In this document: one piece after another, positions 1 to 33,556 of the stretch
Numbering within the stretch: position 1 is the first letter of the stretch
Layout: each line of letters begins with the position of its first letter
Made by a program: the position numbers and the translations under genes
The notes under the pieces: generated by a model
The model's input: only the letters and a program-made list of their open reading frames with translations
What the model was told of the DNA's origin: nothing
The model's database searches: none
DNA from: Candidatus Iainarchaeum sp.
Lineage (GTDB): Archaea > Iainarchaeota > Iainarchaeia > Iainarchaeales > JAFGBZ01
Assembly (NCBI GenBank): GCA_016932875.1
Contig: JAFGBZ010000062.1
Coordinates: forward strand, 1 to 33,556
Length of the DNA: 33,556 nt
Direction: 5' to 3'

Positions 1-100
1 AATGGAAAAAATAATTAATGGAAAACAAATTGCATTCAATGCAACTGTTTCTGAATACAAAAAAGAACTTGAACTTATTTTAAGTGAATTAATTGCTTGA
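1..100 (+). CDS. 3' end of a CDS probably truncated by the window edge, possibly an OB-fold protein
   Basis: Frame 2 is open from base 2: MEKIINGKQIAFNATVSEYKKELELILSELIA, TGA at 98-100, overlapping the next start. The 'V.EYK.ELELI' tail resembles OB-fold C-termini. Confidence 0.5.
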   Translation, partial: MEKIINGKQIAFNATVSEYKKELELILSELIA

Positions 101-1283
101 AATTCTTTTATTTATTTTAATTGGATGCATTATTGGATGCTTTACAGGACTTGTTCCAGGAATTCATTCAAATAATTTAGTTTTATTAATTTTTTTATTT
201 GCAGGTTTTCCTGCAATGAATGCATGCGCGCTTATTTTAAGCGCTGCATTAACTCATTCATTTGTTGATTCAATTCCTTCAATTCTTTTAGGCGCACCGG
301 AAGAAGAAACGGTTTTTTCTGCTTTAGCAGGACACAAATTTTTTTTAGAAGGAAATGGAGTACAAGCAATTCATTTAACTGTAATAGGAGGATTTGTTGC
401 AGGAATAATTTGTTTTTTCTTTGCAGGAATGTTTTTTCTTTTCATGAATAAATTTGAAGAATTAATTCCTTTGGTTATTCCGTTCATACTTATTTCTGTT
501 TTATTTCTCATGATTTTTGAAAAAAATAATTTAAATTCAATTAAATGGAATTTGACAATAATTTCTTTAAGCGGATTGCTCGGAGTAATTTCACTTAATG
601 CAGGAACTGGTTTTGCTTTAATGGCTGGAATAAGCGGTTTGTTTGGAGCAAGCAATGCATTTTATTCACTTTTATTTCCTCCTAAAATAAAGGAACAAAA
701 AAAAGAAACAACTGAAATTAAACTAAATGAATGCATTAAATGGAGTTCTTTCAGCGCATTATTTGGTTTTTTTACTGCACTGCTTCCTGCAATAACTTCA
801 GGACAATCAAGTTTGATTGCAGGAAAGCTTTCTAAAATGAATGCAGAAAATTACTTGATTTTTTCAGGGGGGATTAATACTTCAGCACAGTTAATGAGCT
901 TAATAGTGTTTTATGCAATTGGAAAAACAAGAACAGGGACTGCTTTAGGAATAAGCCAATTAATTGAACTTGATTTAATGCAATTAATTGAATTAAGTTT
1001 AATTGCATTAATTGTTTTAGGAATTGCTGCAATGCTTACTGAATTTCTTGCATTAAAAGCAATTAATTCAATGAATAAAATAAATTACTCTTATCTTAAT
1101 TTAACCGTTATTTTTCTTTTAACTGTTTTTTCTTTTTTCTTTGCAGGAATTAACGGATTAATTTTATTCTTTACTTCAAGCGCAACAGGAGTTTTATGCA
1201 TTTCCCTTGGAATAAGAAAAAGCAATTTAATGGCTTTTCTCTTAATACCAACAATTTTAATTTATTTGAACATAATTATTTGA
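93..1283 (+). CDS. Tripartite tricarboxylate transporter TctA-like (DUF112) membrane protein
   Basis: 396-aa polytopic membrane protein. Motifs G.FTGLVPGIH.N and F.D.IPSILLGAP.E are typical of archaeal TctA-like proteins. TTG start. Confidence 0.8.
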   Translation: MLEILLFILIGCIIGCFTGLVPGIHSNNLVLLIFLFAGFPAMNACALILSAALTHSFVDSIPSILLGAPEEETVFSALAGHKFFLEGNGVQAIHLTVIGGFVAGIICFFFAGMFFLFMNKFEELIPLVIPFILISVLFLMIFEKNNLNSIKWNLTIISLSGLLGVISLNAGTGFALMAGISGLFGASNAFYSLLFPPKIKEQKKETTEIKLNECIKWSSFSALFGFFTALLPAITSGQSSLIAGKLSKMNAENYLIFSGGINTSAQLMSLIVFYAIGKTRTGTALGISQLIELDLMQLIELSLIALIVLGIAAMLTEFLALKAINSMNKINYSYLNLTVIFLLTVFSFFFAGINGLILFFTSSATGVLCISLGIRKSNLMAFLLIPTILIYLNIII

Positions 1284-1652
1284 ATGATTAAACTAAAAAA
1301 ATCAGTTATAGATGATTTGCTTTTGGCTGCAAGGAATACTTATCCCAATGAGTTTTTTGCTTATCTTGGTGGGGATAAAAAAACAAATACAGTTGATGAA
1401 TTTATTTTAGCGCCAGCAGTGTATGGAAAAACATTTGTAATGATTAAAGAATATCTTATGCCTTTTGATTCAAGAATAATGGGAAGCATTCATTCGCATC
1501 CGGGAAAAAGTAATTTTCCTTCAAAAGCTGATGTGAATTCATTTGGAAAAAAAGGAGAAATACATTTAATAATCGCTTTTCCTTATACTTTAAACAGCAT
1601 TCAAGCATATGATGAAAAAGGAATTAAAACAGAATTTGAATTAATTGAATGA
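1284..1652 (+). CDS. JAMM/MPN+ (Mov34/JAB) metalloprotease
   Basis: YPNE near the N-terminus plus the JAMM motif HSHP-x5-PS-x2-D (HSHPGKSNFPSKAD). Confidence 0.88.
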   Translation: MIKLKKSVIDDLLLAARNTYPNEFFAYLGGDKKTNTVDEFILAPAVYGKTFVMIKEYLMPFDSRIMGSIHSHPGKSNFPSKADVNSFGKKGEIHLIIAFPYTLNSIQAYDEKGIKTEFELIE

Positions 1653-1704
1653 AAAACTAAAGGAATTAAAAAAAATAATTATTAAATAAATTAAAGGGAT
1701 TAAA

Positions 1705-3204
1705 TTGAATAAAGTAATTCTGATTGTAATGGATGGATTAGGATTAGCAAAAAAAGATAAAGGAAACTGTGTTGCAATGGCAAAAACTCCCTGCTTAAAT
1801 TGGATGAAAACCCAGAATTTTACTCAAATAAATGCTTCAGGTGAAGCAGTTGGACTAAGCAAAGGAATTCAAGGAAATTCAGAAGTAGGACATCTTACTA
1901 TGGGAGCAGGAAGAATTGTTTTACAACCATTAGAAAAAATAAATCATGCAATAAAAAATAAATCTTTTTACAAAAACAAGGAATTAATTAAAGCAATTAA
2001 TTATGCTAAAAAAAATAATTCATCACTTCATTTAATTGGAATGATTTCAGATGAAGGAGTGCATTCACATTTAAATCATTTAAATGCATTGCTTGAACTG
2101 GCAGAAAAATTAAAGCAAAAAAAAGTATTTGTTCATGCAATAACTGACGGAAGAGATGTAGCAGAAAAAAGCGCTGAAAAATATATTAAAAAAATTGAAT
2201 CAAATTGCAAAAAACTGAAATTAGGAAAAATTGCTTCAGTCTGCGGAAGATTTTATGCAATGGACAGAGACAATAATTGGAACAGAACAAAAAAAGCATT
2301 TGAATTAATCACAGAAGGAAAAGGAATCAAAGAAGAAAATGCATTAAAAGCAGTAAAAAATGCATATGAAAAAGGAACTGAAACAGATTATTATATTGAA
2401 CCAATAATAGTTGATGAAAAAGGAATAATAAAAGAAAAAGATTCAGTTATTTTTTTTAATTATAGAACAGATAGGCCAAGACAATTAAGTCTTGCTTTAA
2501 CTTCAAAAAAATTTAATTATTTTAAAAGAAATAAGTTTCCAAAAATTCATTTTACTTCAATGACTCAGTATTCAAAAGAAATTCCTGCCTCATTTGCTTT
2601 TAAAGAAGAAAAAATAAAAAACAATTTAGGAGAAACTCTTGCAAGGAATAAATTAAAGCAGTTAAGAATTGCTGAAACAGAAAAATACGCGCATGTAACT
2701 TATTTCTTTAATTCACAGAAAGAAAAACCATTGAAAGGAGAAACAAGAATTTTAATTCCTTCACTGAAAGATAAATCATATGATTTGCATCCGAAAATGA
2801 GCGCTGAAAAAATAACTGAAACTGCGTTAAAAGAAATCAGAAAACAAAAATTTGATTTTATTTTAATCAATTACGCTAACTGTGATTTAGTAGGGCACAG
2901 CGCTAAAATTCCTGCAGTAATTAAAGCAGTTGAAACAGTTGATTCTGAAACATGTAAAATAATTCATGAAGCAGAAAAAAATAATTATATTTCAGTTGTA
3001 ACTGCAGATCATGGAAGCGCTGAAGAAAAACTTTATCCTAATGGAAAACCTAAGCCAGCTCATTCAAGCAATCCAATTCCATTCATTATAATAGGAAAAA
3101 AAGTGAATTTAAGAAAAGGCGGTTTAAAGGATGTTGCGCCAACAATACTTAAATTAATGAATTTAAAGAAACCAAAAGAAATGAGTGGAAAAACACTCTT
3201 TTAG
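1705..3204 (+). CDS. gpmI: 2,3-bisphosphoglycerate-independent phosphoglycerate mutase
   Basis: Motifs LIVMDG, GNSEVGH, GVHSH, GRFYAMDRD, AETEKYAHVTYFF, D.VGH and TADHG. Confidence 0.95.
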   Translation: MNKVILIVMDGLGLAKKDKGNCVAMAKTPCLNWMKTQNFTQINASGEAVGLSKGIQGNSEVGHLTMGAGRIVLQPLEKINHAIKNKSFYKNKELIKAINYAKKNNSSLHLIGMISDEGVHSHLNHLNALLELAEKLKQKKVFVHAITDGRDVAEKSAEKYIKKIESNCKKLKLGKIASVCGRFYAMDRDNNWNRTKKAFELITEGKGIKEENALKAVKNAYEKGTETDYYIEPIIVDEKGIIKEKDSVIFFNYRTDRPRQLSLALTSKKFNYFKRNKFPKIHFTSMTQYSKEIPASFAFKEEKIKNNLGETLARNKLKQLRIAETEKYAHVTYFFNSQKEKPLKGETRILIPSLKDKSYDLHPKMSAEKITETALKEIRKQKFDFILINYANCDLVGHSAKIPAVIKAVETVDSETCKIIHEAEKNNYISVVTADHGSAEEKLYPNGKPKPAHSSNPIPFIIIGKKVNLRKGGLKDVAPTILKLMNLKKPKEMSGKTLF

Positions 3205-3243
3205 AAAAGTATTTAATTGAATTAAATCTTATATGATTTCATT

Positions 3244-3633
3244 ATGAATAAAGGACAAATAAGTTTTGATTTTATTTTTGCCTTGCTTGTGGCAATATCG
3301 CTTATTTCAGCTTTAGCAGTAATAACACAGGATATTGCAGAACAGCAGAAAAATGCAAGCATTACTGCACAGGCAAAAAAAATTTCACTGGAAGTTGCAA
3401 GAATTGTTTCATTAAAAGAAACAATTGAAGATTATGATTATACTTTATCATATTATATTCCAAAAATAAATGTTCCAGGAGAAAGAATTCAAATGGACTG
3501 TGAAATAAATGTTGCAGGAAACAGCGTTACAGTAACTGCAGGAAGCATTACTGCTTCAACTCCAATTCAAAGAAACGGGCTTTCAAATCCATTGACTTTT
3601 AACTGTGGAAATAAAATGGAGCTGAATAAATGA
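3244..3633 (+). CDS. Type IV pilin-like protein with class III signal peptide
   Basis: N-terminus MNKG/QISFDF followed by a hydrophobic helix. Confidence 0.75.
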   Translation: MNKGQISFDFIFALLVAISLISALAVITQDIAEQQKNASITAQAKKISLEVARIVSLKETIEDYDYTLSYYIPKINVPGERIQMDCEINVAGNSVTVTAGSITASTPIQRNGLSNPLTFNCGNKMELNK

Positions 3634-4094
3634 ATAAAGGACAAATTTTTTCATTGGATTTTATTATTGCTGCAGGAGTAGTATTGCTTGCATTAGCAGT
3701 AGTGATTAATTCAATTGAATCAGTTTCATTTAATTCAAGCACAATGTTTTATCAAGATGAATTACAGTATGTTGCAATGACTGCAGGAGACAGATTTATT
3801 TCAAGCGCAAGCCCGTGCAAATATAATGGAGTAAATGTAAAGAACTGTGTGTATATGAATCTATTATGGGTTCCTTCAGCAAAAATAAATAAAACAAAAT
3901 TAGGGATTCCAGATGAATACTCTTACACAATTAAACAAACAGAAAAAAGAAATTACTTTGACGGAATTTCAGCTGAACCAGAAGATAAATCAGTTTATTC
4001 AATTACAAGAATTTATCTGCAAGCAGGTTCTCTGAATCCTGATTTAAGTTCATTAACTGATTCAGTTATTACTTTCAGGGTGTGGAAAACATGA
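3630..4094 (+). CDS. Type IV pilin-like protein with class III signal peptide
   Basis: N-terminus MNKG/QIFSLDF plus hydrophobic helix. ATGA overlap with the previous gene. Confidence 0.75.
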   Translation: MNKGQIFSLDFIIAAGVVLLALAVVINSIESVSFNSSTMFYQDELQYVAMTAGDRFISSASPCKYNGVNVKNCVYMNLLWVPSAKINKTKLGIPDEYSYTIKQTEKRNYFDGISAEPEDKSVYSITRIYLQAGSLNPDLSSLTDSVITFRVWKT

Positions 4095-4387
4095 AAAAAG
4101 GATTTGCTTTTGTTTTTGACGCACTTGCAGCAATAATTGTTGCATCAGTTTTAATAACAGCAATTACTTCAATGAATCCAAAACAAAATGAATCAAATGC
4201 ATTGCTTGCTTCTCAGCCGACTGCATTAGATGCAGCAACAGTGAAAATACATAAAACTTCACTTAATCAAAGTGTTTTAACTGAAGCACAAATTTCAACT
4301 GATGATGGAAATTTAATGTCTTGTGAGGAAACAATAAAATATAATGGAAGCAATTCAAGTGAAATAATTTGCAGAGTGATTAATTAA
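4091..4387 (+). CDS. Type IV pilin-like protein with class III signal peptide
   Basis: Start moved to ATG 4091 (ATGA overlap with the upstream stop), giving MKKG/FAFVFD plus hydrophobic helix. Confidence 0.7.
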   Translation: MKKGFAFVFDALAAIIVASVLITAITSMNPKQNESNALLASQPTALDAATVKIHKTSLNQSVLTEAQISTDDGNLMSCEETIKYNGSNSSEIICRVIN

Positions 4388-4809
4388 TGAATAAAGGAAT
4401 GTTTTCAGCAATGCTTGCAGTTGCAGCAGTAATAGTGCTTGCCTCAACTGCATTTATTTCACAGGCAAAAATGCAGTTAACTGAATCAGAAGCATTTGCT
4501 CAAAGCATAAATAAAGTGAATTCAGTATGGCAGAATAATTATTTTGAAATAAAAGAAGTGCTTGAAAGAAATTCAAATTTTGATTTATTAACAGGAAACT
4601 GCATAGTGAATTCAAATGCAATAAATTCTTTCCTCATTGAAAGCAATGAAATAACTGGGATTGAATGCAGTGCATCAGAAATTTCTGTTTCAGGACTCAC
4701 AATCACTTTTACTTTAACTTGTGAAAAGACTTTCCCTGGAAGCATTGAAAAACAAAATTTAATCAGAATTAAAAAAGAAAATGTTTCTCATTCAATTTCA
4801 TGCAGTTAA
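4387..4809 (+). CDS. Type IV pilin-like protein with class III signal peptide
   Basis: N-terminus MNKG/MFSAML plus hydrophobic helix. TAATG coupling with the previous gene. Confidence 0.65.
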   Translation: MNKGMFSAMLAVAAVIVLASTAFISQAKMQLTESEAFAQSINKVNSVWQNNYFEIKEVLERNSNFDLLTGNCIVNSNAINSFLIESNEITGIECSASEISVSGLTITFTLTCEKTFPGSIEKQNLIRIKKENVSHSISCS

Positions 4810-4814
4810 AGAAA

Positions 4815-6164
4815 TTAAATTAATTTTCTGTATTTATTTAATCCTGTTCCATACTGAATTGCTTTCTTTTTTCTTTCAATAGCTGTTTTTGAAACCCCGA
4901 ATTCTTTTCCTAATTCTCTTATTGGATGTTTTCTTAATTCATCTGAAATCGAATAAATTTTTTTTTCAGCAGAAAAAGCAACAGCTTTTTTTACAAACTC
5001 TAAATCAAGCAAAGGAGCATTAAAATTCAAATTAAATTTAGATGAAATCATTTCCTCGCGATAAAAATTTCTTGCATGCATTACATCCAAAAAATAATAA
5101 ATCTGCTCTTGAACCCCTAAATAACCTTTATTCTGTAAAGCAGATTTGAATTCACTGTAACCGCAGAATAATTCATCGCTTCCCTGCCCGTTAAAAATAG
5201 TCTTGAATCCTTTATCTGAAACATTTTCTGCAAGAATAAATTCAGGCAAACCAATCTGCAACTGCATTTCATCAAAAAAATACAATGCTTTAAGGGTTTC
5301 AATAACTTTTAATTTTAAATCTTTTTCTTTCACTTCAATTAACTCTAAATCTAAATTCATTTCTTTAGCTGATTTTTTAGCATAAATTAAATCCTGCGAG
5401 CCTTTAATTCCAACAGAAAATAAAACAGTTTTTTTCACTTTATCACTTACTGCTTTAGCAATTAAAGAAGAATCAATTCCTCCGCTGAAAAAAATTCCTG
5501 CTTTAGAAACTCCTTTAGTTCTTAATTCAATTGAATCATTAAAAGAAGAAACTAATTCAGGAAAAGATGTTTTTGATTTGATTTTTTTTAAATCCTCAAA
5601 ATTAAATAATTTTTTTAATTCAAATTTTCCTTCACTGAATTCAAGCAAATGCCCTGCAGGAAGCATTAAAGGAAAAGAAATATCCAGTTTTCTTAAAGCG
5701 CGGGGCTCTGAAGCAACAGCAAAAAAATTCGAAGTTTCACCAAACCATAAAGGCTTTGCCCCTAAAAAATCATTGAAAAAAAAGAATTTATTTCCTGAAT
5801 TAAATGCAACAGCATATTCTCCTCTTGCAATTGAAACAAATTCATTTAATTCAATTAAATTATTAAAATCAATTTTTTCCAACTTATTTAATGCTTCTGA
5901 ATTAAATATTTTTCCAGTTAAATAAATTCCTTTTTTAATTAAAAAAGAATTTTCTTCAAACTCGTTTTTAAAACAATTAAATGCAATTCCTTCACTGCAA
6001 GAAAAATCTTTTTCATTTAATCCTTTCAAATTATTTGAATTAATTTTTTCTTTTCCATTTAATTCAAAGAAATCCAATCCTCTGTGTTTTTGAGAATACA
6101 GGAAATCAATTAAATGCATTTTAACAGGATTTTTCTTTGAATAAATGAATGAAACTGAAGCCAT
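4815..6164 (-). CDS. Asparagine synthetase B-like protein (degenerate Ntn glutaminase domain plus PP-loop synthetase domain)
   Basis: Motifs HRG.D, G.KPL, ASE, PP-loop FSGGIDSS, GQGSDELF.GY and R.KKAIQYG. ATG 6164 (MASVSF) is preferred over 6203 because it lies 22 nt from a TATA-like element. Confidence 0.8.
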   Translation of the reverse strand: MASVSFIYSKKNPVKMHLIDFLYSQKHRGLDFFELNGKEKINSNNLKGLNEKDFSCSEGIAFNCFKNEFEENSFLIKKGIYLTGKIFNSEALNKLEKIDFNNLIELNEFVSIARGEYAVAFNSGNKFFFFNDFLGAKPLWFGETSNFFAVASEPRALRKLDISFPLMLPAGHLLEFSEGKFELKKLFNFEDLKKIKSKTSFPELVSSFNDSIELRTKGVSKAGIFFSGGIDSSLIAKAVSDKVKKTVLFSVGIKGSQDLIYAKKSAKEMNLDLELIEVKEKDLKLKVIETLKALYFFDEMQLQIGLPEFILAENVSDKGFKTIFNGQGSDELFCGYSEFKSALQNKGYLGVQEQIYYFLDVMHARNFYREEMISSKFNLNFNAPLLDLEFVKKAVAFSAEKKIYSISDELRKHPIRELGKEFGVSKTAIERKKKAIQYGTGLNKYRKLI

Positions 6165-6216
6165 AAGAATGACTTTAGGAATTGGTTTTTTAATGGTTTT
6201 CATGCAAGATTAATTT

Positions 6217-6337
6217 ATGAATTTTTGTGATTGTCTCTGGAATTTATTCTGATGAATTCTCTAGGCATAGCACAAAACTTATTCTCTCAAATTTAATGCG
6301 TTCCATTTACTTCTGGCGCGAGCAGTTCTTTTTCTGA
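6217..6337 (+). promoter_or_regulatory. Putative trpB2 leader with three translationally coupled uORFs and a long hairpin
   Basis: 6217-6252 MNFCDCLWNLF*, TGATG junction, 6252-6296 MNSLGIAQNLFSQI*, TAATG junction, 6296-6337 MRSIYFWREQFFF*. Imperfect hairpin at 6223-6277. Confidence 0.5.
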
Positions 6338-6377
6338 TTCAAAAAAAAATTAAATTCAAAAAAAGGAGGAATAAAAA

Positions 6378-7649
6378 ATGGAATTTAATGAAATAACTTT
6401 AAGCAAAGAAGAACTGCCAAAAAATTACTATAATTTTATGGCTGATTTAGATAAACCAATGCCAATACCTAAAGGAGATATGAGCATTTTAGGAAAAGTT
6501 TTTGGTAAAAGCGTGCTGGAACAGGAAATGAGTCAAGAAAGGTTTATTCCTATTCCGCAGGAAGTAAGAGAAATTTATTCTCTTTTAGGAAGACCTACAC
6601 CAGTTTACAGGGCAAGAAGACTTGAAAAAAAACTGAACACGCCTGCAAAAATTTATTTTAAAAGAGAAGATGTTTCAGTTGTGGGCTCGCATAAAACAAA
6701 TACAGCAATAGCGCAGGCATATTACTGTAAAAAAGACGGCTTCACTCATTTAACAACTGAAACAGGAGCAGGATATTGGGGAAGCGCATTGGCTGTGGCA
6801 AGCACTTTATTTGATTTGAAATGCAAAGTATTCATGGTTTCAAGCAGCTATGAACAAAAGCCATACAAGAAATATTTAATGAAATTATTTGGAGCTGAAG
6901 TGATTTCTTCTCCTTCAAATAAAACAAAGTATGGAAAAAAAATTCTTGCAGAAAACCCAAATCATATTGGTTCATTAGGAATTGCAATAAGCGAAGCAAT
7001 GGAATTAGCGATGCAGGATGAAAAAACCGCTTACTGTCTGGGAAGTGTTTTAAACCATGTAATGATTCATCAATCAGTAATAGGACAAGAAGCAATAATT
7101 CAAATGCAGAAAGCAGATGATTTTCCTGATTCAATTATTGCATGCGTTGGAGGAGGAAGTAATTTTTCCGGAATTGCTTTTCCATTCATGCAGAAAAAAT
7201 TCAAAGACAAAGAAATTAATTTTACTGCAGTTGAACCAAAAGAAAGCGCTTCAATAACAAAAGGAAAATATGAATATGATTACGGCGACAGCTCAGGATT
7301 AACTCCTTTAATGAAAATGTATACGCTTGGAAAAGATTTTATTCCAGAACTGATTTTTGCACAAGGATTAAGATATCATGCAATGGCTCCAAGTTTATCA
7401 CATTTTGTAAAACAAGGAAAAATCAATGCAAAAGCATATGCACAAAAAGAAGTTTTTCTTGCAGCAAAAATTTTCAGTGAAACTCAAGGATTAGTTCCGG
7501 CGCCGGAATCAGCTCACGCAATAAAAGAAGCAATTGAACAAGCAATTGAATGCAAAAAAACAGGTGAAAGCAAAACAATTTTATTCAATTTAAGCGGACA
7601 CGGATTAATGGATTTGCCAGGATATGCAGAAGTATTAAACTTCAAATAA
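6378..7649 (+). CDS. trpB2: Tryptophan synthase beta chain, type 2 (TrpB2)
   Basis: Motifs GRPTP..RA..LE, PLP lysine GSHK.N, TTETGAGYWG, CVGGGSNF, GLRYH, PAPESAHA and NLSGHGL.D. Shine-Dalgarno AGGAGG at 6364-6369. Confidence 0.93.
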   Translation: MEFNEITLSKEELPKNYYNFMADLDKPMPIPKGDMSILGKVFGKSVLEQEMSQERFIPIPQEVREIYSLLGRPTPVYRARRLEKKLNTPAKIYFKREDVSVVGSHKTNTAIAQAYYCKKDGFTHLTTETGAGYWGSALAVASTLFDLKCKVFMVSSSYEQKPYKKYLMKLFGAEVISSPSNKTKYGKKILAENPNHIGSLGIAISEAMELAMQDEKTAYCLGSVLNHVMIHQSVIGQEAIIQMQKADDFPDSIIACVGGGSNFSGIAFPFMQKKFKDKEINFTAVEPKESASITKGKYEYDYGDSSGLTPLMKMYTLGKDFIPELIFAQGLRYHAMAPSLSHFVKQGKINAKAYAQKEVFLAAKIFSETQGLVPAPESAHAIKEAIEQAIECKKTGESKTILFNLSGHGLMDLPGYAEVLNFK

Positions 7650-7697
7650 GATATAAAATTAAATAAAAAAAGCAATAAAAATAATAAATTAAATTTT

Positions 7698-7725
7698 GAT
7701 AAGGGTTTAACCCTTATCTTTTTTT
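7698..7725. terminator. Hairpin between the convergent trpB2 and ABCE1 genes
   Basis: GATAAGGGT-TTA-ACCCTTATC (7698-7718) followed by a T run. Confidence 0.55.
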
Positions 7726-9508
7726 AGATTTTATAATAATATTCTCCTCGTTGTTTTTGTTCTCTGTCTTTAACTGAATTTAATTTGTTTGCTCTTGGAC
7801 GTCCTGATTCAGGGTCTCTTCTGAAAGAAATATTCATTTGATTCAAAAATGAATTCATTCCTTCATGCATTGCAACAGGTTTTCCTGCAAATCCTTTTTC
7901 TGAAGGATTACCTGAAAAAACCATTAATCTATCTGAAACATGGTCAATGAATAAAATATCATGATCAACAATGAAAGCTGTTTTGTTTTTTTCATCAATT
8001 ACTCCACGGATTGTTTCAGCCATTGCAACCCTGTCTTCAGCATCAACAAAAGCGCTTGGTTCATCCAATAAAAGCAAATCATATTCACTTCGGGTTAAGG
8101 CAAGGGAAACAGCAACTTTTTGTAATTCGCCACCGCTTAATTGTTCTACTTTTTTTTCACTTAACTCACTTACATTCAAGCGCCTGTCAATCTGGGTTTT
8201 AAATAATTGAGTATCAACATGATTTTTATCAAATAATTCCTGCACAGAAATATCTTTTTCAGGAATAATATACTGAGGTTTATATGAAACCTTTAATCCA
8301 AGAGAAACATCTTGTTCATCAGCTTTTTCAACGCCTGCAAGAATTTTAACAAAAGTTGTTTTACCAATTGCATTAGGGCCTAAAATTCCTACTGCTTCAG
8401 CGCGAAATAATTTTCCTTCTTCAACTTCAAGAGAAAAACCATTAAAAGATTTTTTAAAAGAAGGATAATTTCCTAATAAAGTTTTCTTTTTATAATCAGC
8501 CGGAGGCCTTACAGAAAACTTTAATTCATATCCACGGAATTTTAAATTTTCATCTTTAATAAATCCATCCAAAAATTCATTTATTCCATTTCTGGTTGAT
8601 TTAGGATTTGAAACAACACCATAAACTGCTGGTTTTCCAAAAACAATATGAACTAAATCGCTTAAATAATCCAGTAAAGCTAAATCATGTTCAATTACAA
8701 TAACTGAAGTATTTTCATTTGCTAAAGAAGAAATTAATTCAGCTGCTTTTAATCTCTGGGAAACATCCAAATAACTTGAAGGTTCATCAAAAGCATAAAT
8801 ATCAGCTTTTTTTCCTGCAGCAGCAGCAATTGAAACTCGTTGTAATTCTCCTCCGCTTAAATTCTTTAAATCACGTTCAAGAATTTTTTCCAGTTCAAGT
8901 TTTGAAATTAATTCAGTTAAATTATTTTTTTCATTTGATTTCTTTAATAAATCATAAACTTTTCCTTTAATCATTTCAGGAAGCAAATCAATATTTTGAG
9001 GTTTAAAAGAAATTTTAATTCCTTTTTCTTTTAATTGTTTGAAAAACAGTGAAAGTTCTTTTCCTGCAAAAAAATCAATTACTTTATCCAAAGAAGCTTT
9101 TTCTTTATAATTACCTAAATTAGGAATTAAGCTTCCACTTAAAATATTTAATAAAGTACTTTTACCTAAACCATTTTTTCCGATTAAACCAACCACTTCA
9201 CCTTTTTTAGGATAAGGCATTCTGTAAACTCTGAAAGAATTTTTTCCAAACTGATGCAAGGGTTGAGATAAATTAGCAGTTAAATTAATTATTGAAATAG
9301 CTTTACGCGGGCATTTATTAGAACAAATCTGGCAGGCAGTGCATAATTCCTCTGAAATAATTGGACGATTTTTTTCCTTATCCTCAATAATGCATTGAGC
9401 TCCCTGCCTGTTAATAGGACAAAGTCTAATGCAAAGGAAATTTCCACAGCTTTCAGGAGAACATTTATTGTAATCAATTACAGCTAAGCGTTTTCTTTCG
9501 TCAGACAT
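7724..9508 (-). CDS. rli: Ribosome recycling ATPase ABCE1/Rli1
   Basis: N-terminal Fe-S cysteines (C..C..CP and C..C..C...CP), two ABC cassettes with LSGGELQ signatures, C-terminal RRD..SGRPRANK. Confidence 0.96.
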   Translation of the reverse strand: MSDERKRLAVIDYNKCSPESCGNFLCIRLCPINRQGAQCIIEDKEKNRPIISEELCTACQICSNKCPRKAISIINLTANLSQPLHQFGKNSFRVYRMPYPKKGEVVGLIGKNGLGKSTLLNILSGSLIPNLGNYKEKASLDKVIDFFAGKELSLFFKQLKEKGIKISFKPQNIDLLPEMIKGKVYDLLKKSNEKNNLTELISKLELEKILERDLKNLSGGELQRVSIAAAAGKKADIYAFDEPSSYLDVSQRLKAAELISSLANENTSVIVIEHDLALLDYLSDLVHIVFGKPAVYGVVSNPKSTRNGINEFLDGFIKDENLKFRGYELKFSVRPPADYKKKTLLGNYPSFKKSFNGFSLEVEEGKLFRAEAVGILGPNAIGKTTFVKILAGVEKADEQDVSLGLKVSYKPQYIIPEKDISVQELFDKNHVDTQLFKTQIDRRLNVSELSEKKVEQLSGGELQKVAVSLALTRSEYDLLLLDEPSAFVDAEDRVAMAETIRGVIDEKNKTAFIVDHDILFIDHVSDRLMVFSGNPSEKGFAGKPVAMHEGMNSFLNQMNISFRRDPESGRPRANKLNSVKDREQKQRGEYYYKI

Positions 9509-9564
9509 ATAGATTAAATAGAAAAGAAAAACAATTTAAAGGAATAATCCAAGTTAATAGTAAT

Positions 9565-10605
9565 ATGAAAGTGCTAACTATTAATCGGAAAGAACAATTC
9601 TTTGAAGTACTTCCTGATTCAATTGAAGATTTATGGGTTTTAGAAAGATTGATTCAAGAAGGAGATTTATGTAGCGGGCAGACTGAAAGAAAGATTAAAG
9701 CAACACAAGAAGGAGAAAAGACAGTAAAGAAAGCTGTTTTTATTGAAGTGAAAGCAGAAAAAATTGAATTTCACCCTGATTCTGCAAGTTTACGCATACT
9801 TGGAGAAATAACTGCAGGACACCCAGCAGAATTAATTGAAATAAAATCCCATCACACAATTGAAGCTGAAATTGGAAAAAAAATTAAAATAAAAAAAGAA
9901 AAATTAATGCAATACCACATTGAATTATTAGAGAAAGCAAAAAAAGCTTCAATGAAAGAAAAAATTCTTGCAGTAATCCTTGATGATGAAGAAGCAGGAT
10001 TATATACTGTATCAGATTACGGCACAGAAAAAAAAGCATTAATTAAAGCAGAAAAACAAGGAAAAAGATTTAAAGCAGAAGAAAAAGGAAACAAATACTT
10101 TGAAGAAATAATTGAAAAAATTTCACAGCTTGAATCAAAAAAAATAATTATTGCAGGCCCTGGATTTACAAGAGAAAATTTAATTAAATTCATGCAAAAC
10201 AAAAAACAAAAAATGCAGATAATAAATGAACCGCTTAATTCAATTGGAAAAACAGGTTTAACTGAATTAATTAAATCAGGTAAAATGAAAGCACTGGAAA
10301 AAGAAATGGAATTAGAAAAAGAAGCATTAGCTGTAGAGGAATTAATTACTGAAATAAGCAGAGAAAACAAATTAGCTGAATATGGTTTAAATGAAGTAAA
10401 AAAAGCAATTGAATTTGGAGCAGGAAAAAAATTACTTGTATTAGATGAACTATTATTAAAAAACAGAAAAGAAATGGAAGAAATAATTAATTCAGCAGAA
10501 CAGCAAAAAACACCAGTAATAATTGTTTCAGTGAAAACAGATGCAGGAAAAAAACTCAAAGGATTAAGCGGAATTGCTGCTTTATTAAGATTTAAAATTC
10601 AGTGA
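9565..10605 (+). CDS. pelA: mRNA surveillance protein pelota (aDom34)
   Basis: Motifs EDLW.L..LI..GD, LRI.G.I, HHT, AGPGF, YG..EV.KA...GA and L.GIAALLRF. Confidence 0.92.
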   Translation: MKVLTINRKEQFFEVLPDSIEDLWVLERLIQEGDLCSGQTERKIKATQEGEKTVKKAVFIEVKAEKIEFHPDSASLRILGEITAGHPAELIEIKSHHTIEAEIGKKIKIKKEKLMQYHIELLEKAKKASMKEKILAVILDDEEAGLYTVSDYGTEKKALIKAEKQGKRFKAEEKGNKYFEEIIEKISQLESKKIIIAGPGFTRENLIKFMQNKKQKMQIINEPLNSIGKTGLTELIKSGKMKALEKEMELEKEALAVEELITEISRENKLAEYGLNEVKKAIEFGAGKKLLVLDELLLKNRKEMEEIINSAEQQKTPVIIVSVKTDAGKKLKGLSGIAALLRFKIQ

Positions 10606-10610
10606 ATAAT

Positions 10611-10979
10611 TTATTCAATCCTGTATTCCATCCAATTAATTTTTTTATCTTTAACTAATTGTTTTATGTTTTTTTGTTTTGCACTTAACTGGGATTTATT
10701 TGTTTTAAATTCACAGAAAACTATTTTGTTTTCATCAAAAACTATTCCATCAATTGGTTTCCCTATAAAACAGAAATCCTGCGGATTAAAAGGAAAATCT
10801 TTAGTGAAAGGAATCCATTGCTCTGTTAACTGCCCGTATTTAACTGACTGGGAAATTTTCTGGGTTTTTAATTCAGTTAATTTTACTGAAAGGGAGGAAA
10901 TTTTATGGAATAAAAAAATAGTTACTCCAATTAAAATTACAAGTAAAACTAACAAAAACAACAGGAAAAAATCCATCAA
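10611..10979 (-). CDS. Membrane-anchored PD-(D/E)xK nuclease related to archaeal Holliday junction resolvase (Endonuc_Holl-like)
   Basis: N-terminal TM helix. Motifs G..EQ..PF, FIG.PID.IVF, EFKT..SQLS..Q..I. Confidence 0.8.
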   Translation of the reverse strand: MMDFFLLFLLVLLVILIGVTIFLFHKISSLSVKLTELKTQKISQSVKYGQLTEQWIPFTKDFPFNPQDFCFIGKPIDGIVFDENKIVFCEFKTNKSQLSAKQKNIKQLVKDKKINWMEYRIE

Positions 10980-11060
10980 CTCACTTAACTTTCAAATTCA
11001 ATTAAACAACTTTTCTTTTTGCATCTGTGCTTTTTCTTTTTTTAAAAGAAAAAGTCAGGT

Positions 11061-11408
11061 TTAGTAATATTTTGTTCCGTCGCCTGTTAAAATTACTAAT
11101 GAATACTTTGAACCTTTTTCTTTTGCTGCTGAAAGCAATGCAATGTGTTCTTTTCCTGAACCTGAAACAATTGATAAAGCTAATTCGCCTTCAGGAAGTT
11201 TTTCCATTATTTCTTTTTTAATTATTTCAAATCCTGCTCTGCTGTTAACAAGAATCCAGTTTGCTTCTTTTGATGGTTTAAAGTTTTCTTTACCCCAGTC
11301 ATTTGAAATAAGGTAAATTCCATCCCATTCTTCTTCAGCAATCAAACGAGCCACATGTCCCCATGTTCCTTTGCCCATTCCAAGAACTGCAACTAAACTT
11401 TTTCCCAT
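11061..11408 (-). CDS. Conserved hypothetical protein with a possible CARF-like Rossmann fold
   Basis: 115 aa with GGGGG Shine-Dalgarno. Beta-loop-helix LVAVLGMGKGTW and a later LSIVSGSGKEHIALLSA segment. Confidence 0.6.
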   Translation of the reverse strand: MGKSLVAVLGMGKGTWGHVARLIAEEEWDGIYLISNDWGKENFKPSKEANWILVNSRAGFEIIKKEIMEKLPEGELALSIVSGSGKEHIALLSAAKEKGSKYSLVILTGDGTKYY

Positions 11409-11530
11409 AAAATAACCCCCAAAAAAGTATATAGAATTCTATATTATTAATATTATATAAAGATAATGGATTTAAAAGAATTAAAAAAAATAAAAGGAAT
11501 TGAAGGTTTATTTTAGAAATAAGGATTAAA

Positions 11531-13114
11531 TCAGCGTTTTTTAAGGTTTTTAAACATGTAAACGCCTTTTTTAGAGTAATTAAATTTTTCTTTATAATAA
11601 TTTTTTACTCCTAATCCTGAAATAATAATCATTTTCTTTTTATCAAATTCATTTAATGCAAGCTCTTCAGCTTTATTGATTAATAATTGTCCTATTCCTT
11701 TATGCTGTACTGCGGTTTCTTTATGTTTTCCTACTGCAAGGGCTTCACCGTAAACATGCAGTTCTCTTATCAAAGCTGTTTCTGAATCAATTTCTTTTCT
11801 GAATGAAGTTGAAGGAATTCTTAATCTTGTAAATCCTGCAAGAATTTTTCTTTTTTTGTCTTCAAAGGAAATAAATAATTCTTTTCCTTTTGATGCATCA
11901 TATTTTTCAGTAAATAATTTGAATTCATTTAAATCAAATTCAGTTCCTTTTCTTGCATTAATTCCTGCTTCTCTGCATCTGATGCATTTGCATTCAGTTT
12001 TATTTTTCTTTAATTCAGTTTCAACTAATTCACGTAAATTGCTTTTAGTTACTCCTGCATCAATTAATCCTGCAGGAATGTCTCTTTGAATTCTCATAAT
12101 CCTAACCCAAGGAGGAATTTCTTCTTTTAATTTAGCAATTAATTTAGCTGCTCTTTCATTTGAAAGCGGAGTGAATTCATTTTTTTTATATAACTCATAA
12201 AGTTTTGTTCCTTTAATTACTAAACAAGGATAAATTTTCAGCATATCTGGTTTAAATTCAGGATTTGAAAAAACTTTTCTGAACATCAATAAATCTTTTT
12301 TTTCATTTGAACCATACATTCCAGGCATTAAATGATAAACTATTTTGAAAGCAGAATCCTTCAATAATTGAGTTGAATTAATTACATCTAACACTGAATG
12401 ATTTCTTTTATTCAATGAATAAATTTCATCATCAGGATTCTGAACACCTAATTCAACACGCGTTCCTCCTAATTCAAGAAATCTGTTTATTTCTTTTTTT
12501 CCGCAGTAATCAGGACGGGTTTCAAAAGTTATTCCAATTATTCTGCGCAAAGATTTTTCAGCTGAAAGTTTTGCTTCTTTAAATGAATTATTTTTCTTTT
12601 CAGTTACTGCATCTAAACAGCGTTTAACAAAATTTTTCTGATAAGAATAAGGCATTGAAGCAAGTGTTCCTCCCATTACAATTAATTCAATTTTTTCAGC
12701 TTTATGTCCTATTGCATCTAATTGTTCTATTCGATTTCTTGCCTGCTTAAATGCATTAAATTTAAACATTAATCCGCGCATTGCAGCAGGTTCTTTTCCA
12801 GTATAACTTTTAGGAGTATTTACTCCAATTCCAGTAGAACAATAAATGCATTGTCCTGGACATTTATGGGGTTTAACCATTACAGCAATTATCTGCACTC
12901 CTGAAATTGAACGCGTGGATTTAATTGAAAGAAATTGCTTTGCTTTTTCAGAAGGGTTTTTAGTTAATGAAAGCAAATCAGGGTTTGTAGGAATTTTTTT
13001 AACTGAATGTTTTCTGCATAAAATCATTTTTTTTAAATTTAATTCTTTAAATGACTTTATTTTACCTGAATCAATTAAATCATTTAATTCTAAAACAAAG
13101 GATTCAATAGACAA
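11531..13114 (-). CDS. elp3: tRNA uridine(34) acetyltransferase Elp3 (radical SAM plus KAT)
   Basis: Motifs CPGQCIYC, KSYTG.EPA, MGGT, ETRPD, TRVELGVQ, KIYP, RIQRDIP, CIRCRE, RELHVYG and QHKGIG. Confidence 0.96.
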   Translation of the reverse strand: MSIESFVLELNDLIDSGKIKSFKELNLKKMILCRKHSVKKIPTNPDLLSLTKNPSEKAKQFLSIKSTRSISGVQIIAVMVKPHKCPGQCIYCSTGIGVNTPKSYTGKEPAAMRGLMFKFNAFKQARNRIEQLDAIGHKAEKIELIVMGGTLASMPYSYQKNFVKRCLDAVTEKKNNSFKEAKLSAEKSLRRIIGITFETRPDYCGKKEINRFLELGGTRVELGVQNPDDEIYSLNKRNHSVLDVINSTQLLKDSAFKIVYHLMPGMYGSNEKKDLLMFRKVFSNPEFKPDMLKIYPCLVIKGTKLYELYKKNEFTPLSNERAAKLIAKLKEEIPPWVRIMRIQRDIPAGLIDAGVTKSNLRELVETELKKNKTECKCIRCREAGINARKGTEFDLNEFKLFTEKYDASKGKELFISFEDKKRKILAGFTRLRIPSTSFRKEIDSETALIRELHVYGEALAVGKHKETAVQHKGIGQLLINKAEELALNEFDKKKMIIISGLGVKNYYKEKFNYSKKGVYMFKNLKKR

Positions 13115-13120
13115 CTGAAA

Positions 13121-13909
13121 TCACATTAAATAGCCTGCAAGCACATTAATTAAATTAAATGGAATCAATGAAATTGAATAAACTGGAAACCCTGCAAGAA
13201 AAGCATAAAATTTTCCTTCAAGCGAAGGCTTTGAATTCATTACTGCATTAAGTGAAACAAGAATTTTTTTATTTTCATTTAAAAAATTAAATTTAAACTG
13301 TCTTCTTTCAGTCTGCTGAGGAACAACTTTAACATTTAATTCTTTAACTGAATTAGCCGGAACAATAAATGAAACTGCTTCAGTCCATGTTCTTGGAAGA
13401 GATGATTCCATTAAAATTTCCTGAGAACAAATTGAATTATTTGAAACAATCAATAAATACTTTGAAGATTCGCCTGTTTTTCCTTCAACAAAAAGAGCAG
13501 GAGAAGAAGCAAGAATTAATTGTTCATTAGTGATTATAACTTTTAAAGTAAAAGATTCTTTTTCAACTGATTTTAATGGAGCTGAAAGAATTAAATTAAT
13601 ATTATAAATATTCGGCAAAGTTGTTTCAGGAATTTTAATTAAAACTTCAATTGTTTTATCATTTTTGCCTGAAGATACAAGCTCCCAGCCTGAAGGAAGC
13701 ATTACATCAGCTTTTTCCCATAATAAGCCGTCTTCACGGTAAGAGTTGTCTGAAACAATTAATTTAAGCGTTTGTCCAGGCATTGCTTTGCCTAATTCAA
13801 TTGAATCATTTGCCTGCAGATGGCTTTCAATTGGAATTAAAATCAATGAATCAGCAAAACAATTAACTGAAAAAAGCAATAAAACTAATAAAACAGTTTT
13901 TTTAAACAT
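13121..13909 (-). CDS. Exported, C-terminally anchored hypothetical protein (probable Ig-like beta-sandwich repeats)
   Basis: Signal peptide, beta-rich body and hydrophobic C-terminus. GGGGGAG Shine-Dalgarno. Confidence 0.6.
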   Translation of the reverse strand: MFKKTVLLVLLLFSVNCFADSLILIPIESHLQANDSIELGKAMPGQTLKLIVSDNSYREDGLLWEKADVMLPSGWELVSSGKNDKTIEVLIKIPETTLPNIYNINLILSAPLKSVEKESFTLKVIITNEQLILASSPALFVEGKTGESSKYLLIVSNNSICSQEILMESSLPRTWTEAVSFIVPANSVKELNVKVVPQQTERRQFKFNFLNENKKILVSLNAVMNSKPSLEGKFYAFLAGFPVYSISLIPFNLINVLAGYLM

Positions 13910-13975
13910 TCAACTCCCCCATAATATAACTAAATATATGAGCAAAACTTAAAAATGAATTTGAGGGGTTAAAAA

Positions 13976-14557
13976 ATGCCTAAAACAAGGTTTGAAATGA
14001 TTAAAGAACGGCATAGAAAAACATTTGAAGAAGCTTTAAGCAAAGGAAAAATCGATGAGCCCTTGCTTGAATTATGCGAATTTATTTCAAAAACAAAAAA
14101 TTATTTTACAAGCAGCCATTGCTCTGGAAGAATAATGCTTTTAAATTCTGATTTAAATGAAGAAAAAAAAGAAGCAGCTTTTTACAGAAAATGGCATAGA
14201 AAAGTTGAATTCAAGGAATTAATGAATGCATTAACTGAATGCAGTCATCCTTTATGGTTTAAAATGGAGCCATTCATTCTTCACATCGGATGCGGAACAA
14301 TGGAAAATGCAAAAAAATTAATTGAATTAAAAGACAAATCAGGAATTAAACGCGGAGGAATAATGGTTTTAAGCGAAGGAAAAATAATTCTTGAATTAAC
14401 TGGAACACAATACATTAGTGTTCCATTAAAAGACAAAAAAATGCTTTTAGATGAACAAGCATTAAAAATAGTTCTTGAAACAGCAAATAAAAAAATGGAT
14501 AAAAACTTTGAACAAATTAAAAGACTTACAATAAATGCAAAAAAAATGCTGAAATGA
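13976..14557 (+). CDS. taw3: tRNA(Phe) wyosine-pathway methyltransferase Taw3/TYW3
   Basis: Motifs G.ID, YFTSS.CSGRI, KWH, EPFILH and G.K..GI. Confidence 0.88.
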   Translation: MPKTRFEMIKERHRKTFEEALSKGKIDEPLLELCEFISKTKNYFTSSHCSGRIMLLNSDLNEEKKEAAFYRKWHRKVEFKELMNALTECSHPLWFKMEPFILHIGCGTMENAKKLIELKDKSGIKRGGIMVLSEGKIILELTGTQYISVPLKDKKMLLDEQALKIVLETANKKMDKNFEQIKRLTINAKKMLK

Positions 14558-14596
14558 AAAAATAAATTAAAATTAAAAAAATTTAAAGTGAATTAA

Positions 14597-15103
14597 ATGC
14601 GCTGTTTTATTGCATTGAATTTATCAAATAAAGCAAAAAAAGAAATTAATGAATTAAATGAATTGATTGATGAAAAAAAATTCAGAAAAGTAAAAGAAGA
14701 AAATTTTCATATTACAATGCGTTTTTTAGGCGAAATAAGCGAAGAAAAAGCATTTGAATTAAGCAGGAAATTAAATGAAATTAAATTTAATGAATTTGAA
14801 ATTGAATTAAATGAAGCAGGCTTTTTCGGATTAAATGTTTTATGGATTGCTTCAAAAGAAAAAGAAAAATTAAATGAATTAAATGAAAAATTGAATGAAT
14901 TAATTGGAGAAGATAAAAGATTTCATGCACATGTAACTCTTGCAAGAAACAGAAATGCTGAAAAAAAAGAATTTAAGGAAGCAGTTGAAAAATTAAGGGA
15001 AAAAAAGTTTTCAATTAAATCAAAAATTAATTCAATTGATTTAATGGAATCAGAATTAACAAGCAAAGGAAGCAAATACAAAAAAATTAATTTAAAAAAT
15101 TAA
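14597..15103 (+). CDS. thpR: RNA 2',3'-cyclic phosphodiesterase (2H family, LigT/ThpR)
   Basis: MRCFIA N-terminus, two HxT motifs (HITMRFLG, HVTLAR) and L.ES.LT..G..Y C-terminus. Confidence 0.92.
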   Translation: MRCFIALNLSNKAKKEINELNELIDEKKFRKVKEENFHITMRFLGEISEEKAFELSRKLNEIKFNEFEIELNEAGFFGLNVLWIASKEKEKLNELNEKLNELIGEDKRFHAHVTLARNRNAEKKEFKEAVEKLREKKFSIKSKINSIDLMESELTSKGSKYKKINLKN

Positions 15104-16674
15104 AATTTCGGTGAAACATTATTCACTACATTTTCAAGAATTTCTTCCGGGTTATGATAATATTTCTGAATTATTGTTTCAACCTGTGGAGTTGAAGTGA
15201 TTTTGTTTGAAACCAGCCAGTCAAGGATGCGTTTTCTTATTCCTATTTCCTGAAGTACTTCTTTTTTTGTTTTAGCAGTTCTTTCAGCAAGCAGTTCAAT
15301 TGTATGGCTTGGAATATTTGTTCTCTTTATTTCATCTGACTGTTTATCCCATTCAAAAACATTTGCAAGCAATGGTTTTCCTTCAAGAGAAGTTAATTCA
15401 GTTATCTGATTCATTCGTCTAATAATCCCTTTTCCGCGGATATAATATTTGGATTGAACTAAAATCAAATCAAGCAAGGGAATCATTGATTCAGGAACAC
15501 TCATTGGATTTGATTCTAATCTAATCAATAAATCTTTTGCAGTATTTGAATGCAATGTACCCATGCTTCCTTTATGTCCTGTATCCATTGCAACAAATAA
15601 AGTCTGAGCTTCTTCTCCGCGGACTTCGCCTAAAATTATTCTGTCAGGACGCATTCTTAAAGAATTTTTCAATAAATCATTCATTGAAACTTCCTGCAGT
15701 TCCCTTATACGTGGTTTTGCTTCCATCTGCACCCAATTTTCTCTGGAACCCAAATGCAGTTCAAGAGTATCTTCAATTGTAATTATTCTGTCGCTGTAAC
15801 GAATGAAACTTGTAAGCACATTAAGGGTTGCAGTTTTTCCGCTTCCTGTTCCGCCTGAAATAATCATATTCATTGGCTCAATGTTAAGCCCTTCAACCAT
15901 AACCCATAAAAATGCAGCAACATCTGAAGAAAGAGTTTTATTATTAATTAAATCAATTACAGATAAAGGAATATGAGTAAATTTTCTTATTGTAAGAGTT
16001 GCACCAAAAGGAGTAACATAGGAATCTGTTGCATTTGCTCTGCTTCCATCAGGAAGTCTTGCATCCAATAAAGGCGCATTTTCTGAAATTTTTCTTCCGC
16101 AAGTTTCAGCAATCTTTGCAATTAAATCATCTAAATATTGTTTGCTTGAAATCATCAGATTTGTTTTGCATAAACCATAACGTTTATGATAAACATAAAT
16201 TGGTTTTTTTGCACCATTAATCATTACTTCTTCAAGTTTTTCATCTTCAATTAATGAAGCAATTAATCCATAACCAACTGATTCATCAATAAGCCTTGAA
16301 GAAAAAATTAATGGATCAGAAACATCTTTCACATATTTTTTCAAAAGCAAGGAAAGAGAACGCTTTAAATCAGAATAAAGTTCAGGATTTAATAGTTTTG
16401 ATTTTCCATCAACAGGATTTAAAATGCGGATTATTAATTCATTAAGTTCAGAAAAAAAATCCGATGAAATGCCTTTAATTTTTGAAGAAGACATTAAATT
16501 AGAACCGCTTATTGAATGTGCAAGAAAAGAAAAAATAACCTGCTCTTTCTCAGTGAATTCAGGAAATGAAACAACATAGAAATTCTGGGGAAAACCTTCA
16601 AAAATTTCAACTGAATCATATGACTCAAGTATTTTTCCTTTAATATCTTCAATCCCTGAATTCTTTTTAACCAA
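15100..16674 (-). CDS. Type IV pilus/secretion assembly ATPase (CpaF/TadA/VirB11 family)
   Basis: Motifs DARLPDGSR.NA, TIRKF, Walker A GGTGSGKT, IEDT.EL, LRMRPDRIILGEVRG.EA and TGH.G..GTLH. Confidence 0.93.
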   Translation of the reverse strand: MVKKNSGIEDIKGKILESYDSVEIFEGFPQNFYVVSFPEFTEKEQVIFSFLAHSISGSNLMSSSKIKGISSDFFSELNELIIRILNPVDGKSKLLNPELYSDLKRSLSLLLKKYVKDVSDPLIFSSRLIDESVGYGLIASLIEDEKLEEVMINGAKKPIYVYHKRYGLCKTNLMISSKQYLDDLIAKIAETCGRKISENAPLLDARLPDGSRANATDSYVTPFGATLTIRKFTHIPLSVIDLINNKTLSSDVAAFLWVMVEGLNIEPMNMIISGGTGSGKTATLNVLTSFIRYSDRIITIEDTLELHLGSRENWVQMEAKPRIRELQEVSMNDLLKNSLRMRPDRIILGEVRGEEAQTLFVAMDTGHKGSMGTLHSNTAKDLLIRLESNPMSVPESMIPLLDLILVQSKYYIRGKGIIRRMNQITELTSLEGKPLLANVFEWDKQSDEIKRTNIPSHTIELLAERTAKTKKEVLQEIGIRKRILDWLVSNKITSTPQVETIIQKYYHNPEEILENVVNNVSPKF

Positions 16675-16745
16675 ATAAAACCACTGTTTAAAAAAGTGTT
16701 AAACATATATTTATTTTTATCAATTCACATTATATTGAATGAAAA

Positions 16746-18122
16746 GTGATTAATATAAAGAAATTGCTTGAAAAAACCCTGAAAAAAATAAAGCCGATAG
16801 AAAAAGAGTTAAAAGAAGAAAAAAAATTCACTGAAGAAATCATTGAAAAAATACAGAAATTAAATCCAAACATACAAGAAACAGTGCTTGCAGGCTCTCT
16901 TTCACGGGAAACCCATCTGAAAGGAGACAGGGATTTTGATATCTTTATTTTATTTGATTCAAAAATGCCTTTAAAAGAATTTGAATTCCAAGCAATTGAA
17001 ACAGGGAAAAAATTTTTTAAAGGACATAAATGGGAAAAAGCCTATTCACAGCATCCTTACATTAAAGGAGAAATAAACGGATTCAAAATAGAAGTTGTTC
17101 CAAGCTATAAAATAAGCGGAACAGAATTAATGCAGAGCGCTGTTGACAGGACTCCTTTTCATACAAAATATTTGGAAAGAAAATTAACTGAAAAACAAAA
17201 AGATGAAGTAAGATTATTAAAAAAATTTTTGAAGGGAATTAATGCTTACGGCGCTGAATTGAAAACAAATTCAATGCCAGGATATTTAACTGAACTGCTT
17301 ATACTGAACTATGGTTCATTTGAAAATACTTTAAAGGAAGTAAGCAAATGGAAAACCATTCAGATAATTGACTTGGAAAAACAATTAACTGAAGAAGAAG
17401 CAAAAAAATTTGATTCACCTTTAATTGTAATTGACCCAGTGGATAAAACAAGGAATGTTGCAGCAGCAGTTTCAATGAATCAGAAAGCAAGATTTATTGC
17501 AGCGGCACGCGAGTTTTTGAAAAAACCAAGCGAAAAATTCTTTTTTGAACATAAAAGAAAAATATTGAATAAAAGCAAAATAAAGGAATTTTTGAAAAAA
17601 AAAGAATTAATTGCATTAAAAATAAATTACCCTAAAGGAGAGCTTGCAGATAATGTTTGGGGGCAGTTAAAAAGATTAAGCAAAAAAATCGCAAACGCGC
17701 TTGAAGAAAAAGAATTCATTGTTTACAGATTTGATGAATGGACTGATGAAAAAAAAGAAATGATTATAATGCTTGAACTTGAATCACTTGTTCTGCAGAA
17801 AACAAAAAAATTAATTGGACCAGAAATAACCCAAGAAGAACATGTGAATAAATTCCTTGAAGCCCATAAAAAAAAGCTTTCGGGACCAAGAATTGAAAAA
17901 GCAAGAATAATCCTTGAAGGAGAAAGAAAATACATTAAAGCAAATAAATTCATTGAAGATTTCATTAAAAAAACAAGCAAAGAAGGAAAAACAGCAATAA
18001 ATAAACCGCTTAAAAAACCAGTAATACTTAATGAAAAACAAATAATGCAGTTATTTGATTCAGATAAGCAATTTGCAAGGTTTTTATCTGATTATTTGAT
18101 TGGAAAAGAAGTATTCTATTAA
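16746..18122 (+). CDS. cca: Archaeal class I CCA-adding enzyme
   Basis: Motifs GS..R.T.L.GD.D.DIF, Y..HPY, SAVDRTPFH, EVRLLK.FLK and DPVD..RNVAAA. Confidence 0.95.
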   Translation: MINIKKLLEKTLKKIKPIEKELKEEKKFTEEIIEKIQKLNPNIQETVLAGSLSRETHLKGDRDFDIFILFDSKMPLKEFEFQAIETGKKFFKGHKWEKAYSQHPYIKGEINGFKIEVVPSYKISGTELMQSAVDRTPFHTKYLERKLTEKQKDEVRLLKKFLKGINAYGAELKTNSMPGYLTELLILNYGSFENTLKEVSKWKTIQIIDLEKQLTEEEAKKFDSPLIVIDPVDKTRNVAAAVSMNQKARFIAAAREFLKKPSEKFFFEHKRKILNKSKIKEFLKKKELIALKINYPKGELADNVWGQLKRLSKKIANALEEKEFIVYRFDEWTDEKKEMIIMLELESLVLQKTKKLIGPEITQEEHVNKFLEAHKKKLSGPRIEKARIILEGERKYIKANKFIEDFIKKTSKEGKTAINKPLKKPVILNEKQIMQLFDSDKQFARFLSDYLIGKEVFY

Positions 18123-18183
18123 TCAATTCCCTTAAATTAATTTTCTTCTTTCAGTTAAGCATAATTAATGGGGGTTGATTTAA

Positions 18184-19497
18184 TTGAAAAAAAAAGTAAT
18201 TATTCTTGGCGCTGCAGGGCGTGACTTCCATAATTTCAATACTTATTACAGAGACAATGCTAATTATGAAGTTGTTGCTTTCACCGCAGAACAAATTCCA
18301 GGAATTGATGACAAAAAATATCCTGCTGAATTAGCAGGAAAAAATTATCCTAACGGAATACAAATTTACTCTGAAAAAGAACTTTCTGGATTAATAAAAA
18401 AATTCAATGTAGATGAAGTAGTATTATCTTACTCTGATTTACCTTATGAATATGTAATGAATCGCTCTGCATTAGTTAATGCAGAAGGAGCAAATTTTGT
18501 TTTGCTTGGAACAAAAGACACGCAGATTAAATCCAATAAAAAAGTAATTGGAGTATGCGCTGTAAGAACTGGTTGCGGAAAAAGCCAGACTTCAAGAGCA
18601 ATAGTAAAAATACTTAAAAATCATGGAATTAAAGCAGCAGCAATAAGACATCCAATGCCTTACGGGGATTTAGTTAAACAAAAAGTACAGGCATTCAGAG
18701 AAATGAATGATTTAAAAAAACATGAATGCACCATTGAAGAAATGGAAGAATATGAACCATATATTGCTGAAGGATTAAGCATTTTTGCAGGAGTAGATTA
18801 CGGAGCAATATTAAAAGAAGCAGAAAAAGAAGCTGACTTAATTTTATGGGACGGCGGAAACAATGATTTCTCTTTTTATAAAACAGATTTACTGATTACA
18901 GTTGCAGACCCATTACGCGCAGGACATGAAGTAAGCTATTATCCAGGAGAAGTTAATTTCAGAGCAGCAGATATAATTTTAATAAATAAAATTAATTCAG
19001 CTAAACCAGAACAAATTAAATTAATTGAAGATAATGCAAAAAAAGTTAATCCAAAAGCAAAAATCATTAAAGCAGATTCAGTGCTTGAACTAGAAGAAAA
19101 AATTGATTTAAAAGGAAAAAAAGTTCTTGTGGTTGAAGACGGCCCAACAGTAACTCATGGAGGAATGGGAATCGGAGCAGGATATGTTTATGCAAAAGAA
19201 CACGGAGCAGAAATAATTGATGCGACAAAAAACTCTGTTGGATTAATTAAATCAACTTTTGAAAAATACAATCACTTGAAAAATGTGCTTCCAGCAATGG
19301 GTTACTCTGAACAGCAAGTAAAAGATTTAGAAACAACAATCAATAACACTGAATGCGATTTAGTTGTTTCAGGAACTCCAATTGATTTAAACAGATTAGT
19401 GAAAGCAAACAAAAAAATCGTGCACGTAAAATACGCTTTAAGCGATAAAGCAAAAAAAGAACTAGAAGAAGAATTAAAGAAAAGAGGATTTATTTAA
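18184..19497 (+). CDS. COG2403 family ATP-dependent enzyme: arginine synthetase (ArcE)-like, cyclic 2,3-diphosphoglycerate synthetase superfamily
   Basis: Motifs GAAGRDFHNFN, AVRTGCGKSQ, RHPMPYG, TIEE.EEYEP, WDGGNND and VEDGPT.THGGM. Confidence 0.8.
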   Translation: MKKKVIILGAAGRDFHNFNTYYRDNANYEVVAFTAEQIPGIDDKKYPAELAGKNYPNGIQIYSEKELSGLIKKFNVDEVVLSYSDLPYEYVMNRSALVNAEGANFVLLGTKDTQIKSNKKVIGVCAVRTGCGKSQTSRAIVKILKNHGIKAAAIRHPMPYGDLVKQKVQAFREMNDLKKHECTIEEMEEYEPYIAEGLSIFAGVDYGAILKEAEKEADLILWDGGNNDFSFYKTDLLITVADPLRAGHEVSYYPGEVNFRAADIILINKINSAKPEQIKLIEDNAKKVNPKAKIIKADSVLELEEKIDLKGKKVLVVEDGPTVTHGGMGIGAGYVYAKEHGAEIIDATKNSVGLIKSTFEKYNHLKNVLPAMGYSEQQVKDLETTINNTECDLVVSGTPIDLNRLVKANKKIVHVKYALSDKAKKELEEELKKRGFI

Positions 19498-19518
19498 TCC
19501 TCTTCTTTCTGTTTTTTT
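19482..19518 (+). terminator. Hairpin plus T-rich tract spanning the stop codon of the COG2403 gene
   Basis: AAGAGGATT-TATTT-AATCCTCTT (19482-19504), then CTTTCTGTTTTTTT. Confidence 0.5.
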
Positions 19519-19575
19519 AATAGCTCACTTAAAAGAAATAATTTAAAAAACTGTGTCACTAAAAATTAATGCATT

Positions 19576-19649
19576 GCACTCGTAGCGTAATGGTAGCGTT
19601 CGAGCCTTCCAAGCTCGCGGTTCGGGTTCGAATCCCGGCGAGTGCACCA
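19576..19649 (+). tRNA. tRNA-Gly(UCC), 3' CCA encoded
   Basis: Acceptor stem GCACTCG/CGAGTGC, anticodon arm CGAGC-CT-TCC-AA-GCTCG, T-loop GGTTCGAATCC, ends ACCA. Confidence 0.96.
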
Positions 19650-19695
19650 TTTTTTTCTAAAAACTATTAAATACTTCTTTTGAATTAAAGATAAT

Positions 19696-20310
19696 ATGGA
19701 AGGTAAATTCATTGTTTTTGAAGGCGTTGATGGAAGCGGTAAAAGCCTGATGGCTAGAATGGCTAAAGAATACATTCTAGAAGAAAAAGGTTATTCTCTT
19801 GATAAAGTGGTTTTAACCCAAGAACCAACTAATTCTTTTTTTGGAAGACAGGCAAGAGATTTACAGAAAACAGATAAAAATCCATTAAAGAACGCAGAAA
19901 AATGCTTTGACTTATATGTGAAAGACAGATTAAATCATTTAAGATATTTAATTGAACCTGCATTGCAGATGAATAAAATTGTTTTATGCGACAGATACAA
20001 GTATTCAACTTTTGTTTACCAGTCATTGCAGGGAATTAATGAAAAAAAAATAATTGAAATGCATGAAACAATGAGAATACCTGATTTAATACTGGTTTTT
20101 GATGTAAGAGCAAGAATTGCTTTAGAAAGAATTGGAAACAGAGGAACATTAGAAAAATTTGAGGAAAAAGAATTCATGGAAAAAGTTTCACGAGGTTTTT
20201 CAGGAATTAAAATTCATTTCAAAAAAGAAAACATTAAAATAATTGATGCAGAAAAACCTGCAGAAAAAGTATTTGAAGAAGTAAAAAAAGAATTAAAGCA
20301 GATTATATAA
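19696..20310 (+). CDS. tmk: Thymidylate kinase
   Basis: Motifs FIVFEGVDGSGKS, T.EPT, DR..H, CDRY.YS...YQ and PDL. Confidence 0.94.
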   Translation: MEGKFIVFEGVDGSGKSLMARMAKEYILEEKGYSLDKVVLTQEPTNSFFGRQARDLQKTDKNPLKNAEKCFDLYVKDRLNHLRYLIEPALQMNKIVLCDRYKYSTFVYQSLQGINEKKIIEMHETMRIPDLILVFDVRARIALERIGNRGTLEKFEEKEFMEKVSRGFSGIKIHFKKENIKIIDAEKPAEKVFEEVKKELKQII

Positions 20311-20312
20311 TT

Positions 20313-22850
20313 TCATGTTTCATTTGGAGTAAGCATTATAACTATTTTTGTTACTGCAATTGAAGTAATGTAAGCTAATGCACTCATTCCCAATAAGAAA
20401 ATCCATTGAATTAAATCAAGCGGAACCACATGAAATAAGGAATTAAGCGGAGTATAAATTACAAATAACTGAAGCATTACTGAAAAAGCTAAAGCAGCTA
20501 AAAGCCATTTATTTGAAAGCCATGTAAGCTGTTCCTGAAAACGAATGCTTCCAATTCTAATAAATTCATATAAAATAAATCCAGTGAACAAACAGGTTCT
20601 TGCAACTTCAAAACCATAAAAATGATTTGAAATTAAAAAAATCACTAAAAGCATTAAAGCTTTTTTTACTCCAATGAAAGTTATAAGCATTAACAATCGC
20701 TTGTTAAGAATTCCTTCAGATTTTTTTCTTGGAGGTTTTTTCATTATTCCTTTTACTGCTGGATCAAGCCCTAAAGCAAGTGCAGGAAGTCCATCGGTTA
20801 AAAGATTAATCCAAAGCAAATGAACAGGCATTAAGATTGGCTGATTTAATGTAAGAAAAACTGTTGCAAGAAATACAACTGTTACTTCAGCAATATTGCA
20901 GGTAAGCAAATAATTCACAAATTTTCTTATATTATCAAAAATTCTTCTTCCTTCTTCAACTGCTGCTTTAATTGAATTAAAATTATCATCCAATAAAATA
21001 ATGTCGCTTGCCTGCTTGGCTATTTCAGTTCCCTTTAAACCCATTGAAATTCCTACATCTGCTTTTTTCAGGGTTAAAGCATCATTTACTCCGTCGCCAG
21101 TCATTGCAACACGGTAATTCTTTTTTAATATTTCAAGAATTCTTAATTTATGAAATGAATCAGCTCTTGCAAAAATATTCACTCCTGATTTAAGTTTTTT
21201 TTCAAGCTCTGAATCAGTTAATTTTTCTAATTCTTTTCCTTCAATTACATCTTTGCTTTTCAAATTTATTTCATCAGCAATTGCTTTAGCAGTTTCAGGA
21301 TTATCGCCTGTGATCATTATAACTCTTATTCCTGCAGTAAGACAGTCAGCTAAAGCCTGTTTTACTTCTTCATGAGGCGGATCACGCATTGCCTGCAAGC
21401 CAATCCAAACTAAATTTTCTTCTAAATCTTTTTCCTTTGAATGAGTTTCCTTAAAAGCAAAACCTAAAACCCTTAAAGTTTTTGAAGCAAACTCTTTATT
21501 CTGCTGTAAAATTTCTTTTTTCTTTTTAGAAGTTAATGAAACAATTTTTCCGTTTTCATAAAATTTAGTGCATGATTCAATTAAAATTTCAGGAGCTCCT
21601 TTAGAAAAAACAAAAAAATCGGTTTTTGAATCTCCTTGTTTTACAACAACTGACATCATTTTTCTTTCAGAAGAAAAAGGAATTTCATTTACACGCCAGT
21701 ACTTTATAAGTTCATTCTGTGAAAAAAAAGAATCAGAAATTTTTTTCAAAGCAATTTCAGTCTGGTCTCCAAGATATTTTTCTTCCTGTTTTTCAGAATC
21801 ATTGCATAATGCTCCGCAAAGAAATAAATTTTTTAAAGCATTATTTTCTTTTATTATTGCTACAGTTATTTCTTCAGGTTTTAAAACAGAATCAATGAAA
21901 ACATTTGATACAGTCATTTCATTTTTTGTAAGAGTTCCTGTTTTATCAGTGCAGATAATATCAATTGCTCCAGCTGATTCAGTTACTGAAAGCTTTCTAA
22001 CCAAAGCATTTCTTTTAGCCATTGCATTTGAACCTAAAGCTAAAGCAAGAGTTACAACTGCTGGAAGCCCTTCAGGAATTGCAGCAACAGCTAAAGAAAC
22101 TGAAACCAGAATTGAATCATATAACCCATATTTGAATAAAGCAATAAAGAAAATAATAAGGATAATTCCTAAGGTAAGCAAAATTAATTTTTTGCTAAAT
22201 TCATTCATTTCATTCTGGAATGGGGTTTTTTCTTCTTTTATTTCTTCAAGCTTTTTTGCAATTCCTCCAATTTTTGAATTCATTCCTGTTTTTTCAACCA
22301 CTGCTTCAGCTCTGCCAATAAAAACAGAAGTATTCTTGAAAACAGTATCTGAAACTTTTTTGAGCACATCATCTGATTCGCCTGTAAGAATTGATTCATT
22401 CACTTTCAAACTGAATACTTCTAATAATTTTGCATCAGCAGGAACCACATCTCCTGATTCAAGAAAAATAATATCTCCTGGAACAAGTTCTTTTACAGGA
22501 ATTCTTTTTTTTACTCCGTCTCTTAAAACAACAGCCGAAGGAGAAGACATTTCCTGTAATGCTTCAACTGCTTTTTCTGCTTTAAATTCCTGAATAAATC
22601 CTGCAATGCCTGAAGCAAAAACAATTAATAAAATCAGAGCAGTATCAAATACTCTTGGCTCTTGTCCTGGAAGAAAACCAATTGAAAAAGAAACAACTGC
22701 AGCAGCAATTAATAAAAGAATTAAAGGAGAAGTAAACTGAGATAAAAAGATTTTCAAAGGACTTAATTTTACACTTCGAGCAATTTCATTTAATCCATGA
22801 ATTTCAAGCAACCTTAATGCTTCAGCAGATGAAAGCCCTTTATTAATCAA
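20313..22850 (-). CDS. P-type cation-transporting ATPase (type IIA, Ca2+-like)
   Basis: Motifs LTGES, PEGL, DKTGTLT, KGAPE, MITGD, TGDGVND and LWINL.TDGLPALAL. Confidence 0.94.
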   Translation of the reverse strand: MINKGLSSAEALRLLEIHGLNEIARSVKLSPLKIFLSQFTSPLILLLIAAAVVSFSIGFLPGQEPRVFDTALILLIVFASGIAGFIQEFKAEKAVEALQEMSSPSAVVLRDGVKKRIPVKELVPGDIIFLESGDVVPADAKLLEVFSLKVNESILTGESDDVLKKVSDTVFKNTSVFIGRAEAVVEKTGMNSKIGGIAKKLEEIKEEKTPFQNEMNEFSKKLILLTLGIILIIFFIALFKYGLYDSILVSVSLAVAAIPEGLPAVVTLALALGSNAMAKRNALVRKLSVTESAGAIDIICTDKTGTLTKNEMTVSNVFIDSVLKPEEITVAIIKENNALKNLFLCGALCNDSEKQEEKYLGDQTEIALKKISDSFFSQNELIKYWRVNEIPFSSERKMMSVVVKQGDSKTDFFVFSKGAPEILIESCTKFYENGKIVSLTSKKKKEILQQNKEFASKTLRVLGFAFKETHSKEKDLEENLVWIGLQAMRDPPHEEVKQALADCLTAGIRVIMITGDNPETAKAIADEINLKSKDVIEGKELEKLTDSELEKKLKSGVNIFARADSFHKLRILEILKKNYRVAMTGDGVNDALTLKKADVGISMGLKGTEIAKQASDIILLDDNFNSIKAAVEEGRRIFDNIRKFVNYLLTCNIAEVTVVFLATVFLTLNQPILMPVHLLWINLLTDGLPALALGLDPAVKGIMKKPPRKKSEGILNKRLLMLITFIGVKKALMLLVIFLISNHFYGFEVARTCLFTGFILYEFIRIGSIRFQEQLTWLSNKWLLAALAFSVMLQLFVIYTPLNSLFHVVPLDLIQWIFLLGMSALAYITSIAVTKIVIMLTPNET

Positions 22851-22920
22851 TTAAAAACACCTTAATAAAAAAAAAGAATTCATTGATATTTAAGGATTGC
22901 TGAAAAAGAAAAAAGTAATT

Positions 22921-23001
22921 AAATGCGAAGCAAAGACTGCTGAAAGCAGTCTACGCCTGCCGGCTGGCGTGACAGCTGAGCGGAGTGAGCAGCTGAAATG
23001 C
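22921..23001 (+). repeat. GC-rich multi-hairpin element (family A, divergent copy) abutting the 3' end of tRNA-Gly(CCC)
   Basis: GCGAAGC (22925-22931), AGACTGCT-GAA-AGCAGTCT (22934-22952), ACGCC/GGCGT (22953-22970) and CAGCTG/CAGCTG (22973-22995). AAATGC on both sides. Confidence 0.6.
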
Positions 23002-23070
23002 ATCTGCCGGGATTTGAACCCGAATCAAAAGCTTGGGAAGCTCTCATCCTAACCATTAGACTACAGATGC
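22999..23070 (-). tRNA. tRNA-Gly(CCC)
   Basis: Minus strand GCATCTG...AGAGC-TT-CCC-AA-GCTTT...GGTTCAAATCC...CAGATGC-A. No encoded CCA. Confidence 0.94.
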
Positions 23071-23117
23071 AACAAATTAATTGTTTTGAGAATTGTTTAA
23101 ATAATTACGCAAAAATC

Positions 23118-23152
23118 GCACCGGCAACTTACTCCTTCCTTTTGTTTTTAAA
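23118..23152 (+). promoter_or_regulatory. Promoter with shared upstream motif, copy 1 (HTH-LAGLIDADG gene)
   Basis: GCACCGGCAA (23118-23127)-N7-CTTCC-N5-TTTTTAAA (23145-23152)-N21-ATG 23174. Confidence 0.75.
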
Positions 23153-23173
23153 GGAAAAAAAACAAATTTTAGT

Positions 23174-24118
23174 ATGGAAAACCTTTACCTCAATATTGAA
23201 AAAGAAAAGCAAAGGAAACTTGTAGAAATACTAAAACAAAAAGCAGGATTTAGCTGGACTCAACTCGCAAGATTTTTAGGCGTTACAAGAGGAATGACAA
23301 TAAATTACCATACAGGAAAATGCAGAATGCCTTTTGAAAAAATTAAAATGCTGTTCAAGTTAACTAAAACAAGCTGGACTAAATTTGATTTAAAGTTTAT
23401 AGAAGTAAAAAACAAGCCAAAAAACCCAGTTATAAGCGAATTTGACGAAGACTTTGCTGAATTTCTTGGATTACTTTATGGCGATGGATGCTTAAGCAAG
23501 CATGGAAACGTAATCCATGTTACATGCAATGCTGTTTCTGACAGAAAATATGTTGAAGAAACTGTAAAACCAAAATTTGTCAAATTGTTTTCATTAGAAC
23601 CAAAAATAATAATCAATGAAAGCTGGATTCGCTGCCGTTTATATTCAAAAAAAGTTTCTGAATTTCTTTCAAACACTTTTGAAATCCCAATAGGAAAAAA
23701 GAAAGGAAAAATGAAAATTCCTAAAATAATTTATTCAAATCCGGTTTATTATAAAGCATTTTTGAGGGGATTGTTTGATACTGATGGTGGATTTCACAGG
23801 CATCATAAAAACAGTGCACAAATTCATTTTACTAGCGCTGATGAAAATTTTTTGAAAGAAACATGGAAATTATTATTAAAATTAGGGTTTAATGCTAAAT
23901 TAGGTAAAGAAGACATCTGGATTTTGGATTCTGTTGAAATCGATAAATTCTTTAAAGAAATAAATCCACATAATCCAAAACATATTTATAAATACAAAAA
24001 ATACAAAAAAACAGGAATTGTTCCATTACATAGAGAAATAGATTACGCTAAACTATTTGGAGTTTGCGACCGCCGGGAATCGAACCCGGCTCCAAAGCTT
24101 GGCAAGCTCCGATCATAA
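23174..24118 (+). CDS. Free-standing LAGLIDADG (intein/DOD-type) endonuclease-like protein with N-terminal HTH
   Basis: Cro/XRE-like segment SWTQLARFLGVTRGM..NY..G and two LAGLIDADG helices (AEFLGLLYGDG, AFLRGLFDTDG). The 3' end overlaps tRNA-Gly(GCC) in antisense. Confidence 0.85.
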   Translation: MENLYLNIEKEKQRKLVEILKQKAGFSWTQLARFLGVTRGMTINYHTGKCRMPFEKIKMLFKLTKTSWTKFDLKFIEVKNKPKNPVISEFDEDFAEFLGLLYGDGCLSKHGNVIHVTCNAVSDRKYVEETVKPKFVKLFSLEPKIIINESWIRCRLYSKKVSEFLSNTFEIPIGKKKGKMKIPKIIYSNPVYYKAFLRGLFDTDGGFHRHHKNSAQIHFTSADENFLKETWKLLLKLGFNAKLGKEDIWILDSVEIDKFFKEINPHNPKHIYKYKKYKKTGIVPLHREIDYAKLFGVCDRRESNPAPKLGKLRS

Positions 24119-24137
24119 ACCAATAGACTACGGTCGC
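24065..24137 (-). tRNA. tRNA-Gly(GCC)
   Basis: Minus strand GCGACCG...GGAGC-TT-GCC-AA-GCTTT...GGTTCGATTCC...CGGTCGC-A. Confidence 0.95.
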
Positions 24138-24169
24138 GTACAGAAAAAATTTCTTTTGCAAAAGGTTTA

Positions 24170-25861
24170 TTAAAGGAATTTTTTGATTAAAGAAAACAGC
24201 CATTCAATGAAATCATTTAATGGATTTGAAGATATTTCAGTTGTTTTCTGGGCTTCATCTTGTTTCTGTGTTTGAGGAATTATTACTGGTTCCTGCTTTA
24301 ATGGAACAAAAATTTCAGTAATTGATTTTAATTCATTTGATTCAATTACAAGAAAAACAGTTCCATAATTAAAAGAATCCAAAGAAAGATTCAATTGCTT
24401 TAATTCATTTCCGTTTAATGAAATTGTTTTTTCATCAAATTTTTTTTCATTGAATTCAAGCCATGCATTCAAATCAGTTTCAGCGGTTCCAGTATTTTGA
24501 ATTTTAAATGAAACTTTAAGGGAATTATTTTCCTTGAATGGACTTACATCAATTAATTTAATTTCCCCTTCCTGTGATACAACAATAGTTTCTTCAGGAA
24601 AAACATTTAATTCAATTTCTTTTTCTGAATCAGGAGAAAAAAACTTTCCTGTGTAAGTGAAGTATTTTCCTTTTTCTCCATCCAAAGGAGAAACAATAAT
24701 CCATTCTATTTCAATTGTTTTTCCTGGTTTTACTAATAAAAGATGTTTTTCTTTTTCTGAAATGAATTCTTCGTGAAGCAATAATTCAACTGGAAAAATC
24801 ATTTCAGTTGAAGCAATTGATTTAATTTTTGCTTTAACTGAAAATTTTTCGCCTAAAGAAAGCTTTTCAGGAAAAATTAATTCTGTTTCAGTTAAATCAG
24901 TGAAATGAGTTACTTTAATTATTTCAATTTCAGGTTTAAGCAAAGTCATTTCAATTTTCAAATCATTAACTGAATTAATTGTTGTTTCAACTGAACTGAA
25001 TTCATTTGCATCTTTTCCTTTGCTTAAAATAATGTGCGCTGCATCAACAAATCCTGCTTCAGAAAAAGTTGAATCAACCGGCAACCAGCCTTTCCCTTGA
25101 ATAAATAATTCATTCCATCCGTGGCTTCCGAATTCTTTTCCATCAAAACTTATTCCTGAAACATATTTTGCAGGAATTCCTTTAATGCGCGCGAAAGCTG
25201 CAGTTAAATTAGCAAATTCATCGCATACTCCTTTTCTTAACTCGTAAGTTTTTTTAGCTGAATTAATGAAAGGATAAAAATCATAATCATATTCAATATT
25301 GTTTGAAACCCAGTCAGTTATTTCCATTAAAGTTTCAATTGAAGCGCCTTTCCTGAATTCAATTCCTGCTTTAGCAATTAACTGTGGGTCATTTGATTCA
25401 ATAAAAAAAGTTGGATTTAAATAATCAGTAAATTCATCAAGAAATGCATTAAAATCCTGTTTTTTATTTAATTCTATTTCAGATTCGCGCTGAACCCTTG
25501 CTTTAATAATTATTTTAAATTCAGGATTTAAAGAAAATTCATTTAATTTATCAACTTTAAATACAGCATATCTTGAACCATTAATTATTTCTGATTCAGC
25601 TGAAAATTCTTTTCCATCAAAAAAAAGTTTTTCATTAAGTTCAGAAATTTTTTGCCCTTCAAATTCATTAAAGCTTAAAGCCTTGAAAGTAATTGAATCA
25701 TTTTCAGATGTTTTTCCTAAAAGAGTTCCTTCAGCAGTCATTGAAACAACTGCATCCATAAAAGAAATTGAATTAGGCTGTATTTCCAATGAAAAAGAAT
25801 TCATTAAAAAAAACATAAAAAATAAAATCAAAAACAATTTACTTAAATTCATAAAATTCAT
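24170..25861 (-). CDS. Exported transglutaminase-like (Cys-His-Asp) protein with C-terminal Ig/CARDB-like domains
   Basis: GVCDEFANL...R..GIPAKYVSG, H.W.E and GW.PVD.T. The signal peptide begins at MNFMNLSKLFLILFF, so the start is 25861 or 25852 rather than 26056. Confidence 0.85.
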   Translation of the reverse strand: MNFMNLSKLFLILFFMFFLMNSFSLEIQPNSISFMDAVVSMTAEGTLLGKTSENDSITFKALSFNEFEGQKISELNEKLFFDGKEFSAESEIINGSRYAVFKVDKLNEFSLNPEFKIIIKARVQRESEIELNKKQDFNAFLDEFTDYLNPTFFIESNDPQLIAKAGIEFRKGASIETLMEITDWVSNNIEYDYDFYPFINSAKKTYELRKGVCDEFANLTAAFARIKGIPAKYVSGISFDGKEFGSHGWNELFIQGKGWLPVDSTFSEAGFVDAAHIILSKGKDANEFSSVETTINSVNDLKIEMTLLKPEIEIIKVTHFTDLTETELIFPEKLSLGEKFSVKAKIKSIASTEMIFPVELLLHEEFISEKEKHLLLVKPGKTIEIEWIIVSPLDGEKGKYFTYTGKFFSPDSEKEIELNVFPEETIVVSQEGEIKLIDVSPFKENNSLKVSFKIQNTGTAETDLNAWLEFNEKKFDEKTISLNGNELKQLNLSLDSFNYGTVFLVIESNELKSITEIFVPLKQEPVIIPQTQKQDEAQKTTEISSNPLNDFIEWLFSLIKKFL

Positions 25862-25924
25862 TTTCCAATTTTTACTTTTTTGCAGAACAAAAAAGTGTTT
25901 TCTTTTACTTGAAATATTCCTTTT

Positions 25925-25989
25925 CAATTCCACTAAAGTGGAATTGCTTTTTTTGGGTGAACATAAGCCTTTTTTTCTAAAAAAGGCTT
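25925..25989 (-). repeat. AT-rich double-hairpin element (family B, copy 1) at the 3' end of tRNA-Arg
   Basis: Minus strand: AAGCCTTTTTT-AGA-AAAAAAGGCTT, 18-nt spacer ATGTTCAC..., then CAATTCCAC-TTTA-GTGGAATTG. Confidence 0.7.
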
Positions 25990-26062
25990 TGAGCCCGGAG
26001 GGATTCGAACCCCCAGCCGATTCGTCCGAAGCGAATTGCGCTATCCATTGCGCCACGGGCCC
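25990..26062 (-). tRNA. tRNA-Arg(UCG)
   Basis: Minus strand GGGCCCG...ATTCG-CT-TCG-GA-CGAAT...GGTTCGAATCC...CGGGCTC-A. Confidence 0.95.
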
Positions 26063-26163
26063 TGTTTATCTCTTTTATATTAATCATATAAGAGAGTATT
26101 TATTTTTTGGGTTATGGTTTAAAAACCTTTAAGGTAAAGAAAATAGTAATTGAGTGATTTAAA

Positions 26164-26319
26164 ATGAAGGTTTGTGGCAGTTGTAATAAAGAAGTTTCAG
26201 ATGATTTTGTTGAATTTAAATGTCCTAGTTGCGGTAAAAGCAATATAATTAGATGCCTGCATTGCCGTGCTACTTCAAAAGAATATAAATGCGAAGAATG
26301 CGGTTTTACCGGTCCATAG
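26164..26319 (+). CDS. Small Zn-ribbon protein (DUF1610/HVO_2753-like), below the ORF-track size cutoff
   Basis: MKVCGSCNKEVSDDFVEFKCPSCGKSNIIRCLHCRATSKEYKCEECGFTGP*. Four CxxC pairs, in the usual position upstream of aEF-1beta. Confidence 0.92.
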   Translation: MKVCGSCNKEVSDDFVEFKCPSCGKSNIIRCLHCRATSKEYKCEECGFTGP

Positions 26320-26327
26320 GTGAGTTA

Positions 26328-26591
26328 ATGGGCAAAATGATTGTTATTTACAGAATTAATCCTAAAGAACAAGAACAAGCAGAAGAATGTCTTGAAACCA
26401 TTAAATCAGGAAGTTTTTCAGGCGAATTAAGAGATGTTCAAATGGCTTCACCTGGATTTGGAATAAAAATAATTAAAGCAGCTTTTTTACTGCCTGATAA
26501 AGTTGAAGGCGTAGTAGATAAATTAACTGAAGAAATAACTGCATTAGATTTAGTTGAAGATGCAGAAGTAGAAGGAATGAATTTACTTTAA
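26328..26591 (+). CDS. ef1b: Translation elongation factor 1-beta
   Basis: MG..IV.YRI.P, P.FGIK, D.L.E.I..L..VE.AEV. GGTGA Shine-Dalgarno at 26319-26323 supports start 26328. Synteny with the Zn-ribbon gene. Confidence 0.85.
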   Translation: MGKMIVIYRINPKEQEQAEECLETIKSGSFSGELRDVQMASPGFGIKIIKAAFLLPDKVEGVVDKLTEEITALDLVEDAEVEGMNLL

Positions 26592-26659
26592 TTCTGCACT
26601 GCCGAAGGCGTGCTCACGTGCCAACGGAGTGAACCGTTGAAGGAATGAATTTACTTTAA
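26571..26659 (+). repeat. GC-rich hairpin element (family A, copy 1) flanked by a perfect 21-nt direct repeat of the ef1b 3' end
   Basis: GAAGGAATGAATTTACTTTAA at 26571-26591 and 26639-26659. Core 26592-26638 has two hairpins. Confidence 0.85.
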
Positions 26660-26697
26660 ATTAATTCTATAAACTTTTTCTTTTCTTTTAATATTAT

Positions 26698-28758
26698 ATG
26701 ATTAAATCCATTGAATTAACTAACTGGAAAAGCCATCAGCATTCTGTTTTAGAGTTTGAAAAAGGAACCAATGTATTAATTGGTGTTGCAGGAGCAGGAA
26801 AAAGCAGTGTAATGGATGCAATCTGTTATGCTTTATACGGGACTTTTCCTTCACTGAATTCAAAAAAAGTATCAATTTCTGAAGTGCTTATGAATAAGCC
26901 GATTAAAGCAGAAGAAGGAAAACTAAAGTTATGTTTTGAATACAATGAAAAAGAATATGAAATTGAAAGAACAATTTATTTGAAAGGCGTGAATCAAGCG
27001 AATTTAAGAGAATCAGGAAGAATTATTGCCGGCCCAAAGCCAAAAGAAGTAAATGAAAAAATAATTGATTTAATTAAAGTTGATTTTGATTTATTTTCAA
27101 GAGCAATTTACTCTGAACAAAATAATCTGGATTATTTTTTAAGAATGACTCCAATGCAGAGAAAACAAAAATTTGATGAACTACTGCAGATAAATAAATA
27201 TGAAGAAGCAAGAAGCAATTGCCTGACTGCAGTAAATAGATTAAAGAAAACAAATGAAGAAAGAATGAAATTAATTGAATCGCAAAAAAAAGCATTCAAT
27301 GAAAAAGAATTAAGCATGCTTGAAGAAAAAATAAAAGAAAAAGAAAAATTAATTAATGAAATTGAAAAAAATTCAGTTGAATTAAAGGAAAAAGAAAAAA
27401 CATTAAAGGAAAAAATGCAGAAAAACGAATTAAAGGAAAAAGAATTCAAGGAACTGAATAATGCAGTGAATTTAATTAAAGGGAAAACTGATTCAGCGGA
27501 AAAAGAATTAATGAAAGCAAAAAAAGAAGTAAATGAAAAAAATATTGATAAAATAAAAGAAGAAATGAATGAATTAATTAAAGTGCTTGAATTAATTCCT
27601 TTAAAGAAAAAAGAAATTGAAAAAAAATTGAATGAAAAAGAAGAAAAATATTCAATGAATTTAAAAGAATGCTCTGGAATTGAAGCAAAAGAAAAGCAAT
27701 TGCAGGAATCTAAAAATAAACTGCAGGAAATAGGGGCTGAATGCCCTTTATGCAGGAAACCCATGGAAATGCATTCAAAACAAGAATTAATGCAGGAAAT
27801 TGAAAAAGAAGCAGTAAAACTGAAACAGGAATTTGAATTAAAAGAAAAAGAACTGAAAAAAATAAGCGAAGAAAAAAAAGAATTAAAAAAAGAAATTGAA
27901 TTAATTTCAGAAAAAGAAAAAAAACTGATTGAAGAAAAATATGAACTGCAGGAAAAAATCAGTTCATTTAAATTAATGCAGGAAAAAGAAAAAGAAGTAA
28001 AGGAACTTGAAGAAAAGAAAAAAGAACTGATGAATGCGTTAAAGAAAACAGAATTCAATGAAAAGGAATTCAATGAATTAAAACAGGAATTTTATTCATT
28101 AAAAGAAAAAATTAATTCAAAGGAAAAAGAAATTTCAGGAGAAAAAGAATTAATTCAGGAAATGAATAAACGCATTAATGAAATGAATGAATTCAGGAAA
28201 TCATTCACTGAATTAGAATTAAAAGCAGTTCATTCAAAAGAAATGCAGGAAAAGCTTTCAGTTTTCATGAATTCATTAAAGCAGACTCAAAACGAATTAA
28301 GAGTTGTTTTAATTGATTCAATTAATTCAGCAATGGAAAGCATCTGGCCTCAGGTTTATCCTTACAAAGATTTTTCTTCAGCAAAAATAATTGTAAATGA
28401 AGGAGAATATGAAGTAATGGTGAAAAACAAGGAAAATGAATTCATTAGAGTTGAAGGAATTCTTTCAGGAGGAGAAAGAACTGCAGCAGCAATAACTTTA
28501 AGGATTGCTTTCTCGCTTGTATTAACTCAGAATTTAGGATGGATTATTTTAGATGAACCGACTCATAATTTAGATGAACGTTCAGTGAAAGAATTAGCAG
28601 TAATGCTGAAAAAACATCTGCCTGAAATAGTTGAACAGGTTTTTGTTATAACTCATGATAATGAAATGAAGAACGCTGCAACAGGAAAACTTTATTTACT
28701 GGAAAGAAAAAAAGAAGAATTTGAATCAACAAATATTATTGAAACAAATTTATTTTGA
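26698..28758 (+). CDS. rad50: DNA double-strand break repair ATPase Rad50
   Basis: Walker A GVAGAGKSS, Q-loop YSEQ, coiled coil with central Zn hook CPLC, signature LSGGE, Walker B ILDEPT and ITH. Confidence 0.9.
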   Translation: MIKSIELTNWKSHQHSVLEFEKGTNVLIGVAGAGKSSVMDAICYALYGTFPSLNSKKVSISEVLMNKPIKAEEGKLKLCFEYNEKEYEIERTIYLKGVNQANLRESGRIIAGPKPKEVNEKIIDLIKVDFDLFSRAIYSEQNNLDYFLRMTPMQRKQKFDELLQINKYEEARSNCLTAVNRLKKTNEERMKLIESQKKAFNEKELSMLEEKIKEKEKLINEIEKNSVELKEKEKTLKEKMQKNELKEKEFKELNNAVNLIKGKTDSAEKELMKAKKEVNEKNIDKIKEEMNELIKVLELIPLKKKEIEKKLNEKEEKYSMNLKECSGIEAKEKQLQESKNKLQEIGAECPLCRKPMEMHSKQELMQEIEKEAVKLKQEFELKEKELKKISEEKKELKKEIELISEKEKKLIEEKYELQEKISSFKLMQEKEKEVKELEEKKKELMNALKKTEFNEKEFNELKQEFYSLKEKINSKEKEISGEKELIQEMNKRINEMNEFRKSFTELELKAVHSKEMQEKLSVFMNSLKQTQNELRVVLIDSINSAMESIWPQVYPYKDFSSAKIIVNEGEYEVMVKNKENEFIRVEGILSGGERTAAAITLRIAFSLVLTQNLGWIILDEPTHNLDERSVKELAVMLKKHLPEIVEQVFVITHDNEMKNAATGKLYLLERKKEEFESTNIIETNLF

Positions 28759-28947
28759 TTCTGCTGCACTTACTGTGCGGGTAATAAATCCTGCAACAAG
28801 ATTTCTTGTTGTTTTATCAAAAGGTAAATCCAGTGAATCAACAACTCTTTTGTTTGCATCAAAATTTTCTTTAACAAACTTGTCTTTATATCTTTCAAGC
28901 AATTCAGCTGAAATCATTTTAATTCTTCTTGGAACAGCTTTGCCCAT
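28750..28947 (-). CDS. rps17e: 30S ribosomal protein S17e
   Basis: MG....IK..S.EL..Y...F...F..NK..V.......RN.VAGFITR pattern. Confidence 0.92.
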   Translation of the reverse strand: MGKAVPRRIKMISAELLERYKDKFVKENFDANKRVVDSLDLPFDKTTRNLVAGFITRTVSAAESK

Positions 28948-29160
28948 TTAATTCACCTCAACAATCTCTGATTTTCCATTAGGAAAAGCCCTGATTACAT
29001 TAATTGGAAGGACTTTCTGATCAAATTCAATTTTAGCAATATCAGTTGGAGAAGAATCCTTTGAATATTTTACCAAAGGAGGCGCTCCCAATGAAATTTG
29101 TAATGCTCTAGCGCTAATCAAGCGAGTTACTTCAAAAATACTTAATTTTTCCAAATTCAC
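28948..29160 (-). CDS. rpoK: DNA-directed RNA polymerase subunit K (Rpo6)
   Basis: FE.TRLISARALQISLGAP.LV and IA..EF....LPI.V.R. GTG start. Confidence 0.94.
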   Translation of the reverse strand: MNLEKLSIFEVTRLISARALQISLGAPPLVKYSKDSSPTDIAKIEFDQKVLPINVIRAFPNGKSEIVEVN

Positions 29161-29218
29161 ACCTTAAATAATTAACAATACTTATGATTCTTTTCAAGGA
29201 AAAATTAATAAATGAACA

Positions 29219-30727
29219 CTAAACAGCACATGAGCTCCATTCGGAAACAATTTTAGGAGAAGGAAACCCTGATTTAAGGGAAAAATCCCTTAAAATGCTT
29301 AAAGGGAACTTTGCCTGAACTAATGCCTTTTCAGGGGAACAGAACAGTATTCTGGCTCCATTGCTTGCAAGATTTTCCTTAAATTCATTCAGTATAAGGT
29401 TTTGCAGAGAATCAATTGATTCAGCTAAAACACCTGAATAAAAACGGGAAAAAGGAGACATTAAATGAAAAGGAATTCCTTCAAGCAAAGAATCAATTGA
29501 AAACTGCAAAAAATTAAGGAAAGCAAATTCAGGAGAAACACTTAATTCTTTTTCATAATTTAATGCAAAAGAATCAATAAATTTTTTATTAAATGAAGAA
29601 ATTAATTTCTCGGATTCATTCAATAAAGAAATTAATTCAGCAAATGAACTGGAAATAAAAGAATTTTTTTTAGTGCAATTCCAGATTAATTTAGAGGAAT
29701 CAAAAATTATTTTTACTTTTTTTTCCTTCAATAAATTTAAAGCATCAGGAAGCGGGATTAATGCTCTTTCTTCGCGCATAAAAGGGCCTAAAGGAGGAAA
29801 CTCTAATCCCCATTCTGCCTGATGTTTTTTTCTTGCGTGCATTAAAGGGTTTGATTTATGAAAAGAAGAAGCAAAACTTGGATTAAAAGAAGAAAACATT
29901 AATCCATCAGAAAGAAATTCAACTTCAATTAATGAATTAGGCAAAAGATTTGAATTATTCAATGAACTTGGCTTGCAGCAATTGCAATTAATTGAATCAA
30001 ACCCTAAATTATGAAATTCTTTAAGGAAAAGACTGCTCCAAAGCTGATTGAAATTCATTTCACATAAATTATTTTTAATCACATCAATTTTTTCGCGTTT
30101 AACAGGAAGAAAATCAGATTCAATTCTTTCAGGAAAAGAAAAACTGTTTTCAAAAAAAGAATTCTGCAAAAAAACCTCGCAGGCAATAAATTTTTCAGTT
30201 GAAACAATTGAAGGAGAAATTTTTAAAATTTTGCTTAAAGAAATGCGGTGCAGTAATTCACGCGCACTCTTAGGGCTTGAAGAAAGCATTTCTCTTAAAA
30301 GAGAATTCAATGGAACTGAATCAAGCATTATTTCAGGAAAAGAAACAGAAGAAATTTTTTCAGGAAATTTATTCATAAAAATAAATTCATCAAAATAACT
30401 CCATTTTTTTGAAATAAGAAACTGTCTTTCAGGTTCAATCAATAAAACAGAATCAATTCCAAATAAAGCAGAAAAATTCTTTAAAGCAGAAAAATTCACT
30501 GCAGTGATTTTCAAAGAATTTTTTTCTTCATTCAATGAAATCTGTTTTTTGAATTTATTTGAAATTAATTCAAATGCTTTGGTTTTCAGAGTTAAAGGAA
30601 TAAATGCATAAGGAAAAAACTGTTCACGGTAAATTTTTCCACTGCATCCATTATGAAACTGGCATGCTATTTCCTTTTTTTCTTCTGAATAGAGAACTTT
30701 AACTAAAAATGCTCTTGGGGGAGACAT
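29219..30727 (-). CDS. Catalytically inactivated, truncated family B DNA polymerase (PolB2-like)
   Basis: N-terminal FFPYAF and EPERQFLI. Motif A remnant EMNFNQLWSSL....HNLGFDSINCNCC, WNCTKK.SFI, motif B remnant (SRFY....AESI) and motif C remnant GARILFCSPEKALV. Confidence 0.72.
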   Translation of the reverse strand: MSPPRAFLVKVLYSEEKKEIACQFHNGCSGKIYREQFFPYAFIPLTLKTKAFELISNKFKKQISLNEEKNSLKITAVNFSALKNFSALFGIDSVLLIEPERQFLISKKWSYFDEFIFMNKFPEKISSVSFPEIMLDSVPLNSLLREMLSSSPKSARELLHRISLSKILKISPSIVSTEKFIACEVFLQNSFFENSFSFPERIESDFLPVKREKIDVIKNNLCEMNFNQLWSSLFLKEFHNLGFDSINCNCCKPSSLNNSNLLPNSLIEVEFLSDGLMFSSFNPSFASSFHKSNPLMHARKKHQAEWGLEFPPLGPFMREERALIPLPDALNLLKEKKVKIIFDSSKLIWNCTKKNSFISSSFAELISLLNESEKLISSFNKKFIDSFALNYEKELSVSPEFAFLNFLQFSIDSLLEGIPFHLMSPFSRFYSGVLAESIDSLQNLILNEFKENLASNGARILFCSPEKALVQAKFPLSILRDFSLKSGFPSPKIVSEWSSCAV

Positions 30728-30749
30728 AATAATAAAGAAAAATCCGGAA

Positions 30750-30784
30750 TTTAAAAAGCATCGGAAGGAGTAGATTGCCGGTGC
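30750..30784 (-). promoter_or_regulatory. Promoter with shared upstream motif, copy 2 (PolB2-like gene)
   Basis: Minus strand GCACCGGCAA (30784-30775)-N7-CTTCC-N5-TTTTTAAA (30757-30750)-N22-ATG 30727. Confidence 0.75.
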
Positions 30785-31006
30785 CAGAAATGCATTAAAA
30801 TGCCTTAAAAAGGCAAAAATAAAGGTTAAAGGAATGCTTAAATAACTAATACCACGGAATATGGTTAGCTGATGGAGGCAAAGTTCAGAGGGCTTTGATT
30901 ATCAGCATTAAATCAAAAACAAACCTGCTTTTCCAAAAAAAAATTTTAAAAATTGTTTAACCTAATTAATACCTCTAAAAAAAGAAAAAAAATAAGGGGG
31001 AATATT

Positions 31007-31093
31007 ATGGCTCAAAAAAGGAAAAAAAGAGAAGAAGATGAATCTGAAAGAGAAGATTTTGAAGAAGAAAAATACGAAGAAGATGAATACTAA
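31007..31093 (+). CDS. 28-aa basic/acidic micro-protein
   Basis: MAQKRKKREEDESEREDFEEEKYEEDEY*. Strong AGGGGG Shine-Dalgarno at 30995-31000 and GAA-rich codon usage as in neighbouring genes. Confidence 0.6.
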   Translation: MAQKRKKREEDESEREDFEEEKYEEDEY

Positions 31094-31106
31094 AAAAGGG
31101 AATTAA

Positions 31107-31262
31107 ATGAATGCAGATAAATACGCTAAATGGAATCCACCGAAAACAAAAACATATAAATGCATGAACTGCGGAAAAGAAATAGCTTCAACAGAACAAG
31201 GAAATCCGTTAAGCAAAAGATTTTGTTCAGAAAAATGCAGACAAGAATATCTCACAGAATAA
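31107..31262 (+). CDS. 51-aa TRASH/FCS-type zinc-finger protein
   Basis: MNADKYAKWNPPKTKTYKCMNCGKEIASTEQGNPLSKRFCSEKCRQEYLTE*. CxxC...FCSxxC motif and AAGGG Shine-Dalgarno. Confidence 0.82.
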   Translation: MNADKYAKWNPPKTKTYKCMNCGKEIASTEQGNPLSKRFCSEKCRQEYLTE

Positions 31263-31277
31263 AATTACTATTTTTTT

Positions 31278-31309
31278 AAGGGAAGAAATTCCCTTCACTT
31301 TTTATTTTT
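31278..31309 (+). terminator. Hairpin plus T tract after the small-ORF pair
   Basis: AAGGGAA-GAAA-TTCCCTT (31278-31295) followed by CACTTTTTATTTTT. Confidence 0.55.
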
Positions 31310-31340
31310 CACTTTTCAAAATTAATAATATTTAATTAAA

Positions 31341-31435
31341 TTACAAAAAATCTTCTGCTTCAGCCGTCCCGTCGGCTGGCGGACGGAGCACGCCTTCAGC
31401 AGTGCAGAATCAATTCACAGAAAATCTTCTGCTTC
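31341..31435 (-). repeat. GC-rich hairpin element (family A, copy 2) flanked by a 21-nt near-perfect direct repeat of the herA 3' end
   Basis: Minus strand GAAGCAGAAGATTTTCTGTGA (31435-31415) and GAAGCAGAAGATTTTTTGTAA (31361-31341). The core shares 24 of 25 nt with 26591-26615. Confidence 0.85.
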
Positions 31436-32956
31436 TTTTACTGCTTCATCTTTGTTTTCTTCAAATCTTTTTGCTTCATCTTCTAAAGTAACTGAATGCC
31501 TTGATTCAGGAGAATTTCTTTTTCTTACACTGAAAAAAAGAGGATAATTAACTCCTTCACCAATAATTAATGCTTCTCCAACTCTTAAAGAAGTAATCAT
31601 GTCTTTTGAATTTGAATCAATTCCTTCAGCGCTTTTACCAATATGATCCAAATCATAAGGATTAGTAATTCGTAAAATAATGTTTGTATTACACTGGCTT
31701 AAAGCAGTAGCACTTAATTTAATCGGACGCTGAGAAATTAAACACAATGAAGCGCCAAACTTTCTTCCTTCTCTTGCAATTGTTTCAATAATGCTTCTGC
31801 AAATTGCATTCTCATAAGAAGCACCTTCAGGAACAAACTGATGAGCTTCCTCTAAAACCAATAAATAAGGAGGAACTGTTTTTTTTCTGCGTTCATTAAA
31901 TAATTTTGAAGCAAAAAAAGTAACTAAAATCTGTTTCTTGCGTAAATCAATTATATCACTTAAATCAACTACAACTAAATGCCCTGGCTTAATTAAATCA
32001 ATAACTGAAACAGAATCAGTTTTAGAAAATAAACCAAGAGCATGAAGTGAATCAATCCAAGAAATTAAAGCGCTTTTGGTTTTATCATTCATTTCATCAT
32101 CTTTAAATAATTCTGATTTAACTGAATGAAAATCAAATGGCCCTAATCCTTCCTTCATTTCTTTTTTAAGTTTTAAAATCACTTTATCTAATTCACGGAA
32201 CTGTTGCGCAGAAATATTAGGCAGAAAAGAAGCAATCATTCCAGGAGAAAGATTTGAAACACCTATTTTGAAATCTCTTCCATTAATAATTCTGGTTTGA
32301 GTTGAATAATCTTTTTCACCTTTTTCAGGTTTTAAAGCAAAAGAACTGTATTCACCATGAACATCTAAAATAATTGTTGCAATTCTTCCGGCATCTTTTT
32401 TTCTGGAAAGAATTTCCTCTAATAAAACACTCATACAATAACTTTTTCCTGCACCACTCATTGCAAGCAAAGCCAAATGCTTTTGAAGCAGTTTAGTTAA
32501 ATTTAATTTCACTGGAATTTCATGAAAAGGAACTTCTCCTAACAATAAACCGTTTTCTTTATCAAAACCTAAAAATTTTTCCAATATTTTTTCATCAGCA
32601 ATTTTAACTTTATCTCCAGGACTTGGAGGAAAAGTAGGACGCTTAAGCATTCCATTAGAATACACTCCTAAAGGCCTTGTTTGTGCAACCAAATATTCCC
32701 ATTCTTCTGCAGGAAAAGAATCAAATAATTTTCTTCCCTGAGATTCAAATTCTTTTACTGCCTCGCTTCTTTCAAAATAACGATTTGATTTCACTAAATT
32801 AACAACCAAAGCAACAAGAATTCCTTCAGCATAATTAATTTCAACAAACTGTCCGCGATGAACTTTTCCTTTACTTACAACAAAATCCAAAGCACTTGGA
32901 CTTGGCCCTAAAGGACTTGAAACAACTGTACCAATTTCTTCAATCAAAAAAATCAC
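31415..32956 (-). CDS. herA: HerA helicase/translocase (FtsK-HerA family, N-terminal HAS barrel)
   Basis: IGTVVS...F.V...V..GQFV barrel. Motifs HLALLAMSGAGKSY, D.HGEY, LEEAHQF.P, IAREGRKFG and ISQRP..L....LSQCNT. Confidence 0.88.
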   Translation of the reverse strand: MIFLIEEIGTVVSSPLGPSPSALDFVVSKGKVHRGQFVEINYAEGILVALVVNLVKSNRYFERSEAVKEFESQGRKLFDSFPAEEWEYLVAQTRPLGVYSNGMLKRPTFPPSPGDKVKIADEKILEKFLGFDKENGLLLGEVPFHEIPVKLNLTKLLQKHLALLAMSGAGKSYCMSVLLEEILSRKKDAGRIATIILDVHGEYSSFALKPEKGEKDYSTQTRIINGRDFKIGVSNLSPGMIASFLPNISAQQFRELDKVILKLKKEMKEGLGPFDFHSVKSELFKDDEMNDKTKSALISWIDSLHALGLFSKTDSVSVIDLIKPGHLVVVDLSDIIDLRKKQILVTFFASKLFNERRKKTVPPYLLVLEEAHQFVPEGASYENAICRSIIETIAREGRKFGASLCLISQRPIKLSATALSQCNTNIILRITNPYDLDHIGKSAEGIDSNSKDMITSLRVGEALIIGEGVNYPLFFSVRKRNSPESRHSVTLEDEAKRFEENKDEAVKEAEDFL

Positions 32957-33159
32957 TTTAATTTTTCATTTAAATTTTTTTTAAAATTATTAATAAACTT
33001 ATAATCGCCTTCCAATACAATTCCAGAATAACCACAATCCATGCAGTTATGCAACTGCCCAAAAGGATAACCTTGTGCATTAAATACATGCTTTAAATTA
33101 ACTGAACTGCATTTAGGGCAAAACAAAAAAACTTTTTCAGAATTACTTTTTTCCTTCAC
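32953..33159 (-). CDS. Small Zn-ribbon protein, paralogue 2
   Basis: FCPKCSS...CMDCGYSG..EGDYKFIN.FK.NL. GTG start overlapping the upstream gene. Confidence 0.75.
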   Translation of the reverse strand: MKEKSNSEKVFLFCPKCSSVNLKHVFNAQGYPFGQLHNCMDCGYSGIVLEGDYKFINNFKKNLNEKLK

Positions 33160-33328
33160 TTAAATTCCTCTTAAATTCATTAATAAACTTATAATCTCCT
33201 TCCATTGCAAAACCAGTAAAACCGCATTTCTTGCATTTAAACTGTCCTGATTGAAAACCAATAAATTCTTCTAATTCAGTTGAACCGCATCTCGGACAAA
33301 ACCTTGAAACAGGAAGTTTAGGCTCCAT
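33143..33328 (-). CDS. Small Zn-ribbon protein, paralogue 1
   Basis: FCPRCGS...CKKCGFTG..EGDYKFIN.FK.NL. Confidence 0.8.
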   Translation of the reverse strand: MEPKLPVSRFCPRCGSTELEEFIGFQSGQFKCKKCGFTGFAMEGDYKFINEFKRNLSEGKK

Positions 33329-33351
33329 GAAAAAGAAATGAATGAAAGTAA

Positions 33352-33384
33352 TTTAAAAAGATTTAGGAAGCACTTTGCCGGTGC
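33352..33384 (-). promoter_or_regulatory. Promoter with shared upstream motif, copy 3 (Zn-ribbon/Zn-ribbon/herA operon)
   Basis: Minus strand GCACCGGCAA (33384-33375)-N4-CTTCC-N6-TTTTTAAA (33359-33352)-N23-ATG 33328. Confidence 0.75.
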
Positions 33385-33386
33385 CA

Positions 33387-33453
33387 AGCTTTCTTTTTAG
33401 AAAAAAGAAAGCTGTGTTCGCAAAGAAAAAATGAATTTCGCAAGCGAAATTCA
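33387..33453 (+). repeat. AT-rich double-hairpin element (family B, copy 2)
   Basis: AGCTTTCTTTTT-AGA-AAAAAGAAAGCT, 18-nt spacer GTGTTCGC..., then TGAATTTCG-CAAG-CGAAATTCA. Confidence 0.7.
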
Positions 33454-33556
33454 AAAGAAACCAAATCGATTTAAATTAATTTAGCAAATAAAAATAAATA
33501 TTGAATGTGAAAGCTTCCACCTACTAACTGAAAAAATTTGTTAAGCCAAACCCATT

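Follow-up and report, generated by a model that had tools for sequence, protein, structure and literature searches.

A conserved promoter box as the candidate operator of a recombination and replication regulon in Iainarchaeota

Introduction

It has long been asked whether archaea have a concerted transcription programme in which their DNA repair genes take part. One worked-out case is that of the Sulfolobales, where Orc1-2 and its DNA element DDRE are described as controlling DNA exchange, cell division and dpo2 (PMC5817253, PMC6061795, PMC9738581). The question is raised again by a stretch of 33,556 nucleotides (the window) from the genome of a Candidatus Iainarchaeum-type DPANN archaeon, in which the same 10-mer, GCACCGGCAA, precedes three promoters. 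Is this box an operator, which genes does it join, and what kind of factor would read it? No description of the box or of the regulon was found in the literature searched.

The Box in the Window

The window contains three exact copies of GCACCGGCAA, while 0.01 are expected, and none of 100 dinucleotide shuffles reached three. A sequence-only reading of this DNA had placed the three copies in intergenic positions, oriented like the downstream gene and starting 56, 57, and 56 nt before the ATG, and all of this was found again (Table 1). The layout it had proposed, box-N4-7-CTTCC-N5-6-TATA-N21-23-ATG, matches every copy when the sequence is read directly: copy 1 is box-N7-CTTCC-N5-TTTTTAAA-N21-ATG, copy 2 differs from this only in ending on N22-ATG, and copy 3 is box-N4-CTTCC-N6-TTTTTAAA-N23-ATG. 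The sequence TACTCCTTCC, common to copies 1 and 2, was also seen again.

Table 1. Promoter elements and target genes in the window
Feature	Position	Strand	Evidence or remark
Box copy 1: GCACCGGCAA + CTTACTC + CTTCC (bipartite GCACCGG-N5-TACTCC)	23118-23139 (10-mer 23118-23127)	+	PWM 32.9
TATA-like TTTTTAAA, promoter 1	23145-23152	+	21 nt before ATG at 23174
Target gene 1: 314-aa LAGLIDADG_3 protein, N-terminal HTH-like region	23174-24118	+	Pfam LAGLIDADG_3, 53.6 bits
Box copy 2: GCACCGGCAA + TCTACTC + CTTCC	30763-30784 (10-mer 30775-30784)	-	PWM 37.6
TATA-like TTTTTAAA, promoter 2	30750-30757	-	22 nt before ATG at 30727
Target gene 2: 502-aa protein, predicted family B DNA polymerase fold	29219-30727	-	Fold match
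Box copy 3: GCACCGGCAA + AGTG + CTTCC	33366-33384 (10-mer 33375-33384)	-	PWM 35.3
TATA-like TTTTTAAA, promoter 3	33352-33359	-	23 nt before ATG at 33328
Target operon 3: 61-aa Zn-ribbon ORF (33143-33328), 68-aa Zn-ribbon-like ORF (32953-33159), HerA (31415-32956)	31415-33328	-	Pfam

The three targets had been named as an HTH-LAGLIDADG protein, a dead PolB2-like polymerase and a Zn-ribbon/herA operon. The first name holds for the LAGLIDADG_3 domain, while the N-terminal HTH is seen by eye and matches no Pfam HTH family. Full-length orthologues of this gene that also carry the box are found in four genomes (G001, G036, G027, and G006).

The product of the second gene has no match in Pfam (including DNA_pol_B), in NCBIfam or among PDB sequences. 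Its structural model (pLDDT 91) has archaeal PolB enzymes as top Foldseek matches (E 6.6e-11, probability 1.0, TMq ~0.5), which supports a PolB fold for the modelled protein. A loss of the catalytic motifs, as the word dead implies, is tentatively suggested: in a weak hhalign alignment to the genome's own PolB (probability 15 %) only residues 348-465 align, and neither motif B (KxxxNSxYG) nor motif C (DTD) is kept. Across 17 homologues the family has no invariant acidic residue after D328. The third target stands, with HerA recognized at 109 bits (DUF87/HerA) and the Zn-ribbon matches falling under the Pfam cut-offs. In the congener G001, the box likewise stands 56 nt before the orthologue of the 61-aa Zn-ribbon ORF.

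Distribution and Structure of the Element in the Genome

The studied genome (G000) has a size of 1.0 Mb and a GC content of 29.7 %, and its assembly is 90 % complete in 100 contigs. It contains 21 exact copies of GCACCGGCAA, 12 forward and nine reverse, and none of the reversed control word. The core, CGCACCGGCA, is the top-ranked and most enriched 10-mer of the genome, with 17 copies or 289 times the mononucleotide expectation. A PWM scan sharply separates 25 sites with scores over 25 from a tail that begins with 23.0, 20.6, 16.8, and 15.3; three of the sites are clustered on one contig (C76). A TATA-like hexamer follows every one of the 25 at +24 to +30 from the box. When ORFs of 30 aa or more are considered, the first start lies at +53 to +60 for 18 of the sites and within +45 to +130 for 23, and only two of the 21 exact copies lack promoter context. 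The positional and orientation bias of the genome-wide copies is thus strong.

The whole promoter element is bipartite and about 18-22 bp long, with the 10-mer as its strongly conserved 5' half. The consensus of the element in this genome is (T/C)(C/G)GCACCGG-CAAnn-TAC(T/C)(C/T), and it spans about -56 to -35 from the start codon, so that its 3' end lies just upstream of BRE/TATA. At the position of the 3' half, TAC[TC][CT] is present in 18/25 promoters. Mean pairwise identity among the sites reaches 0.77 within the box but falls to 0.31 on its upstream side and to 0.44 past the TATA, so that the box does not mark the end of a dispersed repeat; the GC-rich hairpin repeat of this genome is touched by only 2/25 boxes. 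Genome-wide, TATA-like hexamers peak at -30 to -28 from the ATGs, which points to a leaderless promoter class. The window promoters, with TTTTTAAA 21-23 nt before the ATG, are probably leaderless too.

Genes Preceded by the Box

Replication, recombination or repair genes make up 10 of the 25 first targets, and nuclease, toxin or mobile-type genes another 10. The targets are RadA, NurA, MCM, a Hel308-type helicase, the PolB-fold protein, the Zn-ribbon/HerA operon, an SSB-like protein, an exonuclease, a bacterial-type DinD (NF008573, 347 bits, above the cut-off) and a TIGR03916-like radical-SAM repair protein, as well as three PIN, three LAGLIDADG and two further Bro-N genes and one DNA methylase. 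Some of the mobile or toxin-type targets form paralogous sets with similar leaders. The GAN/RecJ-like DHH protein has the domains DHH, DHH_CID, and DHHA1. The MCM and GAN targets fit a control of replication or of the cell cycle just as well as a damage response.

Some obvious candidates among the repair and replication genes lack a site: no PWM match above 8 was found near rad50 (window position 26698), nor on the contigs of the replicative PolB (C57) and of one Orc1/Cdc6 (C45), and the cdc6 gene on contig C99 has no PWM match nearby. The expected enrichment of radA, nurA, and mcm is present in the target list. The proposal first made from three promoters, that DNA-transaction promoters form a discrete regulon and that their operator sequence is new, is supported and enlarged to 25 sites.

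Conservation in Relatives

Cross-genome counts were made with regexes devised in this analysis; the 3' half and the spacer vary among genomes, and some variants were judged by eye. The congener G001 has no GCACCGGCAA, but 28 copies of GCACCGGAA against none of the control. By our own reading 21 of these 28 are promoter-like, and 12 precede orthologues of G000 targets, including those of all three window genes. At nearly all sites the spacer is shifted between two congeners (GG-CAAnn-TAC vs GG-AAsTC-TAC), a concerted change that suggests rapid co-evolution of the predicted factor with its whole set of sites. In a complete contig from another family (G017), variants of the box precede radA, nurA, a PolB-like gene, a DHH gene and mcm, as well as a LAGLIDADG gene, a PD-(D/E)XK nuclease gene and probably the hel308 operon. 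Some relatives have an inverted-repeat form, for instance AGTGGA-AA-TCCACT.

When one uniform regex was applied to order-level relatives, the box was found at radA in 17/30 and at the PolB-like gene in 18 of the 21 testable relatives, but at orc1/cdc6 in 0/30; opposite-strand and in-gene controls gave 0-2. Orthologous promoters thus retain the box. Among radA loci with named records it is present in 13/15 from Iainarchaeota/Diapherotrites and in 9/14 from Micrarchaeota, but in 0/9 from Nano-/Woesearchaeota and 0/12 from other named archaea, the controls giving 1/79 each.

A Predicted Transcription Factor and Its Proposed Regulon

Since related species retain the box in front of the same genes, it is likely to be the switch site of a DNA-maintenance circuit. 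The explanation that we find the most probable, though by no means certain, is that it is the operator of one predicted transcription factor that co-regulates some 25 promoters, with a recombination and replication-restart core, and acts as an activator. One sequence-specific factor would then read the box and control this discrete set. In some relatives the halves of the box form an inverted repeat, so the factor is probably a dimer of the winged-helix or HTH type; a candidate regulator was sought and none emerged. The order-wide core would be the homologous recombination and replication-restart machinery, that is radA, nurA/herA, the Hel308-type helicase, mcm, the GAN/RecJ-like DHH protein, the SSB-like protein and the PolB-fold gene adjoining herA. 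Around it lies a shifting periphery of selfish and defence genes (LAGLIDADG, PIN, Bro-N/DinD, DNA methylase) that appear to have captured the operator.

Binding of a protein to the box is predicted from sequence. The archaeal activators Ptr2 and TFB-RF1 act from a site just upstream of BRE/TATA. By analogy with the DDRE of Sulfolobales, the factor may mainly activate by helping to recruit TFB/TBP beside the BRE, and the signal may be DNA damage or replication stress. The sequence-only reading had gone further and taken a pyrimidine-rich sequence in the BRE position as a sign of weak basal promoters that need an activator. This part finds no support: the CTTCC block is placed farther upstream than the BRE, and the promoters of the regulon score like 171 other leaderless promoters, both on the BRE side (0.42 vs 0.43) and in the TATA (6.49 vs 6.52). 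With that the usual hallmark of activator dependence is gone, and repression is equally compatible with the position of the box. The interpretation offered by that reading is supported in part.

It is conceivable, and we propose it tentatively, that the regulon amounts to an SOS-like circuit of archaeal design that is present in Iainarchaeota and extends, for radA at least, to Micrarchaeota. The one predicted factor would here switch on the recombinase, end resection by NurA/HerA, Hel308, SSB, MCM/GAN and, from its gene next to herA, a PolB with altered catalysis. The operator would have been captured time and again by homing endonucleases, PIN toxins and Bro-N/DinD genes, which would then fire when the host recombination machinery is up.

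Other Explanations

In eukaryotic G1/S regulons, such as those with E2F sites or yeast MCB boxes, a winged-helix type factor reads an upstream element and co-regulates MCM, Rad51-family recombinase and Cdc45/GAN-like genes. The element described here likewise stands upstream of genes for MCM, a Rad51-family recombinase and a Cdc45/GAN-like protein. It could serve a cell-cycle or replication-phase programme analogous to these regulons and not a damage response, which we regard as rather unlikely. MCM and the GAN/RecJ-like DHH protein are parts of a CMG-type replisome, RadA, SSB, and Hel308 serve replication restart too, and cyclic transcription programmes in archaea are described in two bioRxiv preprints. 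However, DinD, the TIGR03916-like radical-SAM protein, NurA/HerA, PIN toxins and homing endonucleases fit stress or damage better, and the replicative PolB and both Orc1/Cdc6 genes are without a box. An E2F homologue was not established in G000, where the sole E2F_TDP-like match is sub-threshold (15.5 bits) and belongs to a protein with four homologues in 5.8 billion proteins.

The operator and regulon could be the same while the factor is a LexA-like repressor that blocks TFB/TBP at the BRE until damage releases it. The conserved block reaches with its 3' end right up to the BRE position, the core promoters are as strong as others and so need no help, and the content mirrors that of bacterial SOS regulons, with a recombinase, a PolB-fold protein, dinD, toxins and mobile genes. 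Against this, the box overlaps neither the TATA nor the start site, which is where characterised archaeal repressors mostly bind. No match to the LexA DNA-binding domain PF01726 was found at E <= 0.001 in the 90 % complete G000, and the positional precedent, the DDRE at -39 to -44, is reported to act positively (PMC5817253, PMC6061795). A repressor is on balance unlikely.

Binding by either of the two Orc1/Cdc6 paralogues, as a regulator in the manner of Sulfolobales Orc1-2, is distinctly unlikely, even if such a pair exists in G000 and in almost all of the 41 genomes that were searched. Orc1-2 is described as binding a non-palindromic element upstream of the BRE, and the 20-bp consensus of S. 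islandicus closes with TACTC, which resembles the 3' half of the box (PMC5817253, PMC6061795, PMC9738581). The variants CAGTGGAAAT and AGTGGAAATCCACT of relatives share the core CAGTGGAA with the Pyrococcus mini-ORB TTCCAGTGGAACT, but the G000 form has neither the invariant TTCC nor the GAA of mini-ORBs (PMC1904270). Unlike ORBs, the boxes are single and dispersed, one per promoter at a fixed position, and not clustered at an origin. The cdc6 gene on C99 has a different repeat upstream (GTGGAAC-N7-GTTCCAC), and ANTTTC occurs between positions -10 and +26 of the box in only 5/25 G000 promoters. While orc1-2 is reported to be autoregulated through its own element (PMC5817253, PMC6061795, PMC9738581), C45-type orc1/cdc6 promoters, the type surveyed, carry the box in 0 or, in another scan, 1 of 30 relatives.

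Finally, a promoter cassette or dispersed repeat moved by selfish genes (LAGLIDADG, PIN, Bro-N) would account for the mobile or toxin-type targets, some of them paralogous with similar leaders, and for the cluster on C76, but it is highly improbable, being already contradicted by conservation of the box across families at the orthologous promoters of single-copy core genes (radA, nurA, mcm, hel308, PolB-like) and also by the diverged flanks and the near absence of overlap with the hairpin repeat.

Significance

The genomic signal alone defines a compact regulon around radA, nurA/herA, hel308, mcm, and a PolB-like gene in uncultivated DPANN archaea, kept across the order and at radA also in Micrarchaeota. 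The box can serve as a defined DNA bait in a search for the regulator, and it ties unannotated genes to DNA maintenance, namely those of the 502-aa PolB-fold protein beside herA and of 214-, 279-, and 77-aa proteins. The regulon would also illustrate how selfish elements in nature can attach themselves to a stress operator of the host, and how an operator drifts in concert between close species.

Comparison with Known Systems

One of the closest known systems is the bacterial SOS regulon with its LexA box. As in bacteria, one operator is common here to a recombinase, an alternative polymerase-like gene, dinD and toxin or mobile genes, and both the bacterial-type DinD and the TIGR03916-like radical-SAM protein of G000 stand under it. 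The difference lies in the promoter, which is of the archaeal BRE/TATA type with the box upstream of the core promoter and not overlapping it.

In the Sulfolobales, the DDRE, 5'-A(N)TTTC-3', is described as bound by Orc1-2, with TFB3 (PMC5817253, PMC6061795, PMC9738581). It is non-palindromic, lies directly upstream of the BRE and activates a discrete DNA-damage regulon (PMC5817253, PMC6061795). The members named are ups pili, ced, tfb3, and dpo2, the last being the gene of PolB2, long thought inactive (PMC5817253, PMC6061795, PMC9738581), while expression of DNA repair genes is reported not to increase (PMC2246294). The box resembles the DDRE in its place just upstream of the BRE, in having a PolB-like target and in the TACTC end of the S. 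islandicus consensus. Unlike the Sulfolobales with their TFB3, G000 has no TFB paralogue. The present element differs from the DDRE in sequence (GCACCGG-N5-TACTCC), in its DPANN lineage and in a content that is centred on radA, nurA/herA, mcm, and hel308.

An upstream element shared by promoters of DNA-maintenance genes

The GC-rich 10-mer box GCACCGGCAA has three exact matches in the window, where 0.01 would be expected, and none of 100 dinucleotide-preserving shuffles reached this number. All three are intergenic and oriented toward the downstream ORF. The promoter layout proposed in the sequence-only reading is indeed present: in copies 1, 2 and 3, respectively, the box is followed by 7, 7 and 4 nt, CTTCC, 5, 5 and 6 nt, TTTTTAAA, and 21, 22 and 23 nt before the ATG. 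Box 1 sits between two divergent promoters, of which the one with the TATA-like GTTTAAATAA would serve tRNA-Gly(CCC), and this box is thus also located about 47-56 nt upstream of the tRNA gene. The coordinates of these and other features are collected in the table.

Features of the window and of other contigs (locations without a prefix are in the window; C, contigs of the same genome, G000; G017, a complete genome from another family)
Feature	Location	Strand	Remark
Box copy 1	23118-23127	+	Exact; 56 nt before ATG at 23174
Box copy 2	30775-30784	-	Exact; 57 nt before ATG at 30727
Box copy 3	33375-33384	-	Exact; 56 nt before ATG at 33328
Divergent promoter interval	23072-23127		Contains box 1
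TATA-like GTTTAAATAA	23095-23104		
tRNA-Gly(CCC)	22998-23071	-	
tRNA-Gly(GCC)	24065-24137	-	Overlaps end of long ORF
tRNA-Arg(TCG)	25990-26062	-	Overlaps end of long ORF
HTH-LAGLIDADG ORF	23174-24118	+	
Long ORF	24170-26056		GTG start
Two small ORFs	30950-31270	+	Between herA and PolB-like gene
Hairpin element	22937-23003		
Hairpin element	26596-26644		
Hairpin element	31349-31415		
Hairpin element	C6:2886-2968		
Hairpin element	C34:3975-4025		
Hairpin element	C99:~7080-7130		
Three box promoters	C76:3226-6526		Within 3.3 kb
radA leader	C34:4007-4131		Locus L021
Orc1/Cdc6-Hel308 pair	C99:7830-11241		Convergent
Orc1/Cdc6-Hel308 pair	G017 839783-843047		Convergent

The assembly to which the window belongs (G000, with the window as contig C96; 1,000,661 nt in 100 contigs, 29.7 % G+C, about 90 % complete) was scanned as a whole, as the sequence-only reading had proposed, and holds 21 exact copies, 12 forward and nine reverse, against none of the reversed control word. 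Among words seen at least eight times, the top-enriched 10-mer of the genome is CGCACCGGCA, with 17 copies or 289 times the mononucleotide expectation. Twenty-five promoter-like copies, of which 19 are exact and six have one mismatch, served to build a weight matrix, which recovers them at scores of 25-41. Since the matrix was trained on the same sites that it reports, the seeds match by construction, and the informative point is the near-empty score gap below them, where four or five weak candidates follow (23.0, 20.6, 16.8, 15.3); 33 positions in the whole genome score above 8.

The genome-wide copies have the bias in position and orientation that a regulon would predict. A TATA-like hexamer lies 24-30 nt downstream of the box start at all 25 sites, and the first start codon (ORFs of at least 30 aa) is found at +53 to +60 in 18 of them and within +45 to +130 in 23. 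For mcm, a TTG at +48 is listed as the start, while an in-frame ATG, read by eye, is found at +54. Two exact copies, on contigs C28 and C50, have no TATA and look coding.

Within the box, pairwise identity averages 0.77, compared to 0.31 over the preceding 35 nt and 0.44 downstream of the TATA. Conservation is thus confined to the element, and an origin as the end of a dispersed repeat, named in advance as a result that would speak against the regulon, is rejected. Information content is high at C-GCACCGG-C-A-A and again at TAC in +12 to +14, where the C at +14 is invariant and TAC[TC][CT] is found in 18 of the 25 sites. Having two informative blocks, the element is bipartite: GCACCGG-N5-TAC(T/C)(C/T).

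Target genes

The 25 targets were classed as ten genes for replication, recombination or repair, among them those encoding RadA and NurA, ten selfish, toxin or DNA-modifying genes, and five unknown or other; the expected emphasis on repair is thus found. The first group comprises the window's Zn-ribbon/Zn-ribbon/HerA operon and the genes for RadA (Rad51 family, 319 bits), MCM (with an intein), a Hel308-type helicase (DEAD, Helicase_dom4_arc and HHH_5), NurA, the window's 502-aa protein, a 3'-5' exonuclease of the RNase_H_2 type, an SSB-like protein with an OB fold, preceded by a 29-aa ORF, a protein with radical-SAM and HhH domains that resembles TIGR03916 (258 bits, short of the 343.5 cut-off) and a DinD of bacterial type (347 bits to NF008573, exceeding the cut-off). 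In the second group are three genes each for PIN and LAGLIDADG proteins, one of the latter in the window, two more for Bro-N proteins, one for a protein resembling DUF4258 (22 bits, under the cut-off) and one for an N6/N4 DNA methylase. The unknown or other targets are ORFs of 214, 279, 77 and 43 aa and a flavodoxin gene 161 nt downstream. Two weak sites are found before a GAN/RecJ-like DHH protein (DHH, DHH_CID and DHHA1) and before a 90-aa ORF beside tfb (C89:4166-4438). Neither orc1/cdc6 gene has a site, and none was found near rad50 (window 26698) or on C57, the contig that carries the replicative PolB.

Contig C76 carries three of the box promoters close together, preceding genes for a Bro-N protein, the 214-aa protein and DinD, an arrangement suggestive of an acquired gene island placed under the host operator. 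The mcm intein, on contig C6, contains a LAGLIDADG domain. Six relatives (G003, G010, G013, G025, G027 and G033) have radA frames of 860-1325 aa in which the RadA match is split in two, suggesting inteins there as well.

The 502-aa protein has no match in Pfam, NCBIfam or PDB sequences. Its 18 homologues, where named, are all hypothetical proteins from Diapherotrites or Iainarchaeum records. A confident structure model from 17 sequences (pLDDT 91, pTM 0.89) most resembles family B DNA polymerases of archaea (TMq ~0.5, E 6.6e-11, probability 1.0, ~10 % identity). A profile comparison with the 801-aa PolB of this genome gave a weak alignment (probability 15 %), in which motifs B and C are not kept. 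The protein had been described as a dead PolB2-like polymerase; the modelled fold supports the PolB-like part, and catalysis may plausibly have been lost. In many relatives (for example G001, G012, G017, G019, G020, G021, G026 and G029) the PolB-fold gene adjoins herA on the same strand, which suggests a functional link to the HerA/NurA machine. Upstream of this gene there are tandem boxes 27-31 nt apart in G017, G029 and G040, and one box in G000.

Conservation of the element in relatives

Counts of the exact 10-mer in 40 relatives, compared to the reversed control word, were 13 to 0 in G006, 12 to 1 in G016, 11 to 1 in G027, 9 to 1 in G009, 7 to 0 in G005, 6 to 1 in G017 and 6 to 0 in G021, and enrichment is thus seen in several families other than that of G000. 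The congener G001 has no exact copy. The word GCACCGGAA occurs there 28 times against 0 for its control, 29 to 1 in G029 and 34 to 6 in G040, and is not enriched in the G+C-richer G026 (53 to 109). Read by eye, 21 of the 28 sites in G001 are promoter-like. Twelve precede orthologues of G000 targets, namely the genes for Bro-N, DHH, Hel308, the LAGLIDADG protein of the window, two PIN proteins, the radical-SAM protein, the PolB-like protein, the 61-aa Zn-ribbon ORF, NurA, DUF4258 and RadA; additional LAGLIDADG genes and one GNAT gene follow other sites. The half-sites are kept and the distance from GCACCGG to TACTC is the same in the two species, whereas the spacer, at almost all sites, is CAAnn in G000 and AA(G/C)T(C/G) in G001. 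These 5 nt have thus changed in concert within one genus.

G017 is a single contig of 1,241,428 nt with 43 % G+C. Variants of the box, accompanied by a TATA, stand before radA, the DHH gene, mcm, a LAGLIDADG gene, a PD-(D/E)XK nuclease gene and nurA, which heads the order nurA, phosphatase, Zn-ribbon, herA. The PolB-like gene has two of them, and another stands before an operon of small ORFs that probably extends into hel308.

The order-level relatives were searched with one uniform regex (C[AG][CGT][CTG]GG[AC]A, 12-30 nt, then a TATA-like hexamer, at most 200 nt upstream); such patterns are the analyst's own and the cross-genome counts depend on them. It matched at 17 of 30 radA loci, 18 of 21 PolB-like loci (nine more, with unmatched N-termini, were skipped) and none of 30 orc1/cdc6 loci of the type on contig C45, compared to 0, 1 and 2 matches on the opposite strand and none within genes. 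Several radA misses are variants starting with T, or genes with N-terminal extensions. Orthologous promoters thus keep the box, as a regulon predicts. A wider survey of 79 usable radA loci from a species-level genome collection, using a slightly different regex (controls 1/79 each), found the box in 13/15 Iainarchaeota/Diapherotrites, 9/14 Micrarchaeota and 11/29 archaea without a lineage name, but in 0/9 Nano-/Woesearchaeota and 0/12 other named archaea. Five Micrarchaeota genomes gave 21/0, 9/0, 9/1, 4/1 and 1/1 matches of CCACTGGAAA and its reversed control. Only two radA promoters, and perhaps one more locus, were promoter-like among the 12 loci inspected of 44 matches, and a Micrarchaeota regulon beyond radA is thus not established.

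Near herA the position of the box is genus-specific; it is found within 600 nt in two of 29 genomes, G000 and G001 (controls two on the opposite strand, one in gene). Most relatives have nurA before herA, and a box about 60 nt before nurA was found at six of 12 testable loci by regex and at 9-11 by eye. The two halves form an inverted repeat in some relatives, for instance AGTGGA-AA-TCCACT in G021.

Core promoters and neighbouring elements

In a crude set of 981 ORFs of G000, TATA-like hexamers are most frequent 30, 29 and 28 nt before the ATG (48, 69 and 47 genes against a background of ~10-25), while Shine-Dalgarno-like words peak at -13 to -9. Two classes, one leaderless and one leadered or internal, can thus be distinguished in the genome, and from their TATA-start spacing the box promoters probably belong to the former. 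It had been proposed that a pyrimidine-rich sequence in the BRE position makes them weak basal promoters. This does not hold, as the CTTCC block is upstream of the 6-8 nt adjoining the TATA, which are A-rich both here and in 171 other leaderless promoters. With 22 of the 25 box promoters alignable, no difference in core strength from these 171 was found (weight-matrix scores for the BRE side 0.42 compared to 0.43, for the TATA 6.49 compared to 6.52).

The radA leader of about 100 nt is unlike the leaderless box promoters. Pieces of it are conserved across relatives (loci L022-L050): a GGGGAA...TTCCCC-like hairpin, CAAAAAGC and then AGGAGG. Rfam (E <= 1) gave nothing credible on four radA loci.

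A GC-rich dispersed intergenic element of ~50 nt, with two hairpins, is found at the places in the table and about 30 others in this 30 % GC genome. Hairpin 1 is like GCAC..CCGAAGG..GTGC, and hairpin 2 combines a stem of 6-7 bp with a loop of the AGTGA or ACGRGA type. Copies are found in either orientation, frequently adjoining tRNA genes or the ends of genes, and two of them border directly on a box, at radA and mcm. The element has no Rfam family; at the gathering threshold, Rfam reports tRNAs only in the whole window. The true ORFs overlapped by tRNA-Gly(GCC) and tRNA-Arg(TCG) are probably shorter, and the last 17 residues of the HTH-LAGLIDADG protein have no match in G001. The two small ORFs, read by eye, encode a very acidic or basic peptide of ~28 aa (MAQKRKKREEDE...) and a CxxC...C Zn-ribbon-like peptide of ~52 aa.

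Candidate regulators and mode of action

Four properties point to a predicted transcription-factor operator with its regulon: the element is over-represented, has a fixed position and orientation by the BRE/TATA, has a coherent set of targets and is kept at orthologous promoters, even where flanks and spacer change. As the half-sites are about one helical turn apart and palindromic in some lineages, the factor may bind as a dimer and be of the winged-helix or HTH type.

The two Orc1/Cdc6 paralogues are kept throughout the order. Autoregulation is not supported, as 0-1 of 30 relatives have a box at the C45-type promoter (in G017 one reverse-oriented box adjoins the orc1/cdc6 TATA), and the mini-ORB signature TTCC/GAA is absent from the G000 box. 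One paralogue and the Hel308-type gene are convergent neighbours in both G000 and G017, a conserved synteny. The HTH-LAGLIDADG protein was considered as an autoregulated regulator, but full-length orthologues are found in only five of 40 relatives (G001, G005, G036, G027 and G006), with only the LAGLIDADG domain matching elsewhere; as the radA box is far more widespread, the protein is treated as a target. An E2F_TDP-like winged helix (contig C2, 256 aa) is sub-threshold at 15.5-16.5 bits and was dropped as an order-wide factor because only four homologues were found. LexA (no LexA_DNA_bind match) and an alternative TFB (only one TFB, a 314-aa frame with two cyclin repeats) are rejected for G000.

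The signal may be DNA damage or stress, which the presence of DinD, the radical-SAM protein, NurA/HerA, the PolB-like protein and toxins among the targets would fit, or replication, which MCM and GAN would fit. A look-up of RNA runs matching window positions 28900-33556 returned none. Repression would be consistent with the normal-looking core promoters of the box genes. It is less favoured than activation, which is suggested by the position that the element shares with the DNA-damage response element (DDRE) of Sulfolobales.

Comparison with known systems

Full-text searches of the literature on archaeal radA or DNA-repair promoter motifs, on Iainarchaeum, Diapherotrites or Micrarchaeota promoters, on BRE-upstream elements and on DPANN regulons gave no description of the element. 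In Sulfolobales the DDRE is needed for promoter activity and is bound by Orc1-2 (PMC5817253, PMC6061795, PMC9738581), and its position, directly before the BRE, corresponds to that of the present element. Sulfolobales thus provide a known example of this kind of system, a DNA-damage-type regulon of archaea with an upstream operator; the box sequence and the lineage are new here, and the centring of the targets on recombination appears to be so as well.

What the first reader, a model, noticed from the sequence alone, without database searches (positions are those of the whole stretch)
26571..31435. Short hairpin element flanked by a 21-nt duplication of the last 7 codons of its host gene, at two independent loci
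Seen: after ef1b the order is [GAAGGAATGAATTTACTTTAA] - TTCTGCACTGCCGAAGGCGTGCTC-ACGT-GCC-AACGG-AGTGAA-CCGTT - [same 21 nt]. After herA (minus strand) it is [GAAGCAGAAGATTTTCTGTGA] - ATTG-ATTCTGCACTGCTGAAGGCGTGCTC-CGTCC-GCC-AGCCG-ACGGGA-CGGCT - [GAAGCAGAAGATTTTTTGTAA]. Both duplications are 21 nt, start in frame at GAAG and end at the stop codon. The first hairpin is conserved in sequence (GCAC-T-GCY-GAA-GGC-GTGC). The second is conserved only in structure: a 5-bp stem with compensatory changes and a 6-nt loop, followed directly by GAAG. Known: C(GAA)G loops form very stable ssDNA mini-hairpins, and hairpin plus tetranucleotide recognition is how HUH transposases (IS200/IS605, REP/RAYT) act, but those normally make no target duplication. 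Inference: a non-autonomous mobile unit of about 50 nt with GAAG targeting and unusually long target duplication, by a mechanism that is not obvious.
Basis: partly seen in the sequence, partly recalled or inferred. Interest (0 to 1): 0.85.

Follow-up and report, generated by a model that had tools for sequence, protein, structure and literature searches.

The report
Mobile double-hairpin repeats duplicating gene ends
The two sites belong to an abundant family of tiny GC-rich double-hairpin repeats in a small AT-rich archaeal genome; each insertion copies 20-70 bases of its target, no transposase gene was found, and such repeats seem undescribed in archaea.

Summary
After ef1b, a 47-nt GC-rich element lies between two identical 21-nt copies of the gene's last 7 codons. 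After herA, a 53-nt relative lies between two copies that match 19/21.

These are not two special loci. A covariance model finds 38 copies in this 1.0-Mb genome, 21 in a congener, and matches in 45 of 151 genomes of the order.

- **Duplications:** 11 of the 38 copies (herA is a borderline 12th) have flanking duplications of 21-70 nt. The length is variable, not fixed at 21.
- **Junctions:** the downstream copy always starts flush with the element's 3' hairpin. The 5' side is variable.
- **Proof of insertion:** three filled/empty comparisons with the congener show insertion plus target duplication.
- **Other targets:** a gene's 5' end and three tRNA 3' ends are duplicated in the same way. A second hairpin family does it too, and radA's end is triplicated.
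- **tRNA contexts:** other copies abut tRNA ends or open tRNA introns.
- **No enzyme found:** no reverse transcriptase, Y1/HUH transposase, Cas1, TnpB or IS4-type transposase was detected in the genome.

HUH transposition is not supported. My best reading is copy-in by microhomology-guided template switching, with only insertions whose duplication spans a gene end surviving. An RNA-mediated route is not excluded. I class it as a new variant of the hairpin repeats known from mitochondria and bacteria.

The parts
26289..26591 (+). ef1b (EF-1 beta) coding sequence. Its last 7 codons including the stop form the upstream duplicate.
   Evidence: ORF list; Pfam EF1_GNE, E 4.7e-07
26571..26591 (+). 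Upstream copy of the 21-nt target duplication, site 1. This is the functional gene end.
26592..26638 (+). R1 double-hairpin element, 47 nt: a 2-nt leader, hairpin 1 with a GAA triloop, a linker, and hairpin 2. The model match is 26594-26641 and includes the terminal GAA shared with the duplicate.
   Evidence: (64.1 bits)
26639..26659 (+). Downstream copy of the duplication, site 1: a displaced, non-coding relic, 21/21 identical.
31415..32956 (-). herA coding sequence.
   Evidence: Pfam HerA central domain, E 4.5e-31
31415..31435 (-). Upstream copy of the duplication, site 2: the functional herA end with stop TGA. The similarity runs on to 31408.
31362..31414 (-). R1 element, 53 nt, including the 7-nt AT leader at 31408-31414. 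The model match is 31359-31407.
   Evidence: (69.8 bits)
31341..31361 (-). Downstream copy of the duplication, site 2: 19/21 identical, stop TAA. The similarity runs on to 31334.
22932..22980 (+). Third R1 copy in the window. It is antisense to, and 18 nt beyond, the 3' end of a tRNA-Gly gene (22999-23070, - strand). No flanking duplication was detected.
   Evidence: (29.3 bits)
19576..19646 (+). Intron-less tRNA-Gly(UCC). Its counterparts in G002, and as I read it in G001, carry an intron that opens with an antisense R1 element.

Best explanation
The two loci are members of an abundant family of non-autonomous, recently mobile repeats of about 45-55 nt.

Anatomy. Each copy has:
- a short AT leader;
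- a GC-rich hairpin closed by a GAA triloop;
- a linker;
- a second hairpin whose loop can pair with the linker (a pseudoknot or an alternative helix);
- usually a terminal GAA.

Shown:
- New copies arise by insertion.
- Each insertion directly duplicates 20-70 nt of the target.
- The duplicate on the 3' side starts flush with hairpin 2.
- The 5' side is sloppy and can carry extra donor-flank sequence.

Inferred mechanism. The element is copied in rather than cut and pasted. A growing DNA 3' end switches template onto a single-stranded copy of an element. Short homologies guide the switch: the AT leader on one side, which resembles stop-codon contexts, and the GAA or GC-rich 3' terminus on the other. 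The end then returns to its own template behind the point it left. That stretch is re-copied and becomes the duplication. Host replication or repair enzymes would be enough, since no dedicated enzyme gene is seen.

Inferred filter. Selection keeps only insertions whose duplication spans a gene end, so that one intact gene copy remains. GC-rich patches in this AT-rich genome (tRNA acceptor stems and T stems, Glu-rich tails) are the preferred landing points. This would explain why copies pile up at stop codons, tRNA ends and tRNA introns.
For: Family size:
- 38 matches at E<1e-3 in this genome.
- 21 matches in G001 and 15 in G002, and matches in 45 of 151 genomes of the order.

Duplications:
- 11 of the 38 copies exceed the maximum of the null for flanking repeats, and herA equals it. 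Lengths are 21, 24, 26, 26, 28, 28, 37, 40, 40-45, 41, 42 and 70 nt.
- The downstream copy starts at -3 to 0 from the end of the model in 10 cases. It starts at +14 or +15 in the two composite copies.
- The upstream copy ends 0-124 nt before hairpin 1.
- In the G001/G002 sample, 4 of 22 copies show the same thing, with duplications of 23-68 nt.

Filled versus empty sites:
- G001 C3:7196 is filled, with a duplication of about 68 nt across the 5' end of a mevalonate-kinase-like gene. G000 C43 is empty.
- G000 C39:827 (70 nt) and C45:812 (40 nt) are filled, while G001 has a single copy at each site.
- herA in G001 has no duplicate.

Independent hits. The same gene ends were hit independently in G000 and G001 (ef1b, rpiB), by different subfamilies and with different duplication starts.

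Same behaviour beyond this family and beyond protein genes:
- A second hairpin family behaves the same way, and radA's end is triplicated.
- 3 of 36 tRNA genes have their last 21-22 nt duplicated after an element.

Variable 5' extent:
- The C45 copy carries 33 extra nt that read as another gene's tail plus a stop codon.
- C37 and C75 share one 3' part but have 124 and 30 nt of 5' filler.

Structure is under selection:
- Compensatory changes occur in both hairpins.
- Complementarity between the linker and the hairpin-2 loop is higher within copies than between copies (mean 3.76 versus 2.90; 0 of 2000 permutations reached the observed value).

No enzyme gene found. No RVT_1, Y1_Tnp, Cas1 or DDE_Tnp_1 match was found, and no match to the TnpB zinc-ribbon family over its cut-off.
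Against: - Template switching is inferred from junction anatomy only. No intermediate, polymorphic allele or donor-recipient pair was observed. The donor of the C45 filler was not found.
- 26 of the 38 copies show no detectable duplication.
- Junctions coincide with RNA landmarks: tRNA +1, the tRNA 3' end, position 37/38, and the same T-arm position in 3 of 3 tRNA duplications. An RNA-based process explains these more simply than my GC-patch-plus-selection argument does.
- The right-hand edge of the duplication lies only 0-9 nt past the stop codon in all gene-3'-end cases. This is tighter than selection alone predicts.
- The genomes are 75-90% complete MAGs, so a missing enzyme gene is weak evidence.
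- The recurrent GAA triloops and the GCGAAGC heptamer hint at single-stranded DNA. That link comes from recall, not from a test.
Confidence: 0.5

Rival explanations
1. RNA-mediated retroposition, SINE-like. The mobile species would be a stable RNA whose 3' end is fixed just after hairpin 2. One source could be a tRNA 5' leader released at the tRNA +1 site; another could be an mRNA tail trimmed back to the hairpin. A DNA or RNA 3'-OH primes reverse transcription at that end. Template jumps and staggered breaks then give variable 5' ends and variable duplications.
For: - The 3' end is fixed, the 5' extent is variable and can carry an upstream coding tail plus stop codon, and the duplications vary in length.
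- Sense copies abut tRNA +1, at C28 and C97:2493. I also read the G000 C17 and G001 C7:80892 (L188) copies this way.
- Antisense copies abut tRNA 3' ends: C55, C87, C51 and C16:655.
- Antisense copies open tRNA introns right after position 37: C38, and by my reading C16:4928 (G000), the tRNA-Gly intron in G002 (L004) and the G001 C17:6338 copy (L186).
- All 3 tRNA 3'-end duplications start at the same T-arm position.
- The copy on the hairpin-1 side carries more derived changes than the other, roughly 8 versus 2 at sites I could polarise by eye.
Against: - No RVT_1 match in G000, G001 or G002.
- Across 151 relatives, reverse transcriptase occurs in 20 genomes and does not track the element. 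Family f23 has the element in 10 of 16 genomes and reverse transcriptase in 0 of 16. Family f3 has 0 of 16 and 8 of 16.
- No expression data could be obtained, because the RNA runs are held only as contigs.
- GAA-triloop mini-hairpins are, from recall, a DNA feature rather than an RNA one.
Confidence: 0.22
2. Transposase-driven insertion. An enzyme encoded elsewhere, on an unbinned contig, plasmid or virus, makes widely and variably staggered cuts, as reported for IS1634 and IS1549. The repeats would be its miniature derivatives.
For: - Long variable direct repeats of 8-514 bp are documented for IS1549 and IS1634 with no mechanistic model. That family is said to be frequent in Euryarchaeota (PMC2266710, passages read).
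- MAGs often lose mobile-element contigs.
Against: - No DDE_Tnp_1 match in G000.
- The element has no terminal inverted repeats. Its two ends are different hairpins.
- The 5' boundary varies and can carry donor flank, which a transposase that recognises ends would not produce.
- A second, unrelated hairpin family gives the same kind of duplication.
- A viral-contig scan with a linker plus hairpin-2 pattern found 0 matches.
Confidence: 0.13
3. HUH (Y1) single-strand transposition of the IS200/IS605-PATE or REP/RAYT kind.
For: The element has subterminal hairpins, a strand-specific structure, and a short conserved motif next to a hairpin.
Against: - These families insert without target duplication (from recall). 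Here duplications of 21-70 nt are proven by empty sites.
- No Y1_Tnp match, and no match to the TnpB zinc-ribbon family over its cut-off.
Confidence: 0.03
4. These are not mobile now. They would be host RNA-end or processing structures (terminator, stabiliser or tRNA-processing signal), and the flanking repeats would arise by local slippage.
For: - The position right after stop codons and at tRNA ends.
- Structural covariation.
- Hairpin elements at the same gene ends in two species.
Against: - Filled/empty pairs show discrete insertions.
- Near-identical copies sit at unrelated loci, for example C37 and C75.
- A function after insertion is compatible with mobility and was not tested.
Confidence: 0.07

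Closest known systems
Double-hairpin elements (DHEs) of chytrid fungal mitochondria and GC clusters of yeast mitochondria
   Same: Both are short GC-rich elements in an AT-rich genome that fold into one or two hairpins. They are dispersed in intergenic regions, near genes and in introns, and merge into composites. They have no enzyme of their own and their mechanism is unknown. For yeast GC clusters I read passages of PMC4478555: the clusters merge and shuffle, and RNA-mediated spread is suspected. For DHEs I saw only search listings and otherwise rely on recall.
   Different: - The host here is a cellular archaeal genome, not an organelle.
- Yeast clusters are flanked by 2-3 nt repeats (AG or ACT). 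Here the duplications are 21-70 nt.
- The flush 3' junction, the linker-loop pairing and the link to tRNA introns have, to my knowledge (recall), not been reported for them.
GC-rich palindromes flanking tRNA genes in Neurospora mitochondria
   Same: GC-rich hairpins sit directly beside tRNA genes in an AT-rich genome.
   Different: I recall no long target duplications or gene-tail duplications for them. I could not check this.
Bacterial REP/BIME and IS200/IS605-derived PATEs
   Same: Small, abundant, hairpin-forming, strand-specific repeats that often lie just after stop codons.
   Different: They depend on a Y1 (RAYT or TnpA) enzyme and make no target duplication (recall). Both points were tested here and not met.
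IS1634 / IS1549
   Same: Long direct repeats of variable length at insertion sites, still without a mechanistic model (PMC2266710).
   Different: Those are elements of 1.5-2 kb with inverted-repeat ends and a DDE transposase. Here the elements are about 50 nt with no inverted ends, and no such gene was found.
Eukaryotic SINEs and processed pseudogenes (target-primed reverse transcription; recalled)
   Same: A fixed 3' end, a variable 5' end, variable-length duplications, and microhomology at the 3' junction.
   Different: No reverse transcriptase was found in the three genomes richest in copies. No poly-A tail. Prokaryotic host.

Membership tests
IS200/IS605-PATE / REP-RAYT (HUH) | Insertion without target-site duplication | tested here: not met
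   Duplications of 21-70 nt flank 11 of 38 copies, plus herA as a borderline case. Three filled/empty pairs confirm them.
IS200/IS605-PATE / REP-RAYT (HUH) | A Y1 transposase (TnpA or RAYT) in the genome | tested here: not met
   PF01797: 0 matches in G000, which is 90% complete. PF07282, the TnpB zinc-ribbon family: only two hits, both below the cut-off.
Classical MITE (DDE-dependent) | Terminal inverted repeats and a short duplication of fixed length | tested here: not met
   The ends are two different hairpins with no inverted repeat across the element. Duplication length varies from 21 to 70 nt.
IS1634-like elements | Long direct repeats of variable length | tested here: met
   The family property comes from PMC2266710.
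IS1634-like elements | A DDE transposase, or a full-length parent element | tested here: not met
   PF01609: 0 matches in G000. Whether that Pfam model covers all IS1634 transposases was not checked.
Retroposon (SINE-like, target-primed) | Fixed 3' end, variable 5' end, variable duplication, 3' microhomology | tested here: met
Retroposon (SINE-like, target-primed) | A reverse transcriptase available in the host | tested here: not met
   PF00078: 0 matches in G000, G001 and G002. 20 of 151 relatives have one, and its presence does not track the element.
Diversity-generating retroelement (template/variable repeat pair) | Differences between the repeats confined to adenines of the template, plus a reverse transcriptase | tested here: not met
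   By eye, the mismatches between the duplicates are of mixed kinds. No reverse transcriptase was found.
Any Rfam RNA family | A match to a curated covariance model | tested here: not met
   At gathering thresholds the window gives only 4 tRNAs. E-value scans of both sites gave nothing relevant.
Mitochondrial-type double-hairpin / GC-cluster repeats (a kind, not a homologous family) | A short GC-rich element of one or two hairpins, dispersed in an AT-rich genome, with no coding capacity | tested here: met
   The genome is 29.7% GC and the elements are 52-73% GC. There are 38 copies.

The most novel reading that the evidence does not exclude
An archaeal retroposon with no reverse transcriptase of its own. 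The double hairpin would be a hyper-stable by-product RNA, such as a tRNA 5' leader whose 3' end is set by leader removal at tRNA +1. Any free 3'-OH could prime on it: a nicked gene, a mature tRNA 3' end, or a 5' exon. It would then be copied back into DNA by a host polymerase. This would create gene-tail duplications, new stop codons and even new tRNA introns. It would be the first SINE-like system in prokaryotes, and a concrete route for the gain of archaeal tRNA introns.
Probability: 0.2. Interest if true: 0.92.

Novelty: new variant of a known kind. Interest (0 to 1): 0.72.

Why it matters
How tiny GC-rich hairpin repeats spread without an enzyme of their own is a long-standing puzzle. It applies to mitochondrial GC clusters, double-hairpin elements and many bacterial repeats.

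This genome offers an unusually readable case:
- young insertions whose duplications are still intact;
- matching empty sites in a sister species;
- a precise 3' junction and a sloppy 5' junction;
- no transposase or reverse transcriptase in sight.

The insertions also have consequences for the host. They rewrite the last codons and stop codons of housekeeping genes (ef1b, herA, rpiB, radA). They duplicate tRNA 3' ends. They sit at the opening of tRNA introns that are present in one species and absent in its relative. They may therefore bear on how archaeal tRNA introns are gained.

On the practical side, gene callers and tRNA finders will stumble over these structures.

Tried and rejected
- **Exact-pattern scan of genome contigs with the hairpin-1 motif.** It returned 119 stretches, almost all chance hits in GC-rich bacteria. 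Two hits in one unnamed 'archaeon' MAG share a longer conserved stretch of unknown nature, which I did not follow up.
- **Pattern search in 100 relatives.** Of the 4 foreign hits, 3 were chance matches inside genes. The fourth was the tRNA-Gly intron of G002.
- **Linker plus hairpin-2 pattern.** The viral-contig scan found 0 matches. The metagenome-contig scan found 53 hits, all in contigs of at least 44% GC; the 12 lowest-GC hits that I printed are copies of one unrelated conserved stretch, and I did not inspect the rest.
- **Search for the donor of the extra 33 nt at C45.** No other copy exists in G000.
- **Strand test by fold energy and G-U counts.** It was not decisive: 16 G-U pairs in 522 pairs on the sense strand, 38 in 568 on the antisense strand, and the sense strand was the more stable in 15 of 38 copies.
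- **Diversity-generating retroelement.** Rejected: the mismatches are of mixed kinds and there is no reverse transcriptase.
- **Read-through or bypass of the first stop codon.** Rejected: the element lengths of 47, 53 and 49 nt put the second copy out of frame.
- **Integron attC.** Rejected: there are no cassette arrays, and duplications are present.
- **Laying contigs of four runs.** Apart from the one spanning contig at site 1, nothing could be said about site 2, about empty alleles or about expression. Uncovered stretches and the small-share runs X2-X4 carry no weight.
- **A bulge-helix-bulge splicing motif at the coding sites.** I considered this by eye only and did not establish it.
- **Literature.** Searches for this kind of element in DPANN or other archaea gave no description of it. 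That covers only the held library. Supplementary files were not consulted.

Full report
**1. The observation**

Both structures are present as described.

On the + strand, ef1b (26289-26591; Pfam EF1_GNE) ends with a 21-nt stretch at 26571-26591. That stretch is repeated exactly at 26639-26659. The 47 nt between the two copies are GC-rich.

On the - strand, herA (31415-32956; Pfam HerA) ends at 31415-31435. A 19/21 copy lies at 31341-31361, and 53 nt separate the two. The two differences are a synonymous Leu codon and TGA versus TAA.

The shared 22-nt core occurs twice in the window, against none in 100 shuffles. Rfam has no family for it, either at gathering thresholds or in permissive scans of both sites.

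An independently built contig from run X1 covers 26126-26662 without a difference. X1 is probably the source sample, so this excludes an error of one assembler but not an error in the reads.

**2. It is a large family, not two loci**

The window is contig C96 of a genome of 1.0 Mb in 100 contigs, 29.7% GC and about 90% complete.

A loose string search found four copies. I built a covariance model, R1, from those four plus one foreign copy. The model finds:
- 38 matches at E<1e-3 in this genome;
- 21 matches in the congener G001 and 15 in the sister genus G002;
- matches in 45 of the 151 genomes of the order that I searched.

A third copy lies in the window itself, at 22932-22980.

**3. Anatomy**

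Each copy has a short AT leader, hairpin 1, a linker of 7-10 nt, hairpin 2 and usually a terminal GAA.

- Hairpin 1 varies in sequence and nearly always has a GAA triloop. Its closing pair covaries between C-G and T-A.
- Hairpin 2 has 5-6 bp and a 6-nt loop.
- The linker is complementary to the loop of hairpin 2, and this pairing covaries across subfamilies.
  - Within 42 distinct copies the longest linker-loop helix averages 3.76 bp, against 2.90 bp between copies.
  - None of 2000 permutations reached the observed value.
  - Related copies are not independent, so this is support and not proof.

The unit is therefore a compact single-strand fold with a pseudoknot or an alternative helix. Whether the working strand is DNA or RNA could not be settled.

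**4. The flanking duplications are target duplications of variable length**

I aligned 160 nt upstream against 160 nt downstream for all 38 copies. The null came from 224 mismatched pairings of upstream and downstream flanks (median score 9, maximum 18).

- Eleven copies exceed the null maximum, and herA equals it.
- The lengths are 21 (ef1b), 28 (herA, counting the bases after the stop codon), 40-45 (rpiB), 40, 70, 37, 24, 42, 26, 28, 26 and 41 nt.
- In ten of the twelve, the downstream copy starts at -3 to 0 from the model's end. It overlaps the terminal GAA by 0-3 nt. In the two composite copies it starts 14-15 nt further on.
- The upstream copy ends anywhere from 0 to 124 nt before hairpin 1.
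- The remaining 26 of the 38 copies show no detectable duplication.
- In a sample of 22 copies from G001 and G002, four show the same arrangement (23, 25, 29 and about 68 nt). Two more are visible below the threshold.
- A scan that ignores the model found 24 direct-repeat pairs in the genome (at least 18 nt long, 45-400 nt apart) with a GC-rich spacer. A few of these are protein-coding repeats.

**5. Filled and empty sites**

- G001 C3:7196 carries an element between two copies of about 68 nt. These copies span the start codon and the first 17 codons of a mevalonate-kinase-like gene on the other strand. G000 has that stretch once, with no element.
- At G000 C39:827 (70 nt) and C45:812 (40 nt), both duplicates align to one and the same segment of G001. 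That segment is single-copy and holds no element.
- herA in G001 has no duplicate and no R1 element, though it has other hairpin modules.
- ef1b and rpiB carry R1-type elements in G001 too. These belong to a different hairpin-1 subfamily. For rpiB the duplication also starts at a different codon, and each species' duplicate resembles its own gene. I read these as independent insertions at the same gene ends.

**6. What gets duplicated**

- Eight of the twelve G000 cases are 3' ends of protein genes, with the element in the sense orientation. The genes include ef1b, herA, rpiB (Pfam LacAB_rpiB) and radA.
- One case is a tRNA 3' end.
- Three cases are intergenic.
- The G001 case in section 5 is a gene's 5' end.
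- radA's tail is present three times. One duplication of 49 nt ends exactly at the stop codon and flanks a second, unrelated hairpin family ('type 2'). The other, of 37 nt, flanks an R1 copy.
- Three of 36 tRNA genes (Thr, Phe, Pro) have their last 21-22 nt repeated after an R1 or type-2 element. Each time the repeat starts at the same T-arm position (G53/T54). It ends 5, 12 and 0 nt past the tRNA's 3' end.

The rule appears to be that an insertion with a long duplication is harmless only if the duplication includes a gene end. In the gene-3'-end cases the right-hand edge lies 0-9 nt past the stop codon, which is tighter than selection alone predicts.

The leader of the window's subfamily looks like a stop-codon context: a stop-like triplet followed by ATT. 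ATT is also the commonest triplet after stop codons in this genome (12% of 773 ORFs). I therefore take the 5' junction to be guided by short homology.

The in-frame GAA start needs little explanation. 63% of GAA trinucleotides in the last 24 codons of ORFs are in frame.

**7. Copies without duplications sit at RNA landmarks**

- Four antisense copies abut tRNA 3' ends, between a 1-nt gap and a 4-nt overlap: C55, C87, C51 and C16:655. The window's own copy lies 18 nt away from one.
- Two sense copies abut tRNA +1: C28 and C97:2493. I read the G000 C17 and G001 C7:80892 (L188) copies the same way.
- Antisense copies form the first 48 nt or so of tRNA introns, directly after position 37.
  - tRNA-Ser at C38 is one case.
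  - I read a tRNA-Arg at C16:4928 as another; the tRNA finders missed it.
  - tRNA-Gly(UCC) of G002 is a third (Rfam tRNA, 51.5 bits).
  - I read the G001 copy at C17:6338 (L186) as the same tRNA-Gly case.
- The G000 counterpart of that tRNA-Gly, at window 19576-19646, has no intron.
- Four antisense copies lie within 6 nt of the stop codon of a gene on the other strand.

**8. Enzymes**

G000 has no match to RVT_1, Y1_Tnp, Cas_Cas1 or DDE_Tnp_1. It has only sub-threshold zinc-ribbon hits for the TnpB-type family.

Among 151 relatives, 20 have a reverse transcriptase, and it does not track the element:
- the three genomes of this family have none;
- family f23 has the element in 10 of 16 genomes and reverse transcriptase in 0 of 16;
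- family f3 has the element in 0 of 16 and reverse transcriptase in 8 of 16.

These are incomplete MAGs, so absence is suggestive only.

**9. Mechanism**

*Shown:* insertion with a long, variable duplication; a precise 3' junction with 0-3 nt of overlap; and a variable 5' junction.

The 5' side can carry extra sequence:
- At C45 there are 33 nt that read as another gene's last codons plus a stop codon and leader.
- Its last 19 nt resemble the end of herA's upstream copy.
- C37 and C75 share their 3' part but have 124 and 30 nt of 5' filler.

At the sites I could polarise by eye with the sister species, the copy on the hairpin-1 side holds about 8 derived changes and the other copy about 2.

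*What this rules out:* a transposase that recognises two defined ends. The duplications also rule out HUH transposition.

*Inferred, my best reading:* a growing 3' end switches onto a single-stranded copy of an element, copies it, and leaves it at the exit of the stable 3' hairpin. It then re-anneals by a few bases behind its point of departure and re-copies that stretch.
- GC-rich patches such as tRNA acceptor stems and T stems would be the favoured landing points for the GC-rich 3' terminus.
- Selection would trim the survivors to exact gene boundaries.

*The main rival:* the same scheme on an RNA copy. It explains the RNA landmarks more naturally but lacks a reverse transcriptase.

I put about 0.5 on the DNA-level, host-enzyme version, 0.22 on the RNA version and 0.13 on an unseen transposase of the IS1634 kind. 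For that family, long variable repeats are on record without a model (PMC2266710).

**10. Comparison and novelty**

The nearest known things are the double-hairpin elements and GC clusters of fungal mitochondria. For yeast GC clusters I read passages of PMC4478555: 2-3-nt flanking repeats, merging of units, mechanism unknown. For the double-hairpin elements I rely on listings only and on recall. Bacterial REP-type repeats are also close.

The element shares their nature. It differs in four ways: the host is cellular and archaeal, the duplications are long and variable, the 3' junction is flush, and copies occur at tRNA ends and in tRNA introns.

My searches of the held library found no description of such elements in archaea. 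Supplements were not available.

I class it as a new variant of a known kind. There is a real chance that the mechanism is new.

Noticed in passing
window 19576-19646; L004 1441-1605 (G002); L186 (G001 C17:6338-6384): tRNA-Gly(UCC) has no intron here. In G002 it has a 94-nt intron at 37/38 whose first 48 nt or so are an antisense R1 element. G001 appears to have the same arrangement. This is either intron loss here or intron gain linked to the element.
   Followed up: partly
G000 C34:5037-5311: The 3' end of radA is present three times: two serial insertions (a type-2 hairpin element, then R1), each with its own duplication (49 and 37 nt).
   Followed up: yes
G000 C69:11056-11181, C2:19879-20031, C74:12701-12821: Three tRNA genes (Thr, Phe, Pro) have their last 21-22 nt duplicated after a hairpin element. 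The duplication starts at the same T-arm position (G53/T54) in all three. This is unexplained.
   Followed up: partly
G000 C37:5129-5314, C75:1450-1542, C34:5086-5149, C2:19923-19987, C74:12722-12800: A second GC-rich hairpin family ('type 2') also makes long duplications, and R1 can sit nested inside it. In addition, the heptamer GCGAAGC recurs just 5' of many R1 copies. I recall it as an unusually stable DNA mini-hairpin.
   Followed up: partly
G000 C39:757-945 and 7449-7590; L187 (G001 C3): Where the sister species gives polarity, the duplicate on the hairpin-1 side (often the functional gene end) carries more derived changes than the displaced copy, about 8 versus 2. The changes include altered stop codons and residues. 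This is a small sample, counted by eye.
   Followed up: partly
G000 C16: about 4890-5040 (- strand): This reads as an intron-bearing tRNA-Arg(GCG) that both ARAGORN and the Rfam tRNA search missed. The intron opens with an antisense R1 copy, and its 3' end can pair with the anticodon loop as in a bulge-helix-bulge motif.
   Followed up: no
L187 (G001 C3:7080-7330): The insertion across the 5' end of a mevalonate-kinase-like gene leaves a displaced start with 17 codons. These run into the antisense element and stop just before the real start codon, forming a possible upstream mini-ORF.
   Followed up: no
L051 4420-4599 and L086 3890-4100 (one unnamed archaeal MAG): Two loci share a conserved GC-rich stretch of about 60 nt that ends in a hairpin nearly identical to hairpin 1 of the G002 copy. 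Its nature is unknown.
   Followed up: no
window 26698-28758 and 31415-32956: A Rad50-like ATPase gene and herA lie a few kb apart on opposite strands, with a hairpin element after the gene just upstream of rad50 (ef1b) and after herA. This is ordinary repair-gene content, noted only as context.
   Followed up: no
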